A DNA stretch of 64,000 nt from a bacterium. GTDB taxonomy: Bacteria > Patescibacteriota > Minisyncoccia > UBA6257 > WO2-44-18. The stretch is taken from positions 32,589-96,588 of the forward strand of contig JAUYHP010000008.1 of NCBI GenBank assembly GCA_030689595.1, in the 5' to 3' direction. How positions within the stretch are numbered: the first letter of the stretch is position 1; each line of letters opens with the position of its first letter. Position numbers and translations under genes: made by a program. A model generated the notes under the pieces. The model ran no database searches. It was not told the origin of the DNA and was given only the letters and a program-made list of their open reading frames with translations. Positions 1 to 64,000 of the stretch are shown here, piece by piece.

Positions 1-1323
1 GAAGGTCTGCACGTTCCCACTGATATAGAGGATCCAAATCAACCAGAAAATCTTATCTGCAATGTTAGAAAATATACCAGCGGGACTTTGGCTCGCTCAC
101 CAGCTACGACCTATTTTTTAGAAAACTTCGAATATTACGAAAAGCGCGCCAATGTATATGGGTATAACGACGACTCTGTTCGATGGGCGCTCTTGTGCCG
201 TGGTGTTTTAGAATTTTTGCGTCGATCTAAGTGGGTGCCTGATGTGATTGTTTCTGCCGATTGGCAAATTGGCATACTTCCAAATTACTTAAAGACGATT
301 TATAAAGAGGACCAAGTCTTAAGTAAAATTGCTACGGTATTTTCCATACACAATCTTTTTTATCAAGGCCTATTTGATCATCACTTTGTGAACGAAATGG
401 ATGATGACGATGGCAAGTCATCGGTGCCATCATTTTTCGACCCGCGTCTCTTAAAAATTAATGGCATGCGCCGCGGTATAATGTATGCGGATATAATTAA
501 TACTGTTTCGCCAACTTACGCCCGTGAAATTATGACCAAGGAATACGGCGAACTACTTGATGGTCTTTTGCGCGAGCGGAGATCCCGTGTTTACGGAGTT
601 ATTAATGGCATTGACTACGAGGTGTTTAACCCGGAAACCAACCCCCATCTTGCCAAGAGTTTCGATGCCAATTCTTTAAAAAAACGCTCAGCCAACAAGC
701 TGGAGTTGCAAGCTCGTTTTGGTTTGCCGAAAGATGAAAAGGCTTTCGTTGTTAGTATTGTGGCGCGGCTAACTGAACAAAAAGGGCTCGATCTTTTGTT
801 GCCAGTAGCGGAGGCACTGCTTAAAGAAACTCCCATGCAATTGGTTGTTTTGGGGTCCGGTGAAGCAAAGTATATGAGCTTTTTTCAGGATTTGGAGAAG
901 AAACATCCAAAAAGAGTGGCTGCCCATCTTTCTTTCGACTTTGACCTGCCGCATTTGGTTTATGCTGGAGCAGACGTCGTCTTAATACCTTCAAGGTTTG
1001 AGCCATCTGGATTAAGCCAGATGGAGGCGATGCGGTATGGATGCATCCCCATCGCTAGAAAAACCGGTGGGCTAGCCGATACGGTAGAGGACTATGACCC
1101 ACAGAATAAAACAGGTTTGGGGTTTGTGTTTAATTCATTTGATTCTATATCATTGGTTGTCGCTATGATGCGAGCCTATGAGATTTATCGTAATCCGGAG
1201 GTCTGGCAAAAGATTCAGCAACGAGCAATGAATAGAGATTTTTCTTGGAAGCAATCTGCTGCTGATTACGGAAAATTATTTGAAACTGCGAAAGCGATTC
1301 ATGGGCGTGAGGTAAAAGAATGA
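1..1323 (+). CDS. glgA: Glycogen/starch synthase (GT5), 5'-truncated by the window edge
   Basis: The frame is open from position 1, and the first M at 88 is internal. The C-terminal KTGGLADTV and SRFEPSGLSQMEAMRYG motifs are typical of GlgA. A full-length paralog lies 1.4 kb downstream. Confidence 0.7.
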   Translation, partial: EGLHVPTDIEDPNQPENLICNVRKYTSGTLARSPATTYFLENFEYYEKRANVYGYNDDSVRWALLCRGVLEFLRRSKWVPDVIVSADWQIGILPNYLKTIYKEDQVLSKIATVFSIHNLFYQGLFDHHFVNEMDDDDGKSSVPSFFDPRLLKINGMRRGIMYADIINTVSPTYAREIMTKEYGELLDGLLRERRSRVYGVINGIDYEVFNPETNPHLAKSFDANSLKKRSANKLELQARFGLPKDEKAFVVSIVARLTEQKGLDLLLPVAEALLKETPMQLVVLGSGEAKYMSFFQDLEKKHPKRVAAHLSFDFDLPHLVYAGADVVLIPSRFEPSGLSQMEAMRYGCIPIARKTGGLADTVEDYDPQNKTGLGFVFNSFDSISLVVAMMRAYEIYRNPEVWQKIQQRAMNRDFSWKQSAADYGKLFETAKAIHGREVKE

Positions 1324-1324
1324 C

Positions 1325-2728
1325 ATGTATTGGGCGAACTTTTTACATATTTACCAGCCGCCGACACAGAAGCCATTTTGGATACATAAAATTGCTAACG
1401 AGTCATATCGACCGATATTTAAACAACTAAAAGAATTTCCTAATGCCAAGTTGACGCTGAACGTTAACGGGATTCTTTTAGAACATTTTGATAAATATGG
1501 CGAAGACGATATTTTACTATCGATAAAAGAATTGCTGGCCAATGGTCAATTAGAGCTAACCGGTAGCGCCAAGTATCATCCCTTGCTCCCATTTTTGCCG
1601 GAGAAAGAAATAGTTAGACAGGTTAAGCTTAATGAAGAAACACATAGAAAATATTTCGGCGACCTATATAAGCCTAAGGGCTTTTTTCCTCCAGAAATGG
1701 GGTTTTCAAAAGATGTGGCTAAAATTATCAAGAAACTCGGCTATGAGTGGGTTATTGTCGATGAATTGTCTTTCCCTAAGGAAAAATGGCCAGTCGATTA
1801 TTCAAAAATATACACCGTAGAAGGCCTGGGAGACTTCAAAATATTTTTTAGAGAAAGGCGTATGAGTTGGATTATTCTATCTGGCCAAGTGGGCACGGGC
1901 AATTTGTTAGTACAAGGATTGGGCGATCGGTTAAACCGGCAAGAATATCTTTTAACGGCTATGGATGGCGAAACATTTGGCCACCACCGGCCTGGCTTGG
2001 ACCATCTTTTATTCGAGATATACAAGAGCCAAGATTTGCAGACAATTTTAATTTCTGATTTGCTCAACAATTTTTCCGATACTGAGGCAGTTGACCCAAC
2101 TCCATCTACTTGGGCTTTGATGGCTAAGGACTTGGAAGAAAATAAGCCATTTTCTCGGTGGAAAGATGAAAATAATGCGATACATAAGATGCAGTGGGAG
2201 CTGACAGATTTAGCCGTCGATGTAATAGAGAAAACTCCAGAAAATAGTCCAGGCTATGAAGCGGCGCGCATTAAGCTAGACGGCGCATTACACTCCGATC
2301 AATATTGGTGGGCATCCGCCAAGCCTTGGTGGAGCATAGAAATGATCGAGAGAGGAGCCAAAGAGCTCCAGGACTCTATTTTGACTGCGCCGAATGCTAC
2401 CAGCGAAGCTAAGGAAAAAGCTGAAAAACTATATCAAAAAATTATTTTTACTGCCTTTGATTGGCAGCGCGAGGGGGTGGTTGATGCTCTATCTCACTCC
2501 GAAGACGAAGAGATTAGGCAGCGTACTGATACTGGCGTACCACAATTGCCCAAGAAGGAAGTAAATAAGATGATTGTTAATCTGCAAAAAGAAATGACTT
2601 TGCTAGTAGAGCGTCAGGAATTTGAGCGGGCTGCGCAACTTAGGAATCGTATAGCAGAGCTTAAGCAATATAGTGAGCGAGTCGATGCCCCACAATTTTC
2701 GACGGAAGGAGAGCAAGAATGGCAATGA
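1325..2728 (+). CDS. GH57-family glycoside hydrolase (glycogen branching enzyme or amylase-like) with a C-terminal UVR domain
   Basis: All five GH57 signature regions are present: HIYQP, GQLELTGS, FFPPEMGFS (nucleophile Glu), AMDGETFGHH (acid/base Asp), and a downstream W-rich region. The C-terminal QEFERAAQLRNRIAELKQ matches a UvrB/UvrC-type UVR motif. Confidence 0.7.
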   Translation: MYWANFLHIYQPPTQKPFWIHKIANESYRPIFKQLKEFPNAKLTLNVNGILLEHFDKYGEDDILLSIKELLANGQLELTGSAKYHPLLPFLPEKEIVRQVKLNEETHRKYFGDLYKPKGFFPPEMGFSKDVAKIIKKLGYEWVIVDELSFPKEKWPVDYSKIYTVEGLGDFKIFFRERRMSWIILSGQVGTGNLLVQGLGDRLNRQEYLLTAMDGETFGHHRPGLDHLLFEIYKSQDLQTILISDLLNNFSDTEAVDPTPSTWALMAKDLEENKPFSRWKDENNAIHKMQWELTDLAVDVIEKTPENSPGYEAARIKLDGALHSDQYWWASAKPWWSIEMIERGAKELQDSILTAPNATSEAKEKAEKLYQKIIFTAFDWQREGVVDALSHSEDEEIRQRTDTGVPQLPKKEVNKMIVNLQKEMTLLVERQEFERAAQLRNRIAELKQYSERVDAPQFSTEGEQEWQ

Positions 2729-4068
2729 AGATATTATTTGTCGCTTCGGAATTAACACCGTTAGCCAAGGTTGGGGGGTTGGGCGATGTAATCGGGAGCT
2801 TGCCCAAGGCGCTTAATAAAACTGGCCTCAAATTAGCCGTCATCATGCCAAAGTACGCGGCTATTGATAATAAAAAATGGCGGCTTAAAAAGATTCTCGA
2901 ATTTGTAGAAAGTGGCGAAAAGCTCACGGTTTATAAAACAACCATTCCTAAAAGTTTGGTGCCAGTTTATCTAGTTGAAAATAAAAAATATATAAGTCGC
3001 GGACCAATATATTTCCAAAAAACAGCTTTTGCCGGATCGAAAAGAGAGATAGACCGATTTGTATTTTTTTCAAAGGCTGTTTATAAAATGTTAAAAGAGC
3101 GCTTTATCGATGCCGATATCGTCCATTGTCACGATTGGCACACCGGGGCACTAGTTAGATCATTGAGATTTTCTGACGTGGGGCCACAAACTATATTTAC
3201 AATTCATAATTTGGCCAACCAGGGCAAATCAGGCAGATTTAATGGAATGAGGGAGGGTATAAATAATGCCGATATGGTAACTACGGTAAGCCCAACTTAT
3301 GCCAAAGAAATTACAACCAAAAAATATAGCGTTGGGTTGGAGCAGATTTTGAGGAAAAGAGCGCGACAGGGCAAGCTCGTTGGCATTATTAACGGCATAG
3401 ACATAGGATTTTTTGACCCACAAAAGGATAATATGATAGATCACAAATATTCTTCTTCAACACTTGCTAGAAAAAACAAAAATAAAATCACTCTACAAAA
3501 GATCAGCAAATTAAAAGTAGACCATAAGGCCCCGATTTTTGGGTTGGTATCCCGCCTAACAGCACAAAAGGGCATCATGCTAATCCCGCCGATTGTTAGC
3601 GAGCACGTCGAAAAGCATAATGCTCAGTTTGTGTTTTTAGGAACCGGTTCGAAATCCCATGAGGAAAAATTACTAGAGTTGGCCAAAAGATATCCTCAAA
3701 ATGTATCGACGAATATTCTGTTTGATGAGGTCATGGCACATAAAATTTATGCTGGCTGCGATTTTTTTCTTATGCCTTCACGTTTTGAGCCAAGCGGCTT
3801 AGGCCAGATGATTTCAATGCGTTATGGTACTCCGCCAATAGTTCGAGTTACTGGTGGCTTGAAAGATACTGTCAGACATTTGGAGACGGGCTTTATGTTC
3901 CAAAAGGAATCAGCAGCAGCGCTAAAAAAAGCGACCGAAGCTGCGATTGCTATTTTAAGAGACGAGAAACTGTATCGGCAGATGCAGCGGCGTTGCATGA
4001 AGGAAGATTTTAGTTGGGACAAATCAGCAGCTAAATATAAAGAGATTTATCAAAAGATGTTAAAATGA
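2719..4068 (+). CDS. glgA: Glycogen synthase
   Basis: Canonical N-terminus MKILFVASELTPLAKVGGLGDV, with C-terminal FLMPSRFEPSGLGQM and VTGGLKDTV. The start overlaps the previous gene by 10 nt. Confidence 0.8.
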   Translation: MAMKILFVASELTPLAKVGGLGDVIGSLPKALNKTGLKLAVIMPKYAAIDNKKWRLKKILEFVESGEKLTVYKTTIPKSLVPVYLVENKKYISRGPIYFQKTAFAGSKREIDRFVFFSKAVYKMLKERFIDADIVHCHDWHTGALVRSLRFSDVGPQTIFTIHNLANQGKSGRFNGMREGINNADMVTTVSPTYAKEITTKKYSVGLEQILRKRARQGKLVGIINGIDIGFFDPQKDNMIDHKYSSSTLARKNKNKITLQKISKLKVDHKAPIFGLVSRLTAQKGIMLIPPIVSEHVEKHNAQFVFLGTGSKSHEEKLLELAKRYPQNVSTNILFDEVMAHKIYAGCDFFLMPSRFEPSGLGQMISMRYGTPPIVRVTGGLKDTVRHLETGFMFQKESAAALKKATEAAIAILRDEKLYRQMQRRCMKEDFSWDKSAAKYKEIYQKMLK

Positions 4069-4074
4069 TTAATA

Positions 4075-5112
4075 ATGAAGCTTAAAGATCAAAAATCCGA
4101 ATTGCGCAAAGACATAGTTTCTGGCGAATGGGTTCTTGTGGCCGCTGGTAGAGCCAAGAGGCCTCAGGTCAAAAAAGGTGTCGTAGTAAAGGAATCTAAA
4201 AAGGGGTGCCCTTTTGAAAACCCGCAAGCTAAAGGCCAAAATGGGGATCCTTTATTTTGGTTGCCACGACCAAGTGGAGCGAAGACACAAGCCAAAAAAA
4301 CTCTTAAAGATTGGTTTGTGCAAGCTATCCCCAATAAATACCCGGCCGTATTTAATCACCCCACCGAGAGTTGCCCAGAGATATCACCCCAGCACATGGC
4401 GTCGTCAATTGATGGCTATGGGTCTCATGAGGTTGTGATTACCCGAGATCACGATCGCAGTATTGGCAAAATGAATACAGCTGAAGCCCAGTTAGTTATC
4501 GAAACTTATGTGGCCAGATATAGAGCAATCAGCCAAGATACCTGTACTCGTTATGTACATATTTTTCATAATCATAAACGTGAAGCGGGGGCGTCCATTA
4601 TGCATCCACATTCACAAATTATTTCATTTCCCATAGTGCCGCCCGATATCAACCACAGCATAGAGGGATCGAGGCAGTATTTCAAAAAACATAAATCTTG
4701 CGTGCATTGCGCCATGATGGCCTGGGAGAGATCACAAAAAAAACGAATTGTGGCTGAAAACAGAGATTTTATTGCTGTAGCGCCCTATGCGTCTCGTGTT
4801 TCTTTTGAAGTGCGCATATATCCCAGAAAACACGGAGCTCATTTTGAGCGCATATCTAATGCGCAGAAATTTTCTTTGGCAGAGATGATGTCTTGGGTTT
4901 TTGGGTCGCTCCTTAAAGAGCTAAATGATCCAGCCTATAACTTTTTTATTCACACCACACCGGTAGCTGATGGGGCTTCCGATCACTATCATTGGCACAT
5001 TGAGATTTTGCCGGCGATTGGTCACTTAGCTGGGCTGGAATTAGGTACTGGGATTGATGTTGCCACCTTCCCGCCAGAAGAAGTAGCCTCACTGCTTAAG
5101 AAGAGAATATAA
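4075..5112 (+). CDS. GalT-family (HIT superfamily) hexose-1-phosphate nucleotidyltransferase
   Basis: A CPF..Q zinc knuckle near the N-terminus, the HPHSQI (HxHxQ) active-site motif and a second HYHWHIE half-site. Its position beside glgA suggests a sugar-nucleotide salvage or phosphorylase role. Confidence 0.6.
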   Translation: MKLKDQKSELRKDIVSGEWVLVAAGRAKRPQVKKGVVVKESKKGCPFENPQAKGQNGDPLFWLPRPSGAKTQAKKTLKDWFVQAIPNKYPAVFNHPTESCPEISPQHMASSIDGYGSHEVVITRDHDRSIGKMNTAEAQLVIETYVARYRAISQDTCTRYVHIFHNHKREAGASIMHPHSQIISFPIVPPDINHSIEGSRQYFKKHKSCVHCAMMAWERSQKKRIVAENRDFIAVAPYASRVSFEVRIYPRKHGAHFERISNAQKFSLAEMMSWVFGSLLKELNDPAYNFFIHTTPVADGASDHYHWHIEILPAIGHLAGLELGTGIDVATFPPEEVASLLKKRI

Positions 5113-5131
5113 GACTTATTGTTGAATAATA

Positions 5132-5743
5132 ATGACCAGAAACATAAATTTACCAAAGATGCTTTTAACAGTATTTGTTATTGCATTTGTGATTTTGGCC
5201 ATAAGCCCAGCTGATTACGGCGTGTGGTGGCTAGAGAATTTACCAGTTATATTAGTTTTGCCGATACTTATTTGGGGCTATTACAAACATCGATTGTCGA
5301 ATCTGGCCTATCTTTCAATCTTTGTTTACGCCACGTTATGCATATTCGCCGCGCACTATACTTTCAGTGAAGCTCCGCTAGGTGAATGGCTAAGTCAATT
5401 ATTTGGTTGGGAGCGCAACCACTATGATCGACTCGTTCATTTATCATACGGACTCTTGATGACGCCGGTGATTTGGGAAATTTTTAGAAACTATTTACCG
5501 AAAAAAAATTGGGCGAAAGCAATTTTTGTTTTTAGCATAGTAGTAGCTTTGGGGTCGCTATATGAATTAGCTGAATTGGCCGCGGCTGTTATTTTTAATC
5601 CCGAGCTCGGCTTAGATTTCGTGGGTGCACAAGGAGACGTTTGGGACGCGCAAAAAGATATGGCGTTGCAGACAGCTGGATCTATTATGAGCCTGATGTT
5701 GCTTGGAGTATTTAAGGCGAGGCGACTTGTAAAAGCGAGTTAG
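5132..5743 (+). CDS. Integral membrane protein (DUF2238/YjdF-like)
   Basis: Multiple hydrophobic helices. The HYTFSE...ERNHYDRLVHL pattern resembles the YjdF family. Confidence 0.4.
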   Translation: MTRNINLPKMLLTVFVIAFVILAISPADYGVWWLENLPVILVLPILIWGYYKHRLSNLAYLSIFVYATLCIFAAHYTFSEAPLGEWLSQLFGWERNHYDRLVHLSYGLLMTPVIWEIFRNYLPKKNWAKAIFVFSIVVALGSLYELAELAAAVIFNPELGLDFVGAQGDVWDAQKDMALQTAGSIMSLMLLGVFKARRLVKAS

Positions 5744-5784
5744 GGGCGCTGGCGCGCGTTTATTTATCATGCTAGTCTCACAAT

Positions 5785-6024
5785 ATGGAGAAGATGCCAT
5801 TGGAAAATTCGTCGGAAAAAATAGAAAAACAGATCGAGGCACTATTAGAAGCCTTAAGTGGTTTTGGACAAGAGACGCACGATGAGTTAACTCCAGAAAT
5901 GCAAGAAGATTGGTATTTCATTGAAGCCGAAGCTAGATCTGGCCAAGACAGGGCCCAGGCTGAAGGCAGGTTGCGGGAATTTGTTGAATACTTGCAGGAG
6001 CATTTTCCAGCACAAACAGATTAA
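5785..6024 (+). CDS. Small acidic hypothetical protein
   Basis: 79-aa ORF with plausible spacing, rich in Glu and Asp. Confidence 0.3.
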   Translation: MEKMPLENSSEKIEKQIEALLEALSGFGQETHDELTPEMQEDWYFIEAEARSGQDRAQAEGRLREFVEYLQEHFPAQTD

Positions 6025-6036
6025 AACTACCAGCAG

Positions 6037-6558
6037 CTAAACTTGATCCTCTGGCGGCGAATTGTTGGTGCCGCCACTTTTATTTCTATAAAATAGCTTG
6101 GTGGAATATTCGTCTAAGATCCCAGGATTAAATAGTGAGCGGTGCTGGTAAAGATAGGCGAGGATAGCGGCAGGGATTATGGCTAAAAGGGTATTAGCTA
6201 GCAAGGCTATAAAGATAACAAAGCCATAAAGCCAAAGGGACCACCTTTGTTTTTTAACTATGCCATAGGCTATGGCTATGGAGGATAGTCCTATGAGAAT
6301 TCTTAAGACATAGAAAGACAGGGATACAGGTATGGGGTTTATTATGTCGGCGAAGGTGCTACCGATAATACTTAAGCCGCCTATCAACATGAAGGCAGCG
6401 ATTAACTGTATAGCTAGCGGCAAGTCGTGACCAGGCAAATTAAAGCGCAATTCTTTGACCACCTTTTCAGCCTCTTGGGTAACTTTAGTTTCGGTTTCGT
6501 TTGGTTCTATTTTAGGATCCATGATTATATTATATAATAATAGATGATCTATGAACAA
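6037..6558 (-). CDS. Membrane protein, hypothetical
   Basis: Three to four predicted TM helices. The real start is possibly the internal M (MDPKIEP). Confidence 0.4.
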   Translation of the reverse strand: MFIDHLLLYNIIMDPKIEPNETETKVTQEAEKVVKELRFNLPGHDLPLAIQLIAAFMLIGGLSIIGSTFADIINPIPVSLSFYVLRILIGLSSIAIAYGIVKKQRWSLWLYGFVIFIALLANTLLAIIPAAILAYLYQHRSLFNPGILDEYSTKLFYRNKSGGTNNSPPEDQV

Positions 6559-6841
6559 TATCGATTTAATGAAAGAAAAGTTAACGAGTGGGGCTAAGGC
6601 TGTTAGGCGTGAGATTCGTAAAAAAGTATTGACCTACATTGTCGCGGGGTTGGGGTTTGTGGCCGGTCTTGCGTGGAATGACGCCATTAGGTCGCTGATA
6701 AGCTTCTTGCTCCCTGATTTAGGGGATACCGTCAGCGCCAAAATAATATATGCGCTAGCGCTAACTTTGGTAGTGGCAGTAATCTTAATTTATTTGGATA
6801 GGCTGTTACGTAGCGGTGATTCTTCGCAGGATAAAAAATGA
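6551..6841 (+). CDS. Small membrane protein
   Basis: Two TM helices. Its stop overlaps the start of the next gene (ATGA). Confidence 0.4.
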   Translation: MNNIDLMKEKLTSGAKAVRREIRKKVLTYIVAGLGFVAGLAWNDAIRSLISFLLPDLGDTVSAKIIYALALTLVVAVILIYLDRLLRSGDSSQDKK

Positions 6842-7245
6842 TGGTTATCAAAAAATCAGCGCGTATTTTCTTATTGGCATTTGTTGCCAATCTAATTTGG
6901 GAAAACCTACATTCTTTACTGTACGCTCATTATCGTGATGGCGAGATAACACAATTTATTTTATTGCGAGCAACTTTATTTGATGCCGTTTTTATAACTC
7001 TATTGGGGCTATTCTTCTTGGGCGTGCCCTATCTAAGAAAAAATTTATGGTGGTCAATAGTGATTGGCCTAGCTGCGGCCATGCTTATAGAAATTTATGC
7101 CCTGAGCACGGGACGATGGGCTTATAACGATTTAATGCCAATCATCCCGCTATTAGGTATCGGATTGACGCCAACTATACAATTGGGGCTGTTGTCATAT
7201 TTCAGCTATAAGTTGGTTATAAAAAACTCACCGATTTCTCGGTGA
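6838..7245 (+). CDS. Membrane protein
   Basis: Four TM helices. The stop codon sits inside the terminator hairpin. Confidence 0.4.
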   Translation: MMVIKKSARIFLLAFVANLIWENLHSLLYAHYRDGEITQFILLRATLFDAVFITLLGLFFLGVPYLRKNLWWSIVIGLAAAMLIEIYALSTGRWAYNDLMPIIPLLGIGLTPTIQLGLLSYFSYKLVIKNSPISR

Positions 7246-7258
7246 GTGGTTTTCTGTT
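7226..7258 (+). terminator. Rho-independent terminator
   Basis: CTCACCGA-TTTC-TCGGTGAG stem-loop followed by TGGTTTTCTGTT. Confidence 0.6.
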
Positions 7259-8073
7259 CAAGAGATCCTAGCCTGACACGAAGGAAAGCCCCAGTGGGGG
7301 AATCCACAGTCAAGAAAGTTCCCACGAAGCTGTGGCCTACCTTCGTCTAAACATAGCGCGAAGACAGCGCGCAAATTGTGATGACGTTCTCTTTCTCTCG
7401 GGCATGAGCCGATAGCATTGTCAGAGCTTCGTTTGCGTGGTTGCACTCTAAAGCATGAGCCGATAGCATTTATGCCACGATGTTGGAGTACGTCGCTGTG
7501 CGTGCCTAATGCGATAGTTTCAACCTCTGTTAGGCCACGACGACCGCTGCATTTTTTGATCATATCTATTACATCCTCTGGCCGCTCACCAAGCATCTCT
7601 CTACCGTCTTCAACGTCAAAAATATAATAAGGTCTTTGAGGCGTTCTGATTATATGAGCAACATTGTCGGGCGTGAAGCGATCCTTACTATTATTTCCCA
7701 TTTCAGTCCGTCCTTTCGTCTTTGGACAACGAACCATTGTAACTTGGCTATTGGCGTCGCAATATGTTCTGGGAATAACGGGGATGACAATATGAATCCC
7801 GCGCTCAGCCAGAGACAGCAAATTCAAATTATCGCCAGCATATTTTGTTTTCAAAATATTCAATGCCTTCTTAAGCGTTGCGCTCCTTTTGTCTTGAAGC
7901 GCATCTACGATTGATGTGTCGCGTCCGGTAAGCTTTAGAGCTGCGATTTGATCATCAAGTAATTGAGCCAACTCCGAACCAATGGACCGCCTAGACGGAA
8001 GCTCGAGCCTGGTCACGCTCCACCTCTTTGGTGATGTCTGGCCAAAACAAGGTCGCTTTCCGCAGCCACACAC
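7258..8073 (-). CDS. Hypothetical protein with atypically high GC; C-terminal part of doubtful authenticity
   Basis: 271-aa ORF at about 50% GC in a roughly 42% GC background, with no recognisable motifs. The last 60 codons run through two 18-bp direct repeats (GCATGAGCCGATAGCATT at 7402-7419 and 7453-7470) and end at the neighbouring gene's terminator. Confidence 0.35.
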   Translation of the reverse strand: MCGCGKRPCFGQTSPKRWSVTRLELPSRRSIGSELAQLLDDQIAALKLTGRDTSIVDALQDKRSATLKKALNILKTKYAGDNLNLLSLAERGIHIVIPVIPRTYCDANSQVTMVRCPKTKGRTEMGNNSKDRFTPDNVAHIIRTPQRPYYIFDVEDGREMLGERPEDVIDMIKKCSGRRGLTEVETIALGTHSDVLQHRGINAIGSCFRVQPRKRSSDNAIGSCPRERERHHNLRAVFALCLDEGRPQLRGNFLDCGFPHWGFPSCQARIS

Positions 8074-8210
8074 TGCGTAAAGCTTCCAGGGATTGAAATT
8101 AATTTACTAGCGCCACTATAGCATATCCACATTGATTGTCAATGTATTGGGGCACCAGGCGGGCCAGCTAATAAAGAAACGTTTGCAATCATAAAATAGT
8201 TTTAATATAT

Positions 8211-9110
8211 ATGCAAGCATTGATTACCGGTGGTACCGGATTTATAGGATCCAATTTGGCTCTAAAAATGCTGTCTGATGGCCATGACGTCACGATAACT
8301 GGTACAGATAATGAATATAAATTTACCGATGAGCGACTAAAGATTTTGCCGCCTGATTTTGCCAATATTAATTGGGCAAAATTAGGTAGCGTCGATGTCG
8401 TTTTCCACCAAGCTGCTATCAATGACACAACCATTATGGACCGTAACGAGATGTTTCGTGTTAATGTCGAGGCGTCCGAAAAGCTTTTTAATGATGCCAT
8501 TATTCATGGGTGCCGGAAAATAGTCTACGCCTCTTCTACTGCCATCTACGGAGATCTGCCGGCTCCCCATAAAGAAGAAGGGCCATTCAAGCCGCTTAAC
8601 CCTTATGCCGAATCAAAATTGGCCCTGGATGAATTTGCTACAGAATTTGCCAAACAACATCCTGATGTCGTCGTTGTTGGTTTAAGGTATTGCAATGTTT
8701 ACGGACCAGGCGAAACCAAGAAGGGTAAGCGAGCCACCATGATTTATCAACTAGCTCAACAGATGAAAACCGGAAATCCTAAATTGTTTAAATATGGCGA
8801 ACAAAAAAGAGACTACATTTATATCAAAGACTTGGTCCAAGCAAATATTCTAGCCGCCGGTGCCCAAGAAAGTTGTATTGTGAACTGTGGCTTCGGTGAG
8901 GCAGTCGAATTTAACGAACTGGTTAATATATTAAACGACAATTTGGGCGCCAGCCGCACGCCAGAATATATAGACAATCCTTATATTGATAAATATCAAG
9001 CACATACAGAGTGTGATATGTCGTTAGCTAAAGAAAAAATAGGCTTTATCCCAAAGTTTGATATCAAAAAGGGGATAGCAGATTATCGTAATAGCGGTTT
9101 TTTGGTGTAG
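8211..9110 (+). CDS. hldD: ADP-L-glycero-D-manno-heptose 6-epimerase
   Basis: N-terminal ITGGTGFIGSNL Rossmann motif. LRYCNVYGPGE...KLFKYGEQKRDYIYIKDLV closely matches the HldD signature (FRYFNVYGPRE...KLFEGSENFKRDFVYVGDV). Confidence 0.75.
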   Translation: MQALITGGTGFIGSNLALKMLSDGHDVTITGTDNEYKFTDERLKILPPDFANINWAKLGSVDVVFHQAAINDTTIMDRNEMFRVNVEASEKLFNDAIIHGCRKIVYASSTAIYGDLPAPHKEEGPFKPLNPYAESKLALDEFATEFAKQHPDVVVVGLRYCNVYGPGETKKGKRATMIYQLAQQMKTGNPKLFKYGEQKRDYIYIKDLVQANILAAGAQESCIVNCGFGEAVEFNELVNILNDNLGASRTPEYIDNPYIDKYQAHTECDMSLAKEKIGFIPKFDIKKGIADYRNSGFLV

Positions 9111-9119
9111 AATTTAAAT

Positions 9120-10082
9120 ATGAGCGGCCTTAATATAAAACCTGAATCCATAAGCGCCCTAGCCGGAAAAACAGCGCTTGTTGTCGGCGATATAATGTTA
9201 GATCGGTATACGTTTGGTGAAATTACCAGAGTTTCGCCGGAGTCGGCTGCGGCCCCAGTAGTCAAGAAAATAAAAGAAAAGTTTGTTTTGGGTGGGGCTG
9301 CCAACGTAGCAAGTAACATAGTCGGTTTGGGTGCCCAGGTATATTTATGCGGCGTCATAGGCCAAGATCAATACAAAGAGATCGTCATATCATTATTAAA
9401 TGAGCGCGGGATAAATAGCGATAGCATATTATTAAGCCAGGAAAAGCCTACTACTGTTAAGCAGAGGCTTATAGTTAATAATCGTCAAATAGCGCGCATA
9501 GATGATGAGAGCACGGCACCACTGGATAAAGAAGAGGATAGAAAATTATTGGTTTACATAATCAAGGCATTGGAAAAAAGCGATGTGATTATATTTTCTG
9601 ACTATGCCAAGGGAGTTATATCTAAAAATCTTGCCAGCAACATTATCAATCTAGCTAAAAAGAAAAACAAAAAAATTATTGGCGATATAAAGCCGATAAA
9701 CAAATCACTATTTCGTGATATCGATGTCATAACGCCGAATATAAAAGAAGCCGAGGAGTTATCGGGTGAAAAAGATCTATCTAAAATTGGCCCCAAGTTG
9801 GTAAGCGATTTTAATGCTGATGTAATAATTACTCGTGGCGCAGATGGCGCTAGTTTGTTTTGCAAAAATGGCGACATACATCATTTACCCGCTCACGGCG
9901 CCCAGGCTTTCGATGTTACGGGGGCGGGGGATACGTTTGTAGCTACATTGTCGCTAGCCTTAGCTACCGGGCAATCTTTGCCGCAATCAACATTTTTGGC
10001 CAATTGCGCCAGCAGTATAGTAGTCCGCAAAATTGGCACTGATATTGTTTCTTTGGCGGAAATAAAAAAGGAGCTACTTTAG
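9120..10082 (+). CDS. hldE: D-glycero-beta-D-manno-heptose-7-phosphate kinase (RfaE domain I only)
   Basis: TALVVGDIMLDRY...RVSPESAAAPVV...GGAANVASN matches the HldE kinase domain, and the C-terminal GAGDTF is a PfkB-family motif. No adenylyltransferase domain is present. Confidence 0.75.
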   Translation: MSGLNIKPESISALAGKTALVVGDIMLDRYTFGEITRVSPESAAAPVVKKIKEKFVLGGAANVASNIVGLGAQVYLCGVIGQDQYKEIVISLLNERGINSDSILLSQEKPTTVKQRLIVNNRQIARIDDESTAPLDKEEDRKLLVYIIKALEKSDVIIFSDYAKGVISKNLASNIINLAKKKNKKIIGDIKPINKSLFRDIDVITPNIKEAEELSGEKDLSKIGPKLVSDFNADVIITRGADGASLFCKNGDIHHLPAHGAQAFDVTGAGDTFVATLSLALATGQSLPQSTFLANCASSIVVRKIGTDIVSLAEIKKELL

Positions 10083-10086
10083 CTCC

Positions 10087-10407
10087 TCAGTCTGGCTGGA
10101 GGCCGCTGATTTTAGTGAACCAATCATCATAGATTTTCTGGGCTTGAGGCGAAAGGTCGCCTTTGACTTTATACACCTTGACGTCCACGTCCATTATTCT
10201 GATGCGCGGGATATCAAAATTGCTGACCTCGAACTTAATTAAGAATGACACTGGGAATCCGTACGACTGGATTTCATCGCGTAAACGTTTGGCTCTCTCT
10301 ATAGCTGGTGCGGCAGCTTGGCGATCTTTGTGTATATTTGCTTTAAGTATCTTTCGTAACTCAGCGACCAACTTTCTGATCTTGAGCAGTATATCCCGAT
10401 TGGTCAT
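10087..10407 (-). CDS. Hypothetical protein
   Basis: 106-aa ORF, convergent with hldE. Confidence 0.3.
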   Translation of the reverse strand: MTNRDILLKIRKLVAELRKILKANIHKDRQAAAPAIERAKRLRDEIQSYGFPVSFLIKFEVSNFDIPRIRIMDVDVKVYKVKGDLSPQAQKIYDDWFTKISGLQPD

Positions 10408-10456
10408 ACCCCCTCCCTTTCTATGAGCTACTCTTATTTTACCTCTGATTAGATTA

Positions 10457-12124
10457 ATGCGTCAAAGTTGTGCAATAATAAAGACAATGGATTTGGCTGC
10501 TGAAATTAAAAAAATAATTGCTGGTGATGTTTTTGCCGATGAGGCGACTCTTAAAAAATATAGCCGCGACGCCAGCTTGTTTTCGGTTAAGCCGCAAATC
10601 GTTGTCTTCCCTAAAAACATCGACGACATCAAGTCCGTCGTTAAGTTTGTTAACAAAAATAAGACACAATATCCCGGACTTTCGATTACCGCTCGTTCAG
10701 CTGGCACCGATATGACCGGCGGCCCATTAAACGAATCCATCATTTTAGACTTCACCAAATATTTTAATAAACTCAAAAAGCTGGAGGGCGAATACGCCGT
10801 GGTAGAGCCGGGCATGTTCTATAGAGATTTTGAAGAAGAGACGCTCAAGCAAGGCACGATTATGCCTTCATACCCAGCATCTAAAAGCCTTTGCGCCTTG
10901 GGCGGCATGGTGGCTAATAATGCTGGTGGCGAGAAATCTTTGATTTATGGGAAAACGATAGATTATGTCGAGGAATTAAAAGTAATATTGAGTGATGGCG
11001 AGGAATATCGGCTGCAAGATCTTTCAGGCCCTGAATTAAAAGCCAAAATACAACAATCTAATTTTGAGGGTCAACTATACAATCGAGTTCATGCTTTGTT
11101 GGATAAAAATTATGATTTAATTCAAAAAGCTAAGCCGAACGTCTCCAAAAACTCTAGTGGTTATTATCTTTGGGAGGCGGGGGACAGGCAAAGTCTCAAT
11201 CTGGCTAAATTAATGATTGGCGCTCAAGGCACCTTGGGTATTATTACAGAAATAAAAATGCGCCTTGTTAAGACCAAGCAATCCAGTGGCATGGGCGTGG
11301 TTTTCGTGAAAAATCTGTCGCAACTTTCCGGACTAATACAAAAAGTTTTACCACTTAAACCGTCCAGCTTCGAATCTTTCGATTACAAAACACTCAAATT
11401 AGCTATTAGATTTTTCCCACGCCTACTCAAATCTATTGGAGCAAAAAATTTATTTAGTTTAGGGTTAAGCTTTCTACCAGATCTATGGACTATTCTCACT
11501 TTCGGCATGCCCAAGTTGGTTTTGCTGGTTGAATTTGAAGAGAACAGCCAAGAAGAGGTTGCCTCAAAGCTATCCTCGCTTAGCGAAGCCTTGAAAGGAG
11601 CGGGGGTCAAGTTACTTTTAGCCAAAAACAAACAGCAGACTAATAAATATTGGACCATGCGTCGGGAAAGCTTTAACTTGCTACGCCAGAAAGTCAAAGA
11701 CAAAAGCACAGCGCCGTTTATTGACGATGTTATTGTTCTGCCTGAAAAGCTGCCAGAATTTTTGCCTAAATTATATGAAATTCTTAACAAATATAAGTTG
11801 AATTACACCATCGCTGGGCATATGGGCAATGGTAATTTTCATGTTATCCCTCTTATGAATCTTGAAGACGACGAGGAGCTTCAAAAGATACCAGCTGCCG
11901 CCGACGAAGTTTATAAATTGGTTTTGGATTTTAACGGCTCTATTTCAGCTGAGCACAACGATGGGCTCATCCGCTCACCTTATTTGTTAAAGATGTTTGG
12001 CGCTGAAGTATATGAGCTATTTAAACAGACCAAAAATATTTTTGACCCAAATAATATTTTTAATCCCGGCAAGAAGGTGGGGGCTACAATGAAATATGCG
12101 CTGGAACATATTCAACCCAAGTAA
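10457..12124 (+). CDS. FAD-linked oxidase (GlcD/D-lactate dehydrogenase-like)
   Basis: The N-terminal FAD_binding_4-like region (VVFPKNIDDIKSVVKF...ITARSAGTDMTGG) and C-terminal HNDGLIRS are typical of FAD-oxidase C domains. The start may be the internal MDLAAEIKK at 10487. Confidence 0.7.
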   Translation: MRQSCAIIKTMDLAAEIKKIIAGDVFADEATLKKYSRDASLFSVKPQIVVFPKNIDDIKSVVKFVNKNKTQYPGLSITARSAGTDMTGGPLNESIILDFTKYFNKLKKLEGEYAVVEPGMFYRDFEEETLKQGTIMPSYPASKSLCALGGMVANNAGGEKSLIYGKTIDYVEELKVILSDGEEYRLQDLSGPELKAKIQQSNFEGQLYNRVHALLDKNYDLIQKAKPNVSKNSSGYYLWEAGDRQSLNLAKLMIGAQGTLGIITEIKMRLVKTKQSSGMGVVFVKNLSQLSGLIQKVLPLKPSSFESFDYKTLKLAIRFFPRLLKSIGAKNLFSLGLSFLPDLWTILTFGMPKLVLLVEFEENSQEEVASKLSSLSEALKGAGVKLLLAKNKQQTNKYWTMRRESFNLLRQKVKDKSTAPFIDDVIVLPEKLPEFLPKLYEILNKYKLNYTIAGHMGNGNFHVIPLMNLEDDEELQKIPAAADEVYKLVLDFNGSISAEHNDGLIRSPYLLKMFGAEVYELFKQTKNIFDPNNIFNPGKKVGATMKYALEHIQPK

Positions 12125-12129
12125 TAGCC

Positions 12130-12771
12130 ATGGAAGATCTCAAAAAGCGAGCCGCCAAGATAATAGTCATTCTTAAAAAGCTTTTTCCCAAATCCAAAAT
12201 AGCACTTAATTATTCTAATAATTGGGAGCTATTAGTGGCAGTGATTTTGTCGGCTCAATGTACCGACAAAAAAGTTAATGAGGTTACGGCTAGATTATTT
12301 AATAAATATCGCAAGCTAGACGATTATGTAGCAGCTTTCATCAGTCACAAGAAGATCGAAGAATTTGAACAAGACATCCGGTCTACTGGCTTTTATCGTA
12401 GCAAAGCTAAAAATATTTTAGCTGCGGCAAAAATCGTCAAAAATAAATACAAAGGCAAATTGCCACGTACTATGGAGGAGATGCTGGAATTGCCGGGCGT
12501 GGCTCGCAAAACTGCCAATGTAGTTTTGGGTAATGCTTATGGTGTGGTTGAGGGGGTAGCCGTTGATACACACGTTATCCGCCTATCGCAAAAATTGGGG
12601 TTAACTAAATATAAGGATCCGGTTAAAATAGAAAAAGACTTGATGGCAATCCTTCCAAAAAAAGAATGGTTTAATTTTACTTATCGCCTTATTGATTATG
12701 GGCGTAAATATTGCCCAGCAAAGCAAAAAGACCATTCTAAATGTCCGTTAAAGAAATTTTATATTAATTAA
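12130..12771 (+). CDS. nth: Endonuclease III-family DNA glycosylase (HhH-GPD) lacking the full 4Cys cluster
   Basis: Contains LVAVILSAQCTDKKVN, LPGVARKTANVVL and the catalytic Asp region. The C-terminus has only two Cys (CPAKQKDHSKC), not the C-x6-C-x2-C-x5-C cluster. Confidence 0.75.
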   Translation: MEDLKKRAAKIIVILKKLFPKSKIALNYSNNWELLVAVILSAQCTDKKVNEVTARLFNKYRKLDDYVAAFISHKKIEEFEQDIRSTGFYRSKAKNILAAAKIVKNKYKGKLPRTMEEMLELPGVARKTANVVLGNAYGVVEGVAVDTHVIRLSQKLGLTKYKDPVKIEKDLMAILPKKEWFNFTYRLIDYGRKYCPAKQKDHSKCPLKKFYIN

Positions 12772-12780
12772 TAACTTATA

Positions 12781-13101
12781 ATGATCAATTACGAAGAATT
12801 TAAAAAAGTAGAGTTAAAAGTGGCCAAGGTTTTATCAGCCGAGCGTATTGAGGGTTCGGAGAAATTATTGAAGTTGCAGGTTGATATTGGTGCGGAGCAG
12901 CGTCAAATAATTGCTGGCGTCGGCAAGGTGTATGAGCCGGAGGCGTTAGTTGGTAGAAAAATCGTGATAGTTGCCAATTTAGAGCCGCGTTCATTAATGG
13001 GCCTAGAAAGCCAAGGGATGTTGTTGGCGGCTGATAGTGCGGGTGGGCCTGTCTTGTTAATGCCTGACAAGGAAATATCTCCAGGGGCGGGCATTGAATA
13101 G
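12781..13101 (+). CDS. tRNA-binding domain protein (CsaA/Trbp111-like)
   Basis: ELKVAKVLSAERIEGSEKLLKLQVDIG matches the EMAP/tRNA-binding OB fold. Confidence 0.7.
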   Translation: MINYEEFKKVELKVAKVLSAERIEGSEKLLKLQVDIGAEQRQIIAGVGKVYEPEALVGRKIVIVANLEPRSLMGLESQGMLLAADSAGGPVLLMPDKEISPGAGIE

Positions 13102-13205
13102 TATCTCGACAATCATCCTAGCGTTATGTTATATATGTGTTCATATTAGGCACAAGCCCAACATCAATTTACCAATGCAGACTGGGTTTAGTGAATGATC
13201 AATAT

Positions 13206-13238
13206 AAAAACCCCCGACTAAGGTCGGGGGTTATTTTT
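13206..13238. terminator. Bidirectional rho-independent terminator
   Basis: AAAAACCCCCGAC-TAAG-GTCGGGGGTTATTTTT between convergent genes. Confidence 0.75.
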
Positions 13239-13745
13239 AAATCTTTGTTGGCGGCGCTGATCGGCTTCTTGAAAGCGCCTATTTTCGGATTTAGTTTCTG
13301 GAATGACAGGCCTAATCTTTATTGGTCGGTTGTGGCTATCTATTGCCACAAACGTCAGATATGCCGAAACAACATGCCGAACAAAGTCATTGTAAATATT
13401 TTCAGCAAAAACCTTAACGCCGATTTCCATGGATGTATTCCAGACTCTATTTACAGCCACCTTGAAAACCAACACTTCACCAGACTTGGCTGGCTCTAAA
13501 AATCTTAGAGAGTCTAGGCTTAGGGTTACGCAAACCTCTCCGCTATGACGACGAGCCACTGCCCCGGCTAAGCGATCTACTTCCAGCATTATAGCCCCAC
13601 CGAAGACAGTGTTGTGAGCATTCAAATCGTTAGGGAAAACCTCGTAAATATGATCGTTAACAGCTGATTCGCCCACCTTTCTGCCAGTCATATAGCGCCT
13701 CCTAAAGTGCTGCTCGTATGATATCATTAAATGGTATATACTCAA
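13218..13745 (-). CDS. Acyl-CoA thioesterase (hotdog fold, YciA-like)
   Basis: PNDLNAHNTVFGGAIM and VAVNRVWNTSMEIGVKV are hotdog thioesterase motifs. The start is possibly the internal MTGRK. Confidence 0.65.
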   Translation of the reverse strand: MSIYHLMISYEQHFRRRYMTGRKVGESAVNDHIYEVFPNDLNAHNTVFGGAIMLEVDRLAGAVARRHSGEVCVTLSLDSLRFLEPAKSGEVLVFKVAVNRVWNTSMEIGVKVFAENIYNDFVRHVVSAYLTFVAIDSHNRPIKIRPVIPETKSENRRFQEADQRRQQRFKNNPRP

Positions 13746-14534
13746 GCCATGAGCAAAGAATCATTGGTAACCGGCTCTGCCGAAAACCAAGAACATAAAG
13801 AAATAATCGAGCACCATCATGAATCTCTCAAAGTGGCACTGAAAGAACAGGCTGATAAATTGAGGAAGGATGGGTTTGATGTAGATGACGATGCTAGAAT
13901 CTCTGTGCAGAAATTCAAGGATTTTTTTAGCGCTAACACCTTTGATGATGATGTTGAGGCAGTTAGGAAATTGGATGCCTCAATTGATGCCGGGGCTAAG
14001 ACCGAAGAAGGCGCTAGGGTGAGGGGAGAGGTTTTAGAAATGGCCAAAACAATTATTTTTAATAGCGAGATCTTTGGCGGTAGGTTGGTAGCACTTCGAA
14101 CGACAAAGTATGATGATTACAAAAACGGAGTTGACGAGATGATAATTGATCGACAAACAGGCGAAGCCATGGCTGCCCTCGACACTACTACCGATCTAAG
14201 CTCCAAGATGCAAGCTCCAGCGATTATGAAAAGGGTTGCTGGTGGCTGTAGGGTAAAATATGGATTAAAATTAGATGTAGACACAAATCAAATAAGCAGA
14301 TATACTCATAATCGATTGCCGCTATTTATTATATCTGTATCTATTGAGAACTTAGCTAAAGCGGCGCAGAGTATTGTTACTGGCGTCAGCAACGAATATC
14401 GTAAAGAGCTAGAAGAATATTTTAAGAGCTCTTTTGTCGGACAAGCGAAAGCGGCTAGTGATGTCGAGGCGATCAATGTTAATGTCCGTGCTGCCTATAG
14501 CCGAGTAGCCCAAATATTTGATAGTATTAAGTAA
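13731..14534 (+). CDS. Hypothetical cytoplasmic protein
   Basis: 267-aa ORF with no TM helices and no recognisable motifs. Confidence 0.4.
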   Translation: MVYTQAMSKESLVTGSAENQEHKEIIEHHHESLKVALKEQADKLRKDGFDVDDDARISVQKFKDFFSANTFDDDVEAVRKLDASIDAGAKTEEGARVRGEVLEMAKTIIFNSEIFGGRLVALRTTKYDDYKNGVDEMIIDRQTGEAMAALDTTTDLSSKMQAPAIMKRVAGGCRVKYGLKLDVDTNQISRYTHNRLPLFIISVSIENLAKAAQSIVTGVSNEYRKELEEYFKSSFVGQAKAASDVEAINVNVRAAYSRVAQIFDSIK

Positions 14535-14544
14535 TATATAAAAA

Positions 14545-15264
14545 ATGAGAAATCGATTTATGTTAGACAGTAGAGGGTTCCTGACAGTGCCGATGGCTAT
14601 TATTCTGGCCGCACTCATTATTGCGGGGGCGGTAATCTATGCTACGGGTCCTTCGGATAGAGCTAATAATGACCAGCCCGCAAACACGGCCAATGTTTTA
14701 GACAATTTAGCCCCCGTAGACGCCAATGATCACATTTGGGGTAGTCGGGATGCTGCAGTTAAAGTAGTTGAGTTTTCTGATACCGAATGTCCGTTTTGCA
14801 AAAGATTTCATTATACGATGAAGAATATAATGGCCGAATATGCCGAAAGTGGTCAAGTGGCTTGGGTTTATCGGCATTTCCCGATAGATAGTTTACACCC
14901 CAAGGCACGAAAAGAATCTCAGGCATTAGAATGTGCGGCTGATCTAGGCGGAAATGAAAAGTTCTGGCTTTATTTAGATCGCTTATTCGAGGTCACGCCA
15001 TCAAATAATGGGTTAGATTTGAACGAGCTTCCAAACATAGCTAGCTATGTTGGTCTGGATAGATCTAAATTTGAAGCCTGTCTTGGTAGCTCAAAGTTTT
15101 TAGATGTCATACAAGCCGATTATGATGAGGCCGTTAAGTCAGGTGCTCGTGGCACGCCATTTAGCGTTGTTGTCGCGGCCGATGGTCAAAAATTTAGCTT
15201 AGATGGAGCCCAGCCTTATTCGGCCGTTAAGCAGATAATTGATGCGGCACTAAGTGCTAAATAA
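14545..15264 (+). CDS. DsbA-like thiol:disulfide oxidoreductase, membrane-anchored
   Basis: N-terminal TM helix plus a CPFC thioredoxin-fold active site (TECPFCKRF). Confidence 0.65.
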   Translation: MRNRFMLDSRGFLTVPMAIILAALIIAGAVIYATGPSDRANNDQPANTANVLDNLAPVDANDHIWGSRDAAVKVVEFSDTECPFCKRFHYTMKNIMAEYAESGQVAWVYRHFPIDSLHPKARKESQALECAADLGGNEKFWLYLDRLFEVTPSNNGLDLNELPNIASYVGLDRSKFEACLGSSKFLDVIQADYDEAVKSGARGTPFSVVVAADGQKFSLDGAQPYSAVKQIIDAALSAK

Positions 15265-15754
15265 TATCCCAATGAAAGAAACTCTAATAGCTTCACCAAA
15301 GGACATCTTTTTGCACTTACTAGTTATAATAACCCTTTATTTTAGTGCCGGTAGTTTTATGGCTCTTATTTTTCAATATATAAACATCGGCTTCCCGGAT
15401 GCGGTATCGCCAGATGGTTATTACGGCTCACAATCATCTTACAGCACCATACGCTGGTCTATTGCCTCGCTTATAGTAATATTCCCAATATATTTATTCA
15501 CGAGTCGATTTCTTAACAAAAGCTACGAAATAACCCCTGATAAGCGTAATTTGCGAATTCGTAAATGGTTAATATATTTCACTTTATTCATAGCGGCTCT
15601 GATAATTATCGGTGATTTAGTAACATTAATATTCAATTTCCTAGATGGTGAATTAACCACACGCTTTTTGCTTAAAGTCACGACAGTGTTCTTCGTAGCC
15701 GGATCGGCGTTCTGGTACTATTTCTATGACCTAAGAAAATATAAGACCGAATAA
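15254..15754 (+). CDS. Membrane protein
   Basis: Four predicted TM helices. Confidence 0.4.
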   Translation: MLNNIPMKETLIASPKDIFLHLLVIITLYFSAGSFMALIFQYINIGFPDAVSPDGYYGSQSSYSTIRWSIASLIVIFPIYLFTSRFLNKSYEITPDKRNLRIRKWLIYFTLFIAALIIIGDLVTLIFNFLDGELTTRFLLKVTTVFFVAGSAFWYYFYDLRKYKTE

Positions 15755-16240
15755 ATGAAATATTTTGTTTACACCATCATAGGCATTGTGAGCGCCGCTG
15801 TAATAGCCGGGTTCTTTATAGTCGGCTCTCCTGCAGAAGGCAGGTTGCACAAGCTCGATGATCGTAGGGTGCAAGATCTTCAATTTATTCAAAACGAGAT
15901 CGTCAACTATTGGTCAAACAAAGAACGCCTTCCACAAAGTTTTTATGACCTGGAAGCCGATACTTTGCGCGGCGTGGTTGTGCCAAGCGACCCAGAAACT
16001 GGCGAGTTATATATTTATGAAATAAAAGATGCAGATAAATTAGAATTTTCCCTGTGTGCCGTATTTGCTCGACCCAGTCTGGATGCTGATCCATTAGTTA
16101 AACCCACCCACCAACGTGGAGATTATTATTCTAGCCAACAAAATTGGCAGCACGATGTTGGGGCTGTCTGTTTTGACAGGTCTATCGATAAGGACGTCTA
16201 TGGCCAAGATAGGCTCGCCCCAGCTAAGCCCATCTATTGA
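15755..16240 (+). CDS. Membrane-anchored hypothetical protein
   Basis: One N-terminal TM helix. Its start abuts the previous stop codon. Confidence 0.4.
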   Translation: MKYFVYTIIGIVSAAVIAGFFIVGSPAEGRLHKLDDRRVQDLQFIQNEIVNYWSNKERLPQSFYDLEADTLRGVVVPSDPETGELYIYEIKDADKLEFSLCAVFARPSLDADPLVKPTHQRGDYYSSQQNWQHDVGAVCFDRSIDKDVYGQDRLAPAKPIY

Positions 16241-16307
16241 TGGCGTCGCTCGTGTGTGCTATGCTATTTGGATAGGTCGCAGTAATTAAATATTAATTAA
16301 GCTAATT

Positions 16308-17030
16308 ATGATCAAGAATATTTTATCAACCGCGCTTTCTTTGGCCCTAGTTTTGCCAACTGGTGCTAATGTTGTTTTGGCGCAAGAGGTTGACGCTCAA
16401 GCTCACAGCGCTGATCGACAAGCCGCCGCACAGGAAAGGCGAGAGGCTGCGAAAGTCGCCACTACAGAAAAGCGTGAAATGGCTCGCGAAAATATGGAGG
16501 CCGTTAGAGCAGAAGCCAAGGAGAGAGTCGAAGCCAAGAAGGCGGAACTTAAAGAAAGATTACAGAATATTAAAGACGAAAGGAAAAGGCAGGCAGTTGA
16601 AAGAATAAATGATGGCCTAGCCAAATTAAATGATCGCTTCACCCAACATTTATCTAGCTTTTTAGATAAACTAGTCAGCGTTTTGGATAGAATCGGAGAG
16701 CGCGTGCAGAAGGCTTCTGATCGTGGCTTAGATGTAGTTGCTGCTAATACAGCGATTGCCAGTGCTGAAGCTGCCATAGATGCCGCTAAACAAACCGTCG
16801 CCAACCAGGCCGCCATGGTTTATGAGTTGGTGATCAATACTGAAGATACTTTGCGATCCGATATTGGTATGGCTCGTCAGGCGCTTCATGATGACTTGAT
16901 GGCCGCCAGAGAGGCTGTTAAGGCTGCCAAGCAGAGCGTACACGATGCAGCAGTAGCCTTCGGACAATTACATAACCAGGAGCAAGAGGAACAAAGCGAT
17001 AACGGCGAGGCTTCGGAGCCAGCTGAATAA
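16308..17030 (+). CDS. Secreted coiled-coil protein rich in Ala, Glu, Lys and Arg
   Basis: Signal peptide (LALVLPTGANVVLAQE), then low-complexity heptad-like repeats. Confidence 0.5.
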   Translation: MIKNILSTALSLALVLPTGANVVLAQEVDAQAHSADRQAAAQERREAAKVATTEKREMARENMEAVRAEAKERVEAKKAELKERLQNIKDERKRQAVERINDGLAKLNDRFTQHLSSFLDKLVSVLDRIGERVQKASDRGLDVVAANTAIASAEAAIDAAKQTVANQAAMVYELVINTEDTLRSDIGMARQALHDDLMAAREAVKAAKQSVHDAAVAFGQLHNQEQEEQSDNGEASEPAE

Positions 17031-17051
17031 TATAATTAATTAAGTAAAGAA

Positions 17052-17240
17052 ATGAAGAAATCATTAATCCTTTTATTAGTTGTTGCAGTAATAGTAGTAA
17101 TAGTGGTCTGGACATCTAGCTCAGCTCCGACCGATGACCAGGGAGCTCTGGAAGAGATCAGCCAAGACTTAGATAGCCTTGAGTTAAATGATCTTGAGCA
17201 AGAGCTTGAATCCATCGATCAAGAATTAGAGAATCTCTAG
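17052..17240 (+). CDS. Small TM protein with an acidic Leu-Glu-rich tail
   Basis: 62 aa; an N-terminal TM helix followed by LDSLELNDLEQELESIDQELENL. Confidence 0.35.
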   Translation: MKKSLILLLVVAVIVVIVVWTSSSAPTDDQGALEEISQDLDSLELNDLEQELESIDQELENL

Positions 17241-17253
17241 ACTACCATGAAAT

Positions 17254-17282
17254 AGCCCCGCACTGCGGGGTTATTTCCTTTT
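17254..17282 (+). terminator. Rho-independent terminator
   Basis: CCCCGC-ACT-GCGGGG then TTATTTCCTTTT. Confidence 0.6.
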
Positions 17283-17295
17283 CGCGGGACTATAC

Positions 17296-17868
17296 ATGTT
17301 AACAACAAAATATATTCTAATATCACTGCTGATCCCTGCGTTATTATCGGGGGTGGCTTTTGCCAGTGGGAACGATTTTGACCCGGCAATCACGCCAACT
17401 AATCCGCTATATTTTTTAAAAGAGTGGGGTCGTAGTATAAAACTATTTTTCACATTTAGTCCCACTGCTAAAGCAGAATTAGAATTAAAAATTTTGAACC
17501 AAAAAGCAGCCGAGATTATAAAGGTTAAAAAACTCCGTCCGGATGATCTGGAGGCGATTGAAGATGCTTTTGCAAGCTATCAAGAGTCTCAAAAGGCGGT
17601 GGTCGCTAGAATCAATAAGCTGAAAGGCTCGTCTGCCACTTCGGCATTTTTGAATGATTTCATTAGCCAAGCGGCCGATGTATCTACCAAACACTTCAAA
17701 AATTTTAAAAGCGCACTGGTTGATTTAGACAATCTAGTGGGCGCTTCGCAGTTGGTTCGCTCCTCCTTAGAGGGGGCTAGTGACTTAGTTGTATCGGCTT
17801 ACCAAAAACTGCCGGAAGTTTTTGAAGAGTTTGATAAACTGTCAGACAAGCTCAATATACTTGAATAG
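17296..17868 (+). CDS. Secreted hypothetical protein
   Basis: Signal peptide (LLSGVAFASG). Confidence 0.45.
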   Translation: MLTTKYILISLLIPALLSGVAFASGNDFDPAITPTNPLYFLKEWGRSIKLFFTFSPTAKAELELKILNQKAAEIIKVKKLRPDDLEAIEDAFASYQESQKAVVARINKLKGSSATSAFLNDFISQAADVSTKHFKNFKSALVDLDNLVGASQLVRSSLEGASDLVVSAYQKLPEVFEEFDKLSDKLNILE

Positions 17869-17871
17869 CAC

Positions 17872-18315
17872 CTAGGCGGGCGTTGGGCAGTCAACGTCTT
17901 TATTTCCTGAAATAGCATCCTTGATCTCCTCTTTTATCTCCTCGACAATTTTAGCGGTCGCTGTATTAATTGGCCCAGGATCAGTGTTTATGGCCTTAAT
18001 CTTTTCTAATATATTAGTGGATTCTTGTACGCTTGCCCGTAAAGCTTCTCGAAGGGGAGCTGGCAATGATTCTTGCATTTCTGGAGTTAACTCATCGAGC
18101 AACCCCGCCAAGGCACCATCTAGTTTATTAATTAATTTCTCACGTCGTTGAGCCGGCGTCAGTAGGATGTTTTCTGCTTTATCCTTTATGTCCTGTGGCA
18201 AAAACTCCAGATCTGTTATTGAGTCAGAGATTTTTAATTTAGTATCAGGAGGCACTAGATAAACAAAGGCTAGCACCACTAGCACCAGTCCTATGATAGA
18301 GGTCAATAGTCTCAT
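17872..18315 (-). CDS. Secreted or membrane-anchored hypothetical protein
   Basis: N-terminal hydrophobic segment. Convergent with the previous gene. Confidence 0.45.
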   Translation of the reverse strand: MRLLTSIIGLVLVVLAFVYLVPPDTKLKISDSITDLEFLPQDIKDKAENILLTPAQRREKLINKLDGALAGLLDELTPEMQESLPAPLREALRASVQESTNILEKIKAINTDPGPINTATAKIVEEIKEEIKDAISGNKDVDCPTPA

Positions 18316-18378
18316 ATACTAATTATATTATATATTGCAACGGAAATCTAAAAGCTATAAGCTAAAAACTAAAGGATT

Positions 18379-19569
18379 ATGAAAAAAATCTTATTTATCG
18401 GCACTATCGGCATAGTATTAATAGTTTTGGGGTTCGCCTCGGATGATTTGATAACCCCTAAATCTGCCGACGAAAACATCGTCAGCGTTAATATCCCGGA
18501 GGGAATAACTTTTAGTAAGCTTATGGAACAGCTAAATATTCCAACCAGCGTCGCTGCGGCGATACTGGAGAGCGCCAAGCCAGTATACGATCTCTCAACT
18601 ATTGTTAGCGGGCATAAGCTTGCCTTAGTCTTAGCCAACGCCGACTCCTCATTAAGGCGGCTGGTTTATAACATAGACAGCGATCGACAATTGGTCGTTG
18701 TCCAAGAATCGTTGGGCGAAGGAGTAGCTGCCGCCACGACCACGTACAAAGCCGAGGTCCGTCCAATCGATTATGAGGTTGAGATAAACCAGCTCAGCGG
18801 TACAGTCAATACATCGCTTTATGAATATTTCACTGCCAATGGCGAAGACGTTCGTTTGGCATTAAGTTTAGCTGAAATGTTTGCGTGGCAAGTTGATTTT
18901 GCGGCTGATATTCGCACCGGAGACAGCTTTAAGGTCTTATATGAAAAAAGGTTTTTAGATGATAATTACATTATGCCCGGCAGGGTTTTGGCGGCTGAAT
19001 TTATCAACGACAACCAAAGATATCAGGCGTTTTATTTTGAATCCGAAAAAACTAAGGCAAATTATTATGATGAGAATGGCAATTCTTTGCAAAAGCAGTT
19101 TTTAAAATCGCCTCTGCAATATAAATATATTAGCTCCGGCTTTAGTTACGCTCGAGTAAATCCTATAACCAAAAAAACGTCGGCCCATCGTGGTATAGAT
19201 TATGCCGCCAACCATGGCACGCCGGCTGTGACAGTGGGGGACGGAACTGTCACTCAAGCGGGCTGGAATGGTTATTATGGCATTTCGGTTACCATTCGCC
19301 ATAATGATACCTACAGAACAGTTTATGGCCATTTTTCTAGTCTAGCAAAGGGCATAAGAACTGGCGCCAAAGTTAAGCAGGGGCAAGTCATAGGTTATGT
19401 TGGCTCAACGGGTCAATCTACTGGGCCGCATCTTCATTATGAAATGCATAAATTTAACAGTTATGTTAATCCATTTACAGTTGAAATCCCACCAGGCGAC
19501 CCCATTGCTGAGATAGATGGGGCAGCATTTAACGAAGCCAGAGCCGAATTCTTAGATAAGCTGGAATAA
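18379..19569 (+). CDS. M23-family (LytM) metallopeptidase, membrane-anchored
   Basis: HRGIDYAANHGTPAVTVGDG...HLHYEMH matches the HxxxD...HxH zinc signature. An N-terminal TM helix is present. Confidence 0.75.
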   Translation: MKKILFIGTIGIVLIVLGFASDDLITPKSADENIVSVNIPEGITFSKLMEQLNIPTSVAAAILESAKPVYDLSTIVSGHKLALVLANADSSLRRLVYNIDSDRQLVVVQESLGEGVAAATTTYKAEVRPIDYEVEINQLSGTVNTSLYEYFTANGEDVRLALSLAEMFAWQVDFAADIRTGDSFKVLYEKRFLDDNYIMPGRVLAAEFINDNQRYQAFYFESEKTKANYYDENGNSLQKQFLKSPLQYKYISSGFSYARVNPITKKTSAHRGIDYAANHGTPAVTVGDGTVTQAGWNGYYGISVTIRHNDTYRTVYGHFSSLAKGIRTGAKVKQGQVIGYVGSTGQSTGPHLHYEMHKFNSYVNPFTVEIPPGDPIAEIDGAAFNEARAEFLDKLE

Positions 19570-19575
19570 CATCAA

Positions 19576-19911
19576 ATGATCCTATTAAAAGACATCCACA
19601 TAGTTGCGAGCATGGCATTGGCTATAATTGCGCTAATAATAGCGGCGGGGCTCGTCTACGTCAATTTCGCAGACGTTAACCATTTATTGGTAATTCATTT
19701 TGATGCCCATCGTGGCATAGATCTATTTGGTCAAAAAATCAGCGTCTATAATATTTTATGGTCTAATCTGCTCCTTATAATCATAAATTTTTTCCTAGTT
19801 ACGGTTTTTTATAGCCGGGCGCGTTTTATGGCCTATTTATTAGCTTACTCCACCACCAGCTTATCCCTATTGATTTTAGCAGCCATCATGGTTATAATTT
19901 CAGTTAACTAA
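19576..19911 (+). CDS. Membrane protein
   Basis: Three TM helices. Confidence 0.4.
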
Positions 19912-19912
19912 T

Positions 19913-20221
19913 ATGTTGGCAATTATAGAGACCGGTGGCAAGCAGTACAAAGTCGCCGCTGGGCAAAAACTTAAAATAGAGAAGTTGCCTCCCGGAGAAG
20001 GGGAGCCGGTGGTTTTTGATAAGGTCTTATTAACGGCTGATGGCGATAGCGTCAAAGTGGGCGCTCCTTATGTTGGCGGATCTAAGGTAGAGGGCAAGGT
20101 TTTAAAGCAGGGCCGTGGCCGTAAAATCATTGTTTTTAAATATCACTCCAAAACTAGATATCGAAAGAAAAAGGGTCACAGGCAAGAATACACGGAGGTG
20201 GAGATAACTAAGGTGAAATAA
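19913..20221 (+). CDS. rplU: Ribosomal protein bL21
   Basis: [25 protein letters not shown]. Confidence 0.85.
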
Positions 20222-20250
20222 AAAAGAAGCGCGCTGCGCTTCTTTTGTTG
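20222..20250. terminator. Bidirectional terminator
   Basis: AAAAAGAAGCGC-GCT-GCGCTTCTTTTGTTG between rplU and the convergent recR. Confidence 0.7.
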
Positions 20251-20318
20251 TGTCCAAGTGGTATTTTTATATATTTTCTATCTAGGGAAATTAAAAAACT
20301 GTACCCAGAATATGACAA

Positions 20319-20918
20319 CTATCTTCTATTGTCAATGGCGCCGCTCAAAGTATCTTCGTCGGCAAATTCAATTTCGCCACCGGTTGGTAGGCCGCGCCCT
20401 AAGCGGCTTATTTTTTTAGTACAATCTTTAAGCTCCTGCATAATTATTGAAGCATTCAAATCTCCATAGCTGGTTGGGCTCATGGCTAGAATGATTTCTT
20501 CCGCCTGTCCTCCCAGCTCTTTTTTAATAAAACTTTTTAAGCTTGTTAGCCTAAGTTTTTGTAGATTGTCTATGGCGCCGTCTTTTTTTAACTCCCCAAG
20601 TACCAGGTATCGTCCGCTAAACTTTTTAGTCTTTTCTAAGGACATCAAATCGGTTTCTTTCTCAACTAAAGCAATTACGTCCTTGCGTCTTTTGGTGTTT
20701 GAGCAAATATCACAAAATTGGTTAGCGCCCAAATAACTAAAAAAGCACTGCGGGCATACTTTAATTGATTGCAGGCCCTCCACGGTCTTAGCTAAATCTG
20801 CGATATTGGCATCCCCCAAGCTTTTAATATAAAAAGCTAGCCGAGTAGCTTGGCGAGGCCCGATAGATGGAAGCTTGGCAAATAAATCAACAAATTTTCT
20901 TATTGGGTCGGGCAACAT
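20319..20918 (-). CDS. recR: Recombination protein RecR
   Basis: C4 zinc finger (CPQCFFS...CDIC), then Toprim-domain motifs. Confidence 0.85.
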   Translation of the reverse strand: MLPDPIRKFVDLFAKLPSIGPRQATRLAFYIKSLGDANIADLAKTVEGLQSIKVCPQCFFSYLGANQFCDICSNTKRRKDVIALVEKETDLMSLEKTKKFSGRYLVLGELKKDGAIDNLQKLRLTSLKSFIKKELGGQAEEIILAMSPTSYGDLNASIIMQELKDCTKKISRLGRGLPTGGEIEFADEDTLSGAIDNRR

Positions 20919-20924
20919 AATAAT

Positions 20925-22259
20925 TTAGTGGGCCGTATCGATGTTGCGGAAGCTAGCTTTTTCAGGATCGAATTTCAACTTAACAACGCCCAATGGTCCG
21001 TTACGATGTTTGGCCACAATGATTTCAGCGGTGTTTTCCTCTTCTGGAGAAATATTAGTTTTATCTCTATCTTTGCGATAAATAAACATAACTACATCAG
21101 CATCCTGCTCTAAGCTGCCACTCTCGCGCAAATCAGCAAGGCGGGGGACTCTGTTCTCGCGTTGATCAACTGCGCGTGACAGCTGTGATAGGGCTAGTAC
21201 GGGCACGTTCAATTCACGCCCCAACCCCTTCAGGCCGCGTGATATCTCGGTAACTTGGTGAACCATATTATCAGAATGGGTGCGTGGCTGAATAAGCTGT
21301 AGGTAATCGATGACTATTAAGCTTAAGCCATGCTCCATCTGAAGGCGGCGGGCCATAGAGCGAATTTGTAAAATATTGGGAGAGGGAGTGTCATCTATAA
21401 ATAATGGGGCCTGTGATAGTGTGTCGAGAGAATTTTGGATAAGAGCGAAGTCAGATTCATTAGATAATTTACCGGTACGCAATTTCCAAAGTGGTACCTG
21501 GGCTTCAGCCGAAATCAAACGGTCAACGACTTGTTCCCGCGACATTTCTAGTGAAAAGATTCCTACTGGCAACTTTTCCCTAACGGCTATATGCCTAGCA
21601 ATATCCAACATCAAAGATGTTTTACCGAGAGATGGCCGAGCACCAAGCATTACTAAGTCTGATTTTTGTAGACCAGATAGTATATTGTCTAATTGATGAA
21701 ACCCAGTTGGTACGCCGCGAAAATTTGCATCACCGGAGTGAAGCTTCTCGATGCGCTCATAGGCACTCTGTAATTCATCTTTAATTTTTACAAATTTTTG
21801 CAGTTGCGAGTTTTGTGAAATAGCAAAGATTTTTTGCTCAATATCATCAAGCACGTTTTCTATATTGCTGCCTGGCTCAAAAGCTCTTTCGGTTATATGG
21901 GCAGATGCATTGATCAAATCGCGCAATACCCTTTTTTCCCTGACGATTTTAGCATAATGCGCAACGTGAGATGAGGTTGGGACACTATTAATCAGCTTTG
22001 ATAGATAAGTAGAGCCACCAGCCTCTTGGAGCTTTTTGCTTTCTTTCAGCTCAGTTGTAACGCTCAAAATATCAACTGGTTGGTGTTTCTCGTAGAGCCT
22101 TATGATGGCAGCATATATAAGACCATGGGCAGAACTATAAAAATCTTCGGCCGTTAAAAGATCGGCCGCTTTAATAATTGCGTCTTTATCCATCATCAAG
22201 GCGCCCAAAACAGACTCCTCGGCTTCTATGTTTTGTGGTGTGAGTTTAATTACGGACAT
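20925..22259 (-). CDS. dnaB: Replicative DNA helicase
   Basis: N-terminal QNIEAEESVLGALMMD, Walker A GARPSLGKTS, and a RecA-like C-terminus. Confidence 0.9.
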   Translation of the reverse strand: MSVIKLTPQNIEAEESVLGALMMDKDAIIKAADLLTAEDFYSSAHGLIYAAIIRLYEKHQPVDILSVTTELKESKKLQEAGGSTYLSKLINSVPTSSHVAHYAKIVREKRVLRDLINASAHITERAFEPGSNIENVLDDIEQKIFAISQNSQLQKFVKIKDELQSAYERIEKLHSGDANFRGVPTGFHQLDNILSGLQKSDLVMLGARPSLGKTSLMLDIARHIAVREKLPVGIFSLEMSREQVVDRLISAEAQVPLWKLRTGKLSNESDFALIQNSLDTLSQAPLFIDDTPSPNILQIRSMARRLQMEHGLSLIVIDYLQLIQPRTHSDNMVHQVTEISRGLKGLGRELNVPVLALSQLSRAVDQRENRVPRLADLRESGSLEQDADVVMFIYRKDRDKTNISPEEENTAEIIVAKHRNGPLGVVKLKFDPEKASFRNIDTAH

Positions 22260-22275
22260 GATTTAAAATTAAGAT

Positions 22276-23658
22276 TTAATCCTTGGGCACAGCTAGCAAT
22301 ACCAATTGCCCCAGCGGAGTGTCTTCTACTGTATATCCTAACTGTTCTATCTGCTTGCGCAAGAGGTCTGACTGGACAAACTGTTCATTATGTCTGAATA
22401 ACTCACGCTTTTTGGCTAGACGCCTTATTTTAAACGGTATTTTGGCCACATTGAGGCTCAACTTTAACATTGCTGCCTTATCAAAAACCCATTTACCTAT
22501 ATTCTCAGCAGAGCCTCTGTCAAATCGCCATATATTTTGGTTGGCATCATTTATCAGGATAAAGATGGCCGCCAATGCTTCGGGAGTATTAAAATCATCG
22601 TTCATAGCCGAAACGAATTTTTCCTCGTAGGGCTTAACATCAAACCTCACATCACCAGAATTTTTAATAACCAGACTTATCTTGGCTAAAAATTCTTCTA
22701 TGCGCGCCAATGATTTAATTGCTTCAACGACAAGGCCTTTTGAATAATTTAATGGAGAGCGATAGTGATGTGACAAGACGATATAGCGCAATATTCTAGC
22801 GTCGTGCTTTTCTAAAAAGTCATGCGCCATAATGATATTGCCCAAGCTTTTTGACATTTTTTTGCCGTCAACTACTAATGATCCAACATGTGTCCACAAT
22901 CGAACCAGCGGCTTTTTCCCCGAGGCAGACTCTTGTTGAGTTATTTCCGCTTCATGATGTGGAAATTTAATATCCACGCCACCACCATGCCAATCATATT
23001 GCGGGCCAAAATGATGCTCGGTAATAGCTGTATCTTCTATATGCCAGCCTGGTCTGCCATCACCCAGGTGAGTCTTCCACGATGGTTCGCCAGATTTAGA
23101 AAACTTCCATAATACAAAATCACCCTTGTTGCGCTTGGCAACGTGGTCATCTATATGAGAAACTCCGTCCTCGGCCTGTAAAGCCGTACGTTTAGCTAGC
23201 TTTCCATATTCTTTGAACTTAGAAATGTCGAAGTAATAACCATCATCAAGTTTATAGGCATAACCCTTATCAATCAGGTTTTTAACCTGGTTAATTATTT
23301 GTTTAATATACTCAGTGGCCGGCGCATATTTGGTTACCATATTTATACCTAGTTTTTTTTCATCTCGGTGATAGATTCTGGTATATTTTTTAGCCAACGC
23401 CTTAGGAGTTAAGCCAGCTTCTTTAGAGCGGTTGATAATTTTATCATCAATATCGGTGATGTTTTGCAAATAAAAAATTTTGTGGCCGGTGGCGCGCAAA
23501 TAATGCACCAACGTATCAAAAACTAAGTAGGTCCTAGCGTTGCCTATATGAATATCCCCATAAACAGTCGGCCCACACACAAATAGCTTGATATCGCCGC
23601 TTGGCGGCTTTGGTAGCTCTTTCTTTTGTTCGCTTAAGGTGTCGTAAAGCAACATAGT
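22276..23658 (-). CDS. cysS: Cysteinyl-tRNA synthetase
   Basis: HIGNARTYLVFD (HIGH) and KMSKSLGN motifs. The true start is taken at MLLYDTL, because the upstream in-frame extension is non-homologous. Confidence 0.9.
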   Translation of the reverse strand, partial: TMLLYDTLSEQKKELPKPPSGDIKLFVCGPTVYGDIHIGNARTYLVFDTLVHYLRATGHKIFYLQNITDIDDKIINRSKEAGLTPKALAKKYTRIYHRDEKKLGINMVTKYAPATEYIKQIINQVKNLIDKGYAYKLDDGYYFDISKFKEYGKLAKRTALQAEDGVSHIDDHVAKRNKGDFVLWKFSKSGEPSWKTHLGDGRPGWHIEDTAITEHHFGPQYDWHGGGVDIKFPHHEAEITQQESASGKKPLVRLWTHVGSLVVDGKKMSKSLGNIIMAHDFLEKHDARILRYIVLSHHYRSPLNYSKGLVVEAIKSLARIEEFLAKISLVIKNSGDVRFDVKPYEEKFVSAMNDDFNTPEALAAIFILINDANQNIWRFDRGSAENIGKWVFDKAAMLKLSLNVAKIPFKIRRLAKKRELFRHNEQFVQSDLLRKQIEQLGYTVEDTPLGQLVLLAVPKD

Positions 23659-23752
23659 GAGATCTCTTCTGCCTATCGGCAGGAATAATACGAATAATAA
23701 CAAAAAACACCGACCAACTCAAAGCCTCCAGCGACATTATTTGTTTGCTACT

Positions 23753-24694
23753 CTATAGCCAGCCCTTTTTCTTAAAGACGATAATTAACGCGATGACCAC
23801 GATTACAGACCCAATCGATATAGACCAAAAGCTGAATGGCAGCGAAGACATCAAATTATTAACATAGTCTATCTGTAGAACTGATACTACCAGAAAAACT
23901 GGGAACGTAAGAAAGGCAAAGATGGTAAATCGTTGCATAACCCGATTAGTCTTAGCGCTAAGTAGCTGGCCATTAGTTTCTTCTAGAGACTCTATTACTT
24001 GGCGATAATTTTCTAGATTTTGCGCAGTTTTAAGATGATCGCCAACCAAGTCATTAAGATATATTTCTGCGCCGTGACTCCAAAATTTATTACCAACGTC
24101 TACTAACGAACTTAATAATATTTCTTGCGGTCGGTTAATAATGCTGTAATCCATGACATCGCGCTTAACATACGATATGCGCTGAAGCATTTCTTCTTCG
24201 CGACCTTTAAAAATTTCTTGAGTGATATAGCTAAGGCTTTCTTGGACGTGATGCAGTTGCCTCATCGAAAAGGCAATCATTTCTTGGATAATGTAATAGA
24301 TTAAGCGACTAGTGTCGTGTTTGAGAGCTAGCTCCTTTACGTGAACGTTGTTGCTGAGTGATCGAAAGAAAATATCTAATGGCTCCAGGTCTTCATAGTG
24401 TACCGTGATGACATGGGTCTTAGTTATCAAAAAATCCACCTCGGCCCGGCGAGAGGTCTTCATAGATTCGTCATATACTGGCAAATGATAGGTTAAAAAT
24501 AGGTAGCTAGAATGCGCCTCTACTCTAGAGCGAGTAGAGAAGTGGAGTAGCTCATCCAGGATAATGGGGTGAAATTTATGGAGCTTTTTTAAAAAGTCCA
24601 AGTCGTCTCTGGTAGGCCGCCTTATATCGATCCAGGTGACTTTACCCTTAACAGTTCTCACATCTTTATTATAGCTCTTTTGATGGTTTGACAA
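23753..24694 (-). CDS. CorA-family divalent cation transporter with a non-canonical selectivity motif
   Basis: CorA N-domain and two C-terminal TM helices ending KKKGWL. The position of the universal GMN motif reads QID(YVNN). Confidence 0.65.
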   Translation of the reverse strand: MSNHQKSYNKDVRTVKGKVTWIDIRRPTRDDLDFLKKLHKFHPIILDELLHFSTRSRVEAHSSYLFLTYHLPVYDESMKTSRRAEVDFLITKTHVITVHYEDLEPLDIFFRSLSNNVHVKELALKHDTSRLIYYIIQEMIAFSMRQLHHVQESLSYITQEIFKGREEEMLQRISYVKRDVMDYSIINRPQEILLSSLVDVGNKFWSHGAEIYLNDLVGDHLKTAQNLENYRQVIESLEETNGQLLSAKTNRVMQRFTIFAFLTFPVFLVVSVLQIDYVNNLMSSLPFSFWSISIGSVIVVIALIIVFKKKGWL

Positions 24695-24737
24695 AAGCTA
24701 GAAAAATAGCCCCCGACATAGTCGAGGGCCAATAAAT

Positions 24738-25862
24738 TTATCCAGGAATTTCTTCTCTAATATATTTTACACCGCGCTCCCACAGATAATCCATAATAGA
24801 CTTGAAGCATTCATGGCTGGTGCCAATATATTCAGGTGGACAAATTCCTCTGTGTTGAATTTCGTCTCGCAGAATAAGATTAGCCATGGCAGTTGCCGCA
24901 TAGCCCGTGACCCTAGCCATAGAAGTGATCCCACTGTCATGATCGTATTCGTCATAAAGGCTATACGTGACTACCGATTCATCCTTGCGCACAATTGTGA
25001 TACGCATAACAGTAAATTCTTCCTCACCTGGCTCGAGTCGCCAATTTCTCAAAAGCACACCAGAAGTAAAATCGATCGGCTTCATCATTTTAGAACCAAT
25101 TTTAGTTGGGCTCTTATCAAAAAAGCCGAGTGCTTGTAGGGCTTTAATCAAATCAATGTGTCCTGGATAGCGAAGCGTTTGCTCGCGCATATTTGGTACA
25201 CTGCCCATGGTTTTAAGAAGAGTGCGCAAACCATCAGTATTGAATGCCTCCAAGGTTCCGATGCCATCAAATTCTATCATCGCAGAATCCGAAAGAGCCG
25301 GCTTAGTAACAATTCTACCGCCCTCCATCAATCGCGCTGGACGCGTGTATTCCTCGATTACATCAATGGGGGAGAATGGCGCCTTATATTGAAGTGGCCA
25401 TTGTCTATTTTTAGGCAAACCACCAACCAGGCATTCAAATGATTCAACCTCGCCCTGTATATTCTCAAACCCCAAAATTAGATTGCTCATCCCAGGAGCC
25501 ACGCCACAATCAACGCCGGCCACGACCTTATTTTTTTCCGCCAAATCCTGTAGAGAAAATGGGTCCTGGCCGAAAAAAGAAATATCCACTACATTTTTGC
25601 CAGCTTCGATAACGGCACGCAAGGTCGCATAGCCCATAAACCCAGGCACAGCACTGATTACCAAATCGGCGTTTCTAACAGCAATTTTAATGGCATCCTC
25701 TCTTGAGAGATCGGCTTCAATCGTTGTCGCTCCGGCTATATCTTTCAAAGCGGCGCGGCTTCTGTCAATAGCTATTACCTTATGTTGGACGCAAAGGTCG
25801 GCTATAATTGCTTTGCCAACCATCCCAGCCCCAAGGACAACAATCTTTTTCTGTGTTTTCAA
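24738..25862 (-). CDS. Saccharopine dehydrogenase-family NAD(P) oxidoreductase
   Basis: N-terminal KIVVLGAGMVGKAI Rossmann motif and Sacchrp_dh-like architecture. Confidence 0.6.
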   Translation of the reverse strand: MKTQKKIVVLGAGMVGKAIIADLCVQHKVIAIDRSRAALKDIAGATTIEADLSREDAIKIAVRNADLVISAVPGFMGYATLRAVIEAGKNVVDISFFGQDPFSLQDLAEKNKVVAGVDCGVAPGMSNLILGFENIQGEVESFECLVGGLPKNRQWPLQYKAPFSPIDVIEEYTRPARLMEGGRIVTKPALSDSAMIEFDGIGTLEAFNTDGLRTLLKTMGSVPNMREQTLRYPGHIDLIKALQALGFFDKSPTKIGSKMMKPIDFTSGVLLRNWRLEPGEEEFTVMRITIVRKDESVVTYSLYDEYDHDSGITSMARVTGYAATAMANLILRDEIQHRGICPPEYIGTSHECFKSIMDYLWERGVKYIREEIPG

Positions 25863-26016
25863 AGTGCACTCTCCCTATCGGGTTATTAAAATCTCATGAC
25901 TATATTCACACAAAAACTATTAATTGGCAACTGCTTGAGCATCAATATTGTTTTTGCTAATATCGTAGCGTTCGTTTAAAATTAACTTTTGCCTCAATGA
26001 AGTTTTTGACTTTATT

Positions 26017-26835
26017 GTGGCAAACCCTTTTAAGGAGGTGTCAGCTATGAGCTTTAAATTGGATTGTGCTATAGGAGCTGAGATTGAAAGGGTGTTGGCG
26101 GCGGCGGGATGGACCAAAAACGATATTAAGTTGTTTTGCTGTAGCGATCGGCTCGATAGCTTTATTGATGTTTTGCGTGGCTATTCTGTAGTAACGTCAG
26201 CCACGAATGGAACTCCGGCGCGCAGGAATAAGAAGACTACGGGCGGGAGACAGCCGTTGGTCATGAGAATGCAAGATGGCATTCTATTGGAATCAGCATT
26301 TAACAAGTTCGGTTGGGGCGTGCCCAATATTAATCTTTTGCTCCGAGCCAACCCGCGTAGATTAAGACTCGTTAGAGATATTATGAGAGGGGAATCGGTA
26401 ATTAGTAAGACTGATGTGATTAGCTCTTTAGCAAAACCATGCGTGCATAATCCTAGCATGAGCCCCTGGGCCTCCCCCTGGCAAATTATTAGGCACGATA
26501 AACATCGCACATTTCAGTGGGACGAAAGACTGGTAGAAGTTGTCCCAATAACAAACGTTGATGAAATCAAGGGCTTACCCCATCTTAATGCTTGTGTGTT
26601 TGATTTTCTGTGGGACCATCAAAAAACGATTCCTCCTAGCTGGTCTGAGAAGCTTGATGAGCGAGATCGGCACAGTGCTCCGAAAATCGCATTTTTTGGC
26701 ACCGTACTTCATGATCATTTCAGTTTTGTTCGCAGTCTGCATTTTGATGGCCATTCCTGGTGGAATAGTGAAGTACGGCTAGACTATGGTCTTAAGTATA
26801 GAAACATATTTGCAGCCGTCTTCAAAGATGGCTAG
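26017..26835 (+). CDS. Hypothetical protein (orphan)
   Basis: 272-aa ORF, rich in Trp and His, with no recognisable motifs. Confidence 0.35.
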   Translation: MANPFKEVSAMSFKLDCAIGAEIERVLAAAGWTKNDIKLFCCSDRLDSFIDVLRGYSVVTSATNGTPARRNKKTTGGRQPLVMRMQDGILLESAFNKFGWGVPNINLLLRANPRRLRLVRDIMRGESVISKTDVISSLAKPCVHNPSMSPWASPWQIIRHDKHRTFQWDERLVEVVPITNVDEIKGLPHLNACVFDFLWDHQKTIPPSWSEKLDERDRHSAPKIAFFGTVLHDHFSFVRSLHFDGHSWWNSEVRLDYGLKYRNIFAAVFKDG

Positions 26836-26842
26836 TTTAAGC

Positions 26843-26873
26843 AAAAACCCGTCATTATGACGGGTTTTATTTA
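26843..26873 (+). terminator. Rho-independent terminator
   Basis: ACCCGTCAT-TA-TGACGGGTTTTATTT. Confidence 0.7.
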
Positions 26874-26880
26874 TAATTGT

Positions 26881-27177
26881 TTATAATAATGCGCTGATAA
26901 GCGCCCTTCCTAGGCTGGTAGCCAAGAATGTTATCAGAGCCATAAACCACATGAGAGATAGGGCAGAAATAACTGGTGCCCAAATTTCAAATTTGGATAT
27001 TTCTTGAAATTTAGCTTTCGTACGTCGAGATGTGTATATGGCAATCGAAATAATCGCCACAACAGTAATTAATAGCAGATCTGGCCACTGCCAAAAATAA
27101 CCAGCTACTAGCCCAAGAGCTGACAGCAACATCAACCAAGCAACTTGTGCAGCGCCACGCATAGCATCCCTCCTCAA
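26881..27177 (-). CDS. Small membrane protein
   Basis: Three TM helices; 98 aa. Confidence 0.4.
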   Translation of the reverse strand: MRRDAMRGAAQVAWLMLLSALGLVAGYFWQWPDLLLITVVAIISIAIYTSRRTKAKFQEISKFEIWAPVISALSLMWFMALITFLATSLGRALISALL

Positions 27178-27332
27178 GGATCTAGTTTAAGTATAGCAAA
27201 TTGAGATATTCAAAACAGCGCTAATAATTATGTTGTTGACAAAAAATATATAACATGATAAGGTGTCTGGGTTCTTTGTAATCAAATATCGGGCGCTTTT
27301 TACCTGCCCATCTACCGCACAAGGAGGAGCAC

Positions 27333-27884
27333 ATGTGTAGAGCTCGAGGTGGACGCAAATCCAAGCCCACTGGCTATACTGGCAAACTACTAGAAGCCGA
27401 CATATTCGGCGTATGCCGCGCAGAATGTACTGGTGGCCAAAATGAATATGTCGAATTCTGGCCCGCCGTAATAGAGGTCGAACGCAACCAGCCAGGAGAC
27501 CCTACCAGTCCGCACTCACGGCCCATCAACGCGCTGCGAGTCTTAATAGCAGACGAGCTTGGAGTTGAAGAACGGGAAGTCGGCTTTTTCACCGCAGTTG
27601 GTAGCGCGCTGGATCTGTTTCACAAGGTTGATGGCTTTTTCAAGTGGGGGCGGGTTGTTGCCTTCATCGATATCACCCTTGATCTCGAGGGCAAGAAACC
27701 ACACGGCACCAAATTCTTTGTGACAGAAAGCGATTTCTACACAGAGGATCACGAGATCAATGCGAAGCGGCTCCGTGAGCTTGCCTACGGCATCGCCACC
27801 TTTCTGCAACAAAGGCGGCCAGACAAACAATCCGAAACTGAGATTCACCCCAATCGTTTGCGCATGCAGAGCGCAATCAAGTAG
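27333..27884 (+). CDS. Hypothetical protein, GC-rich orphan
   Basis: AAGGAGG RBS 7 nt upstream of the ATG; about 52% GC; no motif recognised. Confidence 0.4.
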   Translation: MCRARGGRKSKPTGYTGKLLEADIFGVCRAECTGGQNEYVEFWPAVIEVERNQPGDPTSPHSRPINALRVLIADELGVEEREVGFFTAVGSALDLFHKVDGFFKWGRVVAFIDITLDLEGKKPHGTKFFVTESDFYTEDHEINAKRLRELAYGIATFLQQRRPDKQSETEIHPNRLRMQSAIK

Positions 27885-27890
27885 TACAAT

Positions 27891-27930
27891 GCCCCCACCG
27901 AGATAATTTCGGCTGGGGGCGTTTTTATTT
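27891..27930 (+). terminator. Rho-independent terminator
   Basis: GCCCCCA...TGGGGGC stem then GTTTTTATTT. Confidence 0.6.
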
Positions 27931-28362
27931 AAACCTTATCGAAATTTCTAAGGCGTTATCATGCTCGGTCAAACCGGATGGGTTATCCTTTTGCAAAATT
28001 AACGAACCGCGCTCACCATAAATGGGTTGCTCAAATTCTAATATCGCCTCAAATGGGACAAAGTCTTCAGTCATCCATGTTGAATTTTCATCGTTAGGAT
28101 CAAGTTGGGCCTCTGCATAATGTTGGGCTATGATTTTTCCGTCCCAATCTGTGAGCACGACAGGAAAAGTTGCTTCAAAAAACCAATAACCCCTAGCTTC
28201 GCCGGTAATTTTTAACGGGCTTTTAATGGCCTCATTTGGCAAAGGAGATGTGAGTCGTATTAAGTTCGGTAGCTCGGCAGACATAGTTGAATCATCTAGA
28301 TTTAAATAATATACAACACCAACTAGCAAAGCCAACACAATTAATATATATAAATATTTCAT
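27925..28362 (-). CDS. Secreted Gmad2 Ig-like domain protein
   Basis: Signal peptide, then ITGEARGYWFFEATFPVVL...WMTEDFVPFEAILEF...LILQKDNPSGL, which matches the Gmad2 pattern. Confidence 0.5.
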   Translation of the reverse strand: MKYLYILIVLALLVGVVYYLNLDDSTMSAELPNLIRLTSPLPNEAIKSPLKITGEARGYWFFEATFPVVLTDWDGKIIAQHYAEAQLDPNDENSTWMTEDFVPFEAILEFEQPIYGERGSLILQKDNPSGLTEHDNALEISIRFK

Positions 28363-28385
28363 CAGTTTAATTATACAGCAACACC

Positions 28386-29042
28386 TTACGGCCTAACCAC
28401 AACCAATCTTTTTTTCCAGACCTTCATAAAGTCATCAATAGATATTTTGCCGCCATCAGATGATCCAGCTGGGTCATTGTAATAAACAGTGCCGTCGTCT
28501 ATCCCAGTAATGACTGCCAAATGGGGGATAGGATTAGCTGGATCAAAAGTATAATGAACTGACGCAATAACCGGCCCCTCATTAATTATTGCCACAAAGC
28601 GCTCAAGAGCATCTTGATCGCTTAAGCCAGAAAAATCATAAGTATTGCCCTCAAGGCCATGGTTTTTTGCCAGTAAAGCCAGACCGTTATGAGACCAGCC
28701 TGCGTTATAAATATAAGCTCCGGCCTTGATGCCTTCATCAAGCAAACTATTTACCGATACAGTATTTAGATCATAAAAATCTATAATCATAGCCAAGCTA
28801 GCTATACCACAGCTGAGTTTTTTCCATTCCGGATCGCTGATATCATTAAATTGCGAATAAAAGGGGACATCTGGGATGTTGATTGCCGGCCTAGTAGCTA
28901 TGGCCGCCTCGGACGCGCTAGTATTCAAAATGAAGCCCGAAACAGCAATTAGCGCTATCATAAACAGCCATATCAAAAAAAGCATATATTGTTTCATCGG
29001 GCCAAATATGCCAGATGTTGTGGGTGATTGCAAACCCGTCAA
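28386..29042 (-). CDS. Peptidase C39-like (papain-fold cysteine peptidase) secreted protein
   Basis: TM/signal segment and a CGIASLAMIIDFY catalytic-Cys context, with a His further downstream. Confidence 0.5.
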   Translation of the reverse strand: MTGLQSPTTSGIFGPMKQYMLFLIWLFMIALIAVSGFILNTSASEAAIATRPAINIPDVPFYSQFNDISDPEWKKLSCGIASLAMIIDFYDLNTVSVNSLLDEGIKAGAYIYNAGWSHNGLALLAKNHGLEGNTYDFSGLSDQDALERFVAIINEGPVIASVHYTFDPANPIPHLAVITGIDDGTVYYNDPAGSSDGGKISIDDFMKVWKKRLVVVRP

Positions 29043-29084
29043 CCCACGCTATTTTGGTCCGGGGCTTTTTCTTTATATATATTG

Positions 29085-29969
29085 TCAATCCTGCACAATA
29101 ACTTTGGTGCCGACATCAGCCCAGGCATAAAGCTCCTTAGCTTTTGATGGAATAAGATTTACGCAGCCATTGGAGGAGGGCTTACCAAAATTTTGGTGCC
29201 AATATGTGCCGTGTATTACCGCGCCTTGACTAGTGAAATATAAATTCCAAGGCACGCCCGGAAGATCGTAATATTTTTCACTTATACCAGGTATCGGACC
29301 TTGCATATAACGACTGGGTGTTTTTTTAAAAACTGTAAAAATACCTCGTGGCGTAGGCGTGAGCTCTAGTCCCGTCGAGATGGATTCCTCTATAAATAGC
29401 TCATCACCATCATAAGCATAAAGTTTTTGCTCCAATCGGCTCACTATTATTTTTTTATTAGTTTTATCTGATCTAGCCGTTAAATTTTGCACACCTTCAT
29501 CAAGTAGAGCGATGACATAATCAGCTGCCACATACCAATCATCTTCTATGCGTTCAGGGTAGCGAATCCATTCATCAAAAACTATTTTATACCAAACTCG
29601 ACCGTCTCGCTCAACTTGGCCGCCAACTTTCAAGACAGCACCGATTCTCAATCGGGCTATTTTTTCATAATCTTCTCCCGGCCCAGATCTTACATTCAAA
29701 CAAGTGCCCACAAAATAAGCATCGCAACTATCAACCACCTCGATATATTCAAAAAGGACTTTTTCAATCGGAAGGATAATTTCCTCTCCACCACTTTCGG
29801 AGGCAATAACCACCGCCTCCTTACTCTGTAAATATGGATTAGTAATTGGTGAATTGGCTATAAACCAATTGGCTTGCAATATCACTATCGCCAACACTAT
29901 CACTAGCGCAATAAGTGCTCCAACCAATATCCCTACAACTTTTTTATGATACCCCAACGGCACGTGCAT
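29085..29969 (-). CDS. L,D-transpeptidase (YkuD) with N-terminal TM helix and SH3-like region
   Basis: HGTYWHQNFGKPSSNGCVNL matches the catalytic His/Cys signature. Confidence 0.75.
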   Translation of the reverse strand: MHVPLGYHKKVVGILVGALIALVIVLAIVILQANWFIANSPITNPYLQSKEAVVIASESGGEEIILPIEKVLFEYIEVVDSCDAYFVGTCLNVRSGPGEDYEKIARLRIGAVLKVGGQVERDGRVWYKIVFDEWIRYPERIEDDWYVAADYVIALLDEGVQNLTARSDKTNKKIIVSRLEQKLYAYDGDELFIEESISTGLELTPTPRGIFTVFKKTPSRYMQGPIPGISEKYYDLPGVPWNLYFTSQGAVIHGTYWHQNFGKPSSNGCVNLIPSKAKELYAWADVGTKVIVQD

Positions 29970-30005
29970 AATTTGATTATATCAGAAAAGCCTACCCCAT
30001 ACTCA

Positions 30006-30041
30006 CAACATTCTCACATTCTCGAGAATATGAGGTTGAGA
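30006..30041. repeat. Degenerate copy of the 36-bp palindromic element, followed by a second 18-bp palindrome (GTTGAGAGATCTCTCAAC)
   Basis: CAACATTCTCACATTCTCGAGAATaTGAGgtTGaG; the left arm is intact, and the right arm has about four mismatches relative to the copies at 60843 and 62971. Confidence 0.7.
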
Positions 30042-30056
30042 GATCTCTCAACAACA

Positions 30057-30093
30057 AAGCCCCCAAGTAGCTTTGGGGGCTTTGTTTATTTTA
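30057..30093 (+). terminator. Rho-independent terminator with no ORF upstream
   Basis: AGCCCCCAAG-TAGC-TTTGGGGGCT then TTGTTTATTTTA. Confidence 0.6.
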
Positions 30094-30301
30094 TGACTTA
30101 AGTTTTTCAAAAAACGTTCTTAGCTGTCTAAATGCTTTAGCTCGGTGACTGATGGCGTTTTCTTCCTCGAGTGTCATTTCGGCCAAAGATTTGTCGTAGC
30201 CATCTGGTCGAAATATGTCGCGGTGAAAATACAGAAGAGCTAGTCGCACAGCTAAAACAAGAGGGCTACCCGATTACGTAGTACGAGCCACAAAGAAGCC
30301 G

Positions 30302-30335
30302 ACCACCTTAACAATCGTTGAGGTGGTTTTTTATT
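30302..30335 (+). terminator. Rho-independent terminator with no ORF upstream
   Basis: ACCACCTTAAC-AATC-GTTGAGGTGGT then TTTTTATTT. Confidence 0.6.
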
Positions 30336-30400
30336 TAGACAACGCCAAAAAGGTTTGACTATCTAGTATTTTATTGGGTTATGTGCTACAATGATGCCTT

Positions 30401-31666
30401 ATGACAGAAAGTAAAAAAGGTTTTTATGGCTTGGGTATTGCCCCAGGGATTCTAGAGGTTTTGGCAAAGCTTCGCTTTGAGATACCCACGCCGATTCAAG
30501 AGCAAGCAATTCCAATTGGAATCGAAGGCAAAGACGTCATGGGCATCGCCCAAACGGGAACTGGCAAAACGTTAGCCTATGGCATACCGCTTATTCAGCG
30601 TATCCTTGGAAGCGGCAATCTTGGTTTTGTGATTGCTCCCACTCGCGAACTAGCATTACAGATAAATGAAGCTTTAGTAAAAATTGGAGCACCGCTAGGG
30701 CTCAAAACAGCAACCCTAATAGGTGGCGAAGCTATATCACGCCAACTTTATGATCTTCGCCGTCATCCTCAAATCATCATCGGAACTCCAGGCAGAATTC
30801 TTGATCACTTAAAGCAAAAAACTGTTTCGCTGGGTAAGGTTGGCGTCTTGGTATTAGACGAAGCCGATAGAATGTTAGACATGGGTTTTGCGCCGCAACT
30901 TAAGCAAATCTTGGCCGTTATCCCACACAATCGGCAAACTATGCTTTTCTCGGCAACTATGCCAGAACAAATTATTAAAATAGCGCGCGATTATCTTAAA
31001 CTTCCCATAAGGGTAGAAATCGCCAGATCAGGTACGGCGGCTAAAAACGTTTCTCAAGAAGTTTTCTTTGTAGCCCAAGAGGATAAAGCCAGATTACTAG
31101 AAAAGGTATTACAACAATATCCGGGATCCGTTTTGATATTTTCGCGAACCAAACACGGTGCCAGAAAGATAGCCTCGTTAGCTAGAAATTTGGGGCATGC
31201 TGCTGCTGAAATTCATTCAAACCGCTCGTTGAACCAAAGGCGAGAAGCGCTTGGAGGTTTCAAAACTGGGAAATATAGAATACTAGTCGCCACTGATATT
31301 GCTTCTCGTGGTATCGACGTGAACAACATTGAGTTGGTAATAAATTACGACCTGCCCGAAAACGTAGAAGATTACGTTCATCGCATCGGACGCACAGGCA
31401 GAGCCGGAAGTAGCGGCCACGCCATTTCCTTCGCACGGCCAAACCAAAAAAGAGACATCCGCACCATCGAGGGATTGATTCGAGCTACTTTGCCAGTTTC
31501 TAAGTTGCCAATTTTACCAGCTCCTCACGGTCTTCACTCCATTACCAACACTCCCAGAAAATCAGAAAGATTTTCTTCGAGAGCTGGCGACCGTCCTCAT
31601 GGTCGATTTGAAAGAGGTCGATCTAGATTTAAATCACGAGGTAAGCGCCAAAGATTTTCAAGATAA
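30401..31666 (+). CDS. DEAD-box ATP-dependent RNA helicase with an RG-rich C-terminal tail
   Basis: Q-motif, AQTGTGKT, DEAD, SAT and HRIGRTGRAG motifs, with a C-terminal RGRSRFKSRGKRQRFSR tail. Confidence 0.85.
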   Translation: MTESKKGFYGLGIAPGILEVLAKLRFEIPTPIQEQAIPIGIEGKDVMGIAQTGTGKTLAYGIPLIQRILGSGNLGFVIAPTRELALQINEALVKIGAPLGLKTATLIGGEAISRQLYDLRRHPQIIIGTPGRILDHLKQKTVSLGKVGVLVLDEADRMLDMGFAPQLKQILAVIPHNRQTMLFSATMPEQIIKIARDYLKLPIRVEIARSGTAAKNVSQEVFFVAQEDKARLLEKVLQQYPGSVLIFSRTKHGARKIASLARNLGHAAAEIHSNRSLNQRREALGGFKTGKYRILVATDIASRGIDVNNIELVINYDLPENVEDYVHRIGRTGRAGSSGHAISFARPNQKRDIRTIEGLIRATLPVSKLPILPAPHGLHSITNTPRKSERFSSRAGDRPHGRFERGRSRFKSRGKRQRFSR

Positions 31667-31711
31667 AAAACGTTGGGTCAAAAGCCCTCGTCAGAGGGCA
31701 TTTTATTTATT

Positions 31712-33556
31712 ATGCAATTACGAAATATAGCAATTATCGCGCACGTAGATCACGGCAAGACAACGCTAGTTGATTCGCTGTTAAAACAGTCTATTAGCTT
31801 TTCTGCTAAAGCTGGTGGCAACGACCATGCGGCAAGCACCAAATATCAATTTGAAGAATTGATTATGGATTCCAACGAGCTTGAGAGAGAGCGCGGCATT
31901 ACAATTTTTTCTAAAAATGCTTCTGTAAAATATGGCGATGTTAAAATTAATATCGTTGATACTCCAGGTCACGCTGATTTTGGCGGTGAAGTAGAGCGTA
32001 TCATGCGCATGGTTGATGGCGTGCTTTTATTGGTAGACGCCAAAGAGGGCCCCATGCCTCAAACCAAATTCGTTTTGCGAAAAGCCATACAGGCAGGACA
32101 TAAAATAATTGTTGTTATTAATAAGATTGACAAACCAGATACGCGCGCTAAATGGGTTCTAAATGCTGTTTATGATTTATTTTTCGAGCTTGATGCGAGC
32201 GCAGAGCAAATTGAATTTCCAGTTATTTATGCTTCAGCGGCACAAGGCAAGGCTGGTTTAGATGATAATTTAGCAGCTATGCAGAACGTTCAGCCAATCT
32301 TCGAAACTATTTTAAAATACATACCGACGCCAACAATCGACAAGTCCAAGCCGCTTCAAGCCCTAACGGTTAATTTGGCTTACGACAACTATAAAGGCAA
32401 AATTGCCATTGGCCGTCTTTATTCTGGCATATTAAAAAAGGGCATGGCGGTTGCTCATATTAATCGCGCTGGCGAAATAAAGCGCGCCGCCTTAAGTTCT
32501 GTAATGCTTTTTGATGGGCTTAGCAGAATTGATGTTGATGAAGCGCACCCAGGGGATATAGTGGCAGTCGCTGGCATCCCAGATATTTCCATCGGTGAAA
32601 CCATCGCTGATTTAGAAAATCCAATCGCACTGCCAACTATTCAAATTGATGAGCCAACCATAAAAATGACTTTTGGAGTTAATACTTCAACCTTCAAGGG
32701 TAAAGAAGGGGAGTACACCACTTCAAGAAACATCAAGGAGCGCCTCATGCACGAGCTAGAAACCGACGTCGCCCTCTCCGTGGCTGATACTTCGTCGGCT
32801 GATCGCTGGGTGGTAGCTGGACGAGGCGAATTGCACTTGGCGATTTTGATTGAAAAAATGCGTCGCGAAGGATTTGAGCTAGAGGTTTCCAAGCCACAAG
32901 TAATTTTTAAAGAAGTGGCTGGCAAAAAAATGGAACCCATGGAGCTAGCCTCAATTGAGGTTCCTGAAATATATGCCGGTGTCGTTATCGAGATGATGGG
33001 GAAGTGCTCTGGCATTATGAAAGACATGCACGTTGATAATGGAACCAGTTATATGGATTTTGCCGTCCCAACGCGAGGCCTAATAGGCACACGTGGAGCT
33101 TTCGCAACTAATACCAAAGGCACTGGTATTATCAATACAATATTTTTAGGATACGAAGAATATAAAGGCGAAATTCGGCCAGAAACTAGGGGATCAATTG
33201 TATCTACTGAAACTGGGATATCCAACAACTTCGGCCTAGTAGCGGCACAGGGGCGTGGTAAATTATTTATCGGAGCCGGCGTTGCGGTCTATGAGGGCAT
33301 GGTGGTGGGTCAAAACGCCAAGGCTGGAGACATCCCAGTTAATGTCTGCAAAACAAAAGAATTGACCAATTTTAGAGCCAAGAATGATGGGCTACAAGAA
33401 CAACTTGAAGTGCCACTAGCACTCACACTCGAAGACGCCCTTAGTTATATTAGCGATGATGAAATGGTGGAAATTACACCTAAAAACCTTCGCATCAGAA
33501 AAACCTTACTTACAGATAACGAACGCCGCAAGGTCAAGAAACAGGAAAAGAATTAA
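31712..33556 (+). CDS. typA: Translational GTPase TypA/BipA
   Basis: [17 protein letters not shown] and DTPGHADFGGEVER. The start is taken at MQLRN; a terminator-like hairpin lies just upstream. Confidence 0.85.
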   Translation: MQLRNIAIIAHVDHGKTTLVDSLLKQSISFSAKAGGNDHAASTKYQFEELIMDSNELERERGITIFSKNASVKYGDVKINIVDTPGHADFGGEVERIMRMVDGVLLLVDAKEGPMPQTKFVLRKAIQAGHKIIVVINKIDKPDTRAKWVLNAVYDLFFELDASAEQIEFPVIYASAAQGKAGLDDNLAAMQNVQPIFETILKYIPTPTIDKSKPLQALTVNLAYDNYKGKIAIGRLYSGILKKGMAVAHINRAGEIKRAALSSVMLFDGLSRIDVDEAHPGDIVAVAGIPDISIGETIADLENPIALPTIQIDEPTIKMTFGVNTSTFKGKEGEYTTSRNIKERLMHELETDVALSVADTSSADRWVVAGRGELHLAILIEKMRREGFELEVSKPQVIFKEVAGKKMEPMELASIEVPEIYAGVVIEMMGKCSGIMKDMHVDNGTSYMDFAVPTRGLIGTRGAFATNTKGTGIINTIFLGYEEYKGEIRPETRGSIVSTETGISNNFGLVAAQGRGKLFIGAGVAVYEGMVVGQNAKAGDIPVNVCKTKELTNFRAKNDGLQEQLEVPLALTLEDALSYISDDEMVEITPKNLRIRKTLLTDNERRKVKKQEKN

Positions 33557-33559
33557 AAG

Positions 33560-34537
33560 CTATTCGGCTGACGCGATTTTTTCAGATTTGATCTTATCTA
33601 AAATCTTTCTTACCGACTTTAAGCTTTCGTCGTCATATATGGAAATCGCTATTGCGCTCGGGTTAATCTTTTTCAAAGTTTTCAAAGCGTTTTTTGATTG
33701 CTCTTCCGATACCGCGTCGCTTTTTGAAAGGAAAAGATATTCCGGCTTGGCCAGCAGCGGCTTTTTATAATCGCCTAATTCTTTGCGGATTGTTTTATAG
33801 TCTTTTTCGGGGTCGGGGGATTCGGCTGAAATAAAATGAAACAACATTTTAGTTCTTTCAATGTGTCGTAAAAATTTTATACCCAATCCTTTGCCAGTAG
33901 CCGAGCCCTCGATAAGCCCAGGTATGTCGGCAATGATCAATTCGTAATAAACGCCAAGGTTCGGCTCTAGTGTGGTAAAAGAGTAATTCGCCACCTTGCT
34001 ATTCGCGTTGGTCAATTCATTTAAAAGGCTGGACTTGCCAACGTTGGGGAGCCCAACAAAGCCTACGTCGGCTAGAAATTTAAGCTCTAATCTCAACTCA
34101 AAAGATTGGCCCGGCAAGCCGAATTGAAATTTTTTGGGGCTGGTGTTAGTGGGGGATCGGAAATGAAAATTGCCCTTGCCGCCCCTGCCGCCACTGGCCA
34201 AAAGTATCTGTTCGCCGATTTTAATAATCTCTGACTCGTCTTCTGTCGTTAGATTATGAATCACAGTTCCAACAGGTAGTTTTAGTAATAAATCTTTACC
34301 GTCGTGACCGTCTCTAAATTGACCACGGCCATCTAGGCCGTTTTCAGCCAAAATTTCTTTTTTGAAACGAAACTGATTGAGTGCGCTAAGGTCTGATACG
34401 CCTTCGGCATAAATACTGCCGCCTTGGCCGCCACTGCCACCAACAGGACCTAAGCTCATCATGTTTTTATTAAAAGACACGGCGCCTTTACCGCCGTCTC
34501 CTGCCGAAATTTTAATTTTTACGTCATCAATAAGCAT
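33560..34537 (-). CDS. obg: GTPase Obg/CgtA (no C-terminal OCT/TGS extension)
   Basis: The Gly-rich Obg fold (GDGGKGAVSF...GGSGGQGGS) and a [12 protein letters not shown]-domain. The start is taken at MLIDDVKI. Confidence 0.8.
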   Translation of the reverse strand: MLIDDVKIKISAGDGGKGAVSFNKNMMSLGPVGGSGGQGGSIYAEGVSDLSALNQFRFKKEILAENGLDGRGQFRDGHDGKDLLLKLPVGTVIHNLTTEDESEIIKIGEQILLASGGRGGKGNFHFRSPTNTSPKKFQFGLPGQSFELRLELKFLADVGFVGLPNVGKSSLLNELTNANSKVANYSFTTLEPNLGVYYELIIADIPGLIEGSATGKGLGIKFLRHIERTKMLFHFISAESPDPEKDYKTIRKELGDYKKPLLAKPEYLFLSKSDAVSEEQSKNALKTLKKINPSAIAISIYDDESLKSVRKILDKIKSEKIASAE

Positions 34538-34565
34538 AAGTTTTAGAACCACAATAATACCATGT

Positions 34566-34871
34566 ATGTTTGAGCTTGACAAATCTAATAGGTTTGATAA
34601 TGATGCGCTCGCTCATCTCTTAACACGTTTATATACAAATACCGTCATTACCTGTATTGATTCGTACAGTGTGGAGGTCCAACTTCCGGATCCGTTATCC
34701 TCGCGGATAATGTACAATGGAGAATATGAGCGTATGTGGCTGCTTGTAAAGCTTGGCAAGCTTTACATCCTAGCGCATCCTAAGCTTCACGGCGATAAGG
34801 TCATGAAGTTCGCCGACACCGAAGCTGGTGTACGACATTTCAGTGCCGATGGAATCGAGTTGGAGCAGTAA
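34566..34871 (+). CDS. Small hypothetical protein
   Basis: About 101 aa from MFELDK. It is divergent from obg and followed by a strong terminator. Confidence 0.35.
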   Translation: MFELDKSNRFDNDALAHLLTRLYTNTVITCIDSYSVEVQLPDPLSSRIMYNGEYERMWLLVKLGKLYILAHPKLHGDKVMKFADTEAGVRHFSADGIELEQ

Positions 34872-34879
34872 TCCACCAA

Positions 34880-34922
34880 GGCCCGTTCAAAGTTTTTATC
34901 CTGAACGGGTCTTTTTTATTTT
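34880..34922 (+). terminator. Rho-independent terminator
   Basis: CCCGTTCA-loop-TGAACGGG then TCTTTTTTATTTT. Confidence 0.7.
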
Positions 34923-35013
34923 AACTTTGCTTCTACACTGTTGCTTGAAAATCATGTTTTGACAATGTGGGGGGTATATAGTAGAGTGCATCTTTGGCGG
35001 AGGAATCAATAAT

Positions 35014-35520
35014 ATGACTAATTGGTTAAAACAAAATTGGTTTAAAATAGGCATGATAGTTGCCGTTTTATTGGCGGCATATATTATTTCTATCGCCGTT
35101 TATTTAATTGATCCGCAGTCAGTATCTGGTAAAAACCAAAAATGCGCCAACGGAGTATCAAGAATCCAAAGAGAAATGAGAAAAACGGCTACGCCAACCT
35201 GGAACGAACAGTTGCAGGAAATCTTCTATTCACCAGATTATGGCACTTGTTTATATGTTAGTGATGTTGATAATAGGACCAACTACGGTATATCTTGGCG
35301 GATATTAAAACGATTGGTTGACTATCGTTCAGGAATTCCTGGGAGTCCATTGGAAAGCTGCCAATATCCAGTTGAATCTTTGATGGTTATTGCCGAAACT
35401 AGAGCTATAGAAATGAACAACGAAGATGTGTTAAATCTTATCGCAGAAGATAGAAGTAAGCCATACGAGATGTGGTGCGGATCATTTGAGGCAGAGCTTT
35501 ATAGACTTAAATATCATTAA
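35014..35520 (+). CDS. Membrane-anchored hypothetical protein
   Basis: One N-terminal TM helix. Confidence 0.4.
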   Translation: MTNWLKQNWFKIGMIVAVLLAAYIISIAVYLIDPQSVSGKNQKCANGVSRIQREMRKTATPTWNEQLQEIFYSPDYGTCLYVSDVDNRTNYGISWRILKRLVDYRSGIPGSPLESCQYPVESLMVIAETRAIEMNNEDVLNLIAEDRSKPYEMWCGSFEAELYRLKYH

Positions 35521-35815
35521 ACTTATTAATAGAGAAGTATTCGAAAAATCAGTAAGCAGAGACGCAGTTATTTGGCACATTTCAGATGCCGTAGGCGTAG
35601 TATATTCAATTTGGGCCTTATTTTTGTTTATAGACGGTGGAAGAATTGTTACTTCGATAATCGTGATTATTATAGGCATTACCATGCCCGTAGTTGCTTC
35701 ATGGGGAATGCCGTCAGGGATGCGCTCAGTTGGCCTTCAACGATTTATGATAGTTAGCGGTTTAATCATCTTATATCTACCAACTGTTTTATTGTTATTA
35801 CTGATAAAAAAATAA
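35486..35815 (+). CDS. Small membrane protein
   Basis: Three TM helices. Overlaps the end of the previous ORF. Confidence 0.35.
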   Translation: MRQSFIDLNIIKLINREVFEKSVSRDAVIWHISDAVGVVYSIWALFLFIDGGRIVTSIIVIIIGITMPVVASWGMPSGMRSVGLQRFMIVSGLIILYLPTVLLLLLIKK

Positions 35816-35889
35816 TTTCAAAAGTTTGCTAAGTAGGGGACTTGTTCTCTTTCGGGTCTTTTCCATTGTATCCGAATTTTAATTTTCCA

Positions 35890-35934
35890 CCAGAGAAATA
35901 AAAAGCCCTCGGCGCGATGTTGCCACGCCGAGGG
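35890..35934 (-). terminator. Rho-independent terminator of the tRNA-Gln transcript
   Basis: Read on the minus strand: GCCCTCGGCG-11 nt loop-CGCCGAGGGC then TTTTTATTTCT. Confidence 0.7.
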
Positions 35935-36090
35935 CGAACGATTCCAAGGAGCAAAGGTTCCCAAAGGATTCAGAAACCAAGGTCCTAAGGATCGAAGCTA
36001 CTTGCGGACGGCCGCGAACCGTTCGCCTTCCACCCAGTCGCGTCGCGTTGCGACGCTCCGAAATTTGGCGAAAACGGCGATTATATTTTT

Positions 36091-36164
36091 TGGCTGCCGG
36101 GCAGGGACTCGAACCCCGATACCACGCTCCAGAGGCGTGTGTCCTACCGTTAGACGACCCGGCA
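36091..36164 (-). tRNA. tRNA-Gln (anticodon CUG)
   Basis: The minus-strand sequence TGCCGGGTCGTCTAACGGTAGGACACACGCCTCTGGAGCGTGGTATCGGGGTTCGAGTCCCTGCCCGGCAGCCA folds into a 7-bp acceptor stem, a GGTTCGAGTCC T-arm and a CUCUGGA anticodon loop. CCA is encoded. Confidence 0.8.
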
Positions 36165-36226
36165 TCATTAGACTCAATCTTAATGTTATAATACAATTAT
36201 GGCTAGAAGCAAAAGCAAATAATTTT

Positions 36227-36841
36227 ATGCAAAAAGACTATCAACCAGAAAAATTAAAAATTGATAAAGATCTTCCAGGCTTCAGCCTTAAGGGCATCAA
36301 GGAGCATTTTAAACTTTATGAGGGTTATGTCAAAAAAACTAACGAGATCCAAAAGAAAATTGAAGATGCCGATAAGTCAGAGGCCAATGCTGTTTACAGT
36401 TATATCGGCGAATTGAAGCGCGAAGAAGTCTTTGCCATAAACGGCATTAAACTTCATGAAATTTATTTTGATCACCTTGGCGGCGATGGAAAGCCAAGTG
36501 GTGAGCTAGTAAAAATGATCGAAAGAGATTTTGGCTCGGTTGATAAATGGCGCGAAGATATGATCGCCACCGGCTTAAGTGCTCGTGGTTGGGCTATAAT
36601 GGCCTACGACCTTAAAGATAGCCAGCTCCATAATTATGGAGCTGATGCCCAAAACATTGGCGCAGTCTGGGGCGCTATTCCTATTATAGCCCTGGATGTT
36701 TATGAGCACGCTTATTTTATGGATTATGGAACCGATCGAAAATCTTATGTTAATGCCTTTTTTGAAAATCTGGATTGGAGCGTCGCCAATGCCATGATGA
36801 CTAAATATGTCACGCCATGGGAAAAGACAAAGAACCAGTAA
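36227..36841 (+). CDS. sodA: Fe/Mn superoxide dismutase
   Basis: LDVYEHAYFMDYG (the D-x-W/Y-E-H-A-Y motif) and the conserved His ligands (EHF..., LHEIYF). The start is taken at MQKDY; the longer upstream frame overlaps the tRNA. Confidence 0.8.
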   Translation: MQKDYQPEKLKIDKDLPGFSLKGIKEHFKLYEGYVKKTNEIQKKIEDADKSEANAVYSYIGELKREEVFAINGIKLHEIYFDHLGGDGKPSGELVKMIERDFGSVDKWREDMIATGLSARGWAIMAYDLKDSQLHNYGADAQNIGAVWGAIPIIALDVYEHAYFMDYGTDRKSYVNAFFENLDWSVANAMMTKYVTPWEKTKNQ

Positions 36842-38070
36842 AAAATTCGGAGCGAGAGGATGTTGAAACCGAAAAGGATCTACTACAGGGCGGTGAAGCT
36901 TCGATAATAAAATTGATAGATGCCTTAATCGAAAGCGCCTATACGGCTCGCGCTTCTGATATTCATATCGATCCGGAACAGGACCAAGTCCGAGTGCGCT
37001 TCAGAGTTGACGGAACCTTGCATGACACTTTTGTCTTTTCAAAAGACTCCCATTCAGAAATCATCACTCGCCTGAAAGTACTTTCTGGCTTACGCACTGA
37101 CGAACATCAAATGGCCCAAGATGGACGTTTTAAAATTTCCGTCAGTGACGGTCTTTTTGTAGATGTACGCCTTTCCATAGCTCCAACCTATTACGGGGAA
37201 AATGCCGTGATGAGATTATTGGCACAAAAATCTGAAACAGAATTTACTTTAGAGGCCTTGGCATTTTCCGAAAAAAATCAAAAAATAATTCAAAAATCAA
37301 TTAAAAAACCTTATGGCATGATTTTGGCCACTGGGCCCACCGGCTCTGGCAAAACCACCACTCTGTACACGATCATAAAAATGTTGAACAAGCCAGAAAC
37401 TTCCATCATCACCATAGAAGATCCCATTGAATATTCGGTTGATGGCGTTGAGCAAATTCAAGTTAACACACAAACAGGGCTGACCTTCGTCAGCGGTCTA
37501 CGCTCGATCTTGCGACAAGATCCTAATATCATCATGGTCGGTGAAATACGCGATCAAGAAACAGCTGGCATTGCCATTAATGCCGCTTTGACAGGTCATC
37601 TTTTGCTTTCAACCCTACACACCAACGACGCCGCCACAACATTGCCGCGGTTGGTAGATATGAAGGTAGAGCCGTTTTTAATTGCATCCACCGTAAATAT
37701 TGCCATGGGCCAGAGATTGCTACGCCGTGTTTGCCAAGATTGTAAAATCGAAAAAAAGATTACAGCCACCGACATTAAGAGTTTGTCCACAGCGTTACGC
37801 CCAGGAGCAATAAATGAAGGTGCTATTTTCTATGCTGGCGAAGGTTGTGATGTGTGTGACCACACCGGCTACAAAGGACGCATTGGAGTACATGAGGTTA
37901 TGGAGGTTACGGATGCTATCAGAGAAGCTATAATGAAAAGAGCCGACGCCGCCATGATTCAAGAATTAGCAATCAAAGAAGGCATGGTGCCTATGCTTGA
38001 AGACGCGCTTCAAAAAGCATTGGCCGGGCTAACCACGATCGAAGAAATTTTACGCATTATACATGAATAA
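36817..38070 (+). CDS. pilB: Type IV pilus/T2SS assembly ATPase (GspE/PilB family), minimal form
   Basis: Walker A ATGPTGSGKTTTLY, Asp/His boxes and a C-terminal tetracysteine (CQDC...CDVC). Only about 417 aa. Confidence 0.85.
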   Translation: MGKDKEPVKNSEREDVETEKDLLQGGEASIIKLIDALIESAYTARASDIHIDPEQDQVRVRFRVDGTLHDTFVFSKDSHSEIITRLKVLSGLRTDEHQMAQDGRFKISVSDGLFVDVRLSIAPTYYGENAVMRLLAQKSETEFTLEALAFSEKNQKIIQKSIKKPYGMILATGPTGSGKTTTLYTIIKMLNKPETSIITIEDPIEYSVDGVEQIQVNTQTGLTFVSGLRSILRQDPNIIMVGEIRDQETAGIAINAALTGHLLLSTLHTNDAATTLPRLVDMKVEPFLIASTVNIAMGQRLLRRVCQDCKIEKKITATDIKSLSTALRPGAINEGAIFYAGEGCDVCDHTGYKGRIGVHEVMEVTDAIREAIMKRADAAMIQELAIKEGMVPMLEDALQKALAGLTTIEEILRIIHE

Positions 38071-39133
38071 TTTTTTAAAGAACTTATCTCTTAGCGTTTC
38101 TTTGCAAGAGAAAATCATTTTTGCTAAACATCTGGCTATCATGATAAAAGCTGGCATGCCACTCTTGGATGCAATAAACATGTTGCAACAACAAACTAGG
38201 TCGCGCTCCATGTCTAAAATTTTAGAATCAGTAGTCAAAGATGTCAGCAACGGCCAATTTCTTTCAAAAAGTCTAGAAAAATATCAATCGGTTTTCGGCG
38301 ATTTGTTTATTCAACTTATCAAAGTTGGCGAAACCGGTGGCATACTGTCAGAAAATTTAGTTTATTTGGCTGACGAGCTTAAAAAGAAAGCCGAACTTCG
38401 TCGCAAGGTGGTGGGCGCATTAATTTATCCATCAATTATTTTATTAGCCACCCTGGGTATAGCCGGTTTTTTGACCATATATATATTCCCCAAAATAATC
38501 CCGGTATTTTCTAGTCTTAAGGCGGAATTACCGATCACCACCAAAATATTGATAAGCATCAGCAATCTGTTAACCCAACATGGTGGGCTCGCTATGCTGG
38601 CCTTGTTAATAATAGTAATTGTCATATGGTTTTTGCTCAAAGTTCGTACCATTCGTTTTTATTGGCATCGAGTATTGCTGTCGCTACCAATTGTTGGCAA
38701 AATAGCTCGGAGTGTTAATATGGCCAACTTTTCCAGAGCCTTAGGATTGCTGTTAAAAAGTGATGTAAAAATCGTTAACGCTATTAATATCACTGCTGGC
38801 ACATTGTCTAATCTGGTTTATCGCGATGAACTAGCTAAATCAAGCTCAAATATAGAGAAGGGTGAATATATATCCAAATATTTAATGACTCGCGGAGACC
38901 TTTTCCCAATTATGTTTGCTAACATGATTGCGGTAGGGGAGCGCACAGGAAATTTAAGTGAAACGCTGTTATATTTGGCCGAATTTTATGAAAACAGCGT
39001 GGACGATCTCACTAAAAACTTATCAAACGTTTTAGAGCCAGTGCTAATGGTTGCTATGGGTGTCATCGTCGGATTCGTCGCGATTTCTATCATTACCCCG
39101 ATCTATGGTGTCACCCAAACCCTTAGCCGCTAA
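38063..39133 (+). CDS. pilC: Type IV pilus platform protein (GspF/PilC family)
   Basis: Two T2SSF repeats and three TM segments. Confidence 0.85.
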   Translation: MNNFLKNLSLSVSLQEKIIFAKHLAIMIKAGMPLLDAINMLQQQTRSRSMSKILESVVKDVSNGQFLSKSLEKYQSVFGDLFIQLIKVGETGGILSENLVYLADELKKKAELRRKVVGALIYPSIILLATLGIAGFLTIYIFPKIIPVFSSLKAELPITTKILISISNLLTQHGGLAMLALLIIVIVIWFLLKVRTIRFYWHRVLLSLPIVGKIARSVNMANFSRALGLLLKSDVKIVNAINITAGTLSNLVYRDELAKSSSNIEKGEYISKYLMTRGDLFPIMFANMIAVGERTGNLSETLLYLAEFYENSVDDLTKNLSNVLEPVLMVAMGVIVGFVAISIITPIYGVTQTLSR

Positions 39134-39560
39134 AAAAGCCCTCGGCTTCACGATGGTGGAGTTGGCAGTTGTGATTGGAGTGCTAGCATTATTAGCTGCT
39201 ATTTTTTTACCCATAGGTATTGATTTTTATATTAGCTATCAGTTTCGAGCAGAATCCAATATGTTGGTGTCGCTACTAGAACAATCACGCAGTTTGGCCA
39301 TGACTAACAACGGCGAATCTTATTGGGGTCTTTATGTCGATGCCAATGATTTTGTTGTTTTTCAGGGGTTAAACTATGCTAGCCGCGATCAATCAGCTGA
39401 CAAAATCTTTGCGCGAACTGAAAATATAGGCATAAGCGGCCCGTCTGAATTAGTATTCGCCAATTTGTCTGGCACAACGACGCCTGCAACTTTCGACATC
39501 GTCTCAGATGAAAAATCGGCCACGGTCGGAGTGAACAGCCAGGGCGTTATAAGTTATTAA
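39105..39560 (+). CDS. Type IV prepilin / pseudopilin
   Basis: Class III signal KKALG|FTMVELAVVIGVLALLAAIF (G-F-T-x-x-E). The start, chosen at MVSPKP, is uncertain and overlaps the end of pilC. Confidence 0.6.
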   Translation: MVSPKPLAAKKALGFTMVELAVVIGVLALLAAIFLPIGIDFYISYQFRAESNMLVSLLEQSRSLAMTNNGESYWGLYVDANDFVVFQGLNYASRDQSADKIFARTENIGISGPSELVFANLSGTTTPATFDIVSDEKSATVGVNSQGVISY

Positions 39561-39564
39561 ATAT

Positions 39565-40971
39565 ATGAGTAGCAAATCCGGGCAGTCGATAATTGAATTA
39601 TTAATAGCCATCGGTGTTTTTGTGTTGATGGCCTCGGCGGCTTTGTTGTTATTCTTTGGCGGGCAATCGCTTTCGATCGATAGCAGCAACGCACAACAGG
39701 CGCTAGATTATGCGTCCGAGGGTCAAGAAGCGGTACGTTCAATTGCTCACCGTGATTGGGACGGATTGGTTAACGGCGAATATGGATTAATTTATCAAAA
39801 TGGCCAATGGGAATTCTCAGGCTCGTCTAACATCAAAGAGCTCTTTACGCGCACCATCTTTATAGATGACGTTGACCCAAACACTAAGCGCGCCAGCACT
39901 ACTGTGACTTGGCAGCTTAGTCCAGCGCACATACAAAACATTGAATTAGTACAATATCTAACTCAATGGGAAAATCCATTGGTGGGTGGTTGTAAAACCG
40001 ACCCAATTTCTGGGGACTGGTATAATCCGGTAGTCTTGGGCTCAATCAATCTAGGCCCAGGCAATGAAGGGACCGATGTAGTCGCCGACCTGCCCTATGT
40101 ATATATGAGCGCCGAAGCTTCGGCGGCGAATAAGCCAGATGTTTTTGTTGTTGACGTTAGTGACGTATCTAATCCTCAAGTTATACGATCGGTTGATATA
40201 GGAGCCAGTGGAGTTAATTCCATTTATCTTAATGGAGATTTTTTGTACGCCGCTTCCGGTAATAATGGTCGTGAGTTTATTGTTTTTGATGTTAGTAATC
40301 CACCCAACATGATTGATGTCGCCAGCATTAATCTATCTGGGCAAGAAGATGCTATTTCTATACGAGGCGTGGAAGATACTGTATATGTTGGCAGAGTAAG
40401 TGGCTCTGATAAAGAGTTGGCAGTTATTGATGTTTCGGATCCGCTTAACCCATCTGTGGCAACCTCATTTGAAATCGGCGGCGATGTTAATAGCTTGATG
40501 ACTACCAGCCATAAACTGTATGTTACGACCGATATTCCCGATAAAGACGTGTGGATTTATGATATTGAAAATCCCAATGCGCCCGTATTGTTGGATATAT
40601 ATGATTTGCCCGTGGGTGGCGAAATTATTGGCATTGGCTTGCGATTGCCGGGCGATATACTAGCTGGCGGCACTAATGAGCTTTGGGTTTTGGGGGCGAC
40701 CACCACTGACCAAATTTATGTTCGTAGTTCGCTCGAAATCGGTGGCGCTAGCAATGACGTGGCTTGCGTGGCCGACAACTTGGCGTTTTTGGCCACCAAT
40801 AATAGCACTAAGGAGTTTTTAATCGTTGATATTTCTAATCCTGATGATATTAAAGAGGTGGCTTCGTTTAATTTCCCGCAGATCGGCACCGGTATGGATT
40901 TTGCCGAAAATAAAGTGTTTTTATCGGTACGCAGTAATGACGCCTTGAGAATTATCGGCCCGGGGCCATAG
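39565..40971 (+). CDS. Prepilin N-terminus fused to a large LVIVD-repeat beta-propeller domain (candidate pilus-associated adhesin)
   Basis: N-terminal SGQSIIELLIAIGVFVLMA prepilin-like helix. After it come repeated blocks (VVDVSDVSNPQV, IVFDVSNPPNM, AVIDVSDPLNPSV, WIYDIENPNAPV, LIVDISNPDDI) that match the LVIVD repeat. Confidence 0.6.
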   Translation: MSSKSGQSIIELLIAIGVFVLMASAALLLFFGGQSLSIDSSNAQQALDYASEGQEAVRSIAHRDWDGLVNGEYGLIYQNGQWEFSGSSNIKELFTRTIFIDDVDPNTKRASTTVTWQLSPAHIQNIELVQYLTQWENPLVGGCKTDPISGDWYNPVVLGSINLGPGNEGTDVVADLPYVYMSAEASAANKPDVFVVDVSDVSNPQVIRSVDIGASGVNSIYLNGDFLYAASGNNGREFIVFDVSNPPNMIDVASINLSGQEDAISIRGVEDTVYVGRVSGSDKELAVIDVSDPLNPSVATSFEIGGDVNSLMTTSHKLYVTTDIPDKDVWIYDIENPNAPVLLDIYDLPVGGEIIGIGLRLPGDILAGGTNELWVLGATTTDQIYVRSSLEIGGASNDVACVADNLAFLATNNSTKEFLIVDISNPDDIKEVASFNFPQIGTGMDFAENKVFLSVRSNDALRIIGPGP

Positions 40972-41110
40972 GGCTTATATATGCCTGACAAGCCGTGGCT
41001 ATCCATGCTACAATAGTTCGCAGTTGTTTGAAAGTGTTTTCCCCAAATCTTCAAGGAGGGGATTTTTTTATTAGGAGTTGGTGCGCCGAAAAAGCTTATC
41101 CACAGAGGTG

Positions 41111-41139
41111 TTGACAAAAACTGGCCAACTAGTATAAAA
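41111..41139 (+). promoter_or_regulatory. Sigma70-like promoter upstream of tuf
   Basis: TTGACA, then a 17-bp spacer, then ATAAAA(T). A second candidate (TGACAA-17-TACAAT) lies at about 40986-41014. Confidence 0.5.
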
Positions 41140-41209
41140 TCTGATATATTGTCTTTACGACGAAAGGTTCGAAAAAACAAAAATAATAATAAATAATTTT
41201 TAAATAAAC

Positions 41210-42409
41210 ATGGCAGAAAAAGAAAAATTTGAACGCAGTAAGCCACACGTTAATGTTGGTACTATCGGTCACGTTGACCACGGCAAAACCACTTTGACCG
41301 CCGCTATTACTCACGTTCTACACCTAAAAGGTCTAGCTAAGAAGTCAGAAGAGGTTTCCGACATTGATAATGCCCCAGAAGAAAAGGCTCGTGGCATTAC
41401 CATTGCTATTCATCACTCTGAATACGAGTCAGAAAACAGGCATTATGCTCACATCGATGCCCCTGGTCACGCAGATTATATCAAGAACATGATCACTGGT
41501 GCTGCTCAGATGGACGGCGCTGTGTTGGTAGTTTCCGCCGCCGATGGCCCCATGCCTCAAACCAGAGAGCACATTCTATTGGCTCGTCAAGTCGGCGTGC
41601 CAGCTATCGTGGTGTTCTTAAATAAAGTTGACCAAGTTAGCGACCCAGAATTAATTGATCTAGTTGAGTCCGAAGTTCGCGAGTTATTAAAGAAATATGA
41701 ATATCCAGGAGACCAAACCCCAGTTATTCGTGGTTCAGCACTAAAAGCCTTGGAAGCCGCTTCCGGAGATGACGAAGTCGCCAAGCCAATCCTAGAATTA
41801 GTTAAGGCTTTGGATGAATTTATCCCAGAGCCAGTTCGTGACATTGATAAGCCATTTTTGATGCCTATTGAAGACATCTTCTCTATTGAGGGCCGCGGCA
41901 CAGTAGTAACTGGCCGAGCTGAAAGAGGCATCGTTAAAGTAAACGAGGAAATTGAAATCGTTGGCTTAAAGCCGACACAGAAGACCGTAGTTACCGGTAT
42001 CGAAATGTTTAACAAGCTTTTGGACGAAGGCCGAGCTGGTGATAACGTAGGCATCTTGCTGCGTGGTCTTAAAAAGGAGGACGTAGAGCGCGGTCAGGTT
42101 ATCTCTAAAACAGGTAGCGTCAGCCCGCACACTGAATTCGAGTGTGAAGTTTATATCTTAAGCAAAGAAGAAGGTGGCCGACATACGCCATTCTTCAAGG
42201 GGTATAAGCCACAATTTTATATCCGCACTACCGACGTTACTGGCGAAGTTATATTGCCGGAAGGAACCGAAATGGTTATGCCAGGCGATACAATTAAATT
42301 GAATGTTAAATTAATTGCTCCCGTAGCCTTGGAAGAAAAACAGCGCTTCGCTATTCGCGAAGGTGGTAAAACCGTAGGCGCCGGAGCAGTAACCAAAATT
42401 ACCAAATAA
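41210..42409 (+). CDS. tuf: Elongation factor Tu
   Basis: [10 protein letters not shown] and DAPGHADY motifs; full-length at 399 aa. Confidence 0.95.
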
Positions 42410-42440
42410 ATTTGGTTGCTAACTTCGCATAAGTAATTCT

Positions 42441-42770
42441 ATGCCGAAAAAAAAGGAAGTTGAAAAAGAAAAATTAAGACTACGCATTAAGGCTTATGAT
42501 AATAAGCTGATTGATAATTCCGCTAAACAAATAGTGGAGATAGCCAAAAGGCAGGACGCCGAGGTTGTCGGCCCAGTGCCATTGCCTACTGAAGTTCACA
42601 AATACACTGTGAACCGATCAACTTTTATCGATAAAAATTCTCGAGAGCAGTTTGAGTTGCGGGTTCACAAAAGATTAATAGACATTTTGAACCCCAACCA
42701 AGCGCTAATCGAAGCTTTGTCCCGCCTTAATCTACCAGCAGGTGTAGACATCGAAATAAAGATGGTGTAG
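42441..42770 (+). CDS. rpsJ: Ribosomal protein uS10
   Basis: [20 protein letters not shown]...VGPVPLPT. Confidence 0.9.
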
Positions 42771-42841
42771 AATACTCGAGAGGATTAAGCCAATATATTA
42801 AAAAATAACCGTGGCTATCCCGGTTATTTTTTAAAATCAAA

Positions 42842-43270
42842 ATGGAAAAAATTATCGGCAAAAAAATGAAAATGGATCAGATTTGGAAAGACGATGAGGC
42901 CATGGGCATTACTCCAATTCAGTTGGATGCTAAGGCCGATTTATCAACCCTAAAAGTAGGGGACATCGTAAAGATCAGTGGTATCACCAAGGGACATGGT
43001 TTCCAGGGCGTGGTCAAAAGACACGGCTTTAGAGGCGGGCCCAAATCTCATGGCCAAAAAAATCGTCTACGCGCACCTGGTTCTATTGGTAGCACGGCCC
43101 CACAACGAGTAGTGCCAGGCCGACGTATGGCTGGACATATGGGCGTAGATAGAGTCACGGTTAAAAATCTAAAAATAGCCGATCTTAATAATGACAACAA
43201 AGTTGTTTTTTTGAGGGGCTCTGTTCCGGGCACTATTGGAAGTCCAATAGAAATTGTAGCTCCCAAATAA
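42842..43270 (+). CDS. rplC: Ribosomal protein uL3, shortened (142 aa)
   Basis: GKKMKMDQIW N-terminus plus the KGHGFQGVVKRHGF and GSVPGTIGS blocks. It lacks about 60 aa of the usual N-domain. A hairpin lies in the S10-L3 spacer. Confidence 0.8.
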   Translation: MEKIIGKKMKMDQIWKDDEAMGITPIQLDAKADLSTLKVGDIVKISGITKGHGFQGVVKRHGFRGGPKSHGQKNRLRAPGSIGSTAPQRVVPGRRMAGHMGVDRVTVKNLKIADLNNDNKVVFLRGSVPGTIGSPIEIVAPK

Positions 43271-43279
43271 AAAATCTAT

Positions 43280-43897
43280 ATGAAAACGGATGTGCACAAT
43301 TTGGATGGTAAAGTTGTTGGGTCGGTTGATCTTCCCGACCGTGTTTTTGCATATCCATGGAATTCCGACTTGGTTCATCAGGCGCTCCAGACACAGGCGG
43401 CTAATAAACGCCTACCTTGGGCTCATGCCAAGGATCGCTCTGAAGTAAGGGGCGGTGGTAGAAAACCGTGGAAACAGAAAGGCACCGGCCGAGCTAGGCA
43501 TGGATCCATCCGATCACCAATTTGGATTGGTGGTGGCACAACTCACGGACCGCTTAAATCTCGAGACTATACTAAAAAGATAAACAAGAAAATGTTGCGA
43601 GCTGCTATTTATAGTTCTATTTCCAAAAAGCTCAGCGACCAAGAAATAACAGTCATCGATTCATTGGATTTTAAAACTCCCAAGACTAAAGAAGTGGTTA
43701 AATCACTTAAAAGTTTATTCAAAAAGCCTTTCGGCAGCGTTTTGATAATCCCTGCCAAAGACAACAAATTAGTTTATCGCATCTCGCGAAACATCCCCAA
43801 AGTAAAAAGCCTCCACCCAGAATCTCTAAATGTTAGAGAGATTTTGCAATATAAAAATATATTAATAGATCAAAAAGCTGTAACAGAGATCAAATAG
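43280..43897 (+). CDS. rplD: Ribosomal protein uL4
   Basis: GGGRKPWKQKGTGRARHGS. Confidence 0.9.
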   Translation: MKTDVHNLDGKVVGSVDLPDRVFAYPWNSDLVHQALQTQAANKRLPWAHAKDRSEVRGGGRKPWKQKGTGRARHGSIRSPIWIGGGTTHGPLKSRDYTKKINKKMLRAAIYSSISKKLSDQEITVIDSLDFKTPKTKEVVKSLKSLFKKPFGSVLIIPAKDNKLVYRISRNIPKVKSLHPESLNVREILQYKNILIDQKAVTEIK

Positions 43898-43899
43898 AT

Positions 43900-44181
43900 A
43901 TGATAAATAAATTTCTAGTAAAACATCCGCTGATTACCGAAAAAGTTACCGAGATTAGCAAGCAGGGTAAGTATGCTTTTCTGGTAGATAAGAAGGCCAC
44001 CAGCCCTGAGATTAAGAAAATTATACACAGTATATACAAAGTGGATGTCACCAAGGTCAACATAATTAACGTCAAGTCCAAAACTAGACGCCTCGGGCGG
44101 ACCGTCGGCACAAAGCCGGGATATAAAAAGGCTATAGTTACCCTAGCCTCAGGCCAAAAATTGGACGTATTACCACAATAG
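43900..44181 (+). CDS. rplW: Ribosomal protein uL23
   Basis: Position and KYAFLVDKKATSPEIKK. Confidence 0.85.
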   Translation: MINKFLVKHPLITEKVTEISKQGKYAFLVDKKATSPEIKKIIHSIYKVDVTKVNIINVKSKTRRLGRTVGTKPGYKKAIVTLASGQKLDVLPQ

Positions 44182-44208
44182 TTCGGCCAAGCTCACTAAA
44201 TTAAATGT

Positions 44209-45039
44209 ATGAAAAAATATAAACCAACATCACCATCGCGTAGACAGATGACCACCGTTGATTATTCGGTGCTGACTACTGATAAGCCATATAAGCCACT
44301 AACCACTAGGCTTAAAACTCATGCTGCTAGAAATAATCGTGGCGTTATTACGGTCCGTCACCACGGCGGTGGCAATAAAAAGCTATATCGCTTAGTTGAT
44401 TTTAAACAGAACAAGCTCGATGTATCGGCTAGAATAGAAACCATCGAATACGACCCATATCGTTCTGCTTTTATTTCTAGAATAGTTTATGTTGATGGGC
44501 AGAGGAGTTACGTTTTGGCTGTCGACGGCCTAAAAGCTGGCGATAAAATAGTCACCTCAGAAAAAGCGCCGCTAAAGCCAGGCAATCGACTACCGTTAAA
44601 TAAAATCCCTATCGGATATCATGTCCACAACGTAGAGCTAAGGCCTGGTGCTGGTGGCAGAGTCGCTCGCTCAGCTGGCTCTTATGTTGAAGTCTTGGGG
44701 CACGACAGTGGCTACACTGATATAAAAATGGCGTCTAAAGAAGTGAGAAAGATCCTTTCAAAAGGGCTAGCGACGATTGGACAAGTTTCTAATACTGATT
44801 ATAATCTAGTAAATCTAGGTAAGGCTGGCCGATCGCGTTGGTTGGGTATCAGACCAACCGTTCGAGGCACGGCCATGAACCCAGTTGACCACCCACATGG
44901 AGGCGGTGAAGGTAGGCAACCTAGGGGCACGCGAAGACCGAAGACAAAGTGGGGCAAGGTGACCGGTGGGCGCAAGACTCGCAACAAGAAGAAGTGGTCA
45001 ACTAAGCTTATTACCAAAAGACGACCAACTAAAAGATAA
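44209..45039 (+). CDS. rplB: Ribosomal protein uL2
   Basis: [13 protein letters not shown]. Confidence 0.95.
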
Positions 45040-45044
45040 ACCAT

Positions 45045-45380
45045 ATGTCTAGAAGCTCTAAAAAAGGCCCATACGTATATGAAAAGCTATTAAAGAAAAT
45101 AGCTAAGTTAAAGCCGGCTGATGGAGTAGTTATAAAAACCTGGGCGCGCCACTCATCAATAGCCCCCGAAATGGTTGGTTTCACCTTCGGTGTACATAAC
45201 GGAAAAAGCTTCATAGAGGTAAATGTTAAAGAAGACATGGTAGGTCATAAATTGGGAGAATTTTCACTTACTCGTAAATTTACAAAGCACGGTGGCAAAA
45301 TGCAGCGCGAGTTAGAGGCTTCACAAAAAGCCTCTGAGATAGCCAAAGCCCAAGCTTCTTCAACTGACAAAAAGAAATAA
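45045..45380 (+). CDS. rpsS: Ribosomal protein uS19
   Basis: [18 protein letters not shown]. Confidence 0.9.
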
Positions 45381-45382
45381 TT

Positions 45383-45892
45383 ATGAGCAATACGCAAATA
45401 GCCAAAGTTAAATATCTGCATATAGCGCCACGCAAAGTGAGGCTAGTTGCTAATACGCTCAAGGGACTATCGGCACATGAGGCTGAAGCCCAGCTATTAC
45501 TTAGGCCACATCGAGCGGCCAAGGCACTTTTGACATTGTTAAGATCTGGAGTGGCCAATGCTAAAAATAATAAAAAACTAAACGCTGAAAAACTAGTGGT
45601 CAGTAACTTAATGGTAGACCCAGGCCCCATGATGAAAAGATTCATGCCACGAGCTATGGGACGAGCCACTCCTATACAAAAAAAGATGAGTCACGTTACT
45701 TTAGTGTTGGAGGAATCAAATAAAATTACTACAAGACGCTTTACTATTAACCCACCGGTTAAGAAAGACAAAAAGCCCGCTAAGGCTACCAAGGCAAAAA
45801 CCACGCCAAAACCACAAGCAGACATAAAAGAAATTCCAAAAAAAGAAAGGCCGGGATTCTTTAAGAAAATTTTCCAACGTAAAAGCGTATAA
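45383..45892 (+). CDS. rplV: Ribosomal protein uL22 with a Lys/Ala/Pro-rich C-terminal extension
   Basis: An L22 core followed by a roughly 50-aa basic tail. Confidence 0.85.
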   Translation: MSNTQIAKVKYLHIAPRKVRLVANTLKGLSAHEAEAQLLLRPHRAAKALLTLLRSGVANAKNNKKLNAEKLVVSNLMVDPGPMMKRFMPRAMGRATPIQKKMSHVTLVLEESNKITTRRFTINPPVKKDKKPAKATKAKTTPKPQADIKEIPKKERPGFFKKIFQRKSV

Positions 45893-45894
45893 CT

Positions 45895-46575
45895 ATGGGA
45901 CAAAAGATAAGACCAGATTCATATAGACTAGGCATCATCCGAGATTGGCGCTCTCGCTGGTTTCCTAAAAAACTAAGCTACGGAGCACAGCTCGAGGAAG
46001 ATGCTTTAATTCGCAAGCTAGTGCAAGAAAAGCTAAATCAAGCTGGCTTAGTTGATATACAAATTGAGAGAAGCGCCAACGATGCCTATATAGTCTTCAT
46101 CAAAGCTGCTCGGCCAGGATTAATAATCGGACGTGGCGGCAAGGGAGTAGAGGATATGTCTAAAACCATTGAGTCCTCTTTAAAGAAATTGTTGCGCAAA
46201 AGAGGCATAGATAGCCCAAGCATAAATCTTAGACTGAACATTGAGGAGTTAAAGCGCTCAGAGATCGCTGCTCAATACTTAGCCCAAAGCATTGCTTGGG
46301 ATCTAGAGAGGCGTCTTCGGTTCAGAAGAATCGTCAAGAAGGCCATAGAAAACACATCTCAAAATAAAGAAGTTAAAGGTGTAAAAATAAAGCTATCTGG
46401 TAGACTAGATGGTTCAGAAATTGCCCGCAAAGAATGGTTGTTCAAAGGGCGCATGCCTCTGCAGACATTGAGGGCCAATATCGATTACGGCCAAGCTACT
46501 GCTTTTTGTACCTATGGAGCCGTTGGCATAAAGGTTTGGATATACAAAGGCGACGTGTTTACTAAAAAAGCCTAA
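45895..46575 (+). CDS. rpsC: Ribosomal protein uS3
   Basis: KH domain ([13 protein letters not shown]) and an S3 C-terminus. Confidence 0.9.
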
Positions 46576-46577
46576 TC

Positions 46578-46988
46578 ATGCTAGCTCCAAAGAAAGTAAA
46601 ACATAGAAAATGGCACAAAGGACGATCACGAGGTCGTCTAGTTGAAACACGTGGCACGAAGTTATCTTATGGTAACTATGGCCTCAAGGCTGAGACTGCC
46701 GCTTGGGTAAACTCTAGGCAAATCGAAGCGGCCAGAAGGGCCATCACCAATTCACTTAACCGAGCCGGCAAGGTTTGGATTAGGATTTTTCCAGACAAGC
46801 CGATCACTAAAAGACCACCTGAAATAACCATGGGTGGCGGTAAGGGTGCTGTTGACCACTATGTTTTTCCCGTAAAACCTGGTAGAATTCTTTTCGAAAT
46901 CGATGGCGTAACTATCGATCAAGCTAAGCGCGCCTTGGTCTTGGCTGGGCATAAGCTACCAGTTAAAGGCAAGTTCGTATCAAGATAA
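46578..46988 (+). CDS. rplP: Ribosomal protein uL16
   Basis: [15 protein letters not shown]. Confidence 0.9.
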
Positions 46989-46989
46989 T

Positions 46990-47199
46990 ATGAAACATAA
47001 AGAATTTTTAGAACTGAAAACTGGACCCATCGAAGAGCTAGAGCAAAAAGCTGGCGATCTTCGCGACCGCCTGCATGCTCTGAAAATGGATCTAGCTGCT
47101 GGCAAAGTAAAAAACGTTAGAGAAATCAAAGGCACCAAGAAGGATATTGCTAGAATATTAACGATTCTAAGCGAAAGAGCAAATAGCCCAAATAATTAA
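46990..47199 (+). CDS. rpmC: Ribosomal protein uL29
   Basis: Position and a coiled-coil L29 pattern. Confidence 0.8.
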   Translation: MKHKEFLELKTGPIEELEQKAGDLRDRLHALKMDLAAGKVKNVREIKGTKKDIARILTILSERANSPNN

Positions 47200-47201
47200 T
47201 T

Positions 47202-47450
47202 ATGGAAACCAAAGAAAAAATCACTAGACGCTTAGAAGGCATAGTTGTCTCTGATAAAATGACCAAAACACGAGTTGTGGCTATTACACGCATGCGCAAG
47301 CATCCTAAGTACCTTAAGTATTACAAACAGACCCAAAGGCTGAAAGCTCACGATGAAAAAAACGAGTATAAGTCTGGAGATAAGGTAGTTGTCGAAGCAT
47401 CGAGGCCATTATCAAAGGGCAAACGCTGGACAATAACTGCTAAATTATAA
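47202..47450 (+). CDS. rpsQ: Ribosomal protein uS17
   Basis: GIVVSDKMTKTRVVAITR. Confidence 0.85.
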   Translation: METKEKITRRLEGIVVSDKMTKTRVVAITRMRKHPKYLKYYKQTQRLKAHDEKNEYKSGDKVVVEASRPLSKGKRWTITAKL

Positions 47451-47454
47451 ATTC

Positions 47455-47823
47455 ATGATTCAAGCAAGATCCATATTAAAAGTAGCCGACAACAGTGGCG
47501 CCAAAATAGTGCGTTGCTTTAAGGTGCTGGGTGGGAGCAAGAGGCGATACGCTGGGATTGGCGATATTGTAGTGGCCTCGGTAAGATCAGCTGAGCCGCG
47601 CAAGTCGGTTAAGAAAAAAGACATCGTTAGGGTCCTAATTGTTAGGCAGCGCAAGGCCTTGCGAAGGCCAGACAATTCTTTTGTAAGATTTGATGAAAAT
47701 GCCGTGGTATTAGTGAACGAAAAGAAGGAACCCTTGGCCACTCGAGTTTTCGGCCCCTTGCCAAGAGAGATAAAAGAAATGGGATTTGAGGCAGTTATGT
47801 CGTTAGCGGAAGAAATCGTATAG
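47455..47823 (+). CDS. rplN: Ribosomal protein uL14
   Basis: MIQARSILKVADNSGAK. Confidence 0.9.
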   Translation: MIQARSILKVADNSGAKIVRCFKVLGGSKRRYAGIGDIVVASVRSAEPRKSVKKKDIVRVLIVRQRKALRRPDNSFVRFDENAVVLVNEKKEPLATRVFGPLPREIKEMGFEAVMSLAEEIV

Positions 47824-47837
47824 AATAATCACCAATT

Positions 47838-48143
47838 ATGAATATCAAAAAGGGGGACACAGTTAAAATAATGTCTGGCAAAGATCGGACTAAAACCGGC
47901 AAGGTTATTTCCGTTTACGCCGAACGAAATGCTGTTTTGATAGACGGCCTTAATTTGTTTAAAAAACATCGCCGACCACAGAAACAAGGAGAGAAAGGCG
48001 AAATAATCACAGTGCCCAGGCCCCTGTCTGCATCAAAGGTTATGATAGTATGCAGTAATTGCGGCGAAGCATCTAGGATGGGTCATAAATTTGAAGGCGA
48101 TGTTAAATTGAGGTATTGCAAAAAATGCCAAGGCACAATTTAA
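47838..48143 (+). CDS. rplX: Ribosomal protein uL24 with a C-terminal Cys4 extension
   Basis: KOW N-terminus (KKGDTVKIMSGKDRTKTGKV), then CSNCGE...CKKCQ. Confidence 0.85.
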   Translation: MNIKKGDTVKIMSGKDRTKTGKVISVYAERNAVLIDGLNLFKKHRRPQKQGEKGEIITVPRPLSASKVMIVCSNCGEASRMGHKFEGDVKLRYCKKCQGTI

Positions 48144-48144
48144 A

Positions 48145-48630
48145 ATGGAAAATTTATTTAAACAAATAGATAAAGCGGTTGTAAATGTTGGCGTTGGTAA
48201 GTTGTCTAGCCAAGCAAATTTTGCTGAAAAAATATTACCAGAAATCGCTAAAGAATTAGCCTCGATCACTGGACAAAAACCATCTGAAAGACCAGCTAAA
48301 AAATCTATCGCCAGCTTTAAGCTCAGGCAGGGGACTATTGTGGGCCTTCAAGTTACGCTTCGCGGTCAACGCATGGAACATTTTATACAAAAAGTTAATA
48401 ATGTAGTTTTGCCGCGCGTAAGAGACTTTCGTGGAATAAGTTTGAAAAAAATCGATGAAAATGGTAATCTAAGCATCGGCATCAAAGAGCATGTTGTATT
48501 CCCAGAAGTTAAAGCCGACGCCACTAATGTAAATTTTGGTTTACAAATAACAATTGCACTGAAACAAAGAAAAGACCAAGACCAGGCTATCGAGTTTTAT
48601 AGAAAAATAGGTGCGCCTCTTAAAAAATAA
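48145..48630 (+). CDS. rplE: Ribosomal protein uL5
   Basis: L5 blocks (GQKPSERPAKKSIASFKLRQG). Confidence 0.9.
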   Translation: MENLFKQIDKAVVNVGVGKLSSQANFAEKILPEIAKELASITGQKPSERPAKKSIASFKLRQGTIVGLQVTLRGQRMEHFIQKVNNVVLPRVRDFRGISLKKIDENGNLSIGIKEHVVFPEVKADATNVNFGLQITIALKQRKDQDQAIEFYRKIGAPLKK

Positions 48631-48656
48631 ATTTGTAAATCATTCTTTAAATTACC

Positions 48657-48842
48657 ATGGCAAAAACATCAGTCATAGCAAGAGCAAAAAAGAAGCCGAA
48701 ATTCTCAACCCGAAAAGTCCGACGTTGTTTTCGCTGTGGCAGAAAGCACGGCTATATGAGGGCCTTTAATATTTGCCGCATTTGCTTCCGCGAATTAGCC
48801 AGTCGGGGCGAAATACCAGGTGTTAAAAAATCGTCATGGTAG
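48657..48842 (+). CDS. rpsZ: Ribosomal protein uS14, Zn-binding type Z
   Basis: 61 aa; [20 protein letters not shown]. Confidence 0.9.
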
Positions 48843-48872
48843 CTCAGCTATGCTCACTATAAAGAACTCATT

Positions 48873-49253
48873 ATGTACACAGACCTATTAACTAAAATTA
48901 AAAACGCCCAGCAAGCCGAAAAAGAAAAGCTGAAAGTTCCATATAATAAAATGGACTCTTTTATCGCCGATATTTTGGTCAAAGAAGGCTACATAGAATC
49001 CGCATCTAAAAAGGGTAGGTTGCCTAAGCGTATTTTAGATATTAAGTTAAAATATCAAGACGGCAAGGGGGTCATAAATGGCGTAAAGTTTGTTAGCAAG
49101 CCGTCACGCCGCATCTATGCTGGCTATCATGACCTTAGAGCGGTAAAGCAGGGCTATGGCTCTGGATTGATATCTACCTCCAAAGGAATAATGACCATAG
49201 CTGAAGCTCGCAAAGCTAAGTTAGGCGGCGAATTATTATTTCAAATCTGGTAA
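48873..49253 (+). CDS. rpsH: Ribosomal protein uS8
   Basis: DLLTKIKNAQQ...LFQIW C-terminus. Confidence 0.9.
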   Translation: MYTDLLTKIKNAQQAEKEKLKVPYNKMDSFIADILVKEGYIESASKKGRLPKRILDIKLKYQDGKGVINGVKFVSKPSRRIYAGYHDLRAVKQGYGSGLISTSKGIMTIAEARKAKLGGELLFQIW

Positions 49254-49269
49254 ATTTTAAACCTTATTT

Positions 49270-49821
49270 ATGAGCAAGATTGGCAAAAAACCTATAATCA
49301 TCACAACCGGCATCGAAATGTCTCTTAAAGACGGTTTTTTTGAAATTAAAGGAAAGCTTGGCACTATTAAACTAAAAGCCCTTCCATATATTAAAGCCGA
49401 TATTCAGGATGGGACTATCACCTTAACTCCACAAGCAAAACACAAACAAGCTAGAGCTAATTGGGGGACTATGGCTGCATTATTGAAAAATGCCATTCTT
49501 GGAGTGAGCGAAGGATTTACTAAAGAACTCGAAATAAAAGGCATCGGTTTTAGCGCCGTTATGGAGGGCGATACCTTGGTCTTAAAGGTAGGATTTTCTC
49601 ATCCAGTAAAATTCAGACCAGCTGATGGCGTCAAGGTCACTTCTGAAAAAGGATTAATAACTGTAACCGGCATTGATCGTGCTGTGGTTGGGGAAGTGGC
49701 TGCGCAAATAAGGCGCATAAAGAAGCCTGAGCCATATAAGGGCAAAGGCATAAAATATAAAGATGAGATCATTAGACGTAAGGCCGGTAAAAAAGTAGCT
49801 GGCGCTACAGCTGGATCATAA
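49270..49821 (+). CDS. rplF: Ribosomal protein uL6
   Basis: Two-repeat L6 architecture (SKIGKKPI...). Confidence 0.9.
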
Positions 49822-49825
49822 AATT

Positions 49826-50167
49826 ATGAGATCACAAGCATTAAAAACAAAACTTAGGAAACGACGAACCCGAGCTAAACTATCAGGCACAGCCAAGCGC
49901 CCTAGGCTTTCGGTATTTCGTAGCAATAAGTTTACTTATGCACAATTGATAGATGACGAAAGCATGAAAACCGTAGTATCGGTTTCAACTCGATCGATTG
50001 ATGGAAAAGGAAAGACCGAAAAAGCTAAGTCAGTGGGCGAGGCTCTAGCCGCTGAGGCCAAAAAAGCCGGCATAAGCACGGTCCTATTCGACAGGGGCCA
50101 CTATAAATATCATGGTCGCGTTAAAGCCGTAGCCGAGGGCGCAAGAGCCAGCGGATTAAAATTCTAA
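49826..50167 (+). CDS. rplR: Ribosomal protein uL18
   Basis: [20 protein letters not shown]. Confidence 0.9.
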
Positions 50168-50176
50168 ATTAAATTT

Positions 50177-50668
50177 ATGATCAGAAGACCAATTCACAAG
50201 AAAGTGGACGACTTTAAAGATAAGGTACTAGATATCAGGAGAGTTACTAGAGTTGTTAAGGGTGGTAAGCGCATGCGCTTTAGGACGGCCATAGTTGTTG
50301 GTGACGGGCGTGGGCGAGTCGGCGTTGGCTTAGGCAAAGGGGCTGATGTCGCTCAATCTATCGCGAAAGCCAAGCTAGATGCCAAAAAACACGTTCTTTT
50401 TATAGATCTAAAAGATCAAACCATCCCTCACGAAGTAGAAGCCAAATTTAGTGCTGCCAGAGTACTGCTTAAACCGGCCAAGCCCGGCCATGGCCTAAGA
50501 GCCGGTGGGCCCGTTCGTGTTATTTTGTCGCTACTCGGTGTTAGTGATGCTACTGCTAAAATATTGGGCCGCACACCTAACAAGCTAACCAATGCATTGG
50601 CGACCATCGAAGCCTTGAAGAAGTTAAAAACGCGCAATATCACTAAAACCAATCAGGCAACCAAGTAA
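50177..50668 (+). CDS. rpsE: Ribosomal protein uS5
   Basis: VTRVVKGGKRMRFRTAIVVGDGRGRVGVGLGKG. Confidence 0.9.
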   Translation: MIRRPIHKKVDDFKDKVLDIRRVTRVVKGGKRMRFRTAIVVGDGRGRVGVGLGKGADVAQSIAKAKLDAKKHVLFIDLKDQTIPHEVEAKFSAARVLLKPAKPGHGLRAGGPVRVILSLLGVSDATAKILGRTPNKLTNALATIEALKKLKTRNITKTNQATK

Positions 50669-50673
50669 CTAAT

Positions 50674-51075
50674 ATGCAATTACATCAACTTAGACCAAAA
50701 CATGCCCCGACCCGCAAAAAGACTCGCGTTGGACGAGGTGGCAAGCGCGGCACTAGCTCTGGACACGGCACCAAAGGGCAAAAATCAAGAGCCGGTCATC
50801 GTATTAGGCCTGCTGAGCGCGATTATATCCAAAGGCTCCCTAAATTAAGGGGTCATAGAAATAATCCTAAAAGCCCAAAGTTAGCTGTTGTTAATGTTAG
50901 TGATCTGGAAAAATTGATTGACGGTAATGTCGTTGACGCTTCTGCGTTGCCTAAGACAAAGATATTGGGGAATGGTAACGTCAAGAAAGCTTTTGAGATA
51001 AAAGGTGTGCCACTATCAGAGTCGGCCAAGAAAAAGATAGAAGCGGCCGGCGGTAAAGTTCATGAATCCCGCTAA
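50674..51075 (+). CDS. rplO: Ribosomal protein uL15 (directly after S5, so no L30 gene)
   Basis: LRPKHAPTRKKTRVGRGGKRGTSSGHGTKGQKSRAG. Confidence 0.9.
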   Translation: MQLHQLRPKHAPTRKKTRVGRGGKRGTSSGHGTKGQKSRAGHRIRPAERDYIQRLPKLRGHRNNPKSPKLAVVNVSDLEKLIDGNVVDASALPKTKILGNGNVKKAFEIKGVPLSESAKKKIEAAGGKVHESR

Positions 51076-51210
51076 AAATAATCTATCAAGGCATCTTACT
51101 AAACCTTAAATATACGGAAGCGCTACCAAATTATATGGAAAAGAATAAAACAATAATTAATCTACTAGACAGCATCCCAGATCACCTGGGCGCTTCCTAT
51201 TTCTAACGGG

Positions 51211-52482
51211 ATGAATAAATTCTTACAAATTTTTAAAATTCCTGATCTGCGCAAAAAGATATTTATAGTTGTCTTTTTGCTTTTGGTTTTCAGATTATTG
51301 GCCGCCATACCAACTCCGGGCATCGATGCAGATAGATTAAAGGGCTTGCTAGACTCCAGTCAATTGTTGGGATTTTTTAATATATTTTCCGGTGGCTCCT
51401 TGGCAAATCTTTCCATAATGATGTTGGGTGTATCGCCCTATATCACCGCTACCATCATCATGCAGCTATTGACCATGATTTTCCCGAAATTAAAGACTCT
51501 TTATTATGAAGAGGGGAATGCCGGCCGAGCTAAATTCAATAGATATTCGCGCTATATAACGGTGCCCTTGGCTGCCCTGCAGGGTTATGGCTTTCTAAAT
51601 CTTCTGATCAGCCAACAAGTTTTACCGCCTCTACCCGGGCTGGATATGTTGCGTAACGTTTTAGTAATAACCGCCGGCTCCATGATTCTAATGTGGCTTG
51701 GCGAACTTATGAGTGAACAAAAAATCGGCAATGGCATTTCTTTAATCATCTTTGCCGGTATCGTCAGCGGCCTACCTCAAATAGTGAGATCATTAGTTGT
51801 GTCCTATGACCCAACTAATGTGCCGGTGTATGTTGCCTTCGCTATATTGAGCGTCATCATTACTGCTTGCGTGGTATTCATAAACGAGGGTGAACGAAAA
51901 ATACCAGTTTCTTATGCCAAAAGAATCAGAGGTAGTCGCATGTACGGCGGATCGTCTAGCTACTTGCCGCTGAAAGTAAACCAAGCCGGCGTTATCCCAA
52001 TCATCTTCGCTATTTCAATTTTGTTATTCCCACAGTTTTTTGCCCAAATTGCCTCAGCCGTATCGCCTGGTTTTGGAGCCACTTTGAATGATTGGGTCAA
52101 TAGAATATTTAGCAACCAAGTTATTTATGGTCTGATATATTTCGTATTAGTTGTTGTCTTCACTTATTTTTATACGGCCGTTACCTTCGACCCCAAAGAA
52201 ATAGCCAAAAACCTCCAGCGCAGTGGGGGGTTCGTCCCGGGCATTAGGCCGGGTGATCCAACTGGAGAATTTTTACAAAAAGTTATTTATCGTATCACTT
52301 TGTTCGGCGCCCTCTTCTTGGGTGTAGTTGCGGTTTTGCCTAACATTACACAAATATTAACCGGCATACAAACTTTATCCATCGGTGGTACAGCCTTGCT
52401 GATTGTTATTGCTGTGGCCCTAGAAGTTATGCGCCAAATTGACTCTCAATTGGTTATTCGAGAATACGAGGGGATACAGTAA
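51211..52482 (+). CDS. secY: Preprotein translocase SecY
   Basis: Ten TM helices and the GGSLANLSIMMLGVSPYITATII and QAGVIPIIFA blocks. Confidence 0.95.
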   Translation: MNKFLQIFKIPDLRKKIFIVVFLLLVFRLLAAIPTPGIDADRLKGLLDSSQLLGFFNIFSGGSLANLSIMMLGVSPYITATIIMQLLTMIFPKLKTLYYEEGNAGRAKFNRYSRYITVPLAALQGYGFLNLLISQQVLPPLPGLDMLRNVLVITAGSMILMWLGELMSEQKIGNGISLIIFAGIVSGLPQIVRSLVVSYDPTNVPVYVAFAILSVIITACVVFINEGERKIPVSYAKRIRGSRMYGGSSSYLPLKVNQAGVIPIIFAISILLFPQFFAQIASAVSPGFGATLNDWVNRIFSNQVIYGLIYFVLVVVFTYFYTAVTFDPKEIAKNLQRSGGFVPGIRPGDPTGEFLQKVIYRITLFGALFLGVVAVLPNITQILTGIQTLSIGGTALLIVIAVALEVMRQIDSQLVIREYEGIQ

Positions 52483-52496
52483 AAATTCTAAACAAA

Positions 52497-52530
52497 GTCC
52501 TCTGGCGCCCCGCCTCGGAGGACTTTTTTA
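52497..52530 (+). terminator. Rho-independent terminator after secY, the first of four GC-rich hairpins
   Basis: AGTCCTC...GAGGACT stem then TTTTTT. Further hairpins lie at about 52600-52625, 52668-52692 and 52710-52740. Confidence 0.6.
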
Positions 52531-52754
52531 CTAGACGTCTTAATTTTAATTACGACTAATATAATATCGCCGGTGGGCGATTCTTATCTAGCAAAAAAGC
52601 CAGGTTCCTCCGATGACTATCGGAGGGGTTTTTACTACGTTGTCCAAATTCTATTTGGACGCATAATAATCGCCCCGCGGTGGCGGGGCACATATCGGAG
52701 CAAAACCCCTGGTGTCCCGCTTCGGCGGGACGGTTTTATGTTACAATTATAATT

Positions 52755-53147
52755 ATGGAACCAGTAAAAAGTTTTGAATTTAGCCACGAATCCCTAGAAA
52801 AGGACATGGAGCGTCTGGCTGGCGAGGTTCAAGAAAGGGCAGCAGCCGAGTCGCCAACAGCTCACAAGGAAGCTATTAAATCCACCGTAGGAGAGCAGAT
52901 AAAGAAAATGGCACCCGTCGCTCCAGACCCCAACGAGCACCAATCTTCGACCGTGCCAAATTATCTCCAAGCAGCCGACAACTCGACTAAGTTACAAGTT
53001 GAACAGCTGATAGAATTAGCTTGGCACAAGGGGTTGCCTGCGGCGATTAAGGAGGCTAAAAAGGCTGGGCCTTTATATGTGGACGCCCTACACGACGCTT
53101 TAACCGATAAACTTTACGACGAATTCAAAAGACGTAAGTTGTTATGA
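52755..53147 (+). CDS. Hypothetical soluble protein, first gene of a three-gene operon
   Basis: About 130 aa from MEPVKSF. Its stop overlaps the next start (ATGA). Confidence 0.45.
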   Translation: MEPVKSFEFSHESLEKDMERLAGEVQERAAAESPTAHKEAIKSTVGEQIKKMAPVAPDPNEHQSSTVPNYLQAADNSTKLQVEQLIELAWHKGLPAAIKEAKKAGPLYVDALHDALTDKLYDEFKRRKLL

Positions 53148-55477
53148 AAATAGCGCTAGTAGTTATTTTTGCTGTAATATTTGTGGCAATCGTAATAGCT
53201 ATTATTTTGTATGCTAAGAAATCATCGTTGCGCAATCTTTTAAAAAAATCTTTAAATCTTAAGCTGCTATCTATCAGGCTGCCTCAGCCCGTTGAGAAAG
53301 AGCAACAAAAATTTCAAGATGAAATTAATACTTCTGGTCAATTAATAAGCATTTTAGCCGGGCTTAAGCAGCCATTTACCTTTGAAGTTGCTAAACCAAA
53401 CAACAGCGAAGAAATCCATTTTTACATTGCAGTCCCACAAGATTCTGTAGAGTTTACCTCTAGGCAAATACAAGGCCTCTGGAGCGATGCTCAGATAGAC
53501 CATATAGATGATTATACGATTTTTAATACGACTGGCGCCGCCGGAGTGGCCTATCTTAAGCAAAAGAGTCACAGCGCTATTCCAATTAGAACTTTTGCCG
53601 AGGCTGAAAACGATACCTTTTTACCAATCATCAGCAACCTAACTAAAGTTGAGGGGATAGGTGAGGGGGCCGCCATCCAAATAGTTGTTAAGCCAGCGCC
53701 AGATTCGATAAAAAACAATGTTGATAAAGTTATTAATAAATTGCGCCAAGGAATGTCTCTTAAAGACGCACTAGCTGGCAAAGTCATCAAAACCAACAAA
53801 GACAAAAACGCCCCAGTCCAACCAAGGGTTGTTGATGAAGAGTCGGTTAAAATATTGAGTAGCAAGATAGCTAAGCCGATATTTTCAGTTAATGTTCGCC
53901 TGGCAACTTCAGCGTCCAGCCCAGAAAAAGCAGATGCACTATTAAATGGTTTAGCGGGTTCTTATAATCAATTTTCAGCCCCAGGCAGAAATGAATTTAA
54001 AATAGTCAGCCCCAAAGATAGCAGAGAATTAATATATCAATTCGTTTTCAGGCAACATGATAATCGCCAGAATATGATATTGGGCGCCGATGAATTGGCG
54101 AGTATTTTTCATTTACCAACCAGTGCTACCAGAATTCCTAAAATTCATTGGCTGAAATCTAAAGAAGCCGCACCGCCGCCGAATTTACCAGATGCAGGCG
54201 TAACGATAGGAAAAAGCACTTTTAGAAATGATGACAAATTGGTGAAAATCACCGACGATGATCGTCGACGACATTTATATGTTATCGGCCAAACTGGCAC
54301 TGGTAAATCTAGTCTATTAATTAATATGGCCGTTGACGACATCCGCCAAGGCAAGGGCGTCGCCATAATAGACCCTCACGGCGACTTAATCGACGCGGTA
54401 TCTGGCCTTATTCCAGCTGAAAGACAAAAAGATGTTATCGTTTTCGACCCTGGCGATATCTCTAAACCATTGGGCCTTAACATGCTTGAATATGACGTTA
54501 ATCGTCCCGAAGAAAAGACCTTTATTGTCAACGAAATGCAGAGCATTTTTAATAAGTTATTTACGGCCGAAACTATGGGGCCTATGTTCGAACAATATAT
54601 GCGCAATGCCTTGTTGCTATTGATGGAAGATATGCCACACTCTCCTTCGACGCTAACGGAAGTGCCTCGTATTTTTACTGATGCAGATTTCCGCCGAGAA
54701 AAAACTAGTCGCGCCCTCAACCCGACAGTCGTAGATTTTTGGGAAAAAGAGGCCGCGAAAGCAGGCGGCGAAGCATCTCTAGCCAACATCACCCCCTATA
54801 TAACTTCTAAATTTAACAATTTCTTGGCTAACGATTATGTGCGGCCGATTATTGGCCAAGTGCGGTCGTCGTTTAATTTCCGCAAGGTGATGGATGATGG
54901 CAAAATATTGTTGGTCAATCTTTCCAAGGGGCGCATCGGTGATATAAATGCTGGACTTTTAGGTATGATTGTCGTCGGTAAATTGTTGATGGCGGCTTTA
55001 TCGCGAGTAGATCTAGCCCAAGAACAGCGTCGCGATTTTAATTTATACATCGATGAGTTCCAAAACTTCACTACCGATTCTATCGCCACGATTTTATCAG
55101 AAGCTCGTAAGTATAAATTAAATCTTGTCATTGCTCACCAATTTATTGGTCAGCTAACTGAAAAAATTCGTGATGCTGTTTTTGGCAATGTGGGCTCGAT
55201 GGCTGTGTTTAGGGTCGGCGCTGACGACGCTGAGTTTCTAGCTAAACAATTTGATCCAGTATTTTCTAAAACCGACCTCATCAACATTGACAACTTCAAC
55301 GCCTACCTTAAATTATTGATTGCCGGTCAAACATCCAGGCCATTTAATATGATAACTATTCCACCGGAGCAGGGTGACGAAAAAATTAAAGAAGCTTTAA
55401 AAGAATATTCACGCAACACCTACGGCCGTGATAGGGGAGAGGTAGAAGCCGAAATACTTAAGAGATTAAGGGCCTAA
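53144..55477 (+). CDS. Membrane-anchored TraG/VirD4/TrwB-like (type IV coupling protein / FtsK-HerA superfamily) ATPase
   Basis: N-terminal TM helix and a roughly 400-aa unique middle region. Walker A YVIGQTGTGKSSLL is followed by IIDPHGD. The C-terminal YIDEFQNF...ARKYKLNLVIAHQFIGQL...GNVGSMAVFRVGADDAEFL follows the TraD/TraG Walker B-to-C-terminus pattern. Confidence 0.65.
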   Translation: MKIALVVIFAVIFVAIVIAIILYAKKSSLRNLLKKSLNLKLLSIRLPQPVEKEQQKFQDEINTSGQLISILAGLKQPFTFEVAKPNNSEEIHFYIAVPQDSVEFTSRQIQGLWSDAQIDHIDDYTIFNTTGAAGVAYLKQKSHSAIPIRTFAEAENDTFLPIISNLTKVEGIGEGAAIQIVVKPAPDSIKNNVDKVINKLRQGMSLKDALAGKVIKTNKDKNAPVQPRVVDEESVKILSSKIAKPIFSVNVRLATSASSPEKADALLNGLAGSYNQFSAPGRNEFKIVSPKDSRELIYQFVFRQHDNRQNMILGADELASIFHLPTSATRIPKIHWLKSKEAAPPPNLPDAGVTIGKSTFRNDDKLVKITDDDRRRHLYVIGQTGTGKSSLLINMAVDDIRQGKGVAIIDPHGDLIDAVSGLIPAERQKDVIVFDPGDISKPLGLNMLEYDVNRPEEKTFIVNEMQSIFNKLFTAETMGPMFEQYMRNALLLLMEDMPHSPSTLTEVPRIFTDADFRREKTSRALNPTVVDFWEKEAAKAGGEASLANITPYITSKFNNFLANDYVRPIIGQVRSSFNFRKVMDDGKILLVNLSKGRIGDINAGLLGMIVVGKLLMAALSRVDLAQEQRRDFNLYIDEFQNFTTDSIATILSEARKYKLNLVIAHQFIGQLTEKIRDAVFGNVGSMAVFRVGADDAEFLAKQFDPVFSKTDLINIDNFNAYLKLLIAGQTSRPFNMITIPPEQGDEKIKEALKEYSRNTYGRDRGEVEAEILKRLRA

Positions 55478-55536
55478 TATTGACGCCTTATATAAAATTT
55501 GCTAATCTGTTAGAAGCTCATTTCAAGGAGGTTATT

Positions 55537-55791
55537 ATGAGCCGAGAAAAGCTACGCAGAGCATTGTGCGGCCGTAAGATTATTTTTGTTAATGTTAATG
55601 ACGACGGGAATGATTTTATGACCTTAACCCTTGATGACGGCTCTAAAATTGTTTTCACTCATGGGGCAGATCCTGGTCAGCCAGTTTGGACCAAGATTGT
55701 TAAACGTAACCTCGATGAGCATGATGATTATGTTTGTACTGATGAGTTGTGGTCTACCAGCGGTGGCAGTGGGCGCGTAGGGATGCTTTGA
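55537..55791 (+). CDS. Small hypothetical protein, third gene of the operon
   Basis: AAGGAGG RBS before the ATG at 55537; 84 aa. Confidence 0.4.
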   Translation: MSREKLRRALCGRKIIFVNVNDDGNDFMTLTLDDGSKIVFTHGADPGQPVWTKIVKRNLDEHDDYVCTDELWSTSGGSGRVGML

Positions 55792-55835
55792 GAGGACAGC
55801 TCTGACCCGTGTTTCCGGTTCGGGATTTTAAAATA

Positions 55836-55873
55836 AAATTAATGGCGTGACTTAGGTCACGCCATTTTTATTA
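55836..55873. terminator. Bidirectional terminator
   Basis: AAAATAAAATTA-ATGGCGTGAC-TTAG-GTCACGCCAT-TTTTATTA. Confidence 0.7.
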
Positions 55874-55876
55874 AGA

Positions 55877-56659
55877 TTATTTTAAATAGCCAATTTTCTT
55901 CAGCCAATATTCATTGTCCCACTCCCACAATTTCTTGGCCGCCAAAAAAGCTTCAAAATCTTCTTTCCAATAGGGATCTTCTTTTATAGCTGTTACGCCA
56001 GTTAATGGGCCCCATTCATGTTGATCTTCTGGACAAACCTTTAGCCCACGAATTGAGGGATATGGTTTGCGAATTTTTTCTCGCCCGCCCTTAGGGCGCA
56101 AGGTTGATTTACATTTTGGACAAGTTTTAATCTGATCAACTCTCAATATCCATCTTGTTTGTGGATCAACTACCGAAGGATCTTTAGTCAGAGCATCCAT
56201 ATAAGCCGCTGTTTGCAAATTATAATCTCGATAAAAATCCATCGAAGTTTTAATATCCATAACGCCAAATTTACCGCCAATCAGAGCCATAGCATCAATC
56301 GTGCCGGCATAGCTATGATCTAGATTCATAATTCGCTTTTCAATTGATTGCGGATCAACTTGAATATTATTCCGATCAATAAACTCTATACACGAATTAA
56401 CTGCCGGCGCTATGCTTTCATCAATATCTCTCTGTTTTCCCAAAAGAATATCTTGAACGGTTTCGTGTACTAGCGTGCCTTCTTCGGCCGATTTTTTTGT
56501 TTGCGCTTCTGCCGCCGCAAAACTAGTAGCGGAAGCATAATATCTATATAAAGCCGGTTTAGATTTTACGCCAATGATCTTAGTAACACGCGGATACCAA
56601 AAACCGTTGATATCATAACCGCATTGTTCTTTAAATTGTTCGGGCGTGGAGTAGTACAT
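55877..56659 (-). CDS. PD-(D/E)xK nuclease-family protein (Cas4/RecB-like fold) with a Cys-rich C-terminus
   Basis: HETVQD..., then D-x13-MDIKT (the D...D/E-x-K arrangement: GTIDAMALIGGKFGVMDIKTS). CPKCK...C...C may be a zinc ribbon. Confidence 0.5.
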   Translation of the reverse strand: MYYSTPEQFKEQCGYDINGFWYPRVTKIIGVKSKPALYRYYASATSFAAAEAQTKKSAEEGTLVHETVQDILLGKQRDIDESIAPAVNSCIEFIDRNNIQVDPQSIEKRIMNLDHSYAGTIDAMALIGGKFGVMDIKTSMDFYRDYNLQTAAYMDALTKDPSVVDPQTRWILRVDQIKTCPKCKSTLRPKGGREKIRKPYPSIRGLKVCPEDQHEWGPLTGVTAIKEDPYWKEDFEAFLAAKKLWEWDNEYWLKKIGYLK

Positions 56660-56842
56660 TAAAAAATTATTAAGAAATTAATCTATTTAGCCATTAAGTA
56701 ATAAATAAATTGTAGTACGTAGCAGTCGTTAAGTACAGGATGTTGTTGTGCGTGATGCTAAAATTTTAGAAGACGCTAACACGGCCTTAAAGGATGTGTC
56801 TATTAAAGGAGTCGTTTATTATATACTCCGCGGACACAGATT

Positions 56843-56903
56843 AGCGCTGCTTTCACATGTGAAAGCAGCGCTGCTTGACGTATTGATGGGTTATTGTTAT
56901 CAT
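56843..56903 (+). promoter_or_regulatory. 30-bp perfect palindrome abutting a promoter-like -35/-10 pair
   Basis: AGCGCTGCTTTCACATGTGAAAGCAGCGCT (56843-56872), immediately followed by TTGACG, a 17-bp spacer, and TATCAT. Confidence 0.45.
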
Positions 56904-56947
56904 ATTCAGAAGTTCTTTGACGTTCACCTGATAAGGAGCATAGAGCG

Positions 56948-57106
56948 ATGAACAGAAAAACGCTGGACATGATTACCATTCTCGTTGCCTCTCTTGGCGT
57001 GTGTGTGGCACTTTTCATTATTGCCACCATGCCCGGCAATGAGACTGTAGGACTGTGTCTTATTGGGGGAGCCCTAACCGCGGCACTTCTCACGATACTG
57101 ATTTAG
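56948..57106 (+). CDS. Unannotated 52-aa two-TM hydrophobic peptide (toxin- or holin-like small protein)
   Basis: AGGAGC RBS and the ATG at 56948. The sequence is MNRKTLDMITILVASLGVCVALFIIATMPGNETVGLCLIGGALTAALLTILI. It falls below the 60-aa cutoff of the ORF track. Confidence 0.4.
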   Translation: MNRKTLDMITILVASLGVCVALFIIATMPGNETVGLCLIGGALTAALLTILI

Positions 57107-57436
57107 ACGCGCAACACCAGAAAAAAGTTTTAAGGCGGCTGGCCATCTTCCCGATGGCAGCTAATGTCTAGTATTTAGGTGATTTTGACGATATTCAGAA
57201 GGCCAAGCTGGTTGCCGCTAAAAAAGGCACTGGTTGTACCGGAAGCGCTATTTTTGCCGCAGGTGTATATGACCATGCGGGTAAACAGATCCATTTCTTT
57301 CGCCGTAGACCGTCTACAATTGCTAAGGATTAAGCTTGATAAATATAGCCGCCATCTTTATTAATAAAGTTGGCGGTTTTTTCTTTTTACGCATTTATCA
57401 ACAGGGTAGGGCTACCAAATATTTGCTCGATATAAT

Positions 57437-57468
57437 AAAGTGAGTGTAAGGGATATTATACTCACTTT
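57437..57468. other. 12-6-12 inverted repeat, candidate tyrosine-recombinase core site
   Basis: AAGTGAGTGTAA-GGGATA-TTATACTCACTT, with 11 of 12 positions matching between arms, 75 bp upstream of the recombinase gene. Confidence 0.4.
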
Positions 57469-57542
57469 GGTATATGTGAGAAAATAATGGTAAAATTGGT
57501 AAAAAGCACTCCCCTAACACTATTTTGTAGAAATTATCAATT

Positions 57543-58514
57543 ATGACAAAAGCTGACAGCGATAATAAAAAAGTTACAATTCTTCCTCATCTAGATGACT
57601 TTTTATTACACCTACAGAGTAATAACTATTCACCCAAAACCGTATATAATTACGAACGCGACCTAATAGTATTTGATGGCTTCCTACAGGATGACCTAGG
57701 CCTAAAAGACTTCCAAGATGCCTCAAAACAGGCTCTAGAACGGTATAAGGCGTATCTGATGTCTACTGACCGTAAAACAGCCCGTAAAACGCAAAATAAG
57801 GCCAATTTAGGGGCCTATTCACGCAACCGACACCTATCAGCCCTCAGGAGCTATCTTAAGTACTTAATTGACGGGGACTATAAGACCCCGATCGTCCCAG
57901 AGAACATAAAGCTAATCAAAACTGACAAAAAGATAGCCAAAGTGGCCGAGCTGCAAGACTTAATCAAATTGATTGAATCCCCCACCAAATTTGAAAAAAA
58001 TCCAATCATAGCTAAGCGCAATCGCGCCATGTTAGAAGTTTTATTTGCTACCGGTTTACGTATTTCCGAATTAGTTAATCTCAAAAAAAATCAGATCGAT
58101 AGGGAAGGCAAGATTTTTGTTTTGGGCAAAGGCAAAAAAGAAAGATTTGTTTATTTGACCCCTAGAGCCATAAAATATTTAAAAATATATTTAACCGAAC
58201 GCAACGATGACTCCCCTCACCTATTCATTTCTTATCGCGGCAAAAGAGCGCCAACGCAAGATCATCATGTGTCGCCAAATTATTTACAAGAAAAAATAAA
58301 AAAATACCGAGAGATTCTTGGCATCAATGTGCCAACTAGCGCCCACTCACTCCGCCACGGCTTTGCCACCTATCTGGCCGAAAAAGGCGCCAGCCCTGCC
58401 GCCATTCAAATACTTTTGGGTCACGAGTCTTTAGACACTACCACTCGCTATGTCCACGCCTCGCATCGCTTCGCCAAAAAAACTCACCAGAAATTTCATC
58501 CACTGAAAGATTAA
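57543..58514 (+). CDS. Tyrosine site-specific recombinase (XerC/XerD/integrase family)
   Basis: C-terminal HSLRHGFAT...LLGHESLDTTTRYVH (R-H-R-Y catalytic set), and N-terminal SAM-like core-binding domain. Confidence 0.85.
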   Translation: MTKADSDNKKVTILPHLDDFLLHLQSNNYSPKTVYNYERDLIVFDGFLQDDLGLKDFQDASKQALERYKAYLMSTDRKTARKTQNKANLGAYSRNRHLSALRSYLKYLIDGDYKTPIVPENIKLIKTDKKIAKVAELQDLIKLIESPTKFEKNPIIAKRNRAMLEVLFATGLRISELVNLKKNQIDREGKIFVLGKGKKERFVYLTPRAIKYLKIYLTERNDDSPHLFISYRGKRAPTQDHHVSPNYLQEKIKKYREILGINVPTSAHSLRHGFATYLAEKGASPAAIQILLGHESLDTTTRYVHASHRFAKKTHQKFHPLKD

Positions 58515-58550
58515 AATAAAAATCCCATAGTAGTGTGAATAATGGTATAT

Positions 58551-58580
58551 AAAAAAAAACCCGAACCACTTGGTTCGGGG
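58551..58580 (-). terminator. Rho-independent terminator for the minus-strand gdh-ychF-adk-map transcript
   Basis: On the minus strand: CCCGAACCA-AG-TGGTTCGGG then TTTTTTTTT. Confidence 0.65.
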
Positions 58581-58690
58581 TTGATGCTACTTGGCCGAGG
58601 TTGTCATCAGAAACAAGCTCAACCAGTGCCGTTTCTGGTGCCCCTTCTGGAGCACGACGACACCTGCCCACTGCTCCACCGCCTTTCCTG

Positions 58691-58795
58691 TCTGCCAGGC
58701 AAGGCCGAGGAACTGAACGACATCCCCGCCAGCTTTCTGCCAGGCAAGGCCGAGGCCCTGCACGGCATCCGCACTAGCACTCTGCCAGGCCATGA
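58691..58795. repeat. GC-rich 45-bp tandem repeat (about 2.3 copies)
   Basis: CTGCCAGGCAAGGCCGAGG recurs at 58691 and 58736, and a partial copy at 58781. Local GC is about 60%, against a roughly 42% background. Confidence 0.6.
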
Positions 58796-58901
58796 CTACC
58801 TCCAATACAACGGTGGACAGTGAAGTGATTAAACTTTGTTTAGGTACTGGGGCTAGTATATCATAAATATGTGAGGTTTGTCAAGGGGGACAAGTATTAA
58901 C

Positions 58902-59660
58902 TCACTTAGTTAATATCTCGACACCATTTTTAGTTATGGCTACTGTATGTTCAAAATGAGCCGATAAGCTACCATCGGCAGTAGCATAACTGTCGTCGTC
59001 TAGTTGGATAACTTCAGAGGTGCCAATGGCTACCATGGGTTCTATGGCAATCACCAAGCCAGGCTCAATTTTAAAACCACTCCCCTTTTGGCCCTCATTG
59101 AAAACTGATGGCTCCTCGTGCAGTTCTTTGCCAATTCCATGACCAGTTAACCCCTCCGATATATGCAATCCTTGAGCTTTAACATAACTACTTATGGCAT
59201 AGCCAATATCGCCCAACTTATTACCTACTTTTGCGGCGGCCACTCCCCTGTTCAATGCTTCGCGGGTAGTGTCAATTAATTTTTGTGCCTCAATAGAGAT
59301 TTCACCTATCGGTACAGTCCAGGCGGCATCGGCATTATAGCCATCGTAATTAACGCCAAAATCTAATTTCAAGATATCACCTGGCTTCAATAAATGCTCT
59401 CGCGGCACACCATGAACAATAACCTCATTGACTGAAGCGCAGATAGAACAGGGGTACGGCTTGATGGCGCCATAAGGCTGATAATTTAAGAATGACGGTT
59501 TGGCGCCGGCTTTTTCTATAAGATTTCTGGCGATAGTATCTAGATATTTTAATTTCACACCCGGCTTAGCCAATTCCAATATCTGCTTGGCGGTTGCGGC
59601 CAGAATCCTCCCGGCCTTTCTCATAATTTCAATCTCTTCTGGGGTTTTAATATGAATCAT
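58902..59660 (-). CDS. map: Methionine aminopeptidase type I
   Basis: Metal ligands are in the expected context (D...D...H...E...E; HGIGKELHEEP). Confidence 0.9.
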   Translation of the reverse strand: MIHIKTPEEIEIMRKAGRILAATAKQILELAKPGVKLKYLDTIARNLIEKAGAKPSFLNYQPYGAIKPYPCSICASVNEVIVHGVPREHLLKPGDILKLDFGVNYDGYNADAAWTVPIGEISIEAQKLIDTTREALNRGVAAAKVGNKLGDIGYAISSYVKAQGLHISEGLTGHGIGKELHEEPSVFNEGQKGSGFKIEPGLVIAIEPMVAIGTSEVIQLDDDSYATADGSLSAHFEHTVAITKNGVEILTK

Positions 59661-59679
59661 ATATTTTTATAATCCCACT

Positions 59680-60369
59680 CTAAAGTTTTAGTTTCTTGGC
59701 AACAGAAGCATGCACCTTAAACGGCAATGGCATGCCATTAACTTTTGTGATTTTGTAGCCACGCTTTTTTAATCCAGCCAAAATAGGAAAAGTGCGCTCT
59801 TGATACTCTTTTATCCTTGTCTTGAAAACTGATGGATTGTCCACTGTACGCTTGATCAACTTACCACCACATAACGGACAAGTTTTGTGTTTATGTAATG
59901 CATCGCTATATAAAACTGCCGTAGCACACACCGAACAAACCATCCGATATTTATTTCTTTTGATAGAGGCGTTGGGGTCAATATCTAAGAAAACTGGATA
60001 AATGTTCTGCTTGCCATAAGCTTTCTCCAAAACGCGCACTAGGCCAGTATGTTTATTATCGCCAAAGGCCTCAAACATTGTTCGTGGAGAACCACTAAAT
60101 ACAATATTAAATCCGGCCCTAGCTATCTCCTTAGCTTTGTTGGCCGTAACTTTTAATACAAAACTTGGCGTCATTAAAGCGCCGGAGTCAAATAGCTTGC
60201 CCTCACGTTGAATAATTCTATTTTTTTTATTACTCGGGTCGTGGACTAACTGCTCCAAATAGCGGCCAGTATCAAAATGGGTAAAGCCTTTTCGCCCAGT
60301 CAAAAGATTGGCTTGAGTGCCTTTCCCTGCCCCCGGTGGGCCATAAAATATAACTGCTATCTTCGCCAT
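59680..60369 (-). CDS. adk: Adenylate kinase with Zn-lid
   Basis: GPPGAGKGTQA P-loop; lid CSVCATA...CPLCGG. Confidence 0.9.
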   Translation of the reverse strand: MAKIAVIFYGPPGAGKGTQANLLTGRKGFTHFDTGRYLEQLVHDPSNKKNRIIQREGKLFDSGALMTPSFVLKVTANKAKEIARAGFNIVFSGSPRTMFEAFGDNKHTGLVRVLEKAYGKQNIYPVFLDIDPNASIKRNKYRMVCSVCATAVLYSDALHKHKTCPLCGGKLIKRTVDNPSVFKTRIKEYQERTFPILAGLKKRGYKITKVNGMPLPFKVHASVAKKLKL

Positions 60370-60409
60370 GTTCTATTTATTATATCTCTAATTGGATGAT
60401 TAACCAATT

Positions 60410-61417
60410 TTATCCGTGTCGGATCTCCATCACGTCCCCATCCTCAGCGACATATTCTTTGCCTTCGATTCTTAAAAAGCCCTTTTGGCGCGCTTGTGCC
60501 CAAGAACCGACTTCTAATAATTTTTGCCAATTTACAACCTCGGCTCGGATAAACTTCTTTTCAAAATCAGTATGGATAACTCCGGCGGCTTGCGGCGCTT
60601 TACTCCCCTGTCTGATTGTCCAGGCCCTGGTCTCATCTTTGCCAGTAGTGAAGAAGCTTATGAGCCCCAAGATCTCATACGACTTTTTGATTAGGGCCGA
60701 AAGATCTACGGATTGTGATAGGTCAGCAACTATATAATCGGCTCCAGAAGTTTTAATTTTTTCTATTAATTCTGGTGGCACATCGCCTTCTTGGCCATTT
60801 AATAAATACAGCTGTTTTTTAGTGGTCAAAAGGCTAAGACCCAACATTCTCACATTCTCGAGAATGTGAGAATGTTGCCACAAAGGTTCGCCCTTTTCTA
60901 AAAGCGACCTGGTCTCCCGTATGGTCTCTAAATCTTTCTTGGCTTGTTTATCGCCCGTCTTGGCCTCGCCCTCAACTCGCTTTAAAACTTTTTCAACGGT
61001 ATCCAAGTCTTTAAGAGCCAGCTCGGTATTGATTATTTCCATGTCCCTAATTGGATCAACTGAATTTTCTACATGAATAATCTCGCCGCTTTGAAAACAG
61101 CGCAAGACCATGATTATGGCATCAACCTCTCTAATGTGTGATAAAAACTGGTTGCCCAAACCTTCGCCTTTATTGGCCCCCCTAACTAAACCCGCAATGT
61201 CATAGAATTCTACAACCGCAGGGATTTTTTTGGCCGATTGGCTAAGCTCTGCCAATTTATCCACTCGCTCATCAGGCACAGGCACTATGCCGATATTGGG
61301 GTCAATGGTGGCAAATGGATAATTGGCAATATTAATCTCCAAATCTGTTATAGCCTTAAAAAGCGTCGATTTCCCGACGTTTGGCAGCCCGACTATACCG
61401 ATTGAAATATTAGCCAT
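60410..61417 (-). CDS. ychF: Ribosome-binding ATPase YchF, carrying an in-frame 36-bp palindromic insert
   Basis: [15 protein letters not shown]1 motif and a TGS-like C-terminus. Codons [13 protein letters not shown] are encoded exactly by the palindrome at 60843-60878. Confidence 0.85.
60843..60878. repeat. 36-bp perfect palindrome, intragenic copy
   Basis: CAACATTCTCACATTCTCGAGAATGTGAGAATGTTG. Confidence 0.9.
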
Positions 61418-61525
61418 AGATTATGATACTTTAGCAGAAAATATTGAATAAAAAAACTCCCATCCGCGCTTATGGATGGGAGTTGGGGTGCTACTTGTCA
61501 TATGGGAACCCGCTTACATGATTTG

Positions 61526-62893
61526 TCAAGCTAAATGCTTCGCTTCGAAATGCGGCTTAGCGCGTTCGATAGACACAACGTAAGCAGCTTTGCGAAGATT
61601 TGTATCGAGTTGTTCGGCGCGACTAGTTACTTGCGTGGTAGCCTTATGCAACATATCACTCATAGCTGCCAATACTGCATCTTTGTCGGCCATTGGAACT
61701 CGGTCATCACGAATATTAACATTATGCGCCCATTCGAAATATGACACCACTACGCCACCGGCATTGGCCAAAATATCTGGCACAACAATGACGTTGTGTC
61801 TTTCTAAAATATCGTCAGCACGATTAGTCGTCGGCCCGTTAGCGCCTTCCAAGACAAATTCACAATTATCACCGATCACATCGGCATTGTTCTTATCAAT
61901 CACATTTTCTAAAGCCGCTGGTACAAAAACGTTGCACTTCAATGACATAAACTCCTCATGATTGATGCCAGAGGCATCAGCATAGCCATTAACACTGCGT
62001 AGTGTATTGTTGGGATTGTCATAAACGTATTGCCAAAGCTTATCAACATCAATTCCGCTCGGGCTATGGATAGCTCCATGCTCGTCGGAAATAGCAATAA
62101 CTTTATAACCGGCTTCTACAGCAAACTTGGCAAAATGCGCGCCAACATTGCCGAAGCCCATTACTTTAACCTCGCAACCATTTCTATCTTTGCCATAGAC
62201 ATCCAAAATCTTATTAAGCACTTGCACCAAGCCATAGCCAGTAGCTTCGGTTCGGCCCGGGATGCCGTCCAAATCTTCGCCAATTGGCTTACCAGTAACA
62301 ACTCCGGCAAAGCGAGCATCTTCGCGAGAACGACGCAGCCTAGCATAATACTGGCGGATCCAGTTCATAACCGTAGCATTAGTGCCAATATCAGGTGCTG
62401 GCACATCACGAAATGGCCCCAGAATATTTCTTTCATTCATAGCCTCAACTAAGGCCTCGGTAACCTTTTTGAGTTCTTGCGCGGAAAGTTCACGCGGATT
62501 GACGGCTACGCCGCCCTTGGCGCCACCCCATTTAATACCTAATAGCCAACACTTCAAGCTCATTTCCATAGCGTGGCCTTTCATCATCTCAACATTTACA
62601 GCCGGATGATACCTTAAACCGCCTTTGTGTGGCTTATCAGTGTGCGGCGATCTATGCCAAACTCGCACAGCTCGAAACTCTCTCAAGCTACCATCGTCCA
62701 TACGAACTTCAATATCGGACGCCCATTCCATTTTCACGCTACACAACTTATGTACCAGCCAATCATCTAAGTCTAAGATATTGGCCGCATCTTTAATGCG
62801 ATCAATGATATGATAGACATCGTTGTTTTCTTGAGCCATAGCAGACTCCCATTGCCGCGCCGTAGCCATGCCTGCCGGTAGGTAGTATGGCAT
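61526..62893 (-). CDS. gdhA: NAD(P)-specific glutamate dehydrogenase
   Basis: KWGGAKGGV (the GGxKGG lysine motif) and the GFGNVGAHFA Rossmann motif. The start is possibly an internal M. Confidence 0.85.
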   Translation of the reverse strand: MPYYLPAGMATARQWESAMAQENNDVYHIIDRIKDAANILDLDDWLVHKLCSVKMEWASDIEVRMDDGSLREFRAVRVWHRSPHTDKPHKGGLRYHPAVNVEMMKGHAMEMSLKCWLLGIKWGGAKGGVAVNPRELSAQELKKVTEALVEAMNERNILGPFRDVPAPDIGTNATVMNWIRQYYARLRRSREDARFAGVVTGKPIGEDLDGIPGRTEATGYGLVQVLNKILDVYGKDRNGCEVKVMGFGNVGAHFAKFAVEAGYKVIAISDEHGAIHSPSGIDVDKLWQYVYDNPNNTLRSVNGYADASGINHEEFMSLKCNVFVPAALENVIDKNNADVIGDNCEFVLEGANGPTTNRADDILERHNVIVVPDILANAGGVVVSYFEWAHNVNIRDDRVPMADKDAVLAAMSDMLHKATTQVTSRAEQLDTNLRKAAYVVSIERAKPHFEAKHLA

Positions 62894-62970
62894 AGGCGGG
62901 ACACAATTGAGTTATTTAAATATCAAGCTTCTGCCCTCATTCAATAAAATTAATGGGGGTGCGTCAACCC

Positions 62971-63018
62971 CCCACACAACATTCTCACATTCTCGAGAAT
63001 GTGAGAATGTTGTGTGGG
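62971..63018. repeat. 48-bp perfect palindrome (the 36-bp element extended by 6 bp on each side), preceded by a GGGGGT...ACCCCC hairpin
   Basis: CCCACACAACATTCTCACATTCTCGAGAATGTGAGAATGTTGTGTGGG, in the gdh upstream region. Confidence 0.9.
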
Positions 63019-63133
63019 AAGGCCGACTTGCTCCGTCACCTTAGCTTCGTGAAAGTTCATGGCAGGCCTCTAAGCAAAAATATCGGGGAAATAAAAAGGC
63101 CCCTCCGATGTTAATCAGAGGGGCCTACTCGGT

Positions 63134-63322
63134 ATGTATATAGGCGACCAATTGGGAGACGTAGTTGCTGCCAATAACGCCGGCTGGGTATCAGTCGCCT
63201 TTACCAAGGGCCTACACACTCGCGATAAGCTGGCCGAAGGACAACCCGATCATTGGATCAAAAAGCCTTCTAATATTTTGGGCCTACCGATTTTGAAAAA
63301 AGAAACTACGGATGACAAGTAA
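63134..63322 (+). pseudogene. C-terminal fragment of a HAD-superfamily hydrolase
   Basis: Only HAD motif IV (MYIGDQLGDVVAANNAGW) is present; the 62-aa ORF has no N-terminal catalytic motifs. Confidence 0.4.
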
Positions 63323-63335
63323 TTAACCATAAAAA

Positions 63336-63371
63336 TAACACCCGCGCTCTTAAAAGCGCGGGTGTTTTCTT
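63336..63371 (+). terminator. Rho-independent terminator
   Basis: ACACCCGCGC-TCTTAAAA-GCGCGGGTGT then TTTCTTG. Confidence 0.65.
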
Positions 63372-63434
63372 GATAAAATAATGTATTTGGGGTAGTCTAT
63401 GTTACGTACTTTAACAAAACTTTTAGGAGGTTCG

Positions 63435-64000
63435 CCATGCCCAAGCGTATTGTTTTGACCGGTGGCCCATGTGCAGGCAAAACTACTGCTAGAGCTTTCC
63501 TGTCTCGTAAGCTGGCTGATATGGACTGGAAGCCTATACTTGTTCCCGAGGTGGCAACTTTTATTATTGGAGCTGGCCTAAAGCCATGGGAATTAGAAAA
63601 TCATAAGATGCCCAGGTTTCAAGAATTGCTTTTGAATACACAGCTTATTTTTGAAAACTCAATTTTCAAAGACGTGACTGATATTTGGAATAATGACAAA
63701 AGAACGGTTGTTGTCTGTGATCGAGGCTGTATGGACGGTAAGGCATATATGGATAATGAAAATTTTGTAGCGATGTTGAGACACATGAAATTGGATGAAG
63801 TGGCTTTGCGAGATAGACGTTATGATGGCATCTTTCATCTAATCACCGCCGCCGATGGCGCAGAGAAGTTTTATAATCTTGATAACCCAGCTAGAACTGA
63901 TACGCCTGAACAAGCTCGCGAATTAGATAAAAAGACTCAAGCCGCTTGGACCGGAGCACCTCATTTGGTGGTAATCGATAACTCCACAGATTTTGATAAA
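63435..64000 (+). CDS. P-loop NTPase (AAA_28/NadR-kinase-like), 3'-truncated by the window edge
   Basis: AGGAGG RBS, then MPKRIVLTGGPCAGKTT Walker A. The frame is open to the end of the window. Confidence 0.55.

Follow-up and report, generated by a model that had tools for sequence, protein, structure and literature searches.

Genes and transcription signals at the locus

In the window analysed here, a stretch of 64,000 nucleotides, the locus comprises three open reading frames (ORFs) on the plus strand, which is the strand of every stranded feature given below: 52755-53147 (130 aa), 53144-55477 (777 aa) and 55480-55791 (103 aa if translation starts at a TTG). The first two genes share 4 nt (ATGA). 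A GTG at 52680 was considered as the start of the 130-aa gene and rejected in favour of the ATG at 52755. Immediately 3' of secY there is a GC-rich hairpin followed by a U-run (52494..52529), seen both in the RNA fold of 52483-52760 and by direct reading of the sequence; this is likely the terminator of the spc ribosomal-protein operon, setting that operon apart from the two-gene module. The structured leader has no Rfam match and is not kept in L004, a syntenic relative that is 76% identical. At the other end, a bidirectional intrinsic terminator (55841..55866), with an 11-bp stem and T-runs on both strands, closes the ATPase operon and a convergent PD-(D/E)XK gene. The locus is adjoined by this Cas4-like exonuclease and by a Xer-like recombinase, the latter lying 2 kb downstream of the ATPase gene both in the window and in L004, and its GC content is in no way unusual.

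The original prediction described three translationally coupled genes. This holds for the first two, which overlap and form a conserved unit, and fails for the third, which is neither coupled nor conserved. NCBI annotates it as an 84-aa protein (Q8O87_01405; 55537..55791) that starts at the ATG at 55537, 59 nt past the ATPase stop, and it has its own ribosome-binding site, AAGGAGG. Conservation was negative by tblastn, DNA alignment and full database search: there is no counterpart in L004, and among 5.8 billion proteins the only match is to itself. This lineage-specific ORFan is probably co-transcribed with the ATPase gene and lies outside the conserved module.

A VirB4-like domain in front of a T4CP-type motor

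From N- to C-terminus, the 777-aa protein (NCBI MDP2695890.1; 53144..55477) comprises a transmembrane (TM) helix, a domain resembling the N-terminal domain of VirB4 and a P-loop domain of T4CP type, into which an all-alpha segment is inserted. The single N-terminal TM helix, as originally proposed, spans residues 3-21 (53150..53206), with a Kyte-Doolittle hydropathy of 3.64, within an AF2 helix of residues 2-37; from the K/R-rich run that follows, and by the positive-inside rule, the rest of the protein is predicted to be cytoplasmic. What had been described as a unique middle domain of 400 aa is a domain of about 300 aa (residues 38-345; 53255..54178), which corresponds to Pfam PF26449 (DUF8128), is built of two ferredoxin-like alpha/beta units and folds like the N-terminal domain of VirB4/TrwK. 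The DUF8128 name derives from precomputed annotations, in which PF26449 is assigned to all 120 homologues listed (59-76% identity); our local scans of NCBIfam and of a Pfam set without this model returned nothing for residues 1-365.

The P-loop (RecA-like) domain occupies residues ~350-740 (54191..55363), and is supported by the PF02534 match, by Foldseek and by a profile search of PDB sequences. The motifs previously quoted for it are all present, and are invariant or nearly so across 41 homologues: Walker A, GQTGTGKS (residues 382-389; 54287..54310), is invariant, as are D637 and E638 of Walker B, NLYIDE (residues 633-638; 55040..55057), and the same near-invariance extends to DPHGD (410-414), DEFQNF (637-642), AHQ (664-666) and FRVG..D (689-695). 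Between Walker A and Walker B, the AF2 secondary structure places a set of helices (residues 455-561; 54506..54826) that forms an all-alpha insertion, nearly invariant throughout the family. In the AF2 model it takes the same position as the all-alpha domain of TrwB, with no sequence match between the two.

Family assignment of the motor

HMM searches bear out the assignment to TraG/VirD4-like ATPases, with three Pfam models above their cut-offs: PF02534 (34.1 bits versus 20.1, over residues 366-674), PF10412 (23.7 versus 20.5) and PF01935 (28 versus 23.2). TrwB was the best PDB sequence match of the family profile (4e-7), which also found DotL, and Foldseek returned TrwB (TM 0.60, 18% identity), DotL, Cagbeta and HerA. 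On these sequence and fold comparisons, membership of the T4CP/VirD4-TraG/HerA-FtsK superfamily is supported. The NCBIfam T4CP equivalog and subfamily models scored far below their cut-offs (43.8 versus 366); no characterised coupling protein is therefore its equivalog.

The comparison with the T4CPs (VirD4/TrwB/TraG/TraD; PF02534, PF10412, PF12696) reveals a common plan for the motor, a P-loop domain with helices inserted between the two Walker motifs; both also have an N-terminal membrane anchor, though of different make. The differences are these: (i) T4CPs typically have two TM helices, whereas the parcubacterial ATPase has one, and none in a clade of 24 loci described below; (ii) the VirB4-like domain of ~300 aa separates the anchor from the motor; (iii) relaxase and Mpf genes are not among its scanned or recurrent neighbours, and the gene belongs to the chromosomal core and evolves at a housekeeping rate. 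With VirB4/TrwK the protein shares the type of N-terminal domain, but its motor is closer to that of T4CPs: no VirB4 model (CagE_TrbE_VirB, AAA_10, P-loop_TraG) matched at E <= 0.1, TrwK was not found by the family profile among PDB sequences, and the gene does not lie beside VirB3, VirB6, VirB8 or TrsD. From the HerA/FtsK translocases and the type VII proteins EccE/EccC it differs in having no HAS-barrel, NurA partner, FtsK gamma domain, multi-TM domain or tandem ATPase repeats. Neither Pfam nor NCBIfam gave FtsK_SpoIIIE, gamma-domain or ComFA-like signatures; the DUF87 match was confined to residues 375-452, and the NCBIfam HerA model scored 17.8 versus 970. HerA-type partners (NurA, Sir2 or similar) are not adjacent; the PD-(D/E)XK nuclease was considered as a NurA-like partner and discarded, being near the ATPase in just 3 closely related loci. 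Literature searches on DUF8128, on CPR DUF87 proteins and on FtsK in Parcubacteria/Patescibacteria returned nothing usable.

The small partner protein

The 130-aa protein (52755..53147), the conserved 5' neighbour of the ATPase, is soluble, has no TM segment and, judged from its sequence, appears to be helix-forming. No match was found in Pfam, NCBIfam, PDB, PADLOC or PHROG; in the family alignment a C-terminal motif, DALHDxLTDKLY..FK.R.L, is invariant. The partner gene lies directly 5' of the ATPase gene in 36 loci, and in a further arrangement, found in 24 loci, the partner is fused to the N-terminus of the ATPase and takes the place of the TM helix (profile-profile E 2e-12). This fusion argues for a physical complex of the two proteins, and the replacement of the helix in one large clade indicates that membrane insertion is dispensable. 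ABY1-type loci have a different protein upstream of the ATPase, for which no homology to the partner was detected (hhalign probability <1%).

VirB3-VirB4 fusions also occur, and the fusion of the partner to the ATPase N-terminus mirrors them. By analogy with VirB3 (for VirB4) and CagZ (for Cagbeta), the partner, a small protein encoded beside an ATPase, probably binds it; however, the partner has no detectable sequence similarity to either, and VirB3, unlike the partner, has a TM segment.

Distribution, inheritance and gene neighbourhood

At least 597 species-level genomes, from Parcubacteria and related lineages, encode a full-length relative, and the family diverges no faster and no slower than SecY, Map and YchF. 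Members of the family include TSC89087, OGF75847 and OHA84385, the last (OHA84385.1) an example of the soluble fused form. Across 83 related loci the neighbours are housekeeping genes and otherwise variable; in two clades that are far apart, the ATPase gene is found where the ribosomal spc operon ends, and in ABY1-type loci it neighbours DnaX. The family is inherited vertically and, with a conservation of housekeeping grade, belongs to the core genes of Parcubacteria (Paceibacteria and ABY1-type lineages). The gene pair recurs in relatives and the locus does not lie in a prophage, so that neither of the findings named beforehand as refuting the original prediction was made.

No relaxase, VirB4 or Mpf gene was found among ten of the larger ORFs of the window and the ORFs flanking the locus, the scan being confined to larger ORFs elsewhere, and no relaxase, Mpf or T4SS gene is recurrent in the 83 loci. 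The earlier view that this is not a canonical conjugation system is therefore upheld: the ATPase and its partner are a conserved two-gene unit of Parcubacteria that behaves like a housekeeping gene and not like part of a mobile conjugation system. The suggested link to type IV pili and DNA uptake was not supported. PilB and PilC are encoded in the window at 36817-39133, but these pil genes are 14 kb from the ATPase gene, past ribosomal-protein operons, and neither pil nor com genes recur near it in the 83 loci.

Phage homologues

The ATPase matched phrog_5156 with an E of 6e-76 over residues 75-774. PHROG 5156 comprises remote homologues from the "DNA translocation operons" of Bacillus and Geobacillus phages (0305phi8-36 orf201, SPO1 gp27.4, phage G gp156, TP-84), and is the sole other group found with the same N-terminal domain followed by a T4CP-like motor, the homology being collinear and full-length, N-terminal domain included. 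However, the phage proteins are just 20-23% identical to the parcubacterial ATPase, they have no TM helix, and their neighbours are instead small membrane proteins, a VirB4-like or VirB6-like gene, or a Replic_Relax gene: phage G gp156 adjoins a separate VirB4-like protein, gp155, and the SPO1-like phage homologue adjoins a relaxase, the position of a T4CP. They are also accessory, and under laboratory conditions 0305phi8-36 can do without its operon (PMC3357382), whereas in Parcubacteria the gene is part of the core and its partner is soluble and of another kind. Paralogues restricted to the C-terminal domain occur on IMG/VR contigs beside resolvase, PLD nuclease and SNF2 helicase genes.

Discussion

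We propose, with a probability of roughly 45%, that the locus encodes a domesticated coupling-type ATPase and its soluble partner, which would probably serve the chromosomal T4SS of Patescibacteria. The ATPase, a membrane-tethered and presumably hexameric member of the VirD4/TrwB family, would sit on the cytoplasmic face of the membrane, where the VirB4-like domain and the small partner may dock it to a membrane platform. As an adaptor or regulator, the partner would bind close to where the VirB4-like domain begins, in the position that VirB3 takes on VirB4. ATP hydrolysis in the ring would then feed a conserved substrate, putatively DNA or protein, into an envelope channel, with the nearly invariant all-alpha insertion recognising the substrate. 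The likeliest channel would be the T4SS encoded on the patescibacterial chromosome, which almost all members of the phylum have and whose own cluster contains neither coupling protein nor relaxase. Against this role stand the lack of linkage to T4SS genes in the scanned ORFs of the window and in the 83 loci, the replacement of the TM helix in the fused clade, the unrelated upstream protein of ABY1-type loci and the low scores with the NCBIfam T4CP models. A further point against it is the report that in S. epibionticum the T4SS is essential and the T4CP homologue non-essential (PMC12102498), a gene that may or may not belong to the DUF8128 family; the family is likely among the proteins that this paper labels T4CP homologues.

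A housekeeping DNA pump that works independently of a T4SS is in our judgement on the unlikely side. It would move chromosomal or incoming DNA at the membrane or septum, in an FtsK-like role in segregation or dimer resolution, or as a cytoplasmic DNA-uptake motor that may cooperate with type IV pili or competence proteins. Conservation and vertical inheritance like those of a universal housekeeping protein are consistent with such a pump, as are the positions of the gene at the end of the spc operon and beside DnaX, and the reported count of Patescibacteria genomes with T4CP homologues (2,918/3,035) exceeds that with VirB4 (2,417/3,035). The nearby Xer-type recombinase also points to a pump, as do weak NCBIfam matches to two archaeal ATPases of DNA import, CedB and CedD; but of the 83 loci L004 alone has the recombinase near the ATPase, the CedB and CedD matches are limited to the Walker A region and far below cut-off, and the FtsK, ComFA-like and pil/com evidence presented above is negative.

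We consider it unlikely that the family is a hybrid or ancestral-type ATPase, a VirB4 N-domain joined to a VirD4-type motor, which Parcubacteria have exapted along with its dedicated soluble partner for a housekeeping machine that does not depend on a T4SS and may be essential, for example the missing chromosome or DNA pump of these reduced cells. Less probable still, and by a good deal, is a divergent VirB4-type assembly ATPase, that is, a second VirB4 paralogue powering the assembly of an envelope structure and not the selection of substrates. The N-terminal domain is of the VirB4 type, but it is T4CP models and not VirB4 models that score above threshold, and the profile search of PDB sequences gives TrwB and DotL and not TrwK. 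Moreover, the phage homologues stand beside a separate VirB4-like protein (phage G) or a relaxase (SPO1-like), and each patescibacterial genome already has a bona fide VirB4.

Finally, it is scarcely credible that the genes are passengers on an integrated mobile element, a prophage or a defence island, for instance as a HerA- or mad8-type defence ATPase with a PD-(D/E)XK nuclease and a tyrosine recombinase: the PADLOC mad8 match (61.7 bits), the weak HerA matches, the adjacent exonuclease and recombinase, the phage homologues and the paralogues on IMG/VR contigs point that way, but the mad8 match covers the P-loop domain only, the surroundings contain no further mad or defence genes, the GC content is not anomalous, and ATPase, partner, nuclease and recombinase are kept in relatives at housekeeping-level identity within a family of so many species and such variable housekeeping neighbours. 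The defence reading was rejected on distribution and context, and distribution and synteny largely refute this alternative as a whole.

A large part of bacterial diversity belongs to the Patescibacteria, whose T4SS is essential, functionally unexplained and without a recognisable coupling protein in its cluster. The near-universal parcubacterial family described here could be the missing ATPase of this system, or an exapted motor with another role, and it comes with a candidate partner supported by gene fusion and with a defined docking domain. It also links a core gene of Parcubacteria to the unexplained DNA translocation operons of Bacillus phages. The presence of a VirB4-like N-domain on a VirD4-like motor bears on the kinship of the two T4SS ATPase families, and if the exapted hybrid is the true description, this protein would stand, as a living intermediate, between the two families of ATPases by which type IV secretion is defined.

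Results

Organization of the locus

The ATPase (777 aa, MDP2695890.1; 53144-55477, plus strand) lies immediately after its 130-aa partner (52755-53147, plus strand), and the two ORFs share an ATGA. The original prediction envisaged a translationally coupled operon of three genes, and three ORFs are indeed present, the first two overlapping. The third (55537-55791, plus strand; 84 aa in the NCBI annotation), however, starts at ATG 55537, 59 nt past the ATPase stop, behind its own perfect ribosome-binding site (AAGGAGG), and is an unconserved ORFan: it matched only itself among 5.8 billion proteins and has no counterpart in L004, the syntenic closest relative, where the ATPase is 76% identical. 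It sits between the ATPase and a bidirectional terminator hairpin (55841-55866, both strands) that closes the unit. The original observation is thus right for the most part, except that the conserved unit has two genes and not three. Upstream, a terminator-like hairpin (52494-52529) separates secY from the module. The 272-nt spacer between secY and the partner gene (52483-52754) is predicted to fold into successive GC-rich hairpins (MFE -105 kcal/mol, z = -7.5 versus shuffles), the last of which carries a U-run and ends ~20 nt 5' of the partner ATG; the spacer could be a leader/attenuator or a small RNA, has no Rfam match and is not conserved in L004, where it measures 122 nt.

The ATPase is a coupling protein-type motor with a VirB4-like domain

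The single transmembrane helix that had been predicted was recovered as a strongly hydrophobic N-terminal segment (residues 3-21, Kyte-Doolittle 3.64), and the basic stretch that follows it (KKSSLRNLLKK) should place the rest of the protein in the cytoplasm. All the ATPase motifs originally quoted are present, and across 41 aligned homologues they vary little or not at all: Walker A (GQTGTGKS, 382-389), DPHGD (410-414), Walker B/DEFQNF (633-642), AHQ (664-666) and FRVG..D (689-695). The assignment to TraG/VirD4-like proteins holds at family level: the Pfam models T4SS-DNA_transf (34.1 bits, residues 366-674), TrwB_AAD_bind and DUF87 all exceed their curated cut-offs, while the NCBIfam models for TraD, VirD4-like, CedB/CedD and HerA proteins remain sub-threshold. 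Among solved structures, sequence searches significantly recovered only the coupling proteins TrwB (E 4e-7, family profile) and DotL, and did not recover VirB4. The AF2 model (pLDDT 80.6) predicts a RecA-like core in which six to seven helices (residues 455-561) are inserted between the Walker A and B motifs, the place where TrwB also carries a helical insertion; with Foldseek the model matched TrwB (TM 0.60, 18% identity) as well as DotL, Cagbeta and HerA. The ATPase is a type IV coupling protein (T4CP)-type P-loop motor with intact catalytic motifs. Its NCBI label already reads 'type IV secretory system conjugative DNA transfer family protein'.

The region between the helix and the motor had been considered unique, a view that did not survive. 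PF26449 (DUF8128) is precomputed over it in every close homologue, and residues 38-345, modelled alone (pLDDT 84.6, pTM 0.84), are predicted to form two ferredoxin-like alpha/beta units resembling the N-terminal domain of VirB4. As a query, this N-domain matched 1171 clusters in a 50%-identity library; in the full-length matches listed, which are proteins of ~700-1100 aa, it lies near the N-terminus, around residue 30-110 or 145-220.

The partner is co-inherited and sometimes fused to the ATPase

The partner has no transmembrane segment and no match in any library. A member of its family, which has an invariant C-terminal motif, is found directly 5' of the ATPase in 36 loci. In 24 loci (those of the Nomura-, Taylor-, Zambryski- and Yonath-bacteria type), the ORF of the ATPase reaches 905-939 aa (OHA84385.1, for instance, is annotated at NCBI as a single 923-aa product), and the transmembrane helix is replaced by an N-terminal extension of ~150 aa. 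This extension aligned with a 38-sequence partner profile over 116 collinear columns (hhalign probability 97.7%, E 1.9e-12), and hmmsearch with the partner profile matched all 24 extensions (E 2e-15 to 5e-8), whereas reversed and 20 column-shuffled controls gave E 0.017 or worse. The ATPase has a soluble partner that is co-inherited with it and sometimes fused to it. The fusion argues strongly for a cytoplasmic-side complex of the two window proteins, and it also shows the membrane anchor to be dispensable. In ten ABY1-type loci (L042, L045, L048, L049, L052 at 5519-5995, L053, L057, L069, L070 and L080), the position directly 5' of the ATPase is occupied by a different protein of 160-190 aa, whose N-terminus is disordered and which carries the conserved motif WLKIIPGVNKFFLEQEAKIK; no homology to the window partner was detectable, which suggests partner replacement.

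The ATPase is a core chromosomal gene of Parcubacteria

A word-indexed search gave over 5,000 matches to the ATPase, the best 120 of which are full-length, 59-76% identical and all from Patescibacteria or Parcubacteria MAGs. Scanning one genome per GTDB species confirmed at least 597 relatives; the 80 listed are full-length, 42-63% identical and distributed among Wolfe-, Vogel-, Portnoy-, Moran-, Giovannoni-, Sung-, Komeili-, Niyogi-, Falkow-, Nomura-, Taylor-, Zambryski-, Staskawicz- and Yonath-bacteria, and others. The gene is conserved at core-gene level and not missing from relatives. Clustering of the neighbours in 83 loci recovered only housekeeping genes as recurrent (PMT-type glycosyltransferase, DnaX, Ndk, GtrA-like, Map, SecY, Adk and YchF), with no recurrent T4SS, relaxase or pilus gene.

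The window is ordinary chromosome of a Parcubacteria-type MAG, with flat GC content. L18, S5, L15 and SecY are encoded 5' of the module, and a PD-(D/E)XK exonuclease, a Xer-type recombinase, Map, Adk and YchF 3' of it; larger ORFs elsewhere encode BipA, DnaB, CysRS, PilB and PilC. A scan of ten of the larger ORFs and the locus flanks found neither VirB4 nor relaxase, and the original judgement that this is not a canonical conjugation system stands. The proposed link to type IV pili and DNA uptake does not: PilB (T2SSE, 36817-38070) and PilC (T2SSF, 38063-39133), with an LVIVD-repeat protein (39565-40971) next in line, show no linkage to the ATPase in other genomes.

The SecY-Adk-Map-ATPase order found in a distant clade shows that the end of the spc operon is an old location for the gene. 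At positions 51211-60369 of the window, gene order departs from the canonical secY-adk-map: the module, the nuclease and the Xer-type recombinase come after secY, and map and adk are inverted on the minus strand (58902-60369). Set against the secY-adk-map-ATPase order of the fused-partner clade, this points to an old linkage around which a local inversion took place. The nuclease gene (55877-56659, minus strand), convergent with the operon, encodes a Cas4-like exonuclease that bears a Cys cluster at its C-terminus (79 bits to phrog_298, 'exonuclease') and occurs near the ATPase also in L001 and L004 (61-80% identical) and in no other locus. Several repeats were seen nearby: a perfect 30-nt palindrome (56843-56872) between the nuclease and Xer genes, two more inverted repeats 5' of the Xer gene (57349-57376 and 57430-57475), and a 45-nt tandem direct repeat (82% identical, 58688-58777) in the Xer-map spacer.

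Discussion

We read the protein as a domesticated coupling-type ATPase, encoded by a core gene, that bears an N-domain and has a partner dedicated to it. The ATPase may assemble as a ring on the inner face of the membrane, where the N-domain and the partner would dock it onto a platform in the membrane; the VirB4 N-domain of R388 binds VirB3 and the VirB8 tails. The nearly invariant all-alpha insertion could then recognise a conserved substrate, which ATP hydrolysis would drive into a channel. The most economical choice for this channel is the chromosomal patescibacterial T4SS, to which we give a probability of some 40-50%: that system is similarly widespread, of monoderm (MPF-FATA) ancestry and devoid of a coupling protein of its own. 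Quiñonero-Coronel et al. (2025, PMC12102498) found one VirB4 in ~80% of the genomes of Patescibacteria; it clusters with TrsD, VirB3, VirB6 and VirB2-like pilins, and a relaxase is hardly ever in the cluster. They also counted 5,713 VirD4-type T4CP homologues in 2,918 genomes, only 148 of them near virB4, and raised the possibility that these homologues were exapted. In Saccharibacteria the T4SS is essential and comes without recognisable coupling or relaxase proteins (Wang et al. 2023, PMC10633639). We found no paper on the DUF8128 domain, its VirB4-like fold or the small partner, nor on the partner-ATPase fusion or a link to phage operons.

The main competing explanation, that the ATPase is a DNA pump for segregation or uptake working independently of any T4SS, would fit its housekeeping behaviour and its position by SecY, and by DnaX or Xer in some lineages; it lacks a specific signature, however, and we regard it as rather unlikely.

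The relatives of the ATPase outside Parcubacteria, found in phages, argue against its being a divergent VirB4, a reading that we consider improbable. The protein matched PHROG 5156, of unknown function (residues 75-774, E 6e-76), and tblastn recovered 46 phage records, mainly from Bacillus and Geobacillus phages, including phage G gp156, SPO1-like phages, SP-10, TP-84 and D6E. A profile built from diverse loci recovered gp156 (3e-76), SP8 (6e-51) and TP-84 (2e-33) over their full length, and the N-domain profile alone matched all three (1e-11 to 2e-7). In phage G (L096, 87009-97153), gp156 belongs to a compact T4SS-like set in which it is preceded by gp153 (TrbL/VirB6-like) and gp155 (VirB4-like; P-loop_TraG, AAA_10); in SP8 (L095), a SPO1-like phage, a small two-TM protein precedes the homologue and a Replic_Relax protein comes after it; and in TP-84 the membrane protein 5' of it is weakly TrbC/VirB2-pilin-like (E 6e-5, under cut-off). 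Such an arrangement was named the 'DNA translocation operon' in phages 0305phi8-36 and SPO1 (gp27.3/gp27.4), where a relaxase, a TM-free coupling ATPase and membrane proteins are dispensable in the laboratory (Pathria et al. 2012, PMC3357382). In these phage modules the family takes the coupling-protein position alongside a separate VirB4, which argues against naming it VirB4. The ATPase descends from, or shares ancestry with, the coupling ATPases of monoderm/phage T4SS-like modules.

That it is mobile-element or defence cargo is very improbable. Its homologues are 62% identical to the window protein in one clade and 44% in another, values that follow those of YchF (65%), SecY (52%), Map (48%) and S5 (47%) from the same loci, as expected of a vertically inherited housekeeping gene and not of plasmid cargo. 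Separately, paralogues reduced to the C-terminal domain (430-500 aa; L051:444-1934, L085:7944-9242, L086:7902-9272) have neither the transmembrane helix nor the VirB4-like domain. One lies 3.7 kb from the full-length gene in a Nomurabacteria locus; the others, on IMG/VR contigs, accompany a resolvase, a PLD nuclease and a SNF2 helicase in what resembles a mobile-element setting, and the IMG/VR matches are 33-42% identical to the window motor domain. The mobile versions are thus without the N-domain, and the core chromosomal version bears it. With a coupling-type ATPase and its dedicated partner, the locus offers concrete, testable handles on the unexplained T4SS of Patescibacteria and on how VirB4 and VirD4 are related.

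What the first reader, a model, noticed from the sequence alone, without database searches (positions are those of the whole stretch)
55877..56659. Orphan PD-(D/E)xK nuclease convergent with the ATPase operon
A D...D-I-K core (GTIDAM...VMDIKT), an N-terminal HETVQD-like motif and a C-terminal Cys cluster suggest a Cas4/RecB/YqaJ-type nuclease. It sits between the coupling-protein-like operon and the recombinase. This placement is typical of mobile-element recombination modules, and also of two-component ATPase-plus-nuclease defence systems.
Basis: inference. Interest (0 to 1): 0.5.

Follow-up and report, generated by a model that had tools for sequence, protein, structure and literature searches.

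The report
MGME1-like housekeeping nuclease of Paceibacteria
The gene is a real, well-conserved DNA-cutting enzyme of a well-known type, most like the human mitochondrial exonuclease MGME1, but it is an ordinary core chromosomal gene of a group of tiny uncultured bacteria and shows no sign of belonging to a mobile element or an anti-phage system.

Summary

The family is found in at least 427 Patescibacteria species genomes and in no viral contig. Its commonest neighbour is a co-oriented Mur ligase gene directly upstream (29/80 loci). The ATPase lies within 10 kb in only 19/80 loci, mostly convergent when present, and in the window a bidirectional terminator separates the two genes. The ATPase is a widespread chromosomal T4CP-like gene. 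The neighbouring recombinase carries a conserved dif-like site just upstream, so it is probably the chromosome-dimer resolvase.

Verdict: an ordinary new member of a known kind. The zinc-ribbon insertion is a minor variant.

The parts
55877..56659 (-). CDS of the 260-aa MGME1-like RecB-type PD-(D/E)xK nuclease
56465..56467 (-). Codon of His65 (motif Ia; equivalent to MGME1 His180)
   Evidence: Invariant in A1. Aligned to MGME1 H180. Role of H180 taken from PMC6237815.
56339..56341 (-). Codon of Glu107 (motif I; equivalent to MGME1 Glu223)
   Evidence: Invariant in A1. Alignment. PMC6237815.
56294..56296 (-). Codon of Asp122 (motif II, GTID; equivalent to MGME1 Asp238)
   Evidence: Invariant in A1 and A2. 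Alignment.
56249..56257 (-). Codons of Asp135-Ile136-Lys137 (motif III, D-x-K; equivalent to MGME1 Asp251-Trp252-Lys253)
   Evidence: D135 and K137 are invariant in A1 and A2. Alignment.
56201..56215 (-). Codons of Gln149-Thr-Ala-Ala-Tyr153 (motif IV, QhxxY, the RecB-type hallmark)
   Evidence: Q149 and Y153 are invariant in A1 and A2. Motif definition from PMC6237815.
55979..56158 (-). Residues 168-227: clade-specific beta-rich insertion with C180-x2-C183 ... C209-x4-H214, inferred to be a zinc ribbon
   Evidence: Predicted strands 168-179, 186-190, 193-197 and 219-227. The Cys/His residues are conserved in the full-length clade down to 36% identity, and the whole insertion is missing from relatives of ~200-240 aa. 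Metal binding is inferred, not shown.
55841..55866 (.). Bidirectional intrinsic-terminator-like hairpin (11-bp stem, T-runs on both strands) between the nuclease stop codon and the ATPase operon

Best explanation
The gene encodes a stand-alone, metal-dependent DNA nuclease of the RecB branch of the PD-(D/E)xK superfamily. Its closest characterised relative is the mitochondrial exonuclease MGME1. By analogy with MGME1, His65, Glu107, Asp122 and Asp135 would hold two divalent cations, Lys137 would orient the attacking water, and the QxxxY motif together with an N-terminal helical segment would hold a single-stranded DNA end. The expected activity is therefore end-dependent degradation of ssDNA, flaps or overhangs. 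A CCCH insertion specific to this clade, probably a zinc ribbon, is likely to add a DNA-contact or protein-contact surface. The gene is a vertically inherited core gene of Paceibacteria-type Patescibacteria and most likely acts in housekeeping DNA replication, repair or recombination (end or flap processing). In this window it is transcribed on its own. Shown here: the fold, the motifs, their conservation, the taxonomic distribution and the gene contexts. Inferred: catalysis, substrate, polarity, zinc binding and cellular role.
For: Sequence: PHROG 298 'exonuclease' E 7.5e-22. PDDEXK_1 is the only Pfam family hit, by 25 of 27 family members. A family profile finds MGME1 in the PDB at E 1.4e-13 and no other natural protein in the list.
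Motifs: the five residues or motifs map one-to-one onto MGME1 H180, E223, D238, D251/K253 and QhxxY. Mutating H180, E223, D238 or D251 reduces MGME1 activity, and the same paper cites earlier work for K253 (PMC6237815). All are invariant in the family.
Core-gene status: at least 427 GTDB species genomes, all Patescibacteria. Homologues are 58-80% identical. dN/dS is far below 1. Neighbours are housekeeping genes: Mur ligase directly upstream in 29/80 loci, M23 peptidase in 42/80, GltX in 37/80 and YchF in 27/80. Base composition matches the flanks. No viral contig carries it.
Against: There is no biochemistry for any member of this clade. The protein's own Pfam score (19.1 bits) is below the PDDEXK_1 gathering score of 22. 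Identity to MGME1 is only 16-19%, so substrate preference and polarity cannot simply be transferred. The zinc-ribbon insertion has no counterpart in the shorter relatives and could change substrate or partner. The cellular role rests only on distribution and context, and the contexts (cell-wall genes, tRNA synthetase, YchF) say nothing about DNA metabolism. A predicted 3'-5' exonuclease nearby in 20/80 loci is only a weak hint.
Confidence: 0.7

Rival explanations
1. The nuclease is the effector of a two-component ATPase-plus-nuclease anti-phage defence system, paired with the 777-aa ATPase.
For: The two genes are adjacent and convergent here. The same holds in 17 of 80 related loci. The ATPase domain hits the PADLOC model mad8 (E 1.9e-17) and HerA models weakly.
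Against: The nuclease matches no PADLOC model apart from marginal Cas4 hits (E 0.004-0.018). The genes are convergent and separated by a bidirectional terminator, so they are not co-transcribed. The ATPase is within 10 kb in only 19/80 loci. That is 8 of the 10 closest relatives but only 11 of the other 70, with gaps of 17-3298 nt and unrelated genes in between, which is the pattern of decaying synteny. In GCA_040961635 the two genes lie 10 kb apart on the same strand, with FtsW, MurG and GltX between them. Both are highly conserved core genes at ~60% identity across lineages, unlike patchy defence genes. VirD4-type T4CP homologues are reported in 2,918 Patescibacteria genomes (PMC12102498), a much wider spread than this nuclease.
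Confidence: 0.04
2. The nuclease is the exonuclease of a mobile-element or prophage recombination module that works with the neighbouring recombinase.
For: Distant phage relatives are annotated as exonuclease, RecE-like or Cas4-family exonuclease. A tyrosine recombinase gene lies 883 nt away.
Against: No single-strand annealing protein or other phage gene is nearby: the 64-kb window is ribosomal, pilus, glycogen and translation genes. IMG/VR contains no member of the family. The recombinase is Xer-like (TIGR02224 E 8e-57). It carries a dif-like 24-nt site 79 nt upstream, present once in the window. In at least 120 metagenome contigs that site is linked to Xer orthologues, and to the nuclease in only one of them. 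Only 3 of the 80 related loci have an orthologue of this recombinase (79-87% identity) next to the nuclease; one more (L018) has only a distant 30%-identity tyrosine recombinase hit. There is no compositional anomaly.
Confidence: 0.03
3. It is a Cas4-type nuclease with an Fe-S cluster, or a solo Cas4.
Against: TIGR00372 scores 13 bits against a cut-off of 65. No Pfam Cas_Cas4 hit. The conserved ligands are three Cys plus one His, all within one insertion C-terminal to motif IV. Cys13 near the N-terminus is not conserved. There are no CRISPR-like repeats in the 64 kb. MGME1 is much closer in both fold and sequence.
Confidence: 0.02
4. The nuclease cooperates, outside any defence role, with the membrane-anchored T4CP-like DNA translocase to process DNA moving across the membrane, for example DNA uptake or nucleotide scavenging in these auxotrophic bacteria.
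For: The convergent neighbourhood is retained in a whole sub-clade despite an inversion of the segment. An ssDNA exonuclease and a DNA-pumping ATPase are a plausible functional pair (inference). The T4CP homologues of Patescibacteria are mostly encoded away from virB4 and may have been exapted for another role (PMC12102498).
Against: The same context data as for the defence rival: adjacency in 19/80 loci, no co-transcription, and the nuclease much more often follows a Mur ligase gene. No direct evidence exists for any interaction.
Confidence: 0.08
5. It is a structure-specific endonuclease (flap, fork or junction cutter) or an RNA-directed nuclease rather than an end-dependent ssDNA exonuclease.
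For: The PD-(D/E)xK fold supports many specificities. The zinc-ribbon insertion is new relative to MGME1. MGME1 itself cuts flaps (PMC6237815).
Confidence: 0.1

Closest known systems
MGME1 (mitochondrial genome maintenance exonuclease 1, human; PDB 5ZYU, 5ZYT, 8XA9)
   Different: Only 16-19% identical. It is bacterial and has no mitochondrial targeting sequence. It carries a ~60-residue CCCH insertion between the last core strands, which is also absent from the shorter bacterial and phage relatives. Activity, polarity and partners are untested.
Phage PD-(D/E)xK exonucleases (PHROG 298, 466 and 69; annotated as exonuclease, RecE-like or Cas4-family exonuclease in actinophages, Flavobacterium and Pseudomonas phages)
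   Same: Best profile match is PHROG 298 at E 7.5e-22 over residues 15-172. tblastn finds 23-38% identity to phage exonucleases. 76 BFVD models match at E<=1e-3, one of them labelled MGME1-like.
   Different: The phage proteins lack the zinc-ribbon insertion and sit in phage replication or recombination modules. This family is chromosomal, is a core gene of one bacterial lineage, and is absent from IMG/VR.
Cas4 (CRISPR adaptation nuclease) and the nuclease domains of AddB, Dna2 and AdnAB
   Different: By established knowledge of these families, they bind an Fe-S cluster through four Cys that straddle the core. Here the ligand set is CxxC...CxxxxH inside one insertion. Cas4 model scores are far below threshold. 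No cas genes or CRISPR array are present, and there is no fused helicase.
RecE, lambda exonuclease and the YqaJ family
   Different: No YqaJ Pfam match. No annealase partner gene nearby. Those enzymes work as toroidal oligomers on dsDNA ends (established knowledge), whereas the closest relative here, MGME1, is a monomer (PMC6237815).

Membership tests
PD-(D/E)xK superfamily, RecB-type branch | Core motifs I (E), II (D) and III ((D/E)xK) in the right order and conserved | tested here: met
   E107, D122 and D135-I-K137 are invariant in A1. D122, D135 and K137 are invariant and E107 is >=90% conserved in A2.
PD-(D/E)xK superfamily, RecB-type branch | RecB-type extra motifs: Ia His and IV QhxxY (as defined in PMC6237815) | tested here: met
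   H65 (invariant in A1, >=90% in A2) and Q149-T-A-A-Y153 (Q and Y invariant).
PD-(D/E)xK superfamily, RecB-type branch | Restriction-endonuclease-like alpha/beta fold | tested here: met
Pfam PF12705 PDDEXK_1 | Score at or above the gathering threshold (22 bits) | tested here: inconclusive
   This protein scores 19.1 bits, E 1.4e-3. 25 of 27 close homologues match at E<=0.01, best 8e-6, and no other family matches. Some homologues carry a precomputed PF12705 hit.
MGME1 family | Significant sequence and fold similarity over the whole nuclease domain, with the catalytic residues aligned | tested here: met
   Residue mapping is H65/H180, E107/E223, D122/D238, D135/D251 and K137/K253.
MGME1 family | Orthology with the animal mitochondrial protein (a shared clade to the exclusion of other bacterial and phage PDDEXK_1 proteins) | not tested
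I therefore call it 'MGME1-like', not a member.
MGME1 family | Mg2+-dependent ssDNA/flap exonuclease activity | not testable with these tools
   Needs biochemistry.
Cas4 | Match to Cas4 models above threshold | tested here: not met
   TIGR00372 scores 13 bits against a cut-off of 65. No PF01930 hit at E<=1. PADLOC Cas4 E 0.004-0.018.
Cas4 | Four conserved Cys (one N-terminal, CX2CX5C C-terminal) that bind an Fe-S cluster | tested here: not met
   The conserved ligands are C180, C183, C209 and H214, all in one insertion. N-terminal C13 is variable.
Cas4 | Association with cas genes or a CRISPR array (not required for solo Cas4) | tested here: not met
   No CRISPR-like repeats in the 64 kb. No cas genes among the recurrent neighbours in 80 loci.
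YqaJ / lambda-exonuclease recombination module | YqaJ-domain match and an adjacent single-strand annealing protein | tested here: not met
ATPase-plus-nuclease defence system | Conserved operon-like linkage of the two genes, and matches to known defence models | tested here: not met
   The ATPase is within 10 kb in 19/80 loci, mostly convergent, with gaps of 17-3298 nt. A terminator separates them. The nuclease matches no PADLOC system model.

The most novel reading that the evidence does not exclude
This zinc-ribbon-bearing MGME1-like nuclease is the main ssDNA-end or flap-processing exonuclease of Paceibacteria. It would stand in for end-resection or flap nucleases missing from these minimal genomes. 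It may also represent the prokaryotic lineage closest to the ancestor of mitochondrial MGME1, or work together with the exapted T4CP-like DNA translocase encoded next to it in one sub-clade.
Probability: 0.12. Interest if true: 0.45.

Novelty: new member of a known kind. Interest (0 to 1): 0.2.

Why it matters
The finding matters little by itself. It gives a confident functional class to a 'hypothetical protein' family that is conserved across hundreds of uncultured Paceibacteria species: an MGME1-like RecB-type nuclease with a probable zinc ribbon. It also removes a tempting but wrong reading of the locus as a mobile element or defence island. If the enzyme proves to be the main DNA-end or flap nuclease of these minimal genomes, it would help explain how CPR bacteria replicate and repair DNA with so few known factors. 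It would also provide a bacterial model for MGME1. The side observation, a Xer gene with a conserved adjacent dif-like site at a probable replication terminus, may be the more useful lead. It could serve to locate termini and check assemblies in Patescibacteria genomes.

Tried and rejected
1. Pfam, NCBIfam and PADLOC searches for Cas4, YqaJ, DUF3799 or defence models gave only sub-threshold Cas4 noise.
2. A Rad50 zinc-hook hit (E 0.075) was dismissed as low-complexity CxxC noise.
3. An IMG/VR scan for the family found no relatives.
5. Rfam over the whole window found only tRNA-Gln, and nothing in the 883-nt region upstream of the nuclease.
6. A CRISPR-like repeat search found none.
7. It is probably spurious or an orphan.
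8. A search for inverted repeats at the two inversion breakpoints (secY/small-protein and adk/ychF spacers) found only 7-9-nt chance matches.
9. Literature searches for DUF8128, for Xer/dif in CPR, and for CPR end-resection nucleases returned nothing usable.
10. The listing of cluster members for the shorter relatives gave almost no names or taxa.
11. The murC, gltX and murG genes that usually precede the nuclease were not found anywhere in this 64-kb window.

Full report
**1. The observation**

The ORF exists exactly as described: 55877..56659 on the minus strand, ATG start, 260 aa. The quoted strings are there. HETVQD is at residues 65-70, GTIDAM at 119-124 and VMDIKT at 133-138, and Cys residues lie at 180, 183 and 209.

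It is a real gene.
- A search of 5.8 billion proteins returned 1704 homologues at E<=1e-3. The best 120 cover the full length at 58-100% identity.
- Against orthologues in L010-L014, dN is 0.13-0.22 while dS is saturated. Where it can be computed, dN/dS is <=0.09.

The gene is convergent with the ATPase operon. A bidirectional intrinsic-terminator-like hairpin lies between the two 3' ends at 55841-55866 (11-bp stem, T-runs on both strands).

**2. What the protein is**

*Profile searches.* The query's own Pfam match to PDDEXK_1 is below threshold (19.1 bits against 22). However, 25 of 27 close homologues match that family and no other. The best profile match is PHROG 298 'exonuclease' (E 7.5e-22, residues 15-172). 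Cas4 models give only noise: TIGR00372 scores 13 bits against a cut-off of 65, and PADLOC Cas4 gives E 0.004-0.018. No YqaJ, Cas_Cas4 or DUF3799 match appears even at E<=1.

*Structure.* An AlphaFold2 model built from 27 homologues is confident (mean pLDDT 91.8, pTM 0.85).
- It is well ahead of the Dna2 nuclease domain (13.7), Cas4-Cas1 (12.1), AdnAB (11.5), RecE (11.3), SSO0001 Cas4 (10.6) and lambda exonuclease (7.9).
- Foldseek agrees. Its top nine hits are all MGME1, at E 1e-7 to 1e-6.

*Sequence homology to MGME1.* The relationship is also visible by sequence alone. A profile of alignment A2 finds MGME1 at E 1.4e-13, and the only other entries in that list are de novo designed repeat or helical proteins.

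**3. Catalytic motifs**

The MGME1 structure paper (PMC6237815) defines motif Ia (His180), I (Glu223), II (Asp238), III (Asp251-Trp252-Lys253) and IV (QhxxY). It shows that H180Q, E223Q, D238N and D251N impair cleavage, and cites earlier work for K253.

In the HMMER alignments these residues align with His65, Glu107, Asp122, Asp135-Ile-Lys137 and Gln149...Tyr153 of the window protein.
- All are invariant in the 27-sequence alignment A1.
- In the 20-sequence alignment A2, which reaches 25% identity, D122, D135, K137, Q149 and Y153 are still invariant, and H65 and E107 are >=90% conserved.
- The N-terminal motif WYPRVTKI aligns with MGME1's IPSVTRVL.

That criterion is not met, so the nuclease call stands.

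**4. The Cys cluster**

The conserved ligand set is C180-x2-C183 ... C209-x4-H214. C180, C183 and H214 are invariant in A1, and C209 is >=90% conserved. All four lie in a beta-rich stretch, residues 168-227, with predicted strands 168-179, 186-190, 193-197 and 219-227.

Full-length relatives down to 36% identity keep the Cys and His residues, including members from Wildermuthbacteria. Relatives of about 200-240 aa lack the whole stretch.

The search of 50%-identity representatives fits this picture. It found 8392 hits at E<=1e-3 but only 37 at E<=1e-30, and most of the weaker listed hits end near profile position 155-185.

I therefore read the cluster as a clade-specific zinc-ribbon-like insertion. 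It is not the Fe-S cluster of Cas4, AddB or Dna2, whose four Cys straddle the core (family knowledge). Here the only N-terminal Cys, C13, is variable. Metal binding is an inference, because I could not measure distances in the model.

**5. Distribution**

A pattern scan of one genome per GTDB species found 427 stretches encoding a relative. The 80 best are all Patescibacteria MAGs: Harrison-, Lipton-, Wolfe- and Paceibacteria labels, plus one complete Parcubacteria genome. No relative exists in 2.9 million IMG/VR viral contigs.

Phage proteins are only distant relatives.
- tblastn identity is 23-38% over partial lengths.
- 76 BFVD models match at E<=1e-3. Most named ones are annotated PD-(D/E)XK nuclease or exonuclease, and one is annotated MGME1-like.

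**6. Context: is it linked to the ATPase?**

I censused the 80 GTDB loci, which carry up to 10 kb of flank on each side.

| Neighbour of the nuclease | Loci (of 80) | Position |
|---|---|---|
| M23 peptidase | 42 | upstream, same strand |
| GltX | 37 | upstream, same strand |
| Mur ligase (Mur_ligase N, M and C domains) | 29 | directly upstream, co-oriented, gaps 6-190 nt |
| YchF | 27 | downstream |
| DUF8128/T4CP-like ATPase (>300 bits) | 19 | 17 of these downstream and convergent, gaps 17-3298 nt |

- Among loci with at least 6 kb on both sides, the ATPase is present in 10 of 37.
- The ATPase is present in 8 of the 10 closest relatives but in only 11 of the other 70.
- Unrelated genes, for example two glycoside hydrolases in L007, can lie between the two genes.
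- In GCA_040961635 the two genes are 10 kb apart on the same strand, separated by FtsW, MurG, GltX and others.

This pattern indicates decaying synteny, not selection for linkage. Convergent genes split by a terminator cannot be one operon.

The ATPase is itself a core gene. It has more than 5000 homologues, and the top 120 are at least 59% identical. It belongs to the VirD4-type T4CP homologues reported in 2,918 Patescibacteria genomes. These are mostly encoded away from virB4 and may have been exapted for another role (PMC12102498).

Base composition across 52-59 kb matches the flanks (GC 0.38-0.48). The rest of the window is ordinary chromosome: the ribosomal protein operon, SecY, EF-Tu, BipA, PilB/PilC and glycogen genes.

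**7. The recombinase**

The 323-aa protein at 57543-58514 is Xer-like. It matches TIGR02224 at E 8e-57, below the equivalog cut-off.

A 24-nt imperfect palindrome lies 79 nt upstream of it, at 57441-57464: TGAGTGTAA-GGGATA-TTATACTCA.
- It is the only strongly conserved block in the otherwise diverged spacer in the three related loci that carry the same recombinase.
- It occurs once in the window, against 0 expected by chance.
- In 79 of those contigs a Xer orthologue (>=45% identity) starts within 300 nt (median 36 nt), always with the site upstream of its 5' end. This holds for 39 of the 47 contigs with at least 1.2 kb on both sides. Only one contig also carries the nuclease.

The architecture is that of a dif site: 9-11-nt arms, a 6-nt spacer GRRWTA and an inner TAA-N6-TTA. 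A site placed next to its own recombinase gene recalls the single-recombinase XerS/difSL and XerH/difH modules (my own knowledge).

The cumulative GC skew of the window peaks at about 54-57 kb, and gene orientation switches there. This fits a replication terminus, although skew and coding strand are confounded. The recombinase is therefore best read as the chromosome-dimer resolvase, which removes the second pillar of the mobile-element reading.

**8. Local history**

In most related genomes that carry the ATPase, the order is: rp-operon, secY, adk, map, (Mur ligase), nuclease (+), then ATPase (-), small protein (-) and ychF (-). This is seen in L005, L007, L012, L023, L025, L028 and L031.

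The window, L009/L010 and L011 instead have secY, small protein, ATPase, then nuclease (-), xer (+), map (-), adk (-) and ychF (-). This is an inversion of the adk...small-protein segment between secY and ychF. The Xer/dif module sits where the Mur ligase usually is. No repeats were found at the breakpoints.

This explains why the nuclease looks 'orphaned' here. It has lost its usual upstream partner, and murC, gltX and murG are absent from the 64 kb.

**9. Mechanism and verdict**

Shown: the fold, the motif set, its conservation, the core-gene distribution, and independent transcription in this window.

Inferred by homology to MGME1:
- two-metal-ion hydrolysis using His65, Glu107, Asp122, Asp135 and Lys137;
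- engagement of a single-stranded DNA end through the helical segment before His65 and the QxxxY motif;
- hence an end-dependent ssDNA, flap or overhang exonuclease acting in housekeeping replication, repair or recombination.

The zinc ribbon probably adds a DNA-contact or protein-contact surface.

Confidence that it is an active RecB-type, MGME1-like nuclease is about 0.9. Confidence in the specific activity and role is about 0.5.

It is a new member of a known kind. NCBI already names some homologues 'PD-(D/E)XK nuclease family protein'. The CCCH insertion is a modest variant. Interest is low, at 0.2.

The more novel readings are not excluded, but nothing here supports them: that it is the principal end-processing nuclease of Paceibacteria, a prokaryotic cousin of the MGME1 ancestor, or a partner of the T4CP-like translocase.

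Noticed in passing
window 57441-57464 (with the Xer-like gene at 57543-58514): A conserved 24-nt dif-like site, TGAGTGTAA-GGGATA-TTATACTCA, lies 79 nt upstream of the Xer-like recombinase gene and occurs once in the window. In 79 of them it lies a median of 36 nt upstream of a Xer orthologue's 5' end. This looks like a single-recombinase Xer/dif module of Patescibacteria. No paper on it was found.
   Followed up: yes
window ~54000-58000: The cumulative GC skew peaks here, and gene orientation switches from mostly + (30.4-55.8 kb) to - (55.9-63 kb), next to the dif-like site. This is a candidate replication terminus. Skew and coding strand are confounded, and only 64 kb is visible.
   Followed up: partly
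window 52483-60409; compare L005, L007, L012 with L009/L010, L011: Relative to most related genomes, this lineage has inverted the adk-map...nuclease-ATPase-small-protein segment between secY and ychF. This breaks the near-universal secY-adk-map linkage. No repeats were found at the breakpoints.
   Followed up: partly
window 52680-55477 (+): A small protein (155-aa ORF; the true start is probably downstream, since homologues are 129-135 aa) is followed by a 777-aa membrane-anchored ATPase whose start overlaps the small protein's stop codon. The ATPase combines DUF8128 with a VirD4/TraD-like domain. It is a core Patescibacteria pair with more than 5000 homologues. The ATPase matches PHROG 5156 over its full length (E 6e-76) and PADLOC mad8 (E 1.9e-17). 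The function of these T4CP-like proteins encoded away from virB4 is open.
   Followed up: partly
window 55480-55791 (+): A 103-aa ORF with a TTG start lies directly after the ATPase. It has no homologue in any related locus, even at E 10. In L011 the ATPase-nuclease gap is only 17 nt. It is probably not a gene.
   Followed up: yes
window 58688-58777: Two tandem copies of a GC-rich 45-nt unit (82% identical) lie in the spacer between the Xer-like gene and map. ORFs of 93 and 72 aa overlap them on both strands. No similar DNA was found in the related loci.
   Followed up: partly
window 56843-56872 and 56948-57106: A perfect 30-nt palindrome (AGCGCTGCTTTCACA/TGTGAAAGCAGCGCT) lies in the 883-nt region upstream of the nuclease. 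It is followed by a 52-aa hydrophobic ORF with an AAGGAG ribosome-binding site and a terminator-like palindrome at 57349-57376. Neither is conserved in related loci.
   Followed up: partly
related loci, e.g. L088 14512-15456 (-): In 20 of 80 related loci a predicted 3'-5' exonuclease (PF10108 DNA_pol_B_exo2, E 1.2e-20) lies about 1 kb downstream of the nuclease and convergent with it. It is absent from this window.
   Followed up: partly
related loci L012-L089 (e.g. L028, L055, L089): In 29 of 80 loci the nuclease gene follows a co-oriented Mur ligase gene by 6-190 nt, at the end of a cell-wall-type cluster (FtsW, MurG, GltX, M23 peptidase, Mur ligase). Co-transcription is likely, but no functional link is evident.
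   Followed up: partly

Follow-up and report, generated by a model that had tools for sequence, protein, structure and literature searches.

The closest described counterparts of the very small membrane protein considered here are the class II holins and pinholins, for example S21 68 of phage 21, and the type I toxins of the Hok, TisB, Fst, Ldr and Ibs type. Two further systems are comparable with respect to the place where the gene is found. In streptococci the difSL site is located directly upstream of the xerS gene in a single-module organisation (PMC1914069). Small modules inserted at or next to Xer sites have been described as IMEX elements and as the pdif modules of Acinetobacter (PMC6744903, PMC12907356).

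The locus compared with these systems lies in the window, by which the whole stretch of DNA that was analysed is meant (64,000 nt). The initial annotation of the window had described a perfect 30-bp palindrome abutting a near-consensus promoter, followed by a ribosome-binding site and an ORF for a 52-aa peptide with two hydrophobic helices, and had read this arrangement as an operator that guards the promoter of a type I or type II toxin gene or of a holin-like gene. The sequence elements that were described are all present, and the interpretation as a whole is partly supported. The peptide had also been expected to be missed by standard annotation. In a public contig from an independent sample (L001, SRR13727534), the sequence of which is identical to that of the window, both the 52-aa ORF and a 67-aa ORF that overlaps its start are called as genes, and this expectation was not borne out.

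The 52-aa ORF (56948-57106, + strand) encodes two hydrophobic stretches, for which AlphaFold2 gives a helical hairpin with helices at residues 3-27 and 32-51 (pLDDT 78). A word-indexed search over 5.8 billion proteins, together with HMMER run in full on 1.84 billion representatives, returned six relatives of 51-66 aa (loci L004-L009), with E-values from 1e-10 to 1e-30, 47-77% identity and similarity over the full length. Together with the window copy they form an unnamed family of seven sequences (P0001, P0002 and P0004-P0008). The sense frame contains no stop in any of the seven. Residues G30, N31, E32, T33 and G35 are invariant in the alignment and form a G-N-E-T-x-G turn that joins the two helices. 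A purine-rich site of Shine-Dalgarno type precedes the start codon in all seven members; in the window this site is AAGGAG (56933-56938, + strand), 9 nt upstream of the ATG.

The relatives have pN/pS values of 0.26-0.62 against the window copy. L004, the peptide of which has 63 aa, is the closest of them (77% amino-acid identity) and differs from the window at 9, 3 and 23 sites in codon positions 1, 2 and 3, respectively. The dN/dS of this pair is 0.13, the sole indel is 3 nt long and in frame, and the last nine codons differ only by synonymous substitutions. Conservation and purifying selection of the ORF, on which the initial annotation had let its proposal depend, were thus both found, with open frames in six relatives and a low dN/dS. 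Judging from these relatives, the 52-codon ORF is a genuine conserved gene that encodes a two-helix membrane peptide and is under purifying selection. The family, as far as the searches reach, is very rare, with seven sequences among the billions searched, and previously undescribed, and the present account is in effect its first description.

No match to the family was obtained with Pfam, NCBIfam, PHROG or the PADLOC defence-system models, and a fold comparison with the hairpin model gave no match better than E = 3. Searches of the phage, plasmid, IMG/VR and JGI metagenome contig collections, which include 50,697 phage records, likewise yielded no relative. A phage or plasmid origin was considered and rejected, as neither DNA nor protein gave a match in the phage or plasmid collections. 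The N-terminus of the peptide, MNRKTLD, resembles NKKTLD of a 158-aa protein at the equivalent spot in a related genome (L002). The resemblance is judged to be due to chance and is not shared by the homologue in a second related genome (L003).

Five of the seven members end in a charged C-terminal tail (P/L-T-R-N-x-x-K-K-G...), which is lacking in the window copy and in L007. The members are found in scattered, unrelated contexts, and several of the contigs are only 0.8-1.8 kb long, with the native context partly visible. In L004, L008 and L009 the peptide gene is the first of a closely packed array of tiny genes that often overlap; after one or two unrelated small genes comes a second conserved peptide, which has 44 aa, a single helix and a tail that is basic (...LNLALDSYLYRESCKRDWQRWKRHVR). 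These arrays look like mobile or phage-like DNA. The solitary copy in L005 has a chromosomal-looking context, between a ComEC-like and a HicB-like gene. It is followed by a remnant of the next gene's start and by a hairpin-plus-T-run stretch, which makes it look like a deletion derivative; a stretch matching this hairpin-plus-T-run sequence is found after the array, at the contig end of L004. The L007 copy is solitary and naturally tail-less, with 51 aa, and has a promoter match TTGACA-17-TAATAT (10/12), a GGAGG and a terminator-like hairpin. It is bracketed by a 20-nt imperfect direct repeat, the copies of which are 309 nt apart (1/300 shuffles gave a repeat as good); no bracketing direct repeats were found around the L005 copy. 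A GCGCTG...CAGCGC hairpin lies upstream of the copy in L009, and is uninformative, as the contig starts with sequencing adapter and holds only 35 nt of real upstream sequence.

At the DNA level the window has homology to the relatives (blastn against L004-L007) only in 56927-57127 (+ strand). This stretch comprises the last codons of a donor's upstream gene, the Shine-Dalgarno sequence, the ORF and a relic of the tail, and it runs about 20 nt past the TAG stop (codon 53) of the window copy. The sequence TRNTRKKF* is readable after this stop (57107-57133, + strand) and matches the family tail P-T-R-N-x-x-K-K-G, and the tailed relatives have a sense codon at the position of the stop. As the tail can still be read, the window copy has lost it through a nonsense mutation.

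The 67-aa ORF upstream (56748-56951, + strand) overlaps the peptide start with its stop codon (ATGA). Its first 55 codons are host-like and about 12 codons at its end come from the insert, and it is probably a chimera of the 5' half of a host gene, here called gene X, and the end of an inserted donor gene. The end of the ORF, ...VHLIRS, resembles the ...VRLVRS* that terminates the ORF preceding the peptide in L008, and this suggests that the incoming piece carried the tail end of a donor gene. An open frame of 54 codons downstream (57172-57335, + strand) has no ATG, GTG or TTG, and its host-like codon usage and in-frame join identify it as the putative 3' half of gene X. The codon-usage score is 0.14 for the first 55 codons of the 67-aa ORF, 0.20 for the start-less 3' piece and 0.05 for the peptide ORF; the reference values are 0.18 +/- 0.085 for the in-frame genes of the genome and -0.27 +/- 0.16 for out-of-frame sequence. 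The GC3 of the peptide ORF is 0.52, as compared with 0.41 +/- 0.03 for the genes of the genome.

Two copies of a 24-nt imperfect direct repeat (19/24 identical) bracket the peptide gene, the left one at 56889-56912, where it contains the -10 hexamer of the promoter match, and the right one at 57178-57201 (both + strand). An equal match was obtained in 1/300 shuffles of the flanks, and such imperfect repeats would be unusual in a target-site duplication. When 56913-57201 (289 nt) is deleted, the two host-like pieces of coding sequence are joined in frame. Gene X rejoined in this way is a 98-aa ORF with an AGGA ribosome-binding site and a GTG start, ahead of the terminator-like hairpin at 57349-57388. 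From these features it appears that a small orphan gene X has been split by a foreign piece of about 290 nt carrying the peptide gene. The predicted empty-site form of gene X would read ...LLDVLMGYCYHIQKAKLVAAKKGTGC... or ...GDFDDIQK...; an uninterrupted empty site was not found, and the insertion model rests on a single genome. Gene X has no homologue, the 67-aa ORF has no domain match, and the only protein returned for the ORF by the large protein search was the ORF itself. A kinase relic was considered for gene X on account of weak matches of the joined 98-aa sequence to Phos_pyr_kin (E = 0.015) and to a GHMP homoserine kinase (C-terminal part, E = 0.49), which are two different folds. With the halves alone giving no relevant match and no other protein returned by the large search, these matches were treated as noise.

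A sigma-70-like promoter match is found at 56875-56903 (+ strand), with the -35-like hexamer TTGACG at 56875-56880, 17 nt of spacing, the -10-like hexamer TATCAT at 56898-56903 and a TG extension one base upstream. The hexamers match the consensus in 10 of 12 positions and the predicted start is near 56910. By chance about 13 sites of such quality are expected on each strand of 64 kb, and about 0.9 if the TG extension is included, and the chance of one being placed 45 nt upstream of a given ATG is therefore roughly 1% or less. There is no structured leader, since the fold of the predicted transcript is no more stable than that of shuffled sequence (z = -0.14), in which fold the Shine-Dalgarno sequence of the 52-aa ORF is only weakly paired. 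The hairpin at 57349-57388 (+ strand; CCGCCATCTTTATTAATAAAGTTGGCGG) is followed by a T run and resembles an intrinsic terminator, which would end any + strand transcript of the block. No promoter-like site was found on the minus strand between 56900 and 57450. A non-coding RNA in the gap around the peptide gene was considered and rejected, as no Rfam family reaches its gathering score there. It is plausible, given the placement of these signals, that the promoter and the Shine-Dalgarno sequence could express the 52-aa peptide.

The explanation that we prefer, with moderate confidence, is that the window holds a genuine gene of a rare family, present as a C-terminally shortened, solitary copy, which came with a foreign insertion that split gene X and which is expressed as a membrane-active peptide. 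The peptide gene alone would have arrived on the piece of about 290 nt, and the landing spot would be between a PD-(D/E)XK nuclease gene and the dif-like site and xer gene described below. The TAG mutation would have removed the charged tail later. Transcription may proceed from TTGACG-17-TATCAT just before the junction, or by read-through, to the terminator at 57349, and translation may start from the gene's own AAGGAG or be coupled through the ATGA overlap. The positive charges on both ends suggest that the peptide inserts with both ends in the cytoplasm. From its size, topology and context we infer that it may be an accessory protein derived from a mobile element and acting at the membrane, for example a holin- or antiholin-like protein, a small toxin or an immunity protein.

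A less probable explanation, which nevertheless deserves weight, is that the peptide gene is dead, a piece of a mobile operon that has decayed since it was inserted, and that the promoter match and the palindrome are incidental features of a broken gene. The nonsense codon that cuts off the tail fits such a relic, as does the absence of all operon partners, the 44-aa peptide included, beside the window copy. The surrounding block is furthermore a patchwork of gene fragments, and neither L002 nor L003 has conserved the spot. Against a relic, the two helices and their invariant turn are intact, as are the start codon and the Shine-Dalgarno sequence, and the sequence was found to be identical in the independent sample. 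A naturally tail-less member with its own promoter match and terminator is also known from L007, and the placement of the promoter in the window is unlikely to be due to chance.

The 30-bp palindrome (56843-56872, AGCGCTGCTTTCACA|TGTGAAAGCAGCGCT) is perfect, with arms of 15 nt and no spacer. In 100 Markov-1 simulated 64-kb sequences the longest palindrome arm had a mean of 8.2 nt and was never above 11 nt. As single-stranded DNA the palindrome folds with -16.1 kcal/mol (z = -5.7). It is a real feature and not one of chance. It is present as a single copy in the window, where no extra half-sites above chance were found within the 64 kb, and it was not found in viral contigs or in the related genomes L002 and L003. 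The palindrome is in frame within the 67-aa ORF, where it codes for LALLSHVKAAL. It ends 2 nt before the -35 hexamer and spans about -67 to -38 relative to the predicted transcription start, with its centre near -53, and is thus upstream of the -35 element and not over the promoter core. The palindrome and the promoter are both inside the 67-aa ORF, in the 5' half of the split gene X and outside the cassette; by this position the palindrome is part of the flanking DNA and not of the peptide cassette.

Two longer perfect palindromes of 36 and 48 bp, belonging to a different, repeated family, are also found in the window, one of them in frame inside ychF. Long perfect palindromes are thus characteristic of this genome, and a promoter does not always accompany them. 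A parallel to the palindrome abutting TTGACG was seen by eye at the other palindromes of the window and was not confirmed by the promoter scan.

That the palindrome is an operator, where a repressor shuts the strong promoter of a toxin (type I or II) or holin gene, was the model of the initial annotation, and we consider it unlikely. It is suggested by a palindrome far beyond chance located 2 nt from the -35 hexamer of a well-placed promoter match, by a small two-helix peptide that has a charged tail in most relatives, like class II holins, and by family contexts that are scattered and unrelated, like those of selfish genes. However, neither the palindrome nor the promoter sequence of the window is present in the loci of the six relatives, and both are outside the only segment homologous to them, which leaves the guarding of the promoter without backing. 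The solitary L007 copy has an equal promoter match (10/12) and no comparable long palindrome abutting it, and in the window the palindrome does not cover the promoter core. A domain search revealed no DNA-binding or regulator gene adjoining the palindrome, and half-sites are not in excess in the window. The search for a cognate repressor or an antisense RNA, as had been proposed, gave neither near the locus, and the antisense ORF contains stops in three relatives.

Because the palindrome and the promoter are inside the 67-aa ORF, the transcript cannot encode a 67-aa partner, which excludes the layout of a type II toxin-antitoxin system. A type I layout is not supported, as a minus-strand promoter-like site, a structured leader and an Rfam match above gathering score in the gap are all absent. 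As for a holin-like gene, phage context and a neighbouring endolysin gene are both lacking, no holin or toxin family is matched, and the charged tail is cut off in the window copy.

It is also conceivable, at a much lower probability, that the peptide gene and the direct repeats of about 20-24 nt (289 nt apart in the window and 309 nt apart in L007) constitute a minimal mobile cassette. Such a cassette would insert into the genes of Patescibacteria-like genomes with a membrane-active "addiction" peptide as its sole cargo, and the palindrome would have been recruited as an operator in the window.

The gene downstream of the dif-like site encodes a XerC/D-like tyrosine recombinase (57543-58514, + strand; Phage_integrase, 9e-34) and is found in synteny in L002 and L003. 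These two genomes, of which L003 is a Patescibacteria MAG, have 76-80% amino-acid identity to the window in the neighbouring nuclease. Both keep the backbone order of the 423-aa protein, the 155-aa protein, the T4SS-coupling-like ATPase, the PD-(D/E)XK nuclease, xer and map, with adk additionally in conserved order in L002. The xer-like gene is, by its synteny, a chromosomal backbone gene and not the integrase of a mobile element. The dif-like site (TGAGTGTAA-GGGATA-TTATACTCA, 57441-57464) consists of inverted arms and a 6-nt spacer (9-6-9). Its 24-nt core is identical in the window, L002 and L003, and in each of the three the xer-like gene follows about 30-80 nt downstream of it. L002 and L003 carry other genes than the window between the nuclease and xer, and the dif-like site marks the conserved right edge of this variable spot. 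It gave a single match within the window, and no second dif-like site flanking the foreign piece was found. The cumulative GC skew reaches its maximum at 54-58 kb, where gene orientations also converge. Compared with the two related genomes, the peptide gene lies in a strain-variable spot beside a likely terminus dif-like site and xer.

With this site at hand, it is very improbable that the 30-bp palindrome itself serves the neighbouring tyrosine recombinase as a dif or attachment site. The sites of tyrosine recombinases are inverted repeats, and the palindrome lies 670 nt from the Xer-like gene, in the region of the turn in GC skew and of converging gene orientation. An asymmetric spacer is lacking, however, and the palindrome is not found in L002 and L003, where the better candidate at 57441-57464 is identical and, as in the window, just upstream of xer. 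The least probable explanation, in which the real gene is a 96-aa minus-strand ORF (56803-57093) and the 52-aa frame its shadow, draws on third codon positions shared with the sense frame, which give a similar pN/pS, and on a frame that is open in the window, L004, L006 and L008, but it is effectively refuted by stops in L005, L007 and L009, and the ORF varies from 54 to 107 aa with no conserved start, has poor codon usage (-0.02) and, contrary to the usual order, shows fewer differences at its first codon positions (3) than at its second (9).

If the preferred reading is true, a hitherto undescribed family of very small membrane proteins gains one member and one insertion event through the window. 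There is an apparent tie between this family and the mobile DNA of Patescibacteria-like, uncultivated bacteria, the phages, plasmids and small proteins of which are poorly known. The case would also mean that a mini-gene of foreign origin can acquire a plausible promoter match from the gene that it disrupts, and that the variable spot beside the dif-like site and xer is a landing place for foreign DNA. It neither opens nor settles a long-standing question, and the putative role as toxin or holin would raise its interest.

Compared with the type I toxins, the peptide is likewise hydrophobic, shorter than 60 aa, patchily distributed, easily overlooked and preceded by a strong promoter-like element. 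It differs in having two helices and a strictly conserved polar turn instead of one helix, and the window locus has no antisense promoter, no Rfam antitoxin RNA and no leader that is stable or sequesters the Shine-Dalgarno sequence. The NCBIfam Hok model gave 11.5 bits against one relative, with a cut-off of 73.

The family is like the class II holins in its length of about 50-70 aa, its two predicted membrane helices and its short polar turn, and the charge distribution suggests that both ends of the peptide may be cytoplasmic. A hydrophilic C-terminal tail rich in lysine and arginine is shared by 5/7 members, the window copy being without it, and members are likewise found among tightly packed tiny genes. 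No significant sequence or profile match to a holin family of Pfam, PHROG or NCBIfam was obtained, no endolysin or phage hallmark was seen in the window or in L004-L009 (several of these contigs being only 0.8-1.8 kb), and no dual-start motif is conserved in the family. A further difference is that good promoter matches precede two chromosomal copies of the family, an arrangement that would not be tolerated with an unregulated holin.

The position of the dif-like inverted repeat immediately upstream of the recombinase gene, seen in all three genomes, agrees with the XerS/difSL system of streptococci. This likeness concerns 57441-57464 and not the 30-bp palindrome, and L002 has a second, distant Xer-like gene. 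As compared with the IMEX elements and the pdif modules of Acinetobacter, the piece in the window is without a second flanking dif-like site, and its bracketing repeats are not of the Xer type and differ between the window and L007. It agrees with these modules in being a short foreign piece with one small gene, about 300 nt from a dif-like site, in a spot the content of which differs between related genomes.

On contig L007 a 20-nt imperfect direct repeat (6433-6452 and 6742-6761), equalled in 1 of 300 shuffles, encloses a solitary relative of the 52-aa peptide gene along with the promoter match and terminator of that relative. The spacing of 309 nt recalls that of the 24-nt repeat in the window, 289 nt apart. 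The repeat sequences themselves differ between L007 and the window. The bracketing repeats in both places may be the trace of a mini-cassette mode of insertion. Contig L005 carries a peptide module (8001-8562) made up of the gene, a remnant of the start of the next gene and a stretch with a hairpin plus T-run. A HicB-like antitoxin gene follows directly downstream and its HicA partner is missing; the module may have replaced or disrupted hicA. Contig L009 starts with an Illumina adapter (TACACGACGCTCTTCCGATCT, positions 1-21 of the public contig) and its first bases are therefore not biological.

The 63-aa form of the peptide is accompanied by a second small peptide. Downstream of it, three contigs (L004 617-787, L008 969-1103 and L009 819-953) encode a conserved peptide of 44 aa; it has a single helix and a basic tail (...LNLALDSYLYRESCKRDWQRWKRHVR), gave no match to known families and is absent from the 64-kb window. 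Between the two peptides lie 1-2 small genes, and because these intervening genes are unrelated to each other, the arrays are characterized by a variable middle between conserved ends.

Two stretches in the neighbourhood of the peptide gene may also be variable. A 103-aa ORF (55480-55791), located between the T4SS-coupling-like ATPase and PD-(D/E)XK genes, has host-like codon usage, gave no tblastn match in the related genomes L002 and L003 and had no family hits; it is perhaps a second small gene in the neighbourhood that varies between genomes. The stretch between xer and map (58590-58830) has 61% GC, compared with about 42% for the genome, includes two 45-nt copies in tandem (58688-58777) and has no match in Rfam. 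It is absent from L002, where the gap from xer to map is only 150 nt, and is probably another foreign insert beside the terminus.

A second family of perfect palindromes, with an arm of two tandem ACATTCTC octamers, is repeated in the window (core matches expected by chance: 0.03). The 36-bp copy (60842-60877) lies in frame within the ychF GTPase gene and specifies 12 residues there. The 48-bp copy (62971-63018) and an imperfect copy (30006-30034) precede the gdh and YkuD-transpeptidase genes. No promoter-like site was detected beside any of the three copies.

A dif-like site, TGAGTGTAA-GGGATA-TTATACTCA, is found immediately 5' of the xer-like gene in the window (57441-57464, with arms reaching about 57432-57473), in L002 (4222-4245) and in L003 (2717-2740), and its core is identical in all three genomes. 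In the window the region coincides with the peak of cumulative GC skew and with convergent gene orientation. The chromosome terminus probably lies here, together with a dif-plus-xer module that resembles xerS/difSL.

Follow-up and report, generated by a model that had tools for sequence, protein, structure and literature searches.

A putative single-recombinase Xer/dif module on the chromosome of a Patescibacteria bacterium

A tyrosine recombinase gene and an adjacent inverted repeat

The DNA analysed here, which we call the window, is a 64-kb stretch from a Patescibacteria (CPR) bacterium. Its gene content, which includes glycogen genes, DnaB, CysRS, BipA, EF-Tu and SecY, is that of an ordinary chromosome, and a run of short ORFs ending in SecY was read as a ribosomal-protein cluster. 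On the + strand, at 57543..58514, lies xer, an ORF that starts with the ATG at 57543, finishes with the stop ending at 58514 and encodes a 323-aa Xer-type tyrosine recombinase. The protein comprises an N-terminal SAM-like core-binding domain and a catalytic domain (Pfam matches: N-terminal SAM-like domain, 2.8e-11; Phage_integrase, 9e-34), and it carries the R-K-H-R-H-Y catalytic set of the two-domain tyrosine recombinases. The original prediction had described a recombinase with a full R-H-R-Y set, and the protein bears this out: all the catalytic residues are present, and R173, K196/K199, H268, R271, H294 and Y303 are invariant in an alignment of 30 orthologous sequences.

Xer fell below the curated cut-off of every named Xer family tested with the NCBIfam models. 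Its best scores were 192.8 bits for XerC (cut-off 335), 181.5 bits for XerD (cut-off 330) and 176.1 bits for XerA (cut-off 220), while the XerS model gave 95.7 bits against a cut-off of 267; the XerA model therefore came nearest to its own cut-off (176 of 220 bits). The best relatives of solved structure were XerD of E. coli (1a0p), the XerD-FtsK fusion (5dcf) and XerA of Pyrococcus (4a8e), and the structure-sequence match was weaker for XerH (5jjv, E-value 2e-13) than for XerD (7.7e-27). The stretch of Xer that matches the FtsK-contact region of XerD seems closer to the lysine-rich stretch of XerA than to XerD itself, which may be a weak hint toward FtsK independence. No FtsK gene was present among the 20 window ORFs scanned with Pfam.

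Orthologues that are 62-87% identical to Xer were found in Patescibacteria assemblies numbering in the thousands, in groups that include Parcubacteria, Uhrbacteria, Kerfeldbacteria, Falkowbacteria, Woesebacteria and others. Such conservation across assemblies is typical for a housekeeping gene. The phage and plasmid collections held only distant XerC/D-like relatives, none above 34% identity; the nearest were 30-34% identical, and those from plasmids were annotated as XerC or XerD. The identity of Xer to XerC and XerD is about 31-34%. We found no second recombinase in the 64-kb window. In a close relative, L001, another small gene for a tyrosine recombinase lies only a few kb from xer, which makes a strictly single recombinase less certain for the genome as a whole.

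Upstream of the gene we located a 30-bp dif-like recombination site at 57438..57467, a putative feature recognised by its sequence and conservation and assigned to the + strand according to the polarity of its asymmetric core. It is made up of a variable left arm (57438-57449), a 6-bp central region, GGGATA (57450-57455), and a conserved right arm (57456-57467). In AAGTGAGTGTAA-GGGATA-TTATACTCACTT the two arms are complementary at 11 of 12 positions, and the lone mismatch is a G.T pair. The complementarity between the arms extends to positions 1 and 30 and no further, in keeping with 12-6-12 as the true extent of the repeat. The core geometry is 11-6-11 within 12-6-12, with inner arms TAA and TTAT, and this arrangement of two imperfect inverted arms around a 6-bp centre is that of an Xer/dif site. 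Both the 12-6-12 repeat with its arm-spacer-arm geometry and its distance from the gene had been predicted correctly, as the ATG at 57543 lies exactly 75 bp past the repeat.

The site is unique within the window at up to 3 mismatches. Inverted repeats of similar strength are common there, with 38 raw matches (about 15-20 distinct loci) against about 1.6 matches expected by chance, so the repeat per se is weak evidence. The site goes beyond chance because the same 30-mer is conserved beside the orthologous gene in other genomes. An RNA-family search returned a single tRNA in the window and, near the site, only sub-threshold matches from terminator stems. Many of the comparable inverted repeats in the window resemble GC-rich terminator stems.

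Conservation of the site and its linkage to xer

We collected 80 loci from different Patescibacteria species, each found via the protein. The same 30-bp site, with 0-7 mismatches, stood beside the orthologous recombinase gene in 77-78 of these 80 loci, usually at most 150 bp upstream of the gene. The exceptions were L017, where the locus is cut by the contig end, L076, which has a diverged copy, and L031, which has at most a degenerate copy. The consensus of the site across the loci is AACTGAGTGTAA-GGGATA-TTATACTCAGTT. Within the right arm, positions 18-24 read ATTATAC in all of them, whereas several versions of the left arm occur (GTGTAA, GTATTA, GCGTTT) and the centre follows G[GA]G[AT]TA. 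Dif sites commonly have one arm that is well conserved and another that is less so. When the window was compared with L001, its closest relative, the site formed an island of identity within intergenic DNA that could not otherwise be aligned.

A scan of metagenome contigs that started from the site, using only its DNA pattern, returned 120 stretches with one copy each. In all 107 stretches with enough flanking DNA, the recombinase gene lay downstream with the site on its 5' side, at a median gap of 30 bp. The remaining 13 of the 120 are either truncated where the fetched stretch stops or have an extra gene that separates the site from that end. The pattern fixes site positions 5-27 and leaves the outer positions free, so the invariance of positions 5-27 among the metagenome matches is partly by construction. 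Altogether, we found one copy of the site in each of about 200 fetched loci and one in the 64-kb window, and never a copy away from xer.

Across the sites, arm positions 3/28 and 1/30 covary, which fits a single protein that reads both arms. This covariation would also fit a hairpin (a terminator, a regulatory RNA or a cruciform) selected for base pairing, and single-stranded DNA folding does give a stable stem-loop (-11 kcal/mol, z = -7.6). However, the changes in the inner stem are uncompensated, since the left arm varies against an unchanging right arm, and no more than 21% of the sites can pair at position 9/22. There is also no T-tract after the stem and no Rfam match, and the strand of the repeat relative to the neighbouring genes varies between clades. 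We therefore consider it highly improbable that base pairing is what has been conserved.

Beyond the site and xer themselves, no neighbouring gene is conserved from one lineage to another, and wider synteny is confined to close relatives. We found no conserved partner gene, such as a translocase, near the module; the VirD4-like neighbour described below is common only to close relatives. The site thus lies directly upstream of the recombinase gene and the linkage is kept while the neighbours vary, as in modules of the XerS/difSL type. At 28 loci the site and xer are separated by an extra gene, which is on the + strand and so co-oriented with xer in all but 2, and the site is then typically 4-37 bp upstream of the extra gene. 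In some lineages this extra gene is a degenerate Xer paralogue.

The position of the site also raises the question of transcription. A promoter-like match at 57467..57496 on the + strand (TTGGTA, 18 nt, TAAAAT, with TG) begins at the last base of the right arm and is directed toward xer; it rests on consensus agreement, and promoter-like matches are no more numerous in this region than in shuffled sequence. It is a candidate xer promoter that could be occluded by site-bound Xer. A second consensus match, at 57455..57482 on the - strand, has its -10 hexamer inside the invariant arm, which reads GAGTATAAT on the other strand and holds a perfect TATAAT. In the window this match is directed away from xer, and it is the weaker match at 57467..57496 that is directed toward it. 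In about two-thirds of the genomes, where the site has the opposite polarity, TATAAT is directed at xer, and the start codon of xer is there often within 30 bp. The polarity seen in the window is thus the minority type (about one-third of the genomes). It follows clades, with about 7 changes over the 164 tips of the Xer tree, and the clade of the window differs in this respect from its nearest neighbours in that tree. A polarity that varies by clade is harmless for a dif site and weakens the promoter part of the model for the window.

These observations bear on whether the repeat could mainly be an operator or promoter through which the recombinase regulates itself, with the real chromosomal site elsewhere. 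Such a role would agree with the TATAAT in the invariant arm, with the fact that the xer transcription unit always has the site at its 5' end, and with the extra gene, which, when present, begins 4-37 bp past the site and precedes xer. Yet a separate dif read by the same protein should share its sequence, and none of the 120 metagenome matches lay away from xer. The TATAAT also points the wrong way in about a third of the genomes, the window included, and 11-bp arms around a 6-bp centre, with TTAT as the inner arm sequence, are the geometry of a recombination core site. The two roles are moreover compatible, and the same double function in recombination and as a promoter has been proposed for difSL (PMC1914069). 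A repeat that is chiefly an operator is, in our judgement, quite unlikely.

A terminus-like position and the adjacent VirD4-like block

Genes on both sides of the module tend to point toward it. In the genome loci, ORFs left of the site amount to 136.5 kb on the + strand and 17.5 kb on the - strand, and those right of xer to 55.5 kb on the + strand and 129 kb on the - strand, in a tally that is ORF-based and crude. In four further loci the called genes within 10 kb on either side converge on the module, and the flanking genes are housekeeping genes (tRNA synthetases, murG, ftsW, scpAB and pgi among them). GC skew, which is confounded with gene strand, was positive in the left flank of 54 of the 59 loci, with lower values in the right flank (Wilcoxon p = 2.4e-10), and no locus of the 59 combined a negative left with a positive right flank. 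In the window, cumulative G-C reaches a plateau at about 52-57.5 kb and then declines. Among the long (21-kb) loci the maximum of the cumulative skew fell at the site in only one of four, and the skew is weak in some loci. On the complete chromosome CP181398.1, of 1.31 Mb, the module is located at about 0.49-0.50 Mb. A converging orientation at a single conserved recombination site is the appearance of a replication terminus with dif, and the position of the module looks like such a terminus, as judged from gene orientation and base composition.

To the left of the site, the window carries a block at 52680-56659 that contains a gene for a VirD4/TraD-like ATPase (53144-55477); a gene for a PD-(D/E)XK nuclease likewise lies just left of the site. 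In GC content the block does not differ from the DNA around it. It interrupts the usual secY-adk-map order, and secY is encoded on one strand and adk and map on the other, with the recombinase gene at the junction. This layout recurs in two related species, L001 and L145, whose Xer proteins are 87% and 79% identical to that of the window: all share the order secY, an orf, the VirD4-like gene, the PD-(D/E)XK gene, the site, xer, map and adk, which in L145 also includes ychF.

The original prediction had offered two further roles for the recombinase in this setting, as the integrase of an inserted element and as the mediator of an adk-map inversion. The first of these, either with the recombinase as integrase of a mobile element corresponding to the block or with the block integrated at dif in the manner of the gonococcal genetic island, draws on the ATPase and nuclease genes beside the site, on the interrupted secY-adk-map order and on the precedent of dif-integrated elements with type IV secretion genes (PMC5357621). 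An integrated element should be bounded by a second site, and the check that the prediction had proposed, a search for a second copy as attL/attR or as an inversion partner, found none in the 64-kb window. We searched there with the full site at up to 9 mismatches, with each arm, and with arm plus spacer at up to 4 mismatches, and obtained chance-level matches only; neither a half-site nor an arm-plus-spacer remnant is present in the 64 kb. The degenerate site pattern had 0 matches in 2.9 million viral contigs. The GC content of the block, the same block and order in two related species and the unrelated housekeeping genes that flank the module in other lineages likewise speak against a mobile element. 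VirD4-like genes are, in addition, common on Patescibacteria chromosomes, mostly away from other secretion genes (preprint 10.1101/2025.01.22.634366). Taken together, we give very little credence to an element integrase or to an element at dif.

The inversion fared no better. A DNA invertase that flips the adk-map segment relative to secY would account for the strand of adk and map and for the recombinase at the junction, and the reversed site polarity of the clade, compared with the branches closest to it in the Xer tree, could be taken in the same sense. However, an invertase needs two inverted sites and the window holds one; the arrangement is fixed in three species, and the invertase models scored very low, at 31-33 bits where the cut-offs are about 221 (for NF007371, 33 bits and a cut-off of 222). 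The converging gene orientation has the appearance of a terminus and is found in unrelated lineages too. Because the layout is common to L001 and L145, an inversion, if there was one, is old and without a visible link to the recombinase. We regard an invertase role as extremely improbable.

An integron was rejected as well, since the integron integrase model gave 74 bits against a cut-off of 265 and the flanks are housekeeping genes directed toward the site. The integrase, the dif-integrated element and the invertase all lack, within the 64 kb, the second site that defines them.

The original prediction had thus named the locus as either Xer/dif-like or an element integrase with its att site. 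The Xer/dif-like half is supported by the protein, the geometry, the site that is unique in the window and the switch in skew and gene orientation; the element half is not supported. It had also specified that a unique site at the skew terminus, with a single Xer and no rearrangement in related genomes, would speak for a simple chromosomal system and against mobility or inversion, and this is essentially what we observed, with L001 and L145 sharing the layout.

Proposed function and comparison with known Xer systems

We propose that the locus forms an Xer/dif module on the Patescibacteria chromosome and works with a single recombinase, a reading to which we assign a probability of roughly 80%. 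The recombinase is most likely a housekeeping resolver of chromosome dimers, encoded beside its own 30-bp target at the terminus. The near-identical arms (11/12), together with their covariation, point to one protein acting at both. If the module acts as XerCD, XerS, XerH and XerA do, the two arms of one site would be bound by two Xer monomers. When homologous recombination has joined sister chromosomes as a dimer, the two dif copies would pair in an Xer tetramer, and two sequential pairs of strand exchanges across GGGATA would proceed via a Holliday junction. The one added crossover would return two monomers before division, and the asymmetry between the arms may order the steps of recombination.

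With the site at the start of the xer unit and TATAAT in its invariant arm, binding of Xer to dif probably also restrains transcription of xer. A broader model can be put forward tentatively, with the odds against it. Across Patescibacteria, dif would also be the promoter/operator of the xer operon, its occupancy setting the level of the recombinase, and the system would be FtsK-free like archaeal XerA; in some lineages a second component encoded between dif and xer, an Xer paralogue seemingly without catalytic residues and fused to an unknown C-terminal domain, would make it a two-part Xer machine. If this were true, an FtsK-free, promoter-coupled dif with a second component would be a two-part Xer machine of a previously unseen kind.

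The literature that we searched (Xer/dif with Patescibacteria or CPR, and the site sequence), whose coverage is incomplete, held no description of the site. The kind of system is known, and what we describe is a lineage-specific member with a newly defined site. If confirmed, the 30-bp site would be a ready marker of the terminus in a huge and mostly uncultured radiation, and would help in closing and checking MAGs, in which GC skew is often weak. It would also serve as a fixed point for locating elements that integrate at dif or exploit Xer. The module would add a lineage-specific single-recombinase Xer system beside XerS, XerH and XerA, one with a classical-looking dif and the site next to the gene, and this combination is relevant to the question of how Xer modules originate and displace each other. 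Finally, a compact recombinase with a defined 30-bp site could serve as an experimental tool.

Compared with the classical XerC/XerD-dif system, the module shares the protein superfamily, the 11-6-11 geometry of the site and, as far as its terminus-like position indicates, its location. E. coli dif shares 17 of 28 positions with the 28-bp core of the window site. The classical system has two paralogues, XerC and XerD, which are encoded far from dif and bind two clearly different arms. In contrast, the window site has arms that agree at 11 of 12 positions, and it is linked to a single gene.

Archaeal XerA/dif uses a single recombinase, as we propose for the module, of about 280-320 aa, and a 28-bp site of 11-6-11 build with nearly symmetric arms that partly resembles bacterial dif (Cortez et al. 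2010, PMC2958812). Of the 28 positions in archaeal dif, 14-18 agree with the consensus for bacteria (PMC2958812). However, dif is not beside xerA in archaea, the host of the window is bacterial, and the XerA score of our protein is below the cut-off. XerH/difH of Helicobacter and Campylobacter resembles the module as proposed in combining a single recombinase with a site near its gene, and that site is near-palindromic, with a small arm asymmetry that sets the order of events (PMC3325230, PMC5241119, PMC5357621). It differs from the present module in that XerH has 354-362 aa and gives the weaker structure-sequence match, and in the sequence of the site.

Smyshlyaev et al. (2021, PMC8138268) describe a separate subgroup of Xer-related tyrosine recombinases, termed 'Cand', that is confined to candidate phyla, and suggest that simple recombinases particular to a class may take the place of Xer. 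The section of that study that treats the subgroup names no recombination site and no linkage of a site to the gene (PMC8138268).

The closest system in architecture is XerS/difSL of streptococci and lactococci (Le Bourgeois et al. 2007, PMC1914069). It consists of one recombinase with its site directly upstream, the only conserved pair in a variable terminus (PMC1914069, PMC5357621), a build that the module appears to share, and its site is likewise suspected to overlap the promoter of the gene (PMC1914069). The components differ: XerS has 356 aa and difSL is a 31-bp site with an 11-bp centre (PMC1914069), whereas the window site has a 6-bp centre and a TTAT inner arm, and the sequences are unrelated. 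Because Xer misses the curated cut-offs of all the named families, we file it as an Xer-type system that works like XerS/difSL and is not a member of XerS, XerH, XerA, XerC or XerD. Thus, the best reading of the module is an XerS/difSL-like build that combines a classical short dif with an XerC/D/A-like protein.

Site polarity and genes between the site and xer

The orientation of the asymmetric site core relative to xer, the Xer-type tyrosine recombinase gene, varies by clade, with about 108 loci of '-' polarity vs 56 of '+' polarity among the window and the fetched Patescibacteria loci carrying the module (L001-L204). On the Xer tree, only about 7 changes suffice to account for this distribution. 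The window forms a '+' group with L001 and L145, the two related species sharing its layout, and this group adjoins '-' relatives (L009 and L101) whose site is identical. The xer gene itself is always directed away from the site, opposing the direction of the surrounding genes.

We also observed additional genes between the site and xer. One subset of genomes carries there a gene encoding a protein of 445-469 aa, located at about 1632-2984 in L056 and present too in L024, L055, L071, L077, L126, L143, L153, L155, L156, L180, L190, L200, L081, L148, L181 and L031. The N-terminal domain of this protein is Xer-like, while of the catalytic domain only the start is present, followed by an unknown C-terminal domain of ~170 aa with the motif GRADLG...YVEI. 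TGLK replaces TGLR, and LLGH...Y seems absent as judged by eye. The protein may serve Xer as a non-catalytic partner. A different subset has an HNH endonuclease gene encoding about 155-168 aa in this interval, starting 14-37 bp past the site (about 2492-2980 in L009; also in L008, L044, L065, L101, L104, L171 and L195).

DNA flanking the module

In the window, the site is adjoined on its left by ~780 bp without a long ORF (56660-57437). Within this stretch lie a terminator-like stem (57349-57376) and, farther from the site, a perfect 15+15 palindrome (56843-56872). Both relatives carry at the equivalent position a gene for a membrane-anchored protein of 158-165 aa (2180-2656 in L001; 8172-8669 in L145). 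A tblastn search revealed no trace of this gene in 56660-57437; thus, it has been replaced or lost there. On the other side, the interval separating the xer stop from the map stop holds a GC-rich stretch (58560-58900), which contains a terminator on the minus strand (58579-58560) and a tandem repeat of a 45-nt unit in 2.2 copies (58691-58790). This stretch matches no Rfam family; it is missing from the closest relative, L001, and L145 has different ORFs in its place.

Further to the left, between secY and the site, lies a block (52680-56659) whose layout is kept in L001 and L145. It comprises the gene for a 777-aa VirD4/TraD-like ATPase (53144-55477) and, on the minus strand, that for a PD-(D/E)XK-like protein (55877-56659), along with two small unknown ORFs. 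No further type IV secretion genes were found among the scanned neighbours of this block.

Neighbouring genes and second recombinases in other genomes

In several lineages (L202, L203 and L204), gltX and an M23 peptidase gene are the left neighbours of the site, and L202 and L203 have further neighbours in common, namely murG and ftsW to the left of the site and murI to its right. Together, these shared genes make up a partial synteny around the probable terminus within a sub-clade.

L001 encodes a second small tyrosine recombinase (5677-6489, minus strand; 270 aa, 25% identical to Xer), whose gene occupies the place of ychF in the window. A single assembled genome, that of isolate GFS_3428, carries two site-xer modules on separate contigs (L034 and L046), the sites of which differ slightly in sequence. 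This assembly may represent a mixed bin or two replicons.

A palindrome pair in the window

The perfect 36-bp palindrome CAACATTCTCACATTCTCGAGAATGTGAGAATGTTG is present in the window in two identical copies and had no match among 200 fetched loci. One copy (62977-63012) lies upstream of gdh, nested in a 48-bp perfect palindrome (62971-63018). The other (60842-60877) lies in frame within ychF, where it encodes 12 residues in a variable stretch of YchF, and this stretch aligns without gaps to solved YchF structures.
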